Of a DNA stretch of 64,000 nt, positions 1 through 64,000 are shown one piece after another. Under the pieces are notes generated by a model that saw only the letters and a list, made by a program, of their open reading frames with translations, did not search any database and was not told where the DNA came from. The DNA is taken from the NCBI GenBank assembly GCA_963514005.1, contig OY740800.1, positions 17,484,001 to 17,548,000 on the forward strand. Direction: 5' to 3'. Position numbers and translations under genes: made by a program. The DNA comes from Raja brachyura. Lineage: Eukaryota. Within the stretch, counting starts at the first letter, position 1, and each line of letters begins with the position of its first letter.

Positions 1-2439
1 TTATGAGCTGTGAAGTCGAATTGCTATTTAATGGGACATTGCAATTTAGACTACGCATTGCGAGGCAAATATAAAAACTGCAGGTGCTCTGGATTTTACA
101 AAAACGCAAGGAGGCCTCAAGGGAATTGTATCCAAATTTGTGCACAGTTCAAAGGCAAATCTCATACATTATAAATATAAGCAAGAGCAGCTGTTTTAAA
201 TTAAAAATCAATGTTGAAACACAAGGTTTTGCATGATTACTGGCCCATAGTTTTCTTTCTGACCAATTTCAGTGAATGTGTGTGGCTTGCTAATTAGAAC
301 CAAACAATACCGTGATGTAAGAATGTCTGCTGCTTGTTACTGCAAAATTGTGGCTCAGCAGCACTTTGTCACAGTTACTAAGCATATACGCTCCATATTT
401 CAACCTAACCTACCATATATAGTGACATCTCTGTACAGTATGTCTGAAACCCACAGGGGCACGTGAACATTTCATCTTAAGTCTTGCTAAATGTTATATG
501 CTATACCCGTAGAAGGGATATTTGTAGATAATACAAATAGCAGTGTTATCGTTGAAAGGCATATAAGCTAAATGATTAATTTAATTAAGATCAAGTAATT
601 ACATCAGAATAACTGTGAATGTTACAATTATTATCGAATTTTTAATTTTGTGGAAATGTTGCAATTCCACTATGTGGTCAATAACTTGGCCTATTAGAGA
701 AACAACTGGTTTTCAGTAAGATGAATGTTAAGTAGAGCGCCAATGTGCAAGTAATCCGCTTCATCACATTACTGCATCGATGACGAATTGGTAGATAATC
801 CCCAAATTGCTCAAAAGACATAATGAACTTTAAAAAAACTGAGGAGTGTTTTTTGTTCTGGAGATGTTCAGACTGAATTCATTCATAAACTAAAGCCTAC
901 AGACAAACGGGGAGGTGGTAACTTTGGGAAGGTGAGGCAGGGTTTGGGTGTACATTTAGGAATCTAAATCTAACATCTCCTTTGACTTCTATTATAGATC
1001 GATCTTCACTCCAAATGGACTTCCATGGAATGTAAATTCACGCTGATGCTGAACTACTGGTTAAACAGCATTTCCTTGCCTCACTCCAGGCATGAATTAT
1101 TGTTGAAACAAGGAATTGCAGATGATGGTCTGCAAAAGAAAGCACAAAGTGATGCACTTGCTCAGCGGATCAGGCAGCATCTCTAGAGAAAAAGGATAGG
1201 TGATGCTTTGCACTAACATTATTGTCAAATAAGAAATCGGTCACTTGATTTTTAATTTGAAGAATATAAAAGGTTTTGAAATATATCTGCCCAACTCTAT
1301 ATTGCATTTCAGGCTTTAATGGAATAATGGAATAAGGACTCAAGTCCTCTTTGCACAAGAAAAGTTTTAAAACCGGGTAAAGATATAAATAGCAGGGGAT
1401 TTTTGCTACAGTTGAAATTATTGATGAATGTTGAAGAGTAGGGATGATTCCCTATTAACTGGGAATTGCATTGGTAGAGTCACTTGCATCAGATCCCAGA
1501 AAAGTTTGTTATCTCATGTTTTCTCTTCTCTTGCCGTCTGATTTGCAAAGTGTTTCCTGCACTTTTTGTTTTTATTTTAGTTTCATTTCCAGGGTGTTAG
1601 AAAAAATCCTCCTTTGGTTTGATGATTTTCAGAGATAAATGCATTGCTGTTATTAGATCTTGTGTTACGTTCAAGCTTCTGTGAACTGGAACCATCAGGA
1701 GAATCATCATATACCCCACACCTCTACTTTGTGCAAAATATTCTATCGCTGCATGGATTTATGACTTTAAAATAGATATCAAAGCTCAGAATTTAATATG
1801 TGCAGATACTAATATACGTATGATTGCACAGTATCGCATCTAACTTTCTGTGCTCATGGTTCTTGAAATCACGTTGGAAAGAAATGATGCATGTTAGCAT
1901 GGAAAATTGTTCAGGTGGCAGAACAGTGGGTGGCCCCTTGCTCTGAAAGTACAGAACAACTCATCCTTTAGCTCTAGCTGTCAAGAGAAGAATCAATCAT
2001 AACAAACAAGCAAGTATTCATTTAAAAAGATACTGATGTACCATATGGGCAGCAGACTAATAGATTATCTACAGTTGAATCTGTCCAATAGTTGTTTTAT
2101 CTTAATTCCTACACCCTTTTTCAATTATTTCCTGAAACATCATCAGGATGTTTAAGACAAATTATTTTTTTTTGATTTTTTTCCAGAGTGCTTCTATGAA
2201 ATGCCTTGGACAAAAAGTTCCATGTAATCATTGGAAACAACCACCCTGTGCCAACATTTTTGCATAACCTCCACTTGACAGCTATGCTCTACTCCTGATC
2301 ACCTGCAGATCTGAACACTGAACAAAGTGGTCCCCCAATTAAACTGTTTTTTTCCACCTCAGCAGTTCCTGCCAATAGTTAGAAAAGAGCAAATCACCAG
2401 TATTGTCAACAAATAATGGCTGGGCTATAACAAAAGAGA

Positions 2440-2665
2440 GTTCTTAAGATGCAAGGGATTTACAGTGACTTGGTTGTATGGATTCAGAACTGGTTAACTA
2501 ATAGAAGACAGAGGGTTGTGGTGGAAGGGAAATGTTCAGGCTGGATGTGTGTGACCAGTGGACATCCGCAGGGATCGGGATTGGTGCTGGGATCTCTGTT
2601 CTTTGTGATATATATAAATGATGTGGACAGAAATGTAGATGGGTTGATTAGTAAGTTTGCAGTTG
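2440..2665 (+). mobile_element. CR1 LINE ORF2 (RT) fragment
   Basis: Encodes WIQNWLTNRRQRVVVEG..VTSG.PQGS..LG.L.F.IYIND.D...LISKFA, a typical CR1 RT segment. Confidence 0.85.
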
Positions 2666-2669
2666 CTAG

Positions 2670-3376
2670 AAATAGGGGGAAACTGTTTTCAGTCACTTAC
2701 CTCGACGGAGATGCAACTTTTCTCCATTTCGCATCTTCTTCCCCCTCGTGGCCTCACAACTGGTTCGGTGCGGCCTCTCCAGACCGGAGTCCGGCCCAGA
2801 GCTTCAGCAGCAGATGCGGTGGACTTACCATTGCGGAGCCTGGAATCCTTTGCCGAGGGACGCCAGTGTTGGAGCTCCGACCACGGGGGCCTGCTTACTG
2901 CAGCGGTCTTCGGAGCTTCTAGCCGCAGGCGTGGCGTGGACTTAACATCGCGGAGCCTGGGATCCCTTGACAGGGATCGCCGGAAGAAGTGCTCCAACCG
3001 CTGGCCCGTGGTCTTCAACATTTTGAAGCCGCGGTCTCCGGTAAGAAGCGGCCGATTCTGGAACTCCAAGCATGGAGTCTGTTCTAATCCATCCCGACGT
3101 CGGAGTTTCGATCATCCCGACGAGCGGGCTTGTACAATGGGCCATCCGTAGCGGTGAATGTGGAGGGTTCAAGGCCACGACCATGGGTGAACAAATGGAG
3201 GAAGATTGACTGAACTTTATTGCCCTCCATCACAGTGAGGAATGCAAATTCCACTGTGATGGATGTTTATGTTAAACAATGTGTATTGTGTTCTTTTTAC
3301 TTGTATGGCTGTATGGTAACTCAAATATCACTGTACCTTAATCGGTGCATGTGACAATAAATGTGAACTTGAACGA
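2670..3376 (+). mobile_element. GC/CpG-rich non-autonomous retroposon-like insert with a LINE-type 3' tail
   Basis: Abrupt GC-rich block interrupting a CR1 fragment. It has an internal repeat CAT(T/C)GCGGAGCCTGG(A/G)ATCC (about 2829 and 2946) and ends in GTGACAATAAA plus a short repeat, the same tail as the Rex1/L2-type fragments in this window. Confidence 0.5.
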
Positions 3377-3454
3377 ACTCCATTACAGGAAGGATGTGGA
3401 AGCTTTGGGAAGGGTGCAAATGCCTCGATTAGGGGATATAAGCTACAGGGAGAG

Positions 3455-4005
3455 CATATTGTTGCAATCACAAAGAAAGCTCATCAATGTTTCCACTTCC
3501 TTAGATGATTGAGAAGAGTTGGTATGTCATGAATACACTGATGGACTTGTACATGTAGAGAGCACACTGAATGGTTGAATCAAGGCCTGGTTTGGCAGCA
3601 AGGCTGTGATGGAACCCAAGAACGAAGGAGATCACAGAGATCATAGACAACTGCCCGATCAACACAGCCACTGACCGCCGCACCATCAAAGTGAACTATT
3701 GGCAATGGTGCCTCAAAAAGGCAGACAATATCATCAATGCCCCACGACTCCCTGACCATGCTCTCATTTTGTTACGCCCATCGGAAAGGTACAGGAGCCT
3801 GAAAACCATGACCACAAATTCAAGTATAACTTCTTCCCAGCAATCATTATGCTCTTGAACACCACAGAACACAAATCTCAGCAACTATGACATTTTATGG
3901 ACAGTGTCTTTGATTGCACTATGGACTTCACCTTTTGCACTATTATGACTACCTTGCATAATGCTAGTTAATTTATTAAATTGTTCATTATTATATACAT
4001 ATTAT
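3455..4005 (+). mobile_element. Degenerate Rex1/Babar-like LINE 3' fragment
   Basis: Similar to 50700-51380 and 52100-52700 (AAGAAAGCTCATCA..., AGAGAGCA.ACTGA.TGGTTG.ATCA.GGCCTGGTT, GTACAGGAGCCTGAAAACC). Confidence 0.6.
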
Positions 4006-4398
4006 CTAGTTGATGCCTGGATTAGATACAAGTAAAGGTTGGATAGACTCAGATTATTTTCTCTGGAATGTCGGAGGTTGATTGAAATATATAAAATTAC
4101 TAGACTAAGTGGGACCCATTGGGTCCCATGTTCACACGGGAGGGTTGGCCCACTGACGCAATATTCCACCTCACACCAATTCTAATATTGGTGGCCAGTG
4201 GGGAGTGGGGGGCTTTCTGGAGCGCTGGTATGGGTGTTGGTGGCTGCAGGGACTACTGGTCTCCAGAGGGCTAGTATGGACATTGTGGGCCAAATGGATT
4301 CTTGGGGTGGCAGCTCAGTCCCTCAAGCCTGATGTGCTGGCAGCTCACTCACGGCTGGTGGGCTGGCAGCTGACCCACAGCTATTCCTTGAAATTCAA

Positions 4399-4842
4399 TT
4401 TCAAGCAGAGTGCAAGGCCACCAAATTTAAATCCATTTTCCTACCATTTCAAGCAGGGTGCAAGGCCACCAAATTCAAGTGCAGTTTCTTACCTGTTCGA
4501 GCAGGGTGCAAGGCCACAGAATTCGTGAAGTTTTATACCATTTCAAGCAGGGTGCAAGGCCACCAAATTCAGGTACAGTTTCCTACCAATTCAAGCAGGG
4601 TGCAAGATCACCGAATTCAAGTGCAGTTTCCAACCACTTCAAGCAGGGTGCAAGGCCACCAAATTCAAGTGCAGTTTTATACCATTTCAAGAAGGGTGCA
4701 AGGCTACCAAATTCAAATGCAGTTTCGTACCATTTCATGCAGGGTGCAACGACACCACATTCAAATGCAGTTTCATGCCATTTCATGCAGGGTGCAAGGC
4801 CACCACATTCAAATACAGTTTCATACTATTTCAAGCAGGGTG
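4399..4842. repeat. 48-bp minisatellite, about 9.3 copies, inside the Helitron
   Basis: Unit TTTCAAGCAGGGTGCAAGGCCACCAAATTCAAGTGCAGTTTCCTACCA starts at 4399, 4447, 4495, 4541, 4589, 4637, 4685, 4733, 4781 and 4829. Confidence 0.95.
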
Positions 4843-5223
4843 AAACGACCATAAAAACCACCATAAAACTACACACTCACAGTTCATTGGACATTCAGTG
4901 TGTTCAGTTGATTCACAGCTCAGACAGAGTCGTGACTTCTCCCTCCCCCATCATGCAGAGACTGAGCCACACCCATACTTCCGGGTTTTATAATCCCTCC
5001 CCCTCTCACAGGAAACGGTGTGGCCTTCATGACGTGATTGACAGGAGAGAGATTCTCAACATTTTTTAAACACTAATAACACTTTTTTTTTCATTGATGG
5101 GAAGAATCCTCTGTATCTGATGAGCGGAGGGGGACTGAGTAAGATGGCCAAAAATCACAACCGTAAGTGGTAACGTTTTATCTAAAATCAATATAGTGCA
5201 AACAGGAAGTTGTCAAGTTTAGA

Positions 5224-5362
5224 CAAACAACCATTTGCAGGCAGTGCCTTTTCACTTGAACCCAAACCCCCCAAACAACCATTTGCAGGCAGTGCCATTT
5301 CACTTCAACCCAAACCACCCAAATAACCATTTGCAGGCAGTGACTTTTTACTTCAAACCAAC
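5224..5362. repeat. Second 48-bp-period tandem repeat, about 3 copies, inside the Helitron
   Basis: CCATTTGCAGGCAGTG occurs at 5231, 5279 and 5327. Confidence 0.9.
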
Positions 5363-5712
5363 CATATTTTCATTTTCAAACCACATTAAGGGCCCTCACA
5401 GTTGAGTGGACATGTGTTCAGTGTTATTCAGAGTTCAGAGAGATGTGACCCTCTGGCTTCCTCCATCTTGCAGAGACTGAGTGTGGCACACCACTTCCGG
5501 GTTTTATAGTCCCTCCCCCCTCCCACCAGCAGGGGCAGCAGAGAGAATGGCAAATTTTCATAGATGGGAAAAATCCTCTGGTCCAGTCCGCCGGAGGGGG
5601 GCTCTGTGTGAGGTGGCCAAAAATGACGGCCGTAAGTGGCGGCGTTCTCTCGGAAATCAAATCGCAGTGCGTCAAAAGAGGTCAAGATCTTACTTTTAGT
5701 AATATAGATAGA

Positions 5713-6062
5713 TGAGAGTTAAGACGCGGGTAGACATTCAGAACCTGTTTCTCAGGATGGAAATGTCAAATATTAGAGGGCATGACTTTAAAGTGTGAGA
5801 GACAAAGTTTAAAGGAGATGTGCGTGGCAAGTTTTTTACATAGTGGGTGGGTGGTGCCTGGAATGCGCTGCCCAAGATGGTGGTGGAAGAAGATATGATA
5901 ATGATATTTACGAGGCTATTGAATGGGCACATGGATATGCAAGGAATGGAGGGATATTGGTTATGAACAGGCAGATAAGTGTTTGCTTTGGCATCAAGTT
6001 CAGTACAGACATTGTGTGCCGAAGAACCTGTTCCTTTGCTGTACAATATTATGTTCTATCTT
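5713..6062 (+). mobile_element. CR1 LINE 3' end (continuation of 4010-4099)
   Basis: Contains the CR1 ORF2 C-terminal motif (..TRGH..K.....F......FFT..V...WNALP) and a 3' tail GCCGAAGAACCTGTTCC..TATGTTCTAT. Confidence 0.75.
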
Positions 6063-6067
6063 CTGTG

Positions 6068-6235
6068 TTAGAAACATAGAAACATAGAAAATAGGTGCAG
6101 AAGTAGGCCATTCGGCCCTTCGAGCCAGCACCGCCATTCAATATGATCATGGCTGATCATCCAAAATCAGTACCCCATTCCTGCTTTCTCCCCATTACCC
6201 TTGATTCCGTTAGCCCTCAGAGCTATACTTAACTC
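6068..6235 (-). mobile_element. Young CR1 3' tail fragment
   Basis: (TAGAAACA)n followed by ATAGGTGCAGAAGTAGGCCATTCGGCCC, the reverse complement of the 29190-29292 tail. Confidence 0.85.
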
Positions 6236-7119
6236 TGTTCTATGCATTGTTTTTACAGGACTGCTGCAAGTAAAAAAAATCATTGTTCTGTTGTCGCTAC
6301 ATGTGATAATTCAATACTCTTGACACTTGACTTGACTGCTTTGACTCATTCAAAATCCCAGTTATAGTAAGTGGACCTGAGGATTGTCGGTTTAGTTAAG
6401 ACGATTCAATGGTCCCTTCTCATGTCCTTCCCTGGTGTATCTGGAATGTGAAATCGGTTTCCATTGAAATAGATTTGGTGACAGAAAGAAAATAATCTTG
6501 TGAAGAAGCTGCATTAACTTGCGGGGAGAAAAGACCATTAAATATATGGTCACATATCTTGTCCAACCATAAACTTCAACCAGCAGCAGAAATAAGTCAT
6601 TTCATTTATCCGTTCTCCAGATCATTCACAAATCCAATGAGTTTACAACTTAAAAAATGCAAATAAGATTGTTTAGATGCTTCTCTATTCCCTCCAGATT
6701 AAATGTATTTTTTTTCATCTGTTTTTTTATTCAGTGATATGTTGTCAAACAAAACTCCTGCCTGCCAATATTTTGAGCTGGTTTATTAAGTGTAGTTGTA
6801 TCAAGTTGAGGTTCATTTCAAGAGCAGCATCTTTTGTACCCATTCAGCATTTTCTTACCAAGTCTATGAAGAGAAATTCTCCATCGAGCTGCAGAGTCTC
6901 CGCTGTTATTGAATGTAATTAACCCAACTCAAAAAGTTCTGAACTCTCAAACCAAAGTAGTATGCTGTATGGGTTAGTGATGCTGACTGAATATGTATGC
7001 CTTTTAAACTTATTAATAATAAGGTATGCTCTTGCCATTTCAGAAGCAACGTTAGATAAATTGGGTAGGCTGATGTTTGAAATTCCTTTCGCTTTTCCAA
7101 ACAGCTTGCCCTTGCTATA

Positions 7120-9090
7120 ATAGACCCAAGAAGCTGGAGTTACTCAGCGGGTTAGAGAGCATCTCTGAAGAAAAGGAATGGGTGATGTTTCAGGTCGAGA
7201 CCCTCCTTCAGACTGAGAGTCAGGGGAGAGGGAGATACAGAGATAAGGAAGTGTAAGGTGAGAACAAGACATCAAAGGGGTTGGAGATCAAAGAAATGTA
7301 GAATAGATCATTGTTGGCTAAGAGAAGCTAACAATAAAGTAAACAGAGATAAAATGTAATCCGAAGTTACTGGTCGGAAAAAGGGAATGAATGGAGAGAG
7401 AGGGAAACCAAGGGTTACTTGAAGTTAGAGGTCAATATTCATACTGCTGGGTTGTAAGCGAAATATGAGGTGCTGTTCCTCCAATTTGTGCTGGGTCTCA
7501 CTCTGACAATGGAGGAGGCCCAGGACAGAAAGGTCAGTGTGAGAATGGGAGGGGGAGTTAACATGTTTAGTAACCCTGTTTTCTGCACCCTTTCTAATTT
7601 AACAACATCTTTCCTACAAAAGGGTGACCAAAACTGAACACAATACTTTAAATGTGGCCTCACTAATGTCTTGTACAACTGTTATAAGACTTCTATACAC
7701 AATAATCTGACTGAAGGCCAATGTGGCAAAAACCTTCTTGACCACACTATATACATGTAAAGGTAGACAAAAAGGTAGACTGGGAGATCAGGTTGGTTAT
7801 TGTGAACCGAGCGGAGGTGTTCGGCGAAGCGATCGCCAAGCTTGGTCCCACCGATGTAAAGCAGCTGACATCTAGAGCAGCAGATGCAATAGATGAGGTT
7901 GGAGGAGGTGCAGGTGAACCTCTGCCGCACCTGGAAAGACTGCTTGGGTCCTTGAATGGAGTCAAGGGGGGAGGTAAATGCGACAAGTGTACCATTTCTT
8001 GCTGTTGCAAGGAAAAGTGCCCGGAGATGGGGTGGTTCGGGTGGGAAGGGACGAATTGACCAGGGAGTTACGGAGGGAGTGGTCTCTGCAGAAAGCAGAA
8101 AGGGGAGGAGATGGGAATATTTGGCAAGTTGGGGTCAAGTTGGAGGTGGCGAAAATGTCGGAGGATTATTTGTTGTATGTGACGTCTGGTAGGGTGGGAG
8201 GTGAGGACAGGGGGGACTCTGCACTTGTTACGAGTGGGGGGATGGGGAGTGACAGCAGAGTCACGGGGTATAGAAGAGACCCTGGTGAGAGCCTCATCTA
8301 TGGTAGAAGAGGGGAACCGCCGTTCCCTGAAGAATTAGGACATTTACGATGCCCTGGTGTGGAACACCTCATCCTGGGTGCAGATGCGGCGTAGACGGAG
8401 GAATTGGGAGTAGGGGATGGAGTCCTTACATGAAGCAGGGTGGGAAGAAGTGTAGTCCAGATAGCCATGGGAGTCAGTAGGTGTATAGTGGATGTCGGTC
8501 AGTAGTCTATCACCTGCGATGGAGATAGTGAGGTCAAGAAATGGTAGGGAAATGTCGGAAATGGTCAGGTATATTTGAGGGCTGGATGGAAATTAGTGGT
8601 GAAATGGATGAAGTCAGTGAGTTGTGTGTGGGTGCAGGAGGTAGCACCAATGCAGTCATCGATGTAGCGGAAGTAGAGCTCGTGGATAGGGCCACGGTAC
8701 GTACCCAACAAAGAGGCAGGCATAGCTAGGGCCCATGCACATGCCCATAGCTACGCCTTGTATTTGGAGGAACTGGGAGGAGTCAAACAAAAAGGGTAAG
8801 GACCAGCTCCGCTAGGCGATGGAGAGTATCAGTAGACGGGGAGTATCAGTAGACGGGGATTAGTTGGTTCTCCGGTCGAGGAAGAAATGGAGGGCTTTGA
8901 GACCCTCCTGGTGAGGGATGGAGGTGTAGAGTGACTGGACGTCCATGGTGAAGATGAGCGAATGGGGACCTGGAAAACGGAAGTCCTGGAGTTGACGAAG
9001 AGTGTGCGAGGTGTCTTGAACATAGGTATGGAGGGATTTAACCAGGGGGGATGGAATGGAGTCGAGGTAAGTGGAAATATGTTCGGTAGG
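7120..9090 (-). mobile_element. Penelope-like retroelement, 5'-truncated and decayed (RT + GIY-YIG + pLTR)
   Basis: Minus-strand frames give FTMDVQSLYTSIPHQEGL (about 8900-8955), AMGM.MGPSYA (about 8720-8755), FRYIDDC (about 8650-8672) and the GIY-YIG motif FTCTSSNLIYCI.C.RC.LLYIG.T..RFAEH (ORF 7682-7930). Its 3' repeat lies at 7120-7560. A CR1 piece interrupts it at about 7575-7775. Confidence 0.85.
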
Positions 9091-9119
9091 ATGTCAAAGT
9101 ATGTGGAAATAAGTTCTAC

Positions 9120-10410
9120 TTGTGATGCCACTTTCAAGGAACTATGTACCTGGACTCTAAGATCCCTCTACTCCATAACATCCCCAAGAGACCTACCATA
9201 TACTGTGGAGGCCCAGCCTTGCTATGACTTCCCGAACTGCAACACCTCATACTTACTCTACTGTATTGGTTATTCCATTAACCATTCCGCAGCCCACCTG
9301 CCCAACCGATCAAGATGCTGCTGCAATTTTTGGCAACCATCTTTCCTAACTACAATACCACTTTAGTTTCATCCGCAAGCTTACTAATCATGCCTTATAT
9401 GCTCTCATCCAAATCATTGATACCAATGACAAACAACATCCAGGATCCAGCACTGAACCCTGAGGGACATGACAATAGGTGCAGGAGTAGGTCATTTGGC
9501 CCCTCGAGCCAGCACCACCATTCAATGTGATCATGGCTGATCATCCCCAATCAACATCACTCGTCACAGGACACCAGTTCGAAAAACAACCTTCCACCAT
9601 CACCCTCTGCGTATTTCCATGAAGCCAATTTTCTATCCATTGACCTATCTCTCCTTGGATCCCATGTGATCTAACCTTCCAGAGCAACCTACCATGTGGA
9701 TCCTTGTCAAAAGCCATGCAGAAATCCATATGTATAATGTCTGCAGCTCTGCCCTCATTAACCCTCTTTGGTCTCATCTTCAAAAAACTCAATAGGATTT
9801 GTGAGACATGATCTCCCACGTACAAAACAATGCTGACTATCCCTAATCAACCCCTGTCCATCTAAATGCATACTGTATATTTCTTATACTTCAGAATATT
9901 CACTAGTAACTTTCTGGTAACAGATGTTATACTCAATGGGCTGTATTTCCTAGGCTTTACCTTGGAACCCTTCTTAAATAGAGGCACAACATTTGCCACC
10001 TTCCAGTCTTCTGGCACATCACCCAAATTTAATGATGGATCATAAATCTCAGCCAGAGCAACTGCAATTTCCTCTCTAGCCTCCCACTAAGTCCTCGGAT
10101 ATTTCTGGTGATGCCCAGGAGATTTGTCTACCTTCATACGCGTTAGGACCTTCAGCACTTCCTCAAACGTAATACCGTCTGCCCCGAGCAATTTGCATTG
10201 ACTGCCCCAAGTTCCCCCGTACTCACGTCTTTCTCCATGCTAAAACAAAGGAGAAATATTCATTAAGGACCTTGCCCATCTCCCGTGGCTCCACGCAGAG
10301 GTGACTGCTTTAATTTCTGAAGCGTTCCAATCTCTCTCTGGATACTCTTTTTCCCTTTAATGTATTTATGAAATGTCTTGGGATTATCTTCAATATTATA
10401 TGCCAGAGCT
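9120..10410 (-). mobile_element. Degenerate CR1 LINE ORF2 fragment
   Basis: ORF 9541-9825 gives D...MDF..AFDK.PHGRLLWKVRSHGIQG....WIENWL....QRV.VEGCFS.W.PVTS. A nested CR1 tail lies at about 9475-9550. Confidence 0.8.
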
Positions 10411-10431
10411 ATCTCCGGTCCTCTTTTTATA

Positions 10432-10710
10432 GTCATAGTCATAGAGCCATAGAGCCATACAGCGTGGAAATAGGGGCTTCAGCCTATGCCGACCAACTGT
10501 CCCATCTACACAAATACCACCTGCCAGTGCTTGGCCCATATCCCTCTAAACCTATCATATTCATAAATCTGTCTAAATATTTCTTAAATGTTGCAATAGT
10601 ACTGACCTCCTCTGGCAGCTCCCTTTGTGTAAAAAGGTTACCCCCTCAGGTTCCTTTTAAATCTTCCCCCCCTCACCTTAAATCTCAATTTCCCTTCTCT
10701 GGGTAAAAGA
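10432..10710 (-). mobile_element. CR1 3' end fragment
   Basis: CATAGAG..ATACAGCGTGGAAA..GGCCCATATCCCTCTAAACC; similar copies lie at 12325-12645, 35095-35380, 44160-44410 and 44765-45085. Confidence 0.7.
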
Positions 10711-12719
10711 GCCGATTTGAGACATGGTGAACAAAACTGAGCACAATATACCTCCAGAAACACACTTGATCCCAGTGGCCTTCGCATTGACTCCTTCATA
10801 GAGCCACAATTTCACTTGTCATCCAAGCTTCCTCATGCCCATCTGCTTTGCCCTTCACTCTAACGGGACTCTTGTCAGCACATTTTTAAAAACATCCCAC
10901 TTTTAGAACTTTCCCTTTCCTTCAAACAACTTGCTCCAATGAACCTGAGTGAGTTCCTGTTTAATGACATCAACGTCGGCCTTGCCACAATTTAGAATTT
11001 TAATTTGTATGACCGCCATGTCTATGCACTATCAGATTGAGAAACTGCCACTTTCCATAATGCTACATGAGACCATTTCTCACAGTATTATAGACTTATT
11101 TCTAATTGTATTTTTGTACTAATATCTTTTCATTGCCATGTATAATTTGTGTATGATTTTATGTTCTGCGGGTTATTTGAATCTACGTGCATGTAATGCT
11201 ACTGCACACAAGCTTTTTATTGTCCCTGTACCTCAAGGTATTTGTGCATCAAACAATAAACTCGACTTCACCCCGCAGAGCCTCCATTTAACCATGAAGA
11301 CAATTCATGCAATTACAATCCAGTTCAAGTACAAGTCAAGTTGTTAGAAAAAATGTTCTGCTATGGACAGATCTGTTTCATCACTTGAGATAAGCAAAAA
11401 GGTACAATTCCAGAGTCGATCAACGATGCCCTGGAGATTTGTCAACTGCTGCTGAGACTAAAATTTACTCTTTGGATAATAGGGAAACAAAATTTACTGA
11501 GCTTTTGCTTTCTGGCATGTCAGGAAAAGTAATCTTAAAATTGGTTATGAAAGTGTATTGATAAATCTGTAGGTTTGTTGTTGGTTAATAGTGCCTGAAT
11601 ATAGCTCCAACCAGAACATCTGAATCAATTGTTCAGTAATATCCTATTTTTAAGAAGCATCATGTGCTAATAAAGCTAGATTGCGATTACCATCTTTACA
11701 AATTACGCAAGGATCAAAAAGGTAGTTCAAAGGATATTTACAATGGAACCCAGATGGATTACAAAGGGTCTCTTTGCAAAAGGACATATTATAAATATTT
11801 AGAACCGCAATATACTTTTTCATTTTAAGTTTTCCGTTAAGGAAAAGAATGTTCATTGATCTGCAGATAATTTCACACTGGGGACTTTTCATTTAATTAT
11901 ATGCTGCAGTTTCTCACATTTTGTGCAAAGTTTCAAATGCACTTTATTAAAAGGTGTCTCTGAGGAACTGCAAATATTGCTTGTAGTTCAGAAATGTCAT
12001 TAGAATACCATGTTGAACATGGATCAAAGCGTAGGCATCATATTGGATCCCAGTTTCAAATCTGATTTTGATAAATGAGAACAGTGATTGAAGCATTGGA
12101 TTCAAGTTACGTGTGAAGAAAGTGGATGTTATGAAGTTATGAAACACATGCTTCCATCAGTAATGTCATTGTAGTGTGATTTTACAACAGTTAATAATGT
12201 TAAAGCAAGGTATGATATATCAATTTCAAAAACCATGCAATAAATATTTGCTGATTCCAAAGCTGTGGTTTGGTTGAGTTATGGTCTGGCAGAAGTTAGT
12301 TAAGTTGCAGATTTCAAACAAGTTATGGAGTCATAGTGATGCAGCATGGAAACAGGCCCTTTGTCCCAACTTGCCCATGCCGACCAACATGTGCTATCTA
12401 CACTAGTCCCATCTGCCTGTTTTGGGGCCATATCCCTCTAAACCTAGCCTATCCATTTACCTGACTAAATGTTCCTTAAATGTTGCGACAGTCCATGCCT
12501 CAACTATCTCCTCTGACAGCTCGTTCAATACACCCACCACCCTTTGTGTAAAAGAATACCCCTTAGGTTGCTATTAAATCTCTCCACCCTCACCTTACAT
12601 CTATGTCCTCTGGTTCTCGATTTTAATCCTATGTCCTCTGGTTCTAGTAGGAAGCTCTCTATCTAAATACTTACAAGTTTGCGAAAGATTTAGTGGCCAA
12701 TTCCATTTTGAAGGTGTGA

Positions 12720-12885
12720 TGTGTAGGAAGGAACTACAGATGCTGGTTTTAAACCACAGATAGACACAAAATGCTGGAGTAACTCAGCGGGACATTCGCC
12801 ATCTCTGGAGAGAAGGAATGGGTGGAGTTTCGGGTCGAGACCCTTCTTCAAACCCATCTGAGTTACTCCAGCATTTTGTGTCTAT
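12720..12885. mobile_element. Penelope pLTR-derived repeat, partly inverted pair
   Basis: TAGACACAAAATGCTGGAGTAACTCAG...GGGTCGAGACCCTTCTTCA followed by the inverted arm CTGAGTTACTCCAGCATTTTGTGTCTA. Confidence 0.75.
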
Positions 12886-13102
12886 TGAAGGTGCAGTGGA
12901 TGTGTTGAACAGTAACAAAGGCTCTGCGGCAAGGTTCCTGAATAACAGAGTGCAATAAATCATTTCAACACTTAGGAGCAGGAATTCGTGTCACTGTGAC
13001 CTGAACGCCCAGCATGGTCATTCAGCAGTTAGTGGTGATGTCACACAGCTCCAGGGACCTGGGTTTGATCCTGACCTCAGATGTTACCTATGTGGGAGAT
13101 TT

Positions 13103-13282
13103 GGCTGGCACAGTGGCGCAGTGGTAGAGTTGCTGCCTTACAGTGCCAGAGACTGGAGTTCGATCTTGACTATGGGTTCATGTTCAGAACTGAGTTTATA
13201 CGTTCTCCCCATAACCTGCCTGTGTTTTCTCCGAGATCTTTGGTTTCCTCCCACACTCCAAGTTTGTAGGTTAATTGGCTTC
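13103..13282 (+). mobile_element. tRNA-derived HE1/V-SINE
   Basis: A-box TGGCGCAGTGG, B-box GAGTTCGATC and V-domain-like GGTTTCCTCCCACACTCCAA. Confidence 0.8.
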
Positions 13283-13789
13283 ATTTCATATCCAAATTTT
13301 CCTAATTTTCATGTTTGTCTCCACAGTAAAACAGATAAGAAATATTTATTGAGGATCCTGCCCATCGCCTGCAGCTCCAATATAGATGGCCACTTTGGTT
13401 TCAGAGGAGCCCTATCTCTCTCTAGTTACCCTTTTTTCCTTAATGTACTTATACATTCTCTTTGGATTCTCCTTAATCAGGAGAATAGAGCTATCTCATC
13501 AACATCTTTTCCCCTTCCAACATCTTTTCCCCTTCCTATGTACACTCCTCAATTCCCTACACTTCTTCAGGGATACATTTGATCCTTGCTGCCCATACCT
13601 AACCCATGGCTCCTTCTTTTCCTAATCTGAACCCTAATTTCAATTGCCCTCCAAGGTTCCCTACTCCTATCTGGGTCTTGGTCTTCACTCTAACAAGACA
13701 ATGCATACGTCTTTATCACACTTTTAAAAGCATCCCACTTTCTGTGCCACTTTCTGTGCCATCCCCCTTGCCCACAAACAACTTAGACT

Positions 13790-13920
13790 CAATCTGAAGA
13801 AGGGTCTCGACCCAAAACGTCACCCATTCCTTCTGTCCAGAGATGCTGCTTGGAGATGAGCTACTCCAGCATTTTGTGTCTATCTTCGGTTTAATCCAGC
13901 ATCTGCAGTTCCTTCCGACA
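13790..13920 (+). mobile_element. Penelope pLTR-derived repeat with hammerhead-like core
   Basis: CTGAAGAAGGGTCTCGACCCAAAACGTCACCCATTCC... Confidence 0.75.
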
Positions 13921-14394
13921 ACTAGTCCAATAAACTTTTGCTAGGTCCTGTCTAATTCCATCAAAATTGGCCTTGCCCTAATTTAGAACTTTAACTTGTG
14001 GACCATTCCTTATCCTTAATTAATAAAACAAAATCCTGCAGCTCAAGTATTACATAGAAAGCTGCAAAAGTTGCAAGCTGATAGTGAAAGAGTGAGTGCC
14101 ACGAACATTTCCACTGGAGTACTCCACTAGTACAGGTGAGTACATCTCTTGCCTGGTTATTGGTGACTGGGCAGGCCCTTTCCTTCTGATTCAAGCAGGC
14201 CATCACCTCACAAATGAGACAAAGGGCAAATTAAAAGGAGCAATTGAAGGACTAATATGTAAACGAGTGGATCCGGTTGCCATTAGAAAACAAGGAAAGG
14301 CAGATTGAATTGAGAGAAAGAGGGAACATTTATTTTAAAGAGTCAATTTTTTTAACACCCACTCCAAAAAAATTGTAATCCTAAAGGAATCCTC

Positions 14395-14672
14395 TACGGA
14401 TAAGGGGGAATTCCTTTAGGACCGAGGTGAGGAAAACATTTTTCACACAGAGAGTGGCGAGTCTCTGGAATTCTCTGCCACAGAAGGTAGTTGAGGCCAG
14501 TTTATTAGCTATATTTAAGAGGGAGTTAGATGTGGCCCGTGTGGCTAAAGGGATCAGGGGGTATGGAGAGAAGGCAGCTATAGGATACTGAATTGGATGA
14601 TCAGCCATTATCATATTGAAGGGCCGAATGGCCTACTCCTGCACCTATTTTCTATGTTTGTATGATTCTATG
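14395..14672 (+). mobile_element. Young CR1 3' end
   Basis: Near-identical to 28998-29290 (..FFTQRV.SLWNSLPQKVVEAS..GIRGYGEKA) with a TTTCTATG tail. Confidence 0.9.
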
Positions 14673-15832
14673 AATGAGACTCCAAAGGGATAATCTTTAT
14701 ATTATTGATATAAATAATTGACGAAGAAATCAATCAATAGTCATAAACACATAATTATTTTGATTGGATTTTTGATTACACAAAGATTTATACACCATAC
14801 ACAATTAATAGCCAAATTCAACAAGTTCCCAGATAAACCTGGAATCTAAGAAAAGTGTTGTTTTTGCAAAAGTGGCAACAGAGATGGATGGCAACTTTGT
14901 ACACTCCAGTTTCAACCAATTCATCCCCTACCCATTTTTGTTACACATTATCCTTATTCTAGCAATCAGTTCAGCCTTTTCAATTTTCTTTTTAAGCACA
15001 GCTTCTCTCTAAGACTCAAATTACATGAGGGGCTGTTTGGGAATGCTTGACAATACACGGCAATATACAATGTGGCTTAAAATTATGCTGCAGCCAGGCG
15101 CTCGTGTGTAACATGCATCTTTTTGCATTGTCAAGGCAGTATGACTGAGCTGTAAGACTTTGGCTTGTCACATGAACAAAATTGAATGCATCGTGGTTTG
15201 CCAGTGAGGAGAATTTGAAAAGGAAAACGAGCGAGAGTTCAATTTAAAACATCCACTGGAACTATAAAACTGTCACAATTTATGGAGCGTAAACTTATAA
15301 TAGTTCCATTCTCTGCTATAATTCTAATCAACGAAAATCCATCGCACTAGTCTCAGCAGAAAATAAACTTTGGAAATTTAAAGAACTTCAATAAAAACAT
15401 TTTCTCTTCCAATTATCAGTTAACTTGTCCCTCTTTTAATCAAACTATTGTTATCTAACCTTTCCTTCCAAATAAACTCTTTCATATTCATGGCCACCCT
15501 CATCTTGAAGATGCCCCTTGCCTTGTTGTCCACCAGTAACCACTTCCAACACAAGAGGTCCAGGCTTATCCTTCTTAATATTATTGACTTACCAAGGTAA
15601 ATGTAAGGCACTTCTAATCTATGCCAGCTCTCAGACTTATCTCATCAACCACCCCCCCCCCCCCCCCCATTTATTTTCCTACAATCTATTATTTCACACA
15701 TGTCTGCTAACATTTGCCTCCTTCTCCCACTAGCCATCACCTCTAGAAACAATTTATATTACTGATTAATCAACAAACTAAATGGTCACAGGAACACATG
15801 CACAATCTTCATGTAGACAGCACCCAAGGTCA

Positions 15833-16000
15833 GAAACATAGAAAATAGGTGCAGGAGTAGGCCATTTGGCTCTTTGAGGCCATTTGGCCCTTTGCCATTC
15901 AATATGATCATGGCGGATCATCCAAAATCAGTACCCCGTTCCTGCTTTCTCCCCATATCCCGTTAGCCCTGAATTATATCTAACTCTCTCTTGAATACAT
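15833..16000 (-). mobile_element. Young CR1 3' tail fragment
   Basis: GAAACATAGAAAATAGGTGCAGGAGTAGGCCATT... Confidence 0.8.
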
Positions 16001-17964
16001 CAGAATTTAAACCGGGTCAGTTCTGAGACAGCTGCACAATCCGTATATGCCACCTAAAGCCCACCCGTGCAGCACACTTCTGCCTGATAGTACGGAAACT
16101 CCAAGTTCTGGCCCTTGCATGGCCAGCCATGTTTCCCCTGATGTATCGTCAAGCCCTGGTCTGACCTGACATCTCTGACCTGCCTTCTCCAAGCCAGCCC
16201 AGTAAACTCTTCTTACGATTAAATTGGACTCTGGCAGAACAACTCAAGGAATTATTTCTCTATGGTCTTTAGTTGAATAAATGGCAGCACTTAAAGTGAG
16301 ACAAATATAAAGTAAGATTATGAGCAACAAAGCCGGACATATTAGTTTCTGGTGTCACAATGTTCACGTGCGAGTATGTATCAAGCTTATAGAAATATCG
16401 CCAAAGATTAATCCAACTCTAGATGTCCATTCCCTATCTGCCACTAACACAGATTACAAGATAACAATTTCCTTCTATCAAGAAATAATCAGGCCATCAA
16501 ATATATAGAGAATAGGATATAAACGTTGTAATTGGTGTAATGTCTACATTAGCAGTCAGACCATTTACACCACCCTGCTCTGATGCATGGCAGTTACATT
16601 TTTCAATTTTCTTTATAAATTAGAATATAGAATATAGAACAATACAGCATAGGAACGGGCACTTCAGCCCACAATGTCTGTGCTGAACATGATGCCAAGA
16701 CCAACTCTTATAAATGAATGAATTAATTAATAGGTTTATCTGCCTGTACATTATCCATATCCCTCCATTCCATACATATTCACATGCTATCCAAAAGCCT
16801 CTTAAATGCCACTATCATATCTACCTCCACCATCACCCCCGGCAGCCCATTCCAGGCACTCACCACCTTCTGTGTAAAATAACTTGAATTTTTAAACACC
16901 TCTTTTAAACTTTGCCCCATTCACATTAAAGCTATGTCCTCTAGCATTTAATCAGATCTTCACTCAGCCTCCTGTTCCAGAATAAAACAATCCTGATTCC
17001 CCAATATTTTCAACTTTCTTTAATTTACAAGGTAGTATATTCTTTAGGCCTGTAATTCTCAGTCCACACTCTTTAACTGCTCCATAATTAAAATCCAGTC
17101 TTGCATGTGTGCAATATCATCATTACCCTTACCACAGCTAATCTGTTTGTGAAATTCAGATCCACAGCTGAATCATCCCCATCATATTTTATATTCATGC
17201 TTTTTAGACCATATTGATCATCAATATCTCATTGTACCTGACAAGAATAAAGCAATACCAATAACAATCTTCAATTAAAATTTCCCTTCTCCATTAACAT
17301 CCCCCCAATTCATTGTGACCACCTTTAGCTTTCAGATATTTTTCAGATTCTGTCCACTTGTGTATTCTGAACCTCCTTCACCCATCCTTGGCAGTTATGC
17401 CCACATTTCTGGAATTCAAATTCCAAAATCTCTCTGCACCTCTTTCCCCTTTTAAAATGAGCCCTAATACTTTATTTCACTAAGTATTTGATCAATTGTG
17501 AAAAAAAGCTTTCAATCTTTGGCTTAAGTTTTTTGCAGATGCCTGTAATAGGATCTAAATCTGCTACCTTTTTCCTTTATTTTTTTACTGTTTCATTGTA
17601 TTTTTGTGGCATTGAGCTACAATGATGAGAACTATATTCTGCACTCTGTATCTTGCCCTTTGCTCTACCTATTTTACTTGAGATTAACTTGATTGTATTT
17701 ATATGTAATATTATCTGATCTGTTAGGAAAGCATGCAAACAAAGCTTTTCACTGTACCTCGGTAAATATGACAATAATAAACAAAATAAACCAAAAACCT
17801 GTTTTGTGCGTTATTTAAATATCTATTGGTCCCTTGCTGATCAGAACACTCAGTTTGGATGCTTAATATTTCTGGTTAGCTTCACGGCAATAGTTAACAA
17901 ATAATTGGCTTGATTTTGGAAGGAATGCTGCCATTATATGCCAAACTGCCATTTTCCAACCCTC

Positions 17965-18300
17965 ATCTGACAACCCAGCTGTATGAATATTGATTTCTCT
18001 AATTTCAAGTAGCCCTTGCATTCCCTCTCTCTCCATCCCTCCCCCACCCTAGTTGGCTTGCTAGTTTCACTGTTTGCATCCCTTCATTATCACCTTTCCT
18101 CACCCAACAATGGACCATTGTGGTCTCCACTGTTCCCGAGTAATTGATGCCAGCTGTGATTAGTTCTGTACCTTTTCATACTTCTAGTTTCCCTCACCCC
18201 TGACTTTCATTTTGAAGAAGGGTCTCAACCTGAAACGTCACCTATTCCTTTACTCCAGAGATGATGCCTGGCCCACTGAGTTACTCCAGCATTTTGCGCC
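17965..18300 (+). mobile_element. Penelope 3' end / pLTR fragment
   Basis: Reverse-complement homologue of 7120-7450, ending TGAAGAAGGGTCTCAACCTGAAACGTCACC..TGAGTTACTCCAGCATTTTG. Confidence 0.7.
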
Positions 18301-19385
18301 ATTTTCCAAGAAAGGGGCATTTCTCCTGGAATGTGATTATTTAGTAATTTCCCAACGACATTCCAATATTAGACATCTGACACAGAATGAGGAACATCCA
18401 CAAGGATGCAAAGTAAGTACTAGGCAATTCTGTTTTTATATAATTAATTGCATTTAGTTAAATGATTTTATTGTTTATGTGGGTATCATGACAGAAGCCT
18501 CCTCGTGGCGATCCCCGGAAACGACGGCACGACGCGCTCTGTGGCACGTCAGGCGACCAATTCTGTCAACATGTTGGTCGACGACAGAAGCCAACAGCGA
18601 ACTACATGTCGTCCGACACACGAGCAAACGATTGTTTATGTATTTTAAGCATTTCGGTTTTTGCTTACTTTAAGTGCTACTTTGTAGGTGGGGTATAAGT
18701 CAACAATGGAAGATCAACAACAAAGTTTATTAGGTGAGTGGCCATTGTGGGCTTTTAGGCAGTGAGATCTGGTGACAAAAAGAACTGCAGGTGCTGAAAT
18801 ATGAGCAAAACACAAAATGCTGGAGTAATTCAGCGGATCAGGCAGTAACTGTGGAGGGAATTGGGTAGGCGACATTTTGGGCCGGGTGCCTTCTCCCGAT
18901 TCAAACGGAGACGCCATGCGCAGCAACAGAGTGTTCTGTGATGTTCTTTAGGTCACAGGGAGTGGGCAGGGCAAGAACAAGTTCTGCCCTCAAAATACTT
19001 CAAAAAGAAAGACTACTTCCTTAACTACATCTACTGGCTTAGCCAATTGCCACAGGTCCAAAATGTTTTCAAATGCTCTCACCATGTTTTGTAAAACATT
19101 CAAAAGCCACTAAATAAAATTAAAATAAAGGACAATAAAATGCTTAAAGCAATCAGACAACTAAAATACTAAGATTAAATGAGAACTTACCAGTTTGAAA
19201 TTTGATCTTTATTTTATGAGGAGTTACGATGAGGGATTACGTGAAGACCCCGCCAGCACGCATGCGCAACATTCTTCAAAGCAGTGGTGTGAAATCACAG
19301 ATACCAAAGTTGACTAACATAGTAAGATAAGAGATAACTTTATATACCAGTTAACCTTTATAATAGAGGGTTTGGGAGCGGAGGG

Positions 19386-19498
19386 CACGTAATCCCTCAT
19401 CGTAACTCCTCATAAAATAAAGATCAAACTTCAAAATGGTAAGTTCTCATTTAATCTTACTATTTTACTTCGGAGTCACGTGAGTGACTACGTGAAGA
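19386..19498 (-). repeat. ICR of DIRS A
   Basis: 19386-19464 is the reverse complement of 19165-19243 (3 mismatches). 19462-19498 is the reverse complement of about 23117-23153. The junction reads CTTACT-ATT-TTACTTCGGAG. Confidence 0.92.
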
Positions 19499-19659
19499 TT
19501 TCAAAGCTCTGTGATTTCATGCCCTGGAACGAGTCCATGCTCACACACTGCCATGCTAGGAAATGGAGGATGTAACGTATTTCAGACATGAACTGTGCTG
19601 AAAAACAAAAAGGTATTTATTTCATACCTAAAATAATAATGCCCCTACATTGGGTAAAT

Positions 19660-20628
19660 CATGAAACAGAACTTAAAATTTTTCCCGCAACTGTCTCAGG
19701 CCACTGGTTTATTATAGAAGCGCTGAAAAGTCCGTTCATTACTCCAACCCGCTGTAGCAAGGATCTACTGTAAGCCAGTAGATCCTAGCCGCCGATGTGG
19801 ATGCAGCCATGGTGGAGTGAGATTTTAAAATATTAGTGTCCACCCCCGCTGCACCCAATACCACCCTTAACCATCTGGAAATGGTTTGTACTGTGACCTT
19901 ATGGTGAGGGCGTTTGTGGCTAATGAGTAAAGCCCTCTCCGTCCCCCTGAGACTCTTGGTGACCTCCATATATCGCAATATATATGTCACGATGCAGAGC
20001 CGACAATCTGCAGGATAGGCCAGAAATTCTACTTTTTGGCCAGTGGATCCGGGTCTATCCTGTTTAAGTAACCCCTGTATAAGGAAGGTTATCTTGCCAT
20101 TAGTGATATACATGGCGTCCATACTTAGCTTATGTAAGGACTGGACCCGTTGTGCTGTTACAAGTGCCATTAACATAACCATTTTATAGGTTAATTTATC
20201 CAGTGTGAGTCCCGATATAGGTGTCCATCCTCGTAGCATAGTCAACACTATGCGTATGTCCCAAGTATGGGTGTATCTGGGCCTGGGGGGGGATTAGAAT
20301 TAAATATACCCCTCATTAGTTTAGATACCAGTGGGTGTGATCCCACAGCCAGGTGATCACACCCTCGGCCCAGATAATTGGATAGGGCACTACGGACACA
20401 ATTAATGGCACTGTAGCTCAATCCCTCATCAAAATGAAGGGTAGACAGGAACTCCAGCACTTCAGTGATGGTGGCTGTGTCGTATGAAGTGTTCGTTCTG
20501 ATGCAGAACACTTCCCATTTCTTCACATATATAAGATATTGTTTCCTGGTGGACTCCCTGCACGACGCTGTGATGACATTTATCGTCCTGTCGGAGAGTC
20601 CGTAGTCCAGAAATGGCCTGTTCAGAAT
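19660..20628 (-). pseudogene. DIRS A tyrosine recombinase (frameshifted)
   Basis: ORFs 20248-20634 (LEFL..L....LSYSAIN..RSALS) and 19739-20248 (ALVTAQRV, KSHSTMAASTS, i.e. HSTR changed to HSTM), plus an out-of-frame ATAGWSNE.TFQRFYNKP. Confidence 0.88.
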
Positions 20629-20639
20629 CTGCAAACCAA

Positions 20640-21747
20640 CAGGTTTATTCAGTCATGGCATGGCTGACTTTCCCCTGTTACAGGGTGTTCCAAAAGGCTT
20701 GGACGTTTGTTGATCCGAATGCAGGGTTCTGCAGCCATATTTTGTACTAGTGGGAACCATGGTTGGGTAGGCCAGTCGGGAACAACCAAAATACCCGTTG
20801 TGGAGTTTGTTTGATTTTTTGTAAGACCCGACTGATGAGGCAGAAGGGGGGAAATGCATAGAAAAACAAATCCCCCCAATGCAGCGAGAAAGTGTCCATC
20901 GCTGCTGCCCCAGGGTCTGGTTCCCAAGCAACATATGTTGGTAGTTGGTGATTCAATCTGGATGCAAAAAGGTCGATATCTGGTGTCCCATACCGTTCTA
21001 TAATATCGGCAAACACTTTCCGATCCAACATCCATTTGGTGTTGTCGTTGAATTTGCGTGACCAGGTGTCCGCTACTGTATTTAGCTTACCTGGAAGGTA
21101 AGTGGCTGAGATCCAAATATTCCTTTCCAGACACCAGTGCCAGATATTATTAACCAATTAATCGCATGATATCGACTTTATTCCACCCATATGATTAATA
21201 TAGATATATAATATTATCAATCTGTAATCGTACATGCAAATGGTGTATGTCTGAACAGTAGGCCCGGAGTCCATGAAATGCTCCCAACATTTCTAGATAA
21301 TTAATCCCTAGTGCTCCCAACAGGGTTAATTCTTGTGCACTCCATCTGCCTACCACAACTTGAGGTGGTATTAGTTGCTCCCCAACCTTTTGCACTGGCA
21401 TCAGTCTGTAATGTAACCATTTTGTTTTTGGTAAAAATGTTTGATACGAGCTCTTGAGATTCTCTGTTTGTCTTCTCAATTACCCCTTTTGCGTTTAATC
21501 TTAATAGTTCAGCATGGCCTTCTGTTCTCTCTTTTTGTGAGAGTATAAACTTCTGGCTAGGTGTATGCTGAACTGGGACGTGGAGTTCGTATACAAATTC
21601 AATTTTGTATCCCTGAATACTTCCGAGTATGTAAGGATCAGAGGTAAAAGTGTTCCACCCATGACGAAACAAGTGCAACCGTCCCCCAACCCGTGATGAG
21701 TCTAGACATGCAATGTCTTCGAGGCAACCTGACCCACCTACCTCCAA
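20640..21747 (-). pseudogene. DIRS A pol remnant: RT N-terminus fused to RNase H, plus methyltransferase-like domain
   Basis: VGGRL..F..GW...VSNIFTKNK|MVTLQTDAS.KGWGA (RT core absent), INYLEM, LPGKLNTVAD, DIDLFASRLNHQ and FYAFPPF, with multiple frameshifts. Confidence 0.88.
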
Positions 21748-21749
21748 GA

Positions 21750-22966
21750 TTATCGGCGGTTCTGTGTTGGTTGTCTCTGTCCTTGCTTCTTGTTCTGTTG
21801 TGTTGCTGCGGTGTGGGGATGGCGCATTTTCCAAGAAGGTCGGGCTGGGCCATGGTCTAAAAAAGACCGTTCTGCAGGTGGGCCGGCCTTCGAGCTTTCA
21901 CCACCAGATGGTCTCTCATTGTAACGGTGCCTAGTAGATGTGTAGGGGTGCTGCCGCCACTGATATAGGGTTTTGGAGGTGTTCGGCACCTTAATCATGC
22001 CGATTGCCTAAGCCTCCTCATCCAGTTTTTTTTACCAGTTTTGGGAGGTTGTCCCCAAACAGCAATGTTGGCGGCTGTGCACTGCTGGGCCTGCATAATC
22101 CCGCAAATTTGGGATTGACATGCAGGCTTTATGATGCTCTTCCTGTAGCTATTAATTTCAAATAGCGTATTACACAGGAGTGCTAGAGCGTCTTGAAGCT
22201 CTTCAGGCATTTCAACCCCATCAAATGTTCTGGCTACTGCTGTAATCCCAGCAACCAGTAGCTTGAGAATTCTTTGGAGTTTCACCTCCTGGCTCCTTAT
22301 GGTCGGACTCATGTTGCCCCAAATGGGGTTGTTGACAGCAGGTACATTTAGAGAAATACAATTCTCTGGCGCAAGGTATTTTTCTGCCGTATTGTTTATT
22401 GCCTGTTCCTGCAGATGGTTTGTTGCCATGTAATTAATACTGGCAGCCAGCTTGGGATGCAATGGCAGACCTTTTTGGGTAGGTATAGCAAATTTGTTGA
22501 CCATACCCAGTAGTTCTTCTTGCGGCACCCCTAACACAGGTGAGTCTTCAGCCATGTCCCCTTCTTCAGGGTTAGCCCAGTTCTGACCCCCAATGCTCCC
22601 CTGCGAAGAGGGTGAGATATTTGGCAGTCCTTGATAGGAAGATGCCGTCGGTCTGCGAACAGTGCCTAGTAGGTGCAAAAGCAGGTCACGCTGGAGCAAT
22701 TGCTCCACCATCTGCTCCATGCGGGTAAGACGACCGCCGTCGCTATCAGCGAATGGGGTGTCTTCAAGTCCGGACCCAGCCAAGTCAGCGGACCTGTCCA
22801 ACTTCCGGGTGGTTTTGCCGCCGGACCGCGGCGCACCTGCGGTCTGTTGCGGTGAGAAGTCGGGGGCTGCTGGCAGCACCTGCATCTCTGGAGAGTTGGC
22901 ACGCTGCTGGCTGCTTTCCACAGCAGCGATTTTTGCCTCTGCTCTCCGCGATTTCCTGGACTCCAT
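21750..22966 (-). pseudogene. DIRS A gag-like ORF1 (frameshifted near the 3' end)
   Basis: ATG in Kozak context at 22966. ORFs 21995-23008 and 21750-21998 are homologous to DIRS B gag (P.NC.SLNVP.VN.PIWGN.S..IR.QE.K.QRILKLL.AGITA). Confidence 0.8.
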
Positions 22967-25900
22967 GGTGCTGTTTTCCTGTAACACACAAACACACAGA
23001 GTCGCCACGAAACTCTACCAGACTGGTAAGTACTTACCTCCAGCTTTTTATTAACTTACGCTGGAGGAGCTTCCGCAATGCATTCGACGTTATGTCGCGC
23101 ATGTGTGCTGGCGGGGTCCTCACGTAGTCACTCACGTGACTCCGAAGTAAAATTAAACAATCGAATTAGCTAGCATTCTACAGTATATACACAGCATCGT
23201 TCACTGAGACGTATTTGTAACAATTACTTATAATAATTTAGATATTTATAAATTCCTTAATCCAGCAATGCTAATCGCCTTCCCATTGCCTGAAGGTCAT
23301 CTGAAATGACAGAAATGAGAGTGGGTTCGCAGCATCTGTCACGCTACCTTGGAAATGCAAAGTCAGCAGGAATACAGCATCAAAAGCTTCAGACAGCTCA
23401 ACTACTCACAAGCAAGTGACAGTACGAGCAAAGCATTGCATGTTAACCCAACTGTTATCCACTGCTTTCCCTTTTAGATGAATTATAAATAATCTAACAG
23501 TTAGAAATGCCACTAAAAATAGTGTCAGGTACGAGTATGCAGCAACTAGATAAAAATAAGCATGTTTCTGCTTAATTGTTGAGTGCATGAAGTCTCCTGA
23601 ATTATGTCCCTATCCTCAGATCAGAAAGGTGCGTTATCAGTAATGCAATCTCTGACTAGTGTGCAAGGAACCTCTGCTGACAGCTGCTCAGGTAGATCTA
23701 CTGCAATTGTTAAAATGGCCTTGGTTCTAAATATACAGCTAAATCATCAAATGATCTTGAATATTGTCTTTCTTCACGTATTCCTCTCGTGCTTTGAAAT
23801 GTTACATTTCATAGATCATTATAACTAAATATTTTAGGTTCCTCTAATCATTTCAAATACATCCCAAATGAGTTCTTAGATTTGTTTTCCTTGTAACGTT
23901 CCTAAGACAGTGAGGAGAGTCATTGGCAATGGTTTTGAGGCAGATCATAATGTTGCTAGATGGTTGGAGTGGTGTAAAGAGAAACCTGGTGGACAAATCA
24001 TATCATGCATATGTTTACTGTTTGCTCTTATTGTTTACCTATTAGGACAGAGAGGAAGGCTATGCAGGCAATAGGGTCCATGTTGACTTTCACCACAGCC
24101 ATCCAATCAGTCCTGTCCATCCCTCCTTGCTTCTTGTAGCCTTGCAATCCATTATTCTTTGTCACATACTCATCTACACTCTTTCGTTCTTTTCTCATTT
24201 ACTTGTGTTAATGGATGATTTACAGTAGCCAATTAATCTACCAGTAAATTCTTGGGGCATGGGATTAAAGTGGAGCACCCAGCAGAAATCCACAAAGTCA
24301 TGGTAAAAATATGAAACCTCCAGACCGTCAGCACCTGAGGTCAGGATCGAACCCCCGTTTCTGTCACTGTGAAGCAAAAGATTCAAATCCGTCTGAACTT
24401 GTTCCAGTTCAGAAATCTCTCTCCATATTAACCCTGTCTTGGGGTCAAGGAAAGTGCGTTCACATTGCGGCCCTGTTTCCACCAATCTTTCTACCACAAG
24501 AAGCACAAGAAGCGACACGACAGACACCACTGTATGCAGTTGCCAAGAAGTGTGTTCAGCTCTGGCTTAACAACTTCTAATCTTGTGTGTGGACTCGATA
24601 AGAAGAAGAAGCCCTGTCTTCACTTCTTCTGTGAACTGTCAATTGCACTTAATTGACCCTGAATCAAATGCCTAACAAGAGTTTTTCTCTTTAAATATTG
24701 CCCAATATAGTTTAAATTAAATTTTATAACGGACATGGTTACACTTTTAAATGAGGAAAATAACTAAATGACTGTTTCTTAAGGCATCTTTCAAAAATTG
24801 TCTTTAGACTCAGCATTTTTTGCAACCCTGGAGAGTTTATTACCATTCTTTGTCTGTTGAGAAATACTTAGTAGAGGTTTATAATTAGTTTAAAACGATT
24901 CTCGAGTGTTTCTCATTTCCAGTAAAATTAGCTGGTTTAGTTTAAATGTAGCAAAAGTAATAGCTTTTTGGTTGCTTATTAAAGTCATTTTGAATGATGT
25001 TTACTTAGGCTGACAGGTTCTCAAAGGCAGAAATGGGCACCCGTCAGAAAGCAAAGCTTATTATAAGTCTCACCAAATCCAGCTACAGAACTACACTTTC
25101 CCTGTTTCCCACCTGCTTTTTGCTGTGTTAAGCATAGGGTCCCCAAAGTCATGTTTACATTACAGCTTCTGTCGTTCATTTGTTGTGTATTTCCAGCAGC
25201 AGCAGAGTGGCAAAGATGTGAAGCCTCAATAATGTAAAGGGATTTACTCTGACCTCACTGAATTAAAGCCTCTAACCTGTTGACCTCACTGCAGATCTGG
25301 GCCGTGGAAATCTGTATTCATGTCAGGCTTCACAAAGGGAATCTCTAACCAAATTCAGCCTCAGGAAAACTGACAGTGGAGAGAGAGGGCAGGTGGTATA
25401 ATAAGTCCTACAGCAATAACGTGGTCACAGCCCAGTATAAATTTCGGAGAAATCACATTCAGTTTGCGTCAGAGGTAGCAGTTTAATCAGTTTGCAGTCT
25501 GCCAGCACTCTATTACCAGTCAGTCACTGGTACACCTCCGTGACTGGTTAAATCACAAGGGATCACAGTGTAGTAATGAGGTGTTTGATGGATTGGCCCT
25601 GTTTCAATTAAATTTGAACAGTGAAATCTCTCAATAATCTTTGCTCAAAACCTACCTTACTGCTAGAAGTCCCTAAAGTGAAGTTATGGTTGAGTGTGCA
25701 ATATTGTGCTGAAACTGTTTTCCAACTTTAAAAACTATACGTAAATAAATACAATAAAACACAAGTCTTGATGAAGGATCATTGACATGGAATATTAACT
25801 CTATCGCTCTTTCCACTGAACCTGCTACTGCTAAGATTTACAGCATTTTCTGTTTTAGTTCATACTATTAATATGCAAACTGAGCTCTAAAATACTTTAT

Positions 25901-27119
25901 TAACAAAATCTAAAATACAGTTTATAAATTGGTGCAGGATTACATGACTTTATAATCAATGGTTCAATGGTACTCCACTGTCACATGCACATAGGTACAG
26001 TGAAACTTCATTATTGCATAGCTTAGTAAAAATCTCACTATACATAGGCACAATCATACTTGTACAAGAGTGCAAGAATAGTAGATTACACTGAGACAGT
26101 ACACAAGATTCGCCACATTTCCAGTGTCATTAATTCAGAAGAGAAGAGGACACTAGTGCCTCTTTCTATATTTAACTGAAATAAGAGTGTTCAAGTATTT
26201 GACTGCAGTAAAGAAGGGTCTCTACCCAAAACATCACCTATTCCTTTTCTCCAGAGATGCTGTCTGACCGGCTGAGTTACTGCTGCTTTTTGTGTCCATC
26301 TTCAACTTACCACGAATGTTTGGTGAAGGAATCACGAAAGAATTAGTGCTTAGTCTCCCAATGTTCACATACACAAGCATCCTGTGCATATTGTAAATCA
26401 GTGACTGGGGCTATGTACAATGTTCTTCTGGATAAGAGGCGTTGGAGGATTAAAACATTCTCGCTCAGAGAATGCAGATTGCAGATTAGTTATACTCTAA
26501 CAAGGGCTTGTTGGAGGTGAAGTCCAATGTTGCAGAAAATGATATTAAGAAGTGGATTGATTAGGTAATACAGTCTGTTTCTCTCTAGTTTGCACTGACA
26601 TTGGGTCTGCAGTAGACATTTAAGACAGGATCATTAATATGCATGTCATAACATGGCATGCACAGAATAGGAATGAATTTCTGTGATCAGCCAAATTAGT
26701 GAATGATTCTGCATTATCTTTCTTATTTAACAGCGTCAACAAATCGGTAGATCACAAAACACTATGCAGAGCGGCTGGTACTGTTCCCTGTATTTTTCTT
26801 GCATTTGCCACATGGTGGACATTATGTCCATTGTATCTCCAGGTGGACAGAATGTATAGATGACACTTGCTTATGTGTGTACATGGAGTCTGAGCTCAAG
26901 TTGATTTCTTCACCGAAGCAACCGAGAGGCTGGGTTGATACTAAACAGCTTACAGACAAAGATCTTCCAAAAGCTTTCTCTCAACATCACCGCTCAAGAC
27001 AAGAGTCACGAGTGTTTTATTGTCATATGTTCCAGACAGAATAATGAAAAACAGGACACATATCAACCACTTTCTATATTTTTGGAGCACCTTTCACTAA
27101 AGGCAAACAGCATTGATGA

Positions 27120-27730
27120 GTGTTGTCACCATCATGCCAACACAACGTTTGACACATACATGAAAAGACTGCTTGAAGACAGGATTATCAAACCCAGCAC
27201 CATGATCATGGTCTGCAGAGCAGCAAGCATCCACACCTCGTGCATGCATCAGAGACAAGGACAAGTCCTCCGTTTTATATCTATAAAATTCTCCAACTTC
27301 CTTTGCTCAATCCTGATCCTCTGAATCCACCATTAGCATCCTCACCCCGGCCAGTGATTCAAACATCAAGTCTCCGGTCATGCCTACAAGCTACCAGTGG
27401 ACAACCGACATTATCCACATGGCTGACACTAAACTCCAGAAACAGACTCTCCATGAAGGGCAGGAGATTTCCAAAAGGACAGAAGAATTCCTTTGAGATG
27501 TTCTCAAAGTTTATTTGAAAAATTGTAATGCCTTCTGAAACTCATGGGAGCCTCTGACCACTGACTGCTCAACATGGAGATCCAGGAAAGCAGTGAGCAC
27601 CTTGAGTCTCTTCTTCTCAATACCCACCTGCCCCACCTGTGTCAGTCTATTGACCCTACATCAGGCCCCTCGACCACTTCAAAATCCATGAACAACAGCA
27701 CATTATCCTTTACCACAAGAAACTGCCAAA
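27120..27730 (+). mobile_element. Highly degenerate RTE-like LINE fragment
   Basis: Weak resemblance to the RTE ORF C-terminus (..GRR..G..K..F.D..K). It abuts the NELL2 exon donor. Confidence 0.35.
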
Positions 27731-27765
27731 TGAAGAAAATATCACCGAGAATCCTCTTTGCTTAC

Positions 27766-27861
27766 CTGTTTCACAGAATTGTCCCGTGAACCCTTGTGGA
27801 CAAGCACAGACCTTGGGTGCAATGCAGGTACCTCCATTCCTGCAGCCGTCCTCACAGAAAG
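27766..27861 (-). CDS. NELL2: NELL2 next coding exon (EGF-like domain), 96 bp, phase 1-1
   Basis: Minus strand reads ggtgtcttcacAG|CT TTC TGT GAG...GAA ACA G|GTAAG. It translates to (A)[31 protein letters not shown], continuing in frame from the 61387-61509 exon, as in NELL2 [32 protein letters not shown]. Confidence 0.95.
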
Positions 27862-28471
27862 CTGTGAAGACACCAAAGGATTTTCAGCATTACATTCCTA
27901 TAAATTATTATCCAGCCAACAAATCAAGTTCGTGATTCAACGATTCAAGGCAACAAGAAGGTTTCAAGTTAGGTTTCCCCTTAAAGCAACAAGTTAGGTT
28001 CCCACTTAAATCGCAAAACTTTTTAACAAGCAAATGTGTTTTGCCTACTGAGAAACAAGTCATGGAAGTGTAGACTATCATGTTTCACTTCATGCCAGAC
28101 CAAGACAGCATGGATTGTTGCTTTTTTAGATTCTTTCTCCAGTCACTTGAGAACTGTGTTCAATTCTGGTCAAAACATTACAGAAATAATATAATTGCAC
28201 CAGGAAGATTGAAGAGGATATTCAACAAGGATGTCTTCAGGATCATTAGTGATCACCCTATACACTAATACTATCCTACACATTAGGGACAATTTACAAT
28301 TTACAGAATCCAATTAATCTACAACCCTGCACATCTTTGGAGTGTGGGAGGAAACCAGAGCACCTGGAGAAAACCCATGCGGTCACTCGGCCCACCCATT
28401 CCTTCTCTCCAGAGATGCTGCCTGTCCCGCTGAGATACTCCAGCTTTTTGTGTCTATCTTCGGCCACAGGG

Positions 28472-29292
28472 AGATAAATGTGAGGTTATCCACTTTGGTG
28501 GCAAAAACAGGAAAGTAGATTATTATCTGAATGGTGGCCGATTATGAAAAGGGGAGATGCAACGAGACCGGGGTGTCATGGTACACCAGTCATTGAAAGT
28601 AGGCATGCAGGTGCAGCCGGCTGTGAAGATAGCGAATGGTATGTTGGCATACATAGCAAAAGGATTTGAGCACAAGAGCAGGGAGGTTCTACTGCAGTTG
28701 TACAGGGTCTTGGTGAGGCCACACCTGGAGTATTGCGTACAGTTTTGGTCTCCTAAACTGAGGAAAGACATTCTTGCCATAGAGGGAGTACAGAGAAGGT
28801 TCACCAGACTGATTCCTCAGATGGCAGGACTTCCATATGAAGAAAGACTGGATAGACTCGGCTTGTACTCGCTGGAATTTAGAAGATTGAGGGGGGATCT
28901 TATAGAGACTTACAAAATTCTTAAGGGGTTGGACAGGCTAGATGCAGGAAGATTGTTCCCGATGTTGGGGAACTGCAGAACAAGGGGTCACAGTTTAAGG
29001 ATAAGGGGGAAGTCTTTTAGGACCGAGATGAGAAAATCATTTTTCACACAGAAAGTGGTGAATCTGTGGAATTCTCTGCCACAGAAGGTAGTTGAGGCCA
29101 GTTCATTGGCTATATTTAAGAGGGAGTTAGATGTGGCCCTTGTGGCTAAAGGGATCAGGGGGTATGGAGAGAAGGCAGGTACAGGATACTGAGTTGGATG
29201 ATCAGCCATGATCATGTTGAATGGCGGTGCAGGCTCGAAGGGCCGAATGGCCTACTCCTGCACCTATTTTCTATGTTTCTATGTTTCTATGT
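28472..29292 (+). mobile_element. Young CR1 (HER1-like) LINE 3' part with an open ORF2 C-terminus
   Basis: ORF 28557-29192 gives [42 protein letters not shown], followed by an (TTTCTATG)n tail. Confidence 0.93.
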
Positions 29293-32200
29293 ACAAATTC
29301 CTTAACATGTCAGTTTCTTTGTTGAACTACATTAAGGGGAATGTTGCAATCAAAAGCGCTTGAACAATGGGTTGGGAAGAAAGGCAAACTGTAAGAAAGA
29401 GCACCTGTAATCAGGATCAAACCAAGATCTCTGGCGCTGCAAGGCAGCAATTCTACCACTGCGCCACTGTGCCATCCTAATTTGGTTCAGTAAATATTTT
29501 TTTTAACATTAATTAGTCCCATGTGTTAAAAACTGTCTTGCAATATAGACACTTAAGGGAAAGGTGATAATAACCCAGGAAAGTATTGAGCCTTTTGGGG
29601 CAAGGAGTAAAGCACGATAGCCCACAAATTCAACCATTGAAGCCGACAGACCTGAAATTCGCTGGTAAAGTAAAAAAGACTGCCACAAACATATAGCACA
29701 ATTAATGGCACGGCCAAGGAGAAATTGCTGGTTCCACTACTTTCTTGTACACCTTAGTTGCAAGATCACCAACGGATGTCTGTCCGATTTTGCTGAACAA
29801 ATTGCCCACCATAGACAACCCACTCTGTCACTGTTGTCATCGCCACAAGATCCCAATTCTGAGGCAGAATAACAATTTGCATATTTGAGACTTATGTCTG
29901 CGTTGGCCAGCTATTCATCCAGCTGGAATCGTAAGAGTCATACAGCAAGGAAACAGTGTTCTCCTGAGACGCTGCCTGGCCCGCTGAGTTACTCCAGCAC
30001 TTTGTTTATTTTTTTTAAGAATACCAGGTCCTTCCGCCCCACCAAATCTGTGCTGTCATGTGGCAATTATTTACAGCAATCCTCTGTTTTATTCTCCCCA
30101 CACTCCCAAAACCTCCTCCAAGATTCTACCTCTCATCTACATATCTCATGCAGGCTGAAGAAATTAGCTTAATTTAGCATTATGTACAGACATTGTGGGC
30201 CAAAGGCCTGTTCCTGTGCTGCGCTGTGCTGTTCTATGTTCTATCTGCAAGGGGCACTTTATTGTGGCCATTTAAGCTAGCAACCTGTACATTTTTGGTA
30301 AGTAGTGGGAATCTGGAGCACCCCTGAGGGAAACGTGCAAACTCCACACAGACACACCAGAGAGCAGGACTGAACCCAAGTTGCTAGAACTGTAAAGCAG
30401 CAGCTCTACTGAATAATTCTTCTTTTCTGTCCCCTTGCTAAATCTACATCTTGGATTTTATCTATTTCCCAACATCTTTCTCGATGTGGAGTTACAAACA
30501 TTAGGTGTGCTTCAGAGCTCAGGTTTAATACAGTCAATAGTTCTTCTGATGTTGGAATACAAAGAAGAATACCTTGGTAAGTTGAGAAGATTCTGAAATT
30601 GTAAAGTTAAACAATTCTATGAATGATCAGCCAACAATAGGAAATTTCTGCACCAGTGATTGCGTTACTGGTTTGCACATTGAATATGGAAAGTTAATAT
30701 ACAGGAGCTGATTCTATAAGGAAATATTCTAAATTGTATTGTCTGGATAAAACCATCCAGATAAATAACAGTTTATTGTGGGGCGTGGTTGACAGGCTGT
30801 ACACCAAAGATCTTCTGGTTAGAAGCTATTCTCAGTTAATGATGTCTGAATGTTTTCTGTGAAATAACCCAACCAATCATACAAAAATAACAATGACTGT
30901 CTGCAAACATTTTAATTTAGAAATTATCTAATTAAGCTTAATAATTGGAAATTGATTGGAGAAAGTAAAGATTCAACAAAGATATGGGAAATCGGCCTCT
31001 AATAATATGGAAAAATTAAAACTGAAGATAATTACTACAAAAAAGATTAAACATGGGACAGATACTGCATGGAAGGTACAAACCTGCCATCTGAGTAACG
31101 ATTCTGCGAGACATGTTTCTTTGATAAGAAAAATGCTCAAGGATAAATTTACACCAATATCTCATCAAGATGATTTCTAAACTTTTGAAATGCGCAGTTC
31201 AAACTGGGATAATGTGAAACAGTCTTGCAAGGAATTATGATGTTTTCTCAAAATAGAACATAATCATAATAATTGTTTGCAGCATTAAAATAATTACCAT
31301 GCAAAAGCTAGAAAAACAACAAAGTTGTGTATCCATGACAAATAAAATTTCAAATGATGAAAAGGCTTGGGGAGAATGTCAGCAAATGGAAAGGAAAGTT
31401 GTGATAAGTACACAACCATGTTTGACCTGCTCCACATTTTTCAGAGCTGACAGCCCTGAGAACAGTTGCCATCCAATGGCACAGCTGAGCACAAGGACAC
31501 TTGCTGATAGTAACAGCACTTAATATCAGCCGAGCTATTCAAAGTGATGGGTTTCTGCCAAATAACATTGAAGGAAGAAAGGTTATTTTAAAATATCCAA
31601 TTTTCTCCATTCAAAATGATCTCAGAAATTGCTATTCATTGAAAACATGGCTCCATCTAGATCAGCCTTTCAAACAATATACCATTATCAACAATAGTTG
31701 GGAAATTCAATTTGCTGAAATAGATTAGAAATTCAATATGTAAATAGTTTTGTGTGCCATCTTGTAAATAAACCTTTACCTCTGCTATGTTTCAATACAT
31801 TCATGAAGACATTGCAAACTGGCAATGGGAGTAGAAGCTTTCCATCAGGTTTATTGAAGGATATTTTTTACTCTTAATTGGAAAGTTCTTCTTGGTGTAA
31901 AGCAACAACATGCATAGAATTTTGTATGTCTGAGAACTGTACTGTGCTCTGAAGAGAGTGAACCACATCGAAGCTGCAATATAAGGGACACTGTGGATCT
32001 TTGACTAAACTATTGTACATACCAATTTTAGCCAATTCACTTTTGAACAGGAAGAAGCCAACAACAATATATCAGGAGCTTAGCCTAGGAACCTGAGAAC
32101 CTTTCAGCTCATTAATTAATGGACATATTCTTAATAGAGTCTTAGAGTTGCACAGCAGAAAACTGGCCCTTCAGCCCCGCTCATCCATGCTGACGGTGCG

Positions 32201-32429
32201 TTATCCACAAGAATCCTATTTGGTCACATTAGGACGCATGACCCTTTATTCCTTTCCTATCCAAGTATCTGTCTAAATGCTTTTTAAACATTGTAATTGT
32301 ATCTGCCTGCACTATCTCCCTTGGCAACTCAATCCATATAACCAGCATCCTGTTGTGAAAAACCTGGGCCTCAGATTACTGTTAAATTTCTCCCGTCTCC
32401 TTAAATCTATACCTCTACAATCTTAGAAT

Positions 32430-33620
32430 CCTAGAAAATAGGTGCAGGAGTAGGCCATTCAGCCCTTCGTGCCTGCACCGCCATTCAATATGATCATGGC
32501 TGATCATCCAAATCAGTATCCTGTACCTGCCTTCTCTACATACCCCCTGATCCCTTTAGCCACAAGGACCACATCTAACTCCCTCTTAAATATAGCCAAT
32601 GAACTGGCCTCAACTCCGTTCTGTGGCAGGGAATTCCACAGACTCACCACTCGTTGTGTGAAAAATGATCGTTTCATCTCGGTCCTAAAAGACTTCCCCC
32701 TTATCCTTAAACTGTGATCCCTTGTTCTGGAGTCCCCCAACATCGGGAACAATCTTCCTGCATCTAGCATATCCAACCCCTTAAGAATTTTGTAAGTCTC
32801 TATAAGATCCCCCCCTCAATCTCCTAAATTCCAGTGGGTACAAGCCGAGTTTATCCAGTCTTTCTTCATATGGAAGTCCTGCCATCCGAGGAATCAGTCT
32901 GGTGAACCTTCTCTGTACTTCCTCTATGCCAAGAATGTCTTTCCTCAGATTAGGAGACCAAAAATGTATGCAATACTCCAGGTGCGGCCTCACCAAGACC
33001 CTGTACAACTGCAGTAGAACCTCCCTGCTCTTGTACTCAAATCCTGTTGCTATGAATGCCAACATACCATTCGCTTTCTTCACAGCCGGCTGCACCTGCA
33101 TGCCTACTTTTAATTACTGGTGTACCATGACACCCAAGTCTTGTTGCATCTCCCCCTTTCCTAATCGGCCACCGTTCAGATAATAGTCTACCCTCCTGTT
33201 TTTGCCACCAAAGTGGATAACCTCACATTTATCCGCATTATACTGCATCTGCCATGCATTTGCCCACTCCCACAACCTATCCAAGTAACCTTGCAGCCTC
33301 CTAGCATCCTCCTCATAGCTAACACTGCCCCCCAGCTTCATGTCATCCGCAAACTTGGAGATGTTGCATCCAATTCCCTCATCCAGATCATTAATATATA
33401 TTGTAAATAGCTGGGGTCCCAACACTGAGCCTTGTGGTACCCCACTAGTCACTGCCTGCCATTCTGAAAAGGACCTGTTTACTCCTACTCTTTGCTTCCT
33501 GTCTGCCAGCCAGTTCTCTTTCCACATCAACACTGAACCCCCAAATACCATATGCTTTAAGTTTGAATGCTAATCTCTTATGTGGGACCTTGTCAAAAGC
33601 CTTCTGAAAGTCCAGATACA
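32430..33620 (-). mobile_element. Young CR1 LINE, RT to 3' end (frameshifted)
   Basis: ORFs 33114-33551 (VTSGVPQGSVLGPQLFTIYINDL..KFADD), 32781-33101 and 32513-32776. Same family as 28472-29292, in inverted orientation. Confidence 0.93.
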
Positions 33621-33629
33621 ACTCTAATG

Positions 33630-34350
33630 TTAGACTTGCCTATCCAAGGAAAAAGACGCTGACAATCTACCCTATCTACACCCCACATAATATTATAAAC
33701 CTCGTATAAGTTCATCCCTCAGCCTCCAAAACTCTAGTGATGATAAACCCAGCCTATCCAATCACTCCTTATAAATAAAGACTTCTATTTCAGGGAACAT
33801 CTTGGTAAGCTCTTCTGTGCTCTTTCTAATGCTTCCATGTCCTTCCTATTGTGTGGTGATCAGAACTGTCAACACCACTTGAAGTGCTACCTGAGCAATA
33901 TCTAGTGTAACTGCAACATGAAATCCTACCTTTTATTCTTACTGCCTAGGTGCATGAAGGCACGCATGCCGAATGATTTCTTTCCTATCCCATCATTTGT
34001 GTTGCCATTTTCAGGGATCTATGAATTTGCACTCCAAGATCCCTCTGTACATCAACATCCTAAGGTTCCAGCCATTGACTGAATATATCCTGTTGGTGTT
34101 TGACATCTCCAAATACGTTACCTGACACTTGGTCAAATTCCATTGCTACCATTCCACCCAACTTCCCAACTGATCTGTATCCCACTGTCTCCTTTCACAA
34201 CATTTCTTTGCTATCTGCAACTCCATCAATTGTTGTGCTTTCAGCTAACATTCTGGTCTGTCTACATACACTTCACCTAAGACATTCATCTATGGTGATG
34301 GAAACTACAATGGTCCAAGCACTAATCCTTGTGTTCCCTCGCCTCTTTTT
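33630..34350 (-). mobile_element. Old CR1 LINE fragment
   Basis: Degenerate reverse-strand CR1 motifs (TGTGGTGATCAGAACTG, CCCAGCCTATCCAATC). Confidence 0.55.
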
Positions 34351-35578
34351 CACACCACTTTCCCAGAGGTTCTGCCAAATTCCCTAACCTTTAACGTGAC
34401 CCCATTCTGTAATCAGGGTATTGTACATTAATGGTTTTTTAACAACTCCGATTGCACTACAGTCTCACGCCCATCTGTTGCTTTGCACTTGTATTTTTTT
34501 TTGCTATATTTATAATTAATGCATGTATGCTATTTACTCTGTGAGTTTCATGGAAATTAGGAATTTCACCATGTATGATAATCAGCTAAACTAATCTAAA
34601 TTTACATAATTGGTCAAAGATAGAAAGACACACCTTGACCATTGTCCTCTGCTTCCAATCACCAAATTTTGGATCCAGTTTTCCAACTGGATCCCATATG
34701 TCCTGACGTCCAGACCACAACAATGCAAGCCAGAATCCACCTTTGTCAGAAGCCCAACTAAAGTCCATTACAATATTTTGTTGTCATAATAAATGTTCTT
34801 AATTATCTAAAGAAAAAAGGCGAGAGGCAGTCTCAGGAGGCATTATTATGTGAGCCGAAAGCAATGTAATCTGTAAAGACAGAAAAGGCAGAAAAGGACA
34901 CAATGTGCTGGAATAACTCAGCGTTTCAGGCAGCATCTCTGGAGAACATGGACAGGTGATGTTGCAGGTCAAGACCATTCTTCAGTCCAGTCTTTTGAAA
35001 ATAGATCCACCTTTATCAGGGAATTACTGGGTGAGCCAACACAAGCTAGATTAAAATATTTCTCGTCTTGATGTTTTAATTCACATCTTCACATAGCGTC
35101 ATAGAGTCATACAGTGCGGAAATAGGTTCATCGGCCCACACCAACCAACATGTCCCTACACAAGTCCCACCTGCCTGCATTTGGCCCATATCCTTCTAAA
35201 CCTGTCCTATCCATGTACCAGTCTAAATGGTACTTAAATGTTGCGATAGTACCTGCCTCAACTTCCCTCCTCTGACAGCTCGTTCCATACACCCACCACC
35301 CATTGTGTATAAAAGTTAACCCTCAGATTCTTACTAAATCTTTCCCCCCTAACCTTAAACCTATGCCCTCTGATTCTCAATTTCATTTCGGAGTCACGTG
35401 AGTGACTTCGTGAAGAGCCCGCCGGCGCGCATGCTCGACATATCGTCGCATCGCGTTGCTGCGACGGCTGGCGGTGGAGCGTGCTCCTCGCCAGCCCTTC
35501 CTAAGGGAACCACTGAGGTAAGTATCCTACCTTAAGTTGGTGGTCCTTGTTGTGTTGCTTTGTTTTCGCAGCAAGGAC

Positions 35579-37303
35579 ATGGATGGGAGCTCCAAGGGCC
35601 GGAGAACGTCTGGAAGAGGTTGCCGGTCAGCAGTCCCGGAGCCATTGATATCGGCGGTGCCTGCAGCGCAGACCGGGACTCGGGCGGGAATGTCGGTAAG
35701 CCCTGTGTTTACAGGTCCGGATCCGCCAGCACACCACAGTTCGGAGGAGTTCGACGAGGAGGAGTGTGGTGTGCCGCCAGAGCAGGAGGACCCTGCCATG
35801 GCAATCAGGTCGTCAGCAGGCTTGCTGGCGACCTCGAGCAGAAGGGTGCGTACAGCTGCACGGCCCTTTTCACTCAGCCCTCCGAGCAGGGGAAGGGCAG
35901 GAGCCCGGAAGTCTAACCCTGTAGGGGCTAAGGCTTTGCCTGCCGCCGAGGAGCGGTCAGGTTCCAGGGCGGGACCCGGGGCGGCTGTGAGGTCCAGTCG
36001 ACGCCCCCCAACTCTCGACGCCGGGACGGGTCGGTTGGGTCGGGTCTCGTCACGGTCGCCGAGCCCCCCATGGATGGGTGGGCGAGACCATGCGTCGGCG
36101 AGGTCCACGATGTGGGCAGCCGGCAAGCCCGCGCGGGCATCAGGTATCCAGGCTGCGGCTGGTGCCGACACTACGCCGCAAGTGCCCTTAGTGGCAGCGG
36201 CTTCAGCTCCCGCTAAACGGAGGCGGTTGAACACGCCCGCGCGGGAATCGCGCAGTTTCGCTTCGGCGGCTGTTAGCGACGACTACCGGCACCGGGTGGG
36301 CCTCGATGAGGTGCGGGCCGATGATAGGGGCCCTGGCCAATTTTCAGAGCCGGAGGACTCCGACCACCTGAGTGTTCAGGGTGAAGGGCGTATTGACCGT
36401 ATGGAGCGGCTGCTGGAGCTCCTGCTTCACGGTCAACAGCGACAGGCACAGGGCTGTTTCACCAACTTCCACCATCAGCCTGGAGCAGGATGAGGAGGTT
36501 TTGGTCGATCCCATCCCACCTCCGTCCGATTTACCAGCGGAGGGCATTCTCGATGTGGCCACTAGGTTCGCGGCCCCACACTCGTCTGGGCTTCCCCTGA
36601 ACTCGAAATTGGCAGCCACGGTGGACTTCCTCAACAACCATCAGCTCCAGGAAGAAGTTCTCATTCAGGCCATGAGCCGTCACAAGGCTCCATCCAACTG
36701 CAACTCCCTCAACGTGCCTGTGGTCAATACGCCGATATGGGGCAACATCAGTGCGGCTATCCGTCAACAGGAGCTGAAAAGTCAGCGGATCCTGAAGCTC
36801 CTCACGGCCGGTATTACCGCCTTTGTGCGGTCGGTTGATGGGGATGAATTAAATTTGGACCAGGAGGATGCTCTGGCTCTATTGTGTGCAACTCAACATG
36901 AGATCGATGGGTTCCGCAAAAGCAGCATCCGCCCGGCGCTCAACCCTAAGTTTGCAGGGTTGTGCAAACCATCGCCGCCGCCGCCGCCCCGTCAGCTCTT
37001 TGGCGAAGATCTCTCTAAGAGGGTCAAAGAGCTTGACGAACAAGCCAAAATGGTGGGACTCATGCGCTCTCACAGTGCCCCCACGCCGTCGGGCTCGAAA
37101 GCTCCGCTTGTTCGGCCACGAGGGTCTGCCAGCACCTCTACAAGGACCTACCCTCCAGCTCCACCCCGTTACCAACAGCCCCAGCACCAGGGGGCTTTTT
37201 TAGGCAAGGTCGGCAGAAACCCTGGTGGAAGATGAGGACGCCGCGCCCTCGAGCCAACCCAGCACCTGCACGTCCACCCACACGTATCAAGGACCGCCGG
37301 TAA
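35579..37303 (+). pseudogene. DIRS B gag-like ORF1 (two apparent frameshifts)
   Basis: ATG at 35579. ORF 35537-36493 carries RIDRMERLLELLL, comparable to RLTRMEQMVEQLL in A, followed by ORF 36372-37235. A shifted C-terminus PWWKMR...DRR-TAA (37303) matches A's PSWKMR...NRR-TAA. Confidence 0.8.
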
Positions 37304-37305
37304 CC

Positions 37306-39177
37306 ACGGAGGTGAGGCGGTCTGGTTCTCTCTTTTCTCTTTGTCTAACCTCACATGTTGGTGGGCGCCTTCGGTTCTTTTTGGGTGCATGGGGTGATAT
37401 TACTGGTGATGAGTATGTGTTACGAAATGTTCAGGGTTATAGCATTGAGTTTCTTAATGGGGACATTCCTCCATCCCAGCACAGGCCTGGTCGAACATTT
37501 AAATTGTCTGCTGCAGAACAGGCAGCAGGCTATAAGGAAATTTTGAGGCTAGAACAGAAGGGAGTGATAGAGAAAATGGTTCATGAGCCCGTTGAATTTG
37601 TTTCCAATATATTCACTCGACCCAAGAAGGATGGAGGCTGTCGAGTCATCATTGACCTGACTAGTTTAAATACTTTTGTAACATATACTCATTTCAAAAT
37701 GGACACTTTTGAAACAGCCAAATCTGTATCCATTCAAAAATATTATAGGAGGTTTCTGAAATTTATCTGGATGGGTCAACTCTGGCAATATAGGGCTTTG
37801 CCAAATGGGCTTACCACAGCCCCTCGATTATTCACTAAATTGGTGAAGCCACTTATGGCTTATTTACGACAACGACATCATATAGTAATGGCCTATTTAG
37901 ATGATATCTTAATTGTGGGCCACACCCTGGAATTGGCTCAACAGGGTGTTGCAGCTGCTGTCAATTTATTTCAGCAGCTGGGGTTCATTGTCCATCCAGC
38001 CAAATCAAGGTTCTGCCCCTCCCAGGTAATTCATTATCTGGGGTTTACGGTGGACTCTATTCGCATGAGGGTCACCATACCAACTAATAAGGTTGAGGAG
38101 GTCACCCAGGTGTGTCAAGGTTTAATCAGCGCTGGTATACCATCGATTCGCCATACAGCTATAGTAATTGGCAAACTTGTAGCATTGTTTCCGGCAGCCC
38201 GATATGGGCCTTTGCATTATCAGAATTTGCAAAGGGCCAAGATCGCTGCGTTAAGACAGCACGCTGGTCATTATGATCGACCAATGCAGCTGCCGCCTGA
38301 AGCGAGGGATGAGTTACGATGGTGGGTGCGCCCCATTAGTAACTCATTTAAGCCTATTATTGAGGCTAATCCGGTGGTATACTTGCAAACTGATGCGAGC
38401 TCTTATGGCTGGGGAGCTACGGATCATTACTCTAGTTGCGGGGGCAGATGGGATACCCTTGAGGCTACTATGTTGTTGTCACAAGGGATCAACTATTTGG
38501 AGCTCCTTGCAGCATTCCACGGACTTCGTGCTTATTGTTCCAAGGTTTTTGGGGCACATGTCCGTCTCCAAATAGACAACACCACAGCGGTGGCATATTT
38601 AAACCATATGGGCGGTACCAGGTCAGTTTCGTGTGATAAATTGGCTAACTCAATTTGGCTCTGGTGTGTTCAAAGAGACATTTGGATTTCAGCTACCTAT
38701 TTGCCAGGTGAGCTTAATACTGTGGCGGACACCAGGTCACGCAAGTTTAATGACAATATTGAATGGATGTTGCATCCTGAAATTTTTGCCAAAGTCACAG
38801 CCAAATTTGGGAAACCGGATATTGACCTTTTTGCGTCACGGTTGAACCATCAGGTACCAACATACGTCTCGTGGGAACCAGATCCTGGGGCTATGGCGCT
38901 AGATGCATTCTCGCTGGACTGGGGGAATTGGTTTTTCTATGCATTCCCCCCGTATTGCCTCATCAGTCGGGTATTACGAAAGATTCAGATGGATGCAGCC
39001 AAGGGCATCCTTATTATACCCGACTGGCCTACACAGCCGTGGTATCCGGTGGTCTTTGACATGCTCAGTGAGCCTTGGGTCCTTTTGAAGGGTTGCCCAG
39101 AATTGGTTACTCACCCTGTCTCAGGGGAGCCACATCCCTGCCATGGCTCTTTAAATTTGTTGGCTTGCAGGTTTTGA
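37306..39177 (+). pseudogene. DIRS B pol: RT + RNase H + adenine-methyltransferase-like domain; open frame, but RT motif A is deleted
   Basis: Contains LPNGLTTAPRLFTK, AYLDDILI, YLGF, LQTDASSYGWGA, INYLEL, IDNTTAVAY, NTVADTRSR, DIDLFASRLN, YAFPPY and PDWPTQPW. The DLxDAY motif is absent after FKMDTFETAK. Confidence 0.9.
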
Positions 39178-40153
39178 ACAGGCCGTTAGCCCAATACGGC
39201 CTCTCAACTCGGACCATGGATACCATTGCGCGTCGTGTCGAGAGTCAACAAGGCGAAGATACCGCTCACATATCAAGAAGTAGGAAGCCTACTGCAGCCG
39301 CTCTCGCATCAGGTACGATGCCGTGACTATAACCGACGTCCTGGAATTCCTCGCGGGGTTGCACCATGATGAACACTTAAGTTACAGTGCCATCAACAGT
39401 GCCAGGAGCGCGCTGTCATTCTACCTCAAGATTGAGGTGGGATCCAACAGGCTAGAGTCCAGACTCATGCGGGGTATATTCAATATGAATCCACCTACAC
39501 CACGCTACAATATCACCTGGGATGTCAGGGACGTTTTAACCCTGCTCAGGACGTGGTCCCCCATAGAAGGGCTCCAGCTGGACAAACTCACCATGAAGCT
39601 GGTGATGTTACTAGCGCTGACTTCAGCACAGAGGGTACCGACACTGCATAAACTACGTGTCGACAGAATGATGTCTACCCCTACAGAAGTAGTCTTCTTC
39701 GTTGATGAGCTACTAAAGCAGCATAGACCTGGGTGCACAGGGCTGCAGCTGAAGTTCCCGGCATACCCTGCAGATGCTAGGCTGTGTTTAGCCTCACATA
39801 TCCGTCACTATGTCAAGGTGACGGCATGCATCAGAGGAATGGAGAGATACCTGCTTGTCACTCATAAGAGACCTCATCATCGAGTGACAGTCCAGACGAT
39901 ATCCAGGTGGCTCCGGGTCGTCTTGGGTAAGTCAGGTATCGACACTAATGTGTTCAAGTCTCATTCCACCAGGGCTGCATCGACGTCGGCGGCGAGGGTC
40001 ATGGAGGTGCCCATGGACCATATTCTCGCCACAGCAGGATGGGCTAATGAAGCTGTGTTTCAGCGATTTTATAACAAGCCTGTTGCTGCTCCTCTACAGT
40101 TCGCGGAAGCCGTGCTGAATGCAGGTCAAAAACGTGGAGGTGTCCCCGCATGA
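39171..40153 (+). pseudogene. DIRS B tyrosine recombinase (frameshift near the N-terminus)
   Basis: Catalytic residues are recognisable: R (SAQRV), HSTR, GW and Y (QRFYNK). The N-terminal VLNRPLAQYGLSTRT is in a different frame from 39323-40153. Confidence 0.9.
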
Positions 40154-40296
40154 GGGGTTTTTGATTTGTTGTTAATAAATATGCTCTTGTTTTGCAGTAT
40201 GAACTATTTGAGCAAGTTTGTTCCTCCCATCCATCCCTGCTAGTGGTGTGTCAGCATGGACGTGGTCCAGGGCGTGTAATCACAGAAGCTTTGAAG

Positions 40297-40409
40297 TCTT
40301 CACGAAGTCACTCACGTGACTCCGAAATGAAATAGTAAGATTGAACGAGAACTTACCAGTTTGAAGGTTGATCGTTATTTCATGAGGAGTCGCGGTGAGG
40401 GATTTCGTG
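40297..40409 (+). repeat. ICR of DIRS B
   Basis: Reverse complement of the left end (35380-35416) joined through AAT to the reverse complement of the right end (40554-40632). Confidence 0.95.
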
Positions 40410-41224
40410 CCCTCCACGCCCAACCCTCAATCACCTTCACCTGGTAATTTGAGTCTCTTTCATCTTACTATGCCAAGTCATTTCTGTTACTGGTTTCTGT
40501 GATTCCACACCGCTACTTTGAAGAATGTCGAGCATGCGCGCCGGCGGGCTCTTCACGAAATCCCTCACTGCGACTCCTCATGAAATAACGATCAACCTTT
40601 GAACTGGTAAGTTCTCGTTCAATCTTACTATTCCCCTACTCTGGGCAAGAGAGTCTGTGCTTCTACCCAATCTATTCCTCTCATCTGGACACATTTGTTG
40701 CAAGTGTGTGTCAGAACACTCAAAGACAGCTCCACCTACACAAAAAGATAACAGCCACTTTCACATCAGCACAGCCTCAAAGCTGGTCCATCGGAGGCCA
40801 GAATGCTTTGAATAGAATAAAGTGGTGATTCTTGTGAAAAACAACCACAGTGAATGAGCTACACCATCAGTGGCCGTGTTGAAGGTAAACAACATAGAAA
40901 AGATCAGTGGAAACTCCAAAGTTCCCTCCAAATCATGTTGTAGTTGATGAGCAATATGTTCCACCCAACGCACAGGACTTGACTTATCAACAAGATGAAA
41001 GGTGCTCACAAAATTGTAGTTTAGCCATGGCTTTGGACAATGACATTTTGACAAAAAATTATTTTACCCTAAATATGTGCCCCAATTTTCGATACCTCTG
41101 CTTCACACTGCCTATCCTATCTATACCCATCATAATTTTATTTACCTTCAATTTTCTCGCTGAAATGGGACATTTGTTTGAAGGTTGATTCAAATGGTAC
41201 ACAACAAGTGAAGGAAAGAAAGAG

Positions 41225-41372
41225 GTAGACACAAAATGCTGATGTAACTCAGCGGGCCAAGCAGCATCTCTGGAGAGAAGGAATGGGTGACGTTTTGGGT
41301 CGAGACCCTTCATCAGTCCAGCATTTTGAGTCTACCGAGTTAAACCAGCATCTGCAGTTCATTCTTACACAA
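41225..41372 (-). mobile_element. Penelope pLTR-derived repeat
   Basis: Minus strand reads GACTGATGAAGGGTCTCGACCCAAAACGTCACCC. Confidence 0.75.
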
Positions 41373-41810
41373 GGAAAGAAAGAGGCCAGCACCATGGCAT
41401 TAAAGCTTGAATATATTACACACTGAAGTTGTTAAAAGGAATGGTGCAGTATTACATTCAGGTCTTAATGATCCAATGCTCATATCATTGCTACAACTGG
41501 ATGTCAAATTGATGTAGAAAGCATATAAGACGAATACAAGTATAGATGAGCAAGCGAAGCTCTCCTTGTTCCTTATAATGTTACATCAGATTTGAAAATT
41601 GGCAATTATGCATCAAGTTGTTATTTGACGCTGTAAGCCTACATCGCAGGAAATAAAGACATTAGAATCATTGCTTCATGCACTTCACAAGGACACTGTG
41701 CAATTTTGCATAATATAAGATGGAAGCACTTGGCCTGGTGCTTGGAAACAAAACATATCACTGGTTTTTACTTGGCACAACTTTTACTCTCAGAACATAA
41801 GAAGCTTTAA

Positions 41811-42440
41811 GGGCCTGTCCCACTTAAGCAATTTTTTCGACAACTACAGGCGACATGCTGTCGCCACATGGTCGCGGGTTGATGCTTGTATGGTCGTGAG
41901 TTATCTTCTCATGTCGCCTAAAGAGTCATAACATTTTTCTTGTCGCCGCTGGATTTTGAAATGATCAAAATCTTTCTACGACTGTGGGCTTGACGTAGTT
42001 TGTCTTCTCCTGTCGTAGATGCTGTCGTAGGTTGTCGCCAGGATGACGTAGGTTGTCGCCGGGTGATGACTTCGGTGAATTCCATTAGCGACTACATACG
42101 TCAACCTACGCCAACCGGCGGCAGGTCCCAGCAACTCAATTGTCGTCAGTTGTCTTCAGTTGTCGCTGACAGGGTCGTAGCTTGTCGTAGCTTGTCGCAG
42201 GTGGACGTAGGTTGACTTTGTTGCCGTAGATTGTCGCCTGTGTGGTCATAGGTTGTTGTGGGTGTGGTCGTAGGTGGATGTCCTAATGGGTCACCGGTTG
42301 TCAGTAGCTTGCCGAAGCTTGACGTCGACTAGCTGGTAGGTTGTCATAGACATTGTCGTAGGGGGGGTCTAGTCGCTGTTTTTTTGGCGAGCTGCTATGA
42401 CTGTTTCTGTCGCCAGCAGTAGCCAAAAAAAATTGCCTAA
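41811..42440. mobile_element. PIF/Harbinger-like MITE with a GTTGTCGTAG-rich interior
   Basis: Begins GGGCCTGTCCCACTTA after TAA. The right end AAAAAATTGCCTAA mirrors the left TTAAGCAATTTTTT but is cut off by a second TIR. Confidence 0.7.
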
Positions 42441-42590
42441 AGGGCCTGTCCCACTTACACAACCTTTACAGGCGACTGCCGGCACTCGTGATAGGTTGCC
42501 GAAATTTTCAACATGTTGAAAATTCAGTGGTGACCAGAAAGACGCTACGACTCTTTGGAGACCTCTCACAACCATTGGAGATCTACAAAT
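42441..42590. mobile_element. Second Harbinger-like MITE, left end only
   Basis: AGGGCCTGTCCCACTTA begins immediately after a TAA. Confidence 0.65.
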
Positions 42591-43147
42591 CATAGATAAG
42601 ACCAAGAAAGGAGTCTATGAATACACATAGATTAAATAGTGTCCATTTTCCAGATGTGGAAGTGAAACCATTCCCCAATCACTGCATGGAATTAATCAAA
42701 TAGGGTTATTAGATAATATTTACTGCCTTGAAAGATACCATTTTGGCCAAACCTCTTATTGAATAAAACGATTAATTTGAGATCAATAGCAAGAACATTT
42801 ACTTACTGGCCTTGTTTGGATAATGACTTCAAATCAATAGTAAGCAAATGCAGTATTTGTTGGAATTGTAGAAATTAACCACCAAAAACTTGCCTGCAGC
42901 TACAGTCACAAGCTACAAGAGTCTTCAGAGAAAGGGTGAAAGGGAATAGTCTCTCAAGCTGGTTTAAAATGAAATATGCCTGTGTACAACTACAGAACAT
43001 TTAGATGTGCTTCTGTAGTGCCACACCCATTTGAATGTTGTTCTACATGAGAACCTTATTTCAGGTCCCTAGTTTTAATCTACATTGTTGACAATGTTGG
43101 TATATCAACCATAATATATTTCATTGATAACATCTGACCTCAAATGA

Positions 43148-43470
43148 GGGGGCACAGTGGCATGGCAGTAAATCTGCCTCCTTACAGTGCCAGAGACCCT
43201 GGTTCAATCCTGACTGGGGTTGCTGTCTGTACAAAGTTTGTACATTATCCCTGTGACTGCGTGGGTTTTCTCCAGATGTTCTGCATTCCTCTCACACTCC
43301 AAAGATGTACAGGTCTTTAAGTTATTTGGCTTCAGTAAAATTGTCCCTTATATGTAGGATAGTGTTAGTGTACTCCTGTATTGCTGTATAGTGTAGTATA
43401 TTGCTGGTCAGCGTGGACTATGTGGGCCGAAGCTGTTTCCGTGTTGTATCTCTAAAGTCTAAACTCTAAA
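43148..43470 (+). mobile_element. HE1/V-SINE, full length
   Basis: tRNA-like head (GGTTCAATCC B-box), V-domain, and a CR1-like tail GTGGGCCGAAG..TGTATCTCTAAAGTCTAAA. Confidence 0.85.
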
Positions 43471-45529
43471 ATTTAACTGAGAGATCATTTAAAACTGATT
43501 AAAGAAAACTCTCAAGAAGCAGGTATTGTGGGGATATTCAACCCACAACATGAAACATCACTTGAACGTTTTGTTGCTGAAGTAATGAACGCCCCACACT
43601 AACTCTGGTTCATACGAGGATTTCCAGACCTCAGTAGGACCTGTAGAACTCACGATGAAGAGAAGATTAATAGCATGATTGAGCCTGTTCAGTCAAATTT
43701 GTTTTCTACTGTTTAGCAGTAAATGTTGACTCAAAAATGGTACCTATCAGAAATAATGCAGTATCAAGCAAGATCATCTGTGGAAGGGTTAAGCCTACAA
43801 ATACTGGTTCAATGTAACGTAGCTTTATTTAATTCAGGTATTACAGGGGACTGCGCATTATGCTGCCTTGTTTCAATAAGCATACAAAATTGAGAAGCCC
43901 AATTTAAAAGTGACACTTGCAAGACAAGTTATAATTATTTAATATACATTTTTCAATTTTTTTAAAGAAAATAAATCACCGGGTAAAAACCACACAAATG
44001 GGGGAAGTGTCTTGTCAATATTTTATCTGCTCCTTCCATTTATCTCCCAGGGTCTATGATTACGTGCAATTTTGATGCCTTGAATGTAATAATTTCTGAG
44101 AGAGCTGTCTCTCCCTTGGAACTTGTCCATGCACATCAAACACATCCAAGTTGACAGATTCATAGAGTTGTAGAAATATACAGCACGGAATCAGGTGCTT
44201 CAGCCCAACTGTACCTTGGTATGCGTGACAATAAACTACACTGAATTGAACTAAAACTCATCCACGCTGATCAAGATACCCATCTAAGATAGTCCAATTT
44301 GCCTGTATTTGGTTCATATCCCTCTGAACCTTTTCTATCCATGTCCAAATTTACAAATGTATTTGAAAGTTGTTCATTTATTTGCCTCAACCATTTTTTT
44401 CTGGCAGCTTGTGCTTTGATTTTCACCTCTTTATTGGTCACCATATGATACACGGTAATATAACACAGCCATTTAAATTAATGTGTGACACTCTTCTACA
44501 TCCTGTACAATCAAGAAAATGTCTCTCAGTGAGTTTGAGGCAAAAGTGAAAACAATAGCTTGTACAACTAAATTTGATCAAAAAATGTTTTGAAGAAGAT
44601 GTGGGGGAGGAGAAGGGGATATAAGAAATGCATGATACAGGGTCGGCAAATGATTCATAAACTGATGCCCTATATCTGTTCATGTTCTACAACACACATG
44701 TCAGGAGTGTGATGGAATCTTCTCCACTTGCCTGAATGAAAAAGTAACGATGATCAAGGAAACAGTCATTGTATGGAAACAGGCCTTGTTCCACAATTTG
44801 TCCATGCTGACCAAGATATCTGTCCAAGCTAGTTCCATTTAACTGTATTTGATCCATAACCCTCAAAACAATTTTTTACCTGTACACCTGTCAAAATGTT
44901 GTTTAAACACTGTCATTTTATTTGCCTCTAACACTTCCTCTAGCTGCTCATTCCATATACCCATTGCGTTCTGTGTGCCAAAGTTTCCCTCAAGTCCCTT
45001 TTAAATCGTTCTCCTCTCACCTTTAATTCATGTCCACTAGTTTTAGACTCTCGTACCCTGGAAAAAAGACTGTGACTATTCACCTTGCCAACTCTGAAAA
45101 TTAGGTAGGATTGTTATGACATTCAACGGGCAATAATGGTTATGGCAGAGTCAATTGCAGACGTGGCCATGAACAAATATTTAAATATGACTGGTTTAGA
45201 AGGAGCATAGTAAATATACACATTATATACATTTGCTTAAGAGCTCGATAATTATTGATTGAGAGCTGGAGGGGGTGGTGGTAAATGGGTGCTAAGTCCT
45301 TGTTATACCCCTCCAACATTACTCATACTCCTGGTTACTGATGATTGAACTGACAATGCAGTTAAGGGACATGGAGAAAAAATGTTCAATGACCAGATTG
45401 TAGATAGTTTCAATGGAGGAGTAAAAGTAATATTTCAAGTGTAAGGGCAATCAGCTCTTCATTTAAAAACTAAGAAACCAAACTTGAGGTAAGGAATCTG
45501 ATTAGGTTCTCACAAGTACACTTTGTTCT

Positions 45530-46325
45530 TGATCTTGATCAGTTGGCCAGGTGGGCTGAGGAATGGTTGATGGAATTTAATACAGAGAAATGTGAGGTGT
45601 TGCATTTTGGGAAGTTTAACATGGGCAGGACCTACACATTGAATGGTAGGGTTCTGGGGAGTGTTGTAGAGCAGAGGGATCTAGTTGCATGGTTCCTTGA
45701 AGGGGGAGTGGCAGGTAGATAGGGTGGTCAAAATGGCTTTTGGCACATTGGCCATCCGTCAGAGTATTGCATATAGAAGTTGGGATGACATGTTGCAGTT
45801 GTGTAAAATGTTGGTGAGGCCGCATTTAGAGTATTGTGTTCAGTTCTGGGCACCATGTTATAGGAAAGATGTCAAGTTGAAAAGAGTACAGTGAGAATTT
45901 ATGAGGATGTTGTCAGGATTCTAGGGTCTGAGCTACAGGGAGAGGTTGAATAGGCTGGGACTATTCTTTGGAGTGCAGGAGGATGAGGGGTGATCTTATC
46001 ATCAAAGTAATAGATTGGGTGGATGCACAGTCTCTTGCCCAGATAGGTGAATCGAGGATCAGAGGACATACGTTTAAGGTAGAAAAGATTTAATATGAAT
46101 CTGAAGGGTAACTTTCACACACAAAAGGTGGTGGGTTTGGAACGAGCTGCCAGAGGAGATAGTTGAGGCAGGGACTAGCACAACATTTAATAAATAGTTA
46201 TATAGGTACATGGTTAGGACAGGCTAGGAGGGATATGGACCAAATGCGGGCAGGTGGGAGGGACTAATGTAGTTGGGACATGTTGGCCGGTGTAGGCAAG
46301 TTGGGCCGAAGGGCCTGTTTCTTAT
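45530..46325 (+). mobile_element. CR1 LINE 3' part
   Basis: ORF 45685-45894 gives LVRPHLEYCVQFWAPCYRKDV, followed by a GGGCCGAAGGGCCTGTTTC tail. Confidence 0.85.
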
Positions 46326-46359
46326 CATATGATTCTATTATTATTTCTAAATCCATCAC

Positions 46360-47232
46360 TGAATGCCCGAGACCCTGGTTCAATCCTGATCTTAGGTACT
46401 GTCTGTGTGGAGTTTGTACGTTTTCCGTGTAAGCATGTATGTTTCCTTTGAGTGCTCTGGTTTAAATGAATGAATAAGTTTATTGGCCAAGTATTCACAT
46501 ACAAGGAATTTGCCTTGGTGTTCCGCCCGCAAGTGACACCATGGCATACAGTGACAGTTAGGAATGATACATAAAACATTAAAAGATTAATAATAACACA
46601 TTATTGATTAAGCATAAGAATTATATAAAATACCAGAGCAAAAGGAGGTTACAGATTTTTGGTTATTGAGTAGAGCTACTACCCGTGGGGAAAAAAAAGC
46701 TGTTTTTATGTCTGGCTGTGGCAGCTTTGACAGTCCGGAGTCGCCTTCCAGAATGAAGTGATTCAAAGAGTTTGTAGTTGAGTGAGAGGGGTCAGAGATG
46801 ATCTTACGCACTCGCTTCCTGACCCTTGCAGTGTACAGTTTGTCAATGGAGGGAAGGTTGCAGCCAATAACCTTCTGAGCTGCAGCCTCCGGATGTCATA
46901 GTTGGTGGCTGAGCCAAACCAGACCATGATGGAGAAGGTGAGGACAGACTCTACGATGGCCGTATACAATTGGACCATCATTGCCTGTGGCAGATTGTGC
47001 TTCCTCAGCTGACGCAAGAAGAACATCCTCCGTTGTGCCTTTTTGACTCCATATTTTCCTCCTACTTCCCAAGGTTTGTAGGTTAATTGGCCTCTGTAAA
47101 TCGCTCCTTTGCAAATTGCCTCTTTGTATGTAGGGAGTGAATGAAAAAATGGGGTTATATTGAACTAGTGTAAATGGATGATCGATGCTTGTCATGGACC
47201 CTGTAGCCTGAAGGGTCTGTTTCCATGCTAAA
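46360..47232 (+). mobile_element. HE1 SINE split by an antisense Rex1/Babar insertion (about 46463-47035)
   Basis: SINE 5' part at 46360-46462 and 3' part at 47050-47232. The insert ORF 46763-47026 reads FFLRQLRKHNLPQAMMVQ.YTAIVESVLTFSI.VWFGS (Rex1-type C-terminus). Confidence 0.75.
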
Positions 47233-47454
47233 GTAAACTCAACTGAATGAATCATTTATCTGAATTTAAATTGAAGCTGCAGTAAGATTTGAGCGCATAT
47301 CTCAGATTTCCATGTGTCAGAATGATAATACCCTAATATTTTCTACAAACTCTAAAATAAGAGAGGAGGATCTGATGAACTTGGGAGTGCACTTGCAGTA
47401 ACACTTTGAGAACTACATTGACAATAATTAACCAATAGGGGGAGAAACTGTAAA

Positions 47455-47880
47455 ATAAAGGGACTGCAGATGCTGGTTAATAGCAAAGATCGACACAAAA
47501 TGCTGGAGTAAATCGGCGGTTTAGGCAGCATCTCTGGAGAAAATGGATAGGTAACGTTTCGGGTCGGGACGTGAAACGTCACCTATCCATTTTCTCTCGG
47601 AGAGAAACTGTTATATTTATGGAATTTGTTAGTGGCTGACAGAAAATGTGAGTAGATAGACAAAAAATGCTGGAGTAACTCAGCAGGACAGGCAGCATCT
47701 GTGGATAGAAGGAACGGGTGACGTTTCGGGTCAAGACCCTTCTCCAGTCTGAAGAAGGGTTTCGACCCAAAACGTCACCCATCCCTTCTATCCGCAGATG
47801 CTGCCAGTTCCGCTGAGTTGTTCCAGCATTTTGTGTCCATCTTCGGTGTAAATCAACATCTGCAGTTCCTTCCTACAGGA
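47455..47880. mobile_element. Two adjacent palindromic Penelope pLTR-derived units
   Basis: 47655-47845 is an imperfect palindrome centred on CCAGTCTGA (about 47747). 47455-47600 is a centrally deleted version. Confidence 0.8.
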
Positions 47881-61386: not shown

Positions 61387-61509
61387 CCTTACATTGAACA
61401 CCATTGCCTGTATATCCGGGTTTACAGATGCAGTTGTGACCTCCAACAGTATTAAAGCACAGAGCATTCTCATCACAGCTGTGTTGATCTGTGCTGCATT
61501 CATCGTGTT
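61387..61509 (-). CDS. NELL2: NELL2 internal coding exon (EGF-like domain), 123 bp, phase 1-1
   Basis: Minus strand reads ttcttattctcctcAG|AA CAC GAT GAA TGC...TGT AAG G|GTAAGT. It translates to (E)HDECSTDQHSCDENALCFNTVGGHNCICKPGYTGNGVQCK, matching recalled vertebrate NELL2 (EHDEC..QHNCDENALCFNTVGGHNCVCKPGYTGNG..CK) better than NELL1. Confidence 0.95.
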
Positions 61510-64000
61510 CTGAGGAGAATAAGAAGAAATAAAAAAAACATGAGTACTAAATAATAGATTACATTTCTAAACCTTGCCTCAAAGAAACAAAAAGCTATGA
61601 ATTTTGTTGGGAACATCAGTATTTACCACTGTAATGTCAGCAATTTAAAGACTTCCACCTGAGCACAGGTTCCTGAAATGGTAGTTAGGTTGCTAGCTGT
61701 CCCTCCTGCGAGCACGTTACACCAACTTCCCACCACCGATCTGCTCAAGCATCCTGCATCACAATGGACCTCAGACAGGGTGTGCTTTCCTATTGATTTC
61801 AATGGAGGGGAACAGCTACAAGGAACGTCTGATGAACAGACCCAATCTGAAATGTTCCCTATCCATGTTCTCCAGGGATGCTGTCTGACCCGTTGAATTA
61901 CTCCAGCACTTTGTGTCCTTCTTTGTAAACCAGTATCTGCATTTTCTTGTTTCTAACATAGACTTTGCACAATAATTTGTGACAATTTATTACAAACTTC
62001 ACTCTGGTCTAGTTACTTAATGTTTCTACGTGTTGGACTGTCAGGTTTTTTTGCAGTTTTGACAGGGTCTTTGCCTTGTTGCTTCTCATATGTTTATGTA
62101 CAGGGCTTGGTCTGTCATTCTTATGATCCCACTATGAAGCTGTAGGCCCAGTTGAACATATGTCAATAGGGCCCAATACTTCATGGTGGGTATCAGTCCT
62201 CGTCTGGACTCTAGTTCCCACCAGGGCAACTACCAAAGGTCAATCTGTGTTTTGTTTAGGGATCCCCAGTGAGCATATGCATCTCAGAGGATCCTTGGAT
62301 TCCAGACCTTTTTTTAGTTTGCTTTTCTTTTAATTTGGACACATTAAAACATTCTGAAGAATTCCAAATGTAAAATGTAAATTTAAATATTTCAGTTTCC
62401 CATGCATTTATCTGGGATTTCCTCAAGACAGATATATCTGTTCTGATGCTGTAGAGATCGTTCTAATTTATAAATTTGCGTTCTCAACATGAAGAAGTAC
62501 TCTTGAGATTGATTTGTGATCTTTTTTAGTAGGACCATAGTCGAGGGTTTCATTATTAATGGATAATGAGGAGCAAAGCTATGTGCAAAGTTTCAATGGT
62601 GGCATTGATATATTGTGAAATAATGTATTGAATTGATTGACACAGCGAATGAAAAAAACAACATGCTCGTATTGCATTCACTGTAAATATCATAAATAAA
62701 GAATATTCCTGGAATAAATTCCCAGTTAGTGGAGTTGAAACTTTCTCCATAACGGCATCTCTTTCTTCCCCTGGTTCTCAGAATAATCTTCCTGTTTTGT
62801 TTCAAGTTAAATGATAGCTCAGTTCCATTGTTAGTTACAAGGAGGTACATTTGTGGTAAATGAACAAAAATCTTCCTATAAATAATATTTTGCACGGTGA
62901 CTGATCCATTGTTCAAATGTTGGCAAACAAGGTTAAAAAAAATGTTTTATTGCCTGTTCTCATAATTTGGAGTTGCAATTATTGCTCAAGTCAGCTGAGT
63001 AATTTTTAAGGCAAATTCATGTAAACCAGAGGCAGACCAAAGTCAAAATTTAGTCATATATTCCCTTTCCTAATGAACACTTCCAACCCAAAACAGCAAA
63101 TGCTGGAAGAATTCAGCGGGTCAGGCAGCATTTGTGGAGGGAATGGAGAGACAATGTTTTTGATTGAGATCTTTGTTCAGAAAAGATTTCTGTTAATTTT
63201 CCACTGAACCAGTTATGTTGTTATTGTATTTTTGAGTGTCAGACCAAAAATTACCACCATTACTGGGGTTTGAAACACAGCACTAATTTTGCGTCTGAGC
63301 TTCACACAATGCCACTTAGTACTGCCTTCAGTATTCATGAGTGGAGTGAGACCAGTTTGGATTCTGACTTCCTTAAGTTTTATATATAGAATGTTCTATG
63401 TACGCACTGAAAATTAGGCCAAGTGATAATAATCTTATGTATTACAGGATGTCGGGGCAGCAGATGCTGCAATACCTACAAACCTGGAATATCTTTTTAA
63501 TCTTTAATTAAATGTCATAATTCACAGAATCGGGACCTGTATTATTCTGTCAATCCTTATCAGTTGAACTTCAATACTCTCCCTGGTCTCATGACAGTAA
63601 CACTATGGAATCAAATGTTGCTGTGGAAAGGTGAAGCCAAGGATTTGCATTATATAAGTGCGTCCAATTCCTCCATTTCTCTCTCCCTCAGCACCACCAT
63701 CTGATTAAAAATAATGTCACTGAAGTGTAACCCAGAACACGCGAGGTCCCTGCATGGAGGTCTGTGCATAGGAATGACGGCTATGTATTCTTGACACCAA
63801 AGGCAGAGGATCACAGTAAAGCAAGATGGTGCCATCATTAATGTTAAAAATATCATAATTGTTACTTTTGACTGCATCCCGATTTGCATGCATATTAGTT
63901 TAATTTAATGTATGAACGATATGCCATTGAAATGGTTACATTGTTTTCAAAATGTAAAAAGCTACAGGTAATTGGATATTATGATATTTCCATTCCAAAA

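Follow-up and report, generated by a model that had tools for sequence, protein, structure and literature searches.

Like the DIRS1-like elements described in the available text of PMC3266345, bioRxiv 10.1101/2021.08.05.455354 and PMC7192593, the elements studied here possess a frame named gag by its position, RT-RNase H-MT (pol) and tyrosine recombinase (YR) frames, inverted terminal repeats, an internal complementary region, ATT termini and a pol/YR overlap of the short type. In those portions of the three sources, no route for making YR is given for DIRS1-like elements. Neither PMC3266345 nor the Xenopus preprint (bioRxiv 10.1101/2021.08.05.455354) mentions splicing or introns in the text available, and the 12 listed of 20 places in the available part of PMC7192593 where such words occur concern a reporter intron, constructs or translation in general. 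For Ngaro elements, Poulter and Butler (2015), as quoted in the accessible part of PMC13003380, found that YR slightly overlaps the end of pol in the -1 frame and proposed a pol-to-YR frameshift; in the present elements, in contrast, the predicted slip is at the gag/pol boundary and YR would be reached by a predicted splice. In plant Ty1/Copia elements a conserved splice makes a Gag-only RNA and thereby sets the ratio of retrotransposon proteins (PMC5580714, available text). The DIRS splice would set a protein ratio too, but by swapping one enzyme for another.

No description of a pol-removing DIRS splice was found in a literature search that included the available text of PMC3266345, PMC7192593, PMC5633606, PMC13003380, PMC4157794, PMC6681497, PMC9341512 and two preprints; the main reviews and Repbase notes lie outside this scope and may mention it. 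The novelty of a plan in which pol is carried in an intron is regarded as provisional.

In this study, two DIRS1-like copies (A and B) were analyzed in a 64,000-nt stretch of Raja brachyura DNA, called the window below. We consider it probable, from the signals described here, that pol lies inside a predicted spliceosomal intron and is preceded by a predicted -1 frameshift site, U_UUU_UUA, so that one promoter would give Gag, Gag-Pol and a Gag-recombinase. On both RNAs the gag TAA would end translation for the majority of ribosomes, which would yield Gag. Ribosomes that slip would pass through a linker of about 39 codons into pol if the intron is still there and into the recombinase if it has been removed: unspliced RNA would give Gag-Pol, and spliced RNA, after the same slip, Gag-linker-YR. 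Unspliced RNA would be the normal copying template, and spliced RNA would be copied rarely, giving rise to pol-less elements. Retroviruses also have one promoter, a -1 slip for pol, a spliced RNA for env and unspliced RNA as the genome, and U_UUU_UUA is the slippery heptamer of HIV-1. The likeness would extend to a splice around pol for the 3' gene. In contrast to retroviruses, the donor here lies after the gag stop, so that the third gene's product would be fused to Gag and require slip and splice alike; that gene encodes the integrating enzyme, and no protease or env was seen.

On balance we favor a wider reading, in which gag-pol-YR DIRS1 elements would in general be expressed with pol in an intron, no recombinase would be made other than as a Gag fusion dependent on slip and splice, the acceptor would have moved between two places in pol, and spliced RNA would seed families of pol-less parasites. 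If this is true, exact junctions become checkable in existing RNA-seq, and the predicted YR protein becomes one of about 100 kDa, fused to Gag, in place of a stand-alone protein of 37 kDa. The acceptor move would offer a reason why both 'long' and 'short' ORF overlaps appear in the literature, the host splicing machinery would gain a control point between integration and reverse transcription, and one origin of non-autonomous DIRS families would be explained.

Two DIRS1-like copies and their damage

Both A and B are ordinary DIRS1-like members, and both are broken (Table 1). Compared with its family copies, B has single-nucleotide losses near positions 37205 and 39230 and a 57-nt loss at 37724. 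Pfam searches of the pol frame gave the matches listed in Table 1 and left RNase H unmatched; a motif in this frame is what we take to be RNase H. In YR, Phage_integrase was matched with E 2e-5, under the cut-off, and the Phage_int_SAM_4 match in A was above it. In total, 226 YR homologues were found, most of them listed with PF00589 and two named from skate. The gag frame is conserved across families at 580 aa and has no Pfam match; its label rests on its position. Terminal repeats in inverted orientation as well as an internal complementary region matching the 5' end, both hallmarks of DIRS1, were identified, and the termini are ATT in B, A and most fetched copies.

Table 1. Features of elements A and B in window coordinates. 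A slash marks a predicted exon/intron border.
Feature	Position	Strand	Remarks
Element B, full-length DIRS1-like copy, ATT at both ends	35380..40632	+	broken
B predicted small 5'-UTR intron, GAG/GTAAGT ... gcAG	35518..35571	+	directly before gag ATG
B gag	35579..37303	+	interrupted here; 580 aa in open family copies; family stop TAA 37301-37303
B T_TTT_TTA heptamer, predicted -1 frameshift site	37196..37202	+	gag Phe-Leu phase; -1 frame is the pol frame
B pol frame	37204..39177	+	RVT_1 E 5e-15; Dam-like E 7e-4, under cut-off
B predicted pol-spanning intron (RT-RNase H-MT), GAG/GTGAGG to TTGCAG/	37312..39170	+	1,859 nt here; family copies have 1,916 nt
B YR exon, first residues V-L-N-R-P	39171..40153	+	interrupted here; open copies have 327 aa
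B internal complementary region and right terminal repeat	40298..40632	+	arms 40331-40409 / 40554-40632
Element A, DIRS1-like copy	19165..23153	-	798-nt deletion in pol
A predicted small 5'-UTR intron	22979..23037	-	before gag ATG at 22966
A T_TTT_TTA heptamer	21858..21864	-	in gag phase
A predicted pol-spanning intron, GAG/GTAGGT to TTGCAG/	20629..21741	-	1,113 nt here
A YR exon, first residues I-L-N-R-P	19660..20628, end approximate	-	frameshifted; Phage_int_SAM_4 27.6 bits

Nine of 30 B-family copies were inserted at the same ATT of one repeat, as read from the 3' flanks of L001-L030, which points to a target preference. This repeat matches the LWNSLPQ codons of a fragment at window positions 28548-29192, presumably LINE-like. 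A tandem array of 48-nt units (7 copies listed) was observed at 4383-4860.

Splice-like sites on either side of pol

In each element the sequence-only reading had put a donor just past the gag stop and an acceptor where pol ends, and all four sites were found at the places it gave. In B, the TAA is followed by CC ACG GAG/GT, and ttggcttgcAG, whose AG occupies 39169-39170, immediately precedes the YR exon. In A (minus strand), the TAA at 21752-21750 is followed by TTG GAG/GT, and the acceptor AG lies at 20630-20629. Both junctions are in phase 0, as had been claimed, the donors in the pol frame and the acceptors in the YR frame. The identification of this TAA as the gag stop holds for the family (28 of 30 B loci) and fails for B's own reading, which is 1 nt shorter near 37205.

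The claim that GT and AG persist in divergent subfamilies was borne out. Close copies of B have GT in 30/30 loci and AG in 30/30, and close copies of A have GT in 26 of the 27 loci holding the site and AG in 29/30, although these copies are 92-99% alike and their retention of the sites says little. A fairer test was made on 40 loci chosen by the acceptor alone: two lack the pol start and were left out, and 37 of the remaining 38 have GT 8 nt past the gag stop. Among 17 copies that are 61-96% alike, the six acceptor bases do not vary, whereas in the pol core 32% of the columns are invariant. Since the acceptor pattern itself was used to choose 11 of the 17, the evidence on the acceptor comes only from the remaining six and from the separately picked loci. 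Loci chosen by YR protein or by donor mostly have TTGCAG at this place, the exceptions being deleted or mutated there. GT-type acceptors (AG/GT) made up 62 of the first 100, and about 30 were of the AG/AT type. The 8,537 donor motifs, which include GT by design, and the 11,110 intact acceptor motifs served as denominators only.

The donors match 6-7 of the 9 consensus bases. The pyrimidine tract at the acceptor is weak, and a branch point was not spotted by eye. Contigs of four runs (one guessed to be RNA, three of unknown kind), which can show presence only, were compared with a B copy; the predicted joint was not among the 15 listed of 84 joints. A hairpin over the donor was considered and rejected, as single folds differ and have just 3 pairs in common. 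The GGTCTGG right after the donor (window 37319-37325 and homologues) is nearly invariant, a fixed TCT codon included, which suggests an RNA-level signal.

More distant DIRS elements were collected from metagenome contigs. The scan gave 80 loci; removal of 39 near-duplicates left 41 distinct ones, and dropping L296 left 40 rows. These elements are related, and counts among them are not independent. Of the 18 elements with a readable gag/pol boundary (L296, L279, L295 and L254 left out of this count), 15 have a phase-0 donor no more than 63 nt from the gag stop, compared with 9/378 control windows; the other three have no scored donor. T_TTT_TTA or A_AAA_AAC stands in gag phase in 16 of the 18 (control 5/477), five of them having A_AAA_AAC.

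At the start of YR, 12 of the 40 distant loci have AG at the same spot together with a YR frame that closes within 25 codons, 25 lack the AG and have a long open YR frame, and 3 fit neither description (Fisher p 2e-7 for the association, rows not independent). A pyrimidine-rich YAG in phase, for the most part 67-73 codons upstream, was found in 23 of the 28 loci outside the AG group and in 37/444 of the control; the pyrimidine score is inflated by Phe/Pro codons. This YAG is the AGY Ser codon of FPPF-S in 15 loci, and FPPF-C is found in all 12 of the AG group. From these patterns it seems that the acceptor moved between two places in pol and that the YR frame is open from wherever the acceptor sits.

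Copies lacking exactly the pol interval

Genomic copies that lack exactly the predicted intron, which the sequence-only reading had proposed to look for, were found in the B family, in family C and in a pol-less family. Together with conservation across families, they support the putative pol-removing splice. A junction probe matched 3 places with no mismatch (control 0). When up to 2 mismatches were allowed, 111 places matched, against 6 in the control, and 97 of the 100 listed among them had the junction. One of these copies (L064) has both ends and is a whole B element minus exactly the intron, and its -1 frame is open from the heptamer across the junction to the YR stop. It retains the small 5' intron and is therefore not a copy of a fully spliced RNA. 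Two family-C copies have a second junction in common. A third junction is found in the pol-less family, which was founded by such a loss and comprises about 100 copies; L136, an unspliced relative, already carries the AAG variant of that family before GT.

In phylogenetic trees the intron-less copies need 3 origins on the gag side (L136 dropped from this tree) or 4 on the YR side. A single-clade origin was rejected, with p-AU values of 1e-11 and 5e-71, and of 7e-5 and 3e-7 when L064 was excluded. Because recombination could blur the two family-C events, two origins of exact intron loss are sure and three are likely.

Ordinary deletions were counted for comparison in a sample that leans towards intact copies: 29 were found in 134 loci, 2 of them of at least 1 kb and 3 with at least 4 nt of microhomology. 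There are 28,859 possible 4-nt pairs for such microhomology, and by our estimate about 6e-4 chance deletions would be expected at the donor/acceptor pair. Foreign sequence to the left of the B/C exon start was observed at 6 places with a pattern that misses some left ends; 3 were the junction, 2 were 1-nt insertions and 1 was an isolated fragment, so that within this scope the exon's first base had no other partner. On these counts, chance deletion appears an unlikely source of the exact losses. Every exact loss comes from families with AG/GT at both ends (4 nt of microhomology), and none is listed from AG/AT families; given 62/100 GT-type acceptors, three of three losses being of this type has a p of about 0.24. 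A search for exact losses in the A family returned 0 with the window variant, and the other probe returned only the two family-C copies.

Within the pol-less family (L109-L135, L137-L141), YR is mostly broken and the YR side looks mosaic. In some copies an additional 2 kb or so lies between the 5' end and the gag core. A second non-autonomous family, marked by several pol and YR deletions (L144, L145, L148, L150, L151, L153, L209, L211, L215, L216) was also identified, in which the donor is kept and the heptamer has decayed.

Routes to pol and the recombinase

Judging from its frame, YR is without a start of its own. Upstream of the acceptor the frame closes within 37 codons in 40/40 loci, mostly at 8, and a Met occurs there in 1. 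The statement that YR has no ATG at its N-terminus is correct at the junction and needs amending further in: in the YR of B, an ATG in frame lies 15 codons past the acceptor, and in the A-like and E families (12/40 loci) the first Met is at about residue 105.

The T_TTT_TTA heptamer was overlooked by the sequence-only reading. It is located about 105-145 nt upstream of the post-stop codon and is in gag Phe-Leu phase in 33/38 loci; the -1 frame is open from the heptamer to the donor in 31/38. With this slippery site, pol and YR are both likely to be made as Gag fusions. The heptamer decays in the pol-less family. It is absent in 6/6 copies of a further lineage (L146, L147, L149, L152, L203, L207; 70-99% alike), where gag reads in frame into pol in 4 copies and is shifted by deletions in 2. 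Donor and acceptor remain in this lineage, of which every copy is old and broken. A frameshift stimulator was sought downstream of the heptamer: a 4-bp stem 6 nt past it has 89% of cells paired, and 115 of 500 shuffles were as high, so that the hairpin is not above shuffles.

It had been proposed that pol and YR share a start codon just past the gag stop. If the splice is real and both enzymes start there (TAA-CC-ATG, by re-initiation), they would not be Gag fusions. The codon is ATG in 23/38 loci, in the strong context ACCATGG, and this ATG is also retained in the in-frame lineage and in the pol-less family. ACG and TTG, moreover, are near-cognate starts. However, the codon is ACA in 8 loci and AGG in 2, including copies with open pol (640 aa) and YR (327 aa), Met is absent before the donor in 10 of the 15 distant elements, and the heptamer would be left unexplained. 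As a general route the shared start codon is not supported, and we regard this reading as unlikely, while re-initiation at ATG may serve as an added route in some families. A slip of another kind would dispense with splicing altogether: ribosomes would enter YR through a second -1 frameshift, located where pol and YR shortly overlap, and the pol-less copies would be microhomology deletions. The YR frame is indeed -1 relative to that of pol, T_TTA_AAT occurs in the overlap of the B group, AGGT microhomology is present in all exact losses, and a pol-to-YR frameshift was proposed for Ngaro by Poulter and Butler (2015; via the available part of PMC13003380). Such a slip would need a slippery site in those few overlap codons, and only the B group has one; no slippery heptamer is present there in the A, D and E families. 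The donor, the repeated exact loss and the acceptor shift would also find no explanation, which makes this reading quite unlikely.

The frameshift in gag could itself be dispensed with if the 5'-UTR donor were spliced to TTTTTTAG, read as an acceptor. Gag would then be removed, and pol or YR would start at a pol-frame NTG in the linker. In keeping with this, even those E-type copies that have no acceptor before the gag ATG retain the 5' donor, and an invariant TGG gives a pol-frame NTG-G (with a full Kozak ATG in family C). The A_AAA_AAC of five distant elements, though, cannot be a pyrimidine tract, so a reading of the T run as a splice acceptor is disfavored; the T run is in exact gag phase and is absent where gag and pol are in frame, and no B copy with a joint from the 5' donor to the heptamer was found. 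We consider this reading very unlikely. Finally, the signals could be by-products of protein constraint (E-V at the start of pol, C-R at its end), with YR starting at an internal ATG. The acceptor TGCAG does overlap the Cys-Arg codons of pol, and B has its Met 15 codons in. Against this, third positions of the pol core are seldom fixed in the 17 copies (2/64 four-fold, 5/48 two-fold, and Arg as AGR only in 1/8), the residue preceding Cys-Arg varies while the six acceptor bases do not, and a start at about residue 105 in the 12 loci mentioned above would drop the N-terminal domain. We therefore hold this explanation to be highly improbable, and retain the predicted pol-spanning intron combined with a -1 slip in gag, from which we infer splicing in cells and fusion proteins.

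Two conserved features outside the pol interval were also recorded. In the gag tail, an invariant TGGAA (window 37226-37230 and homologues) provides a pol-frame NTG-G codon, with the full GCCACCATGG in family C. In the 5' UTR, joints at the donor were found in B at 8 places versus 4 in the control, none of them a predicted joint, and no B copies lacking the small 5' intron were found. This near-perfect donor, AG/GTAAG, is located about 139 nt from the 5' end and is kept across families (window 35518 on the plus and 23037 on the minus strand; L162-L201). An acceptor is present just before the gag ATG in most families and in none of 8 E-type copies. The donor may serve to bind U1 with some other function, or it may lie beside a packaging signal.
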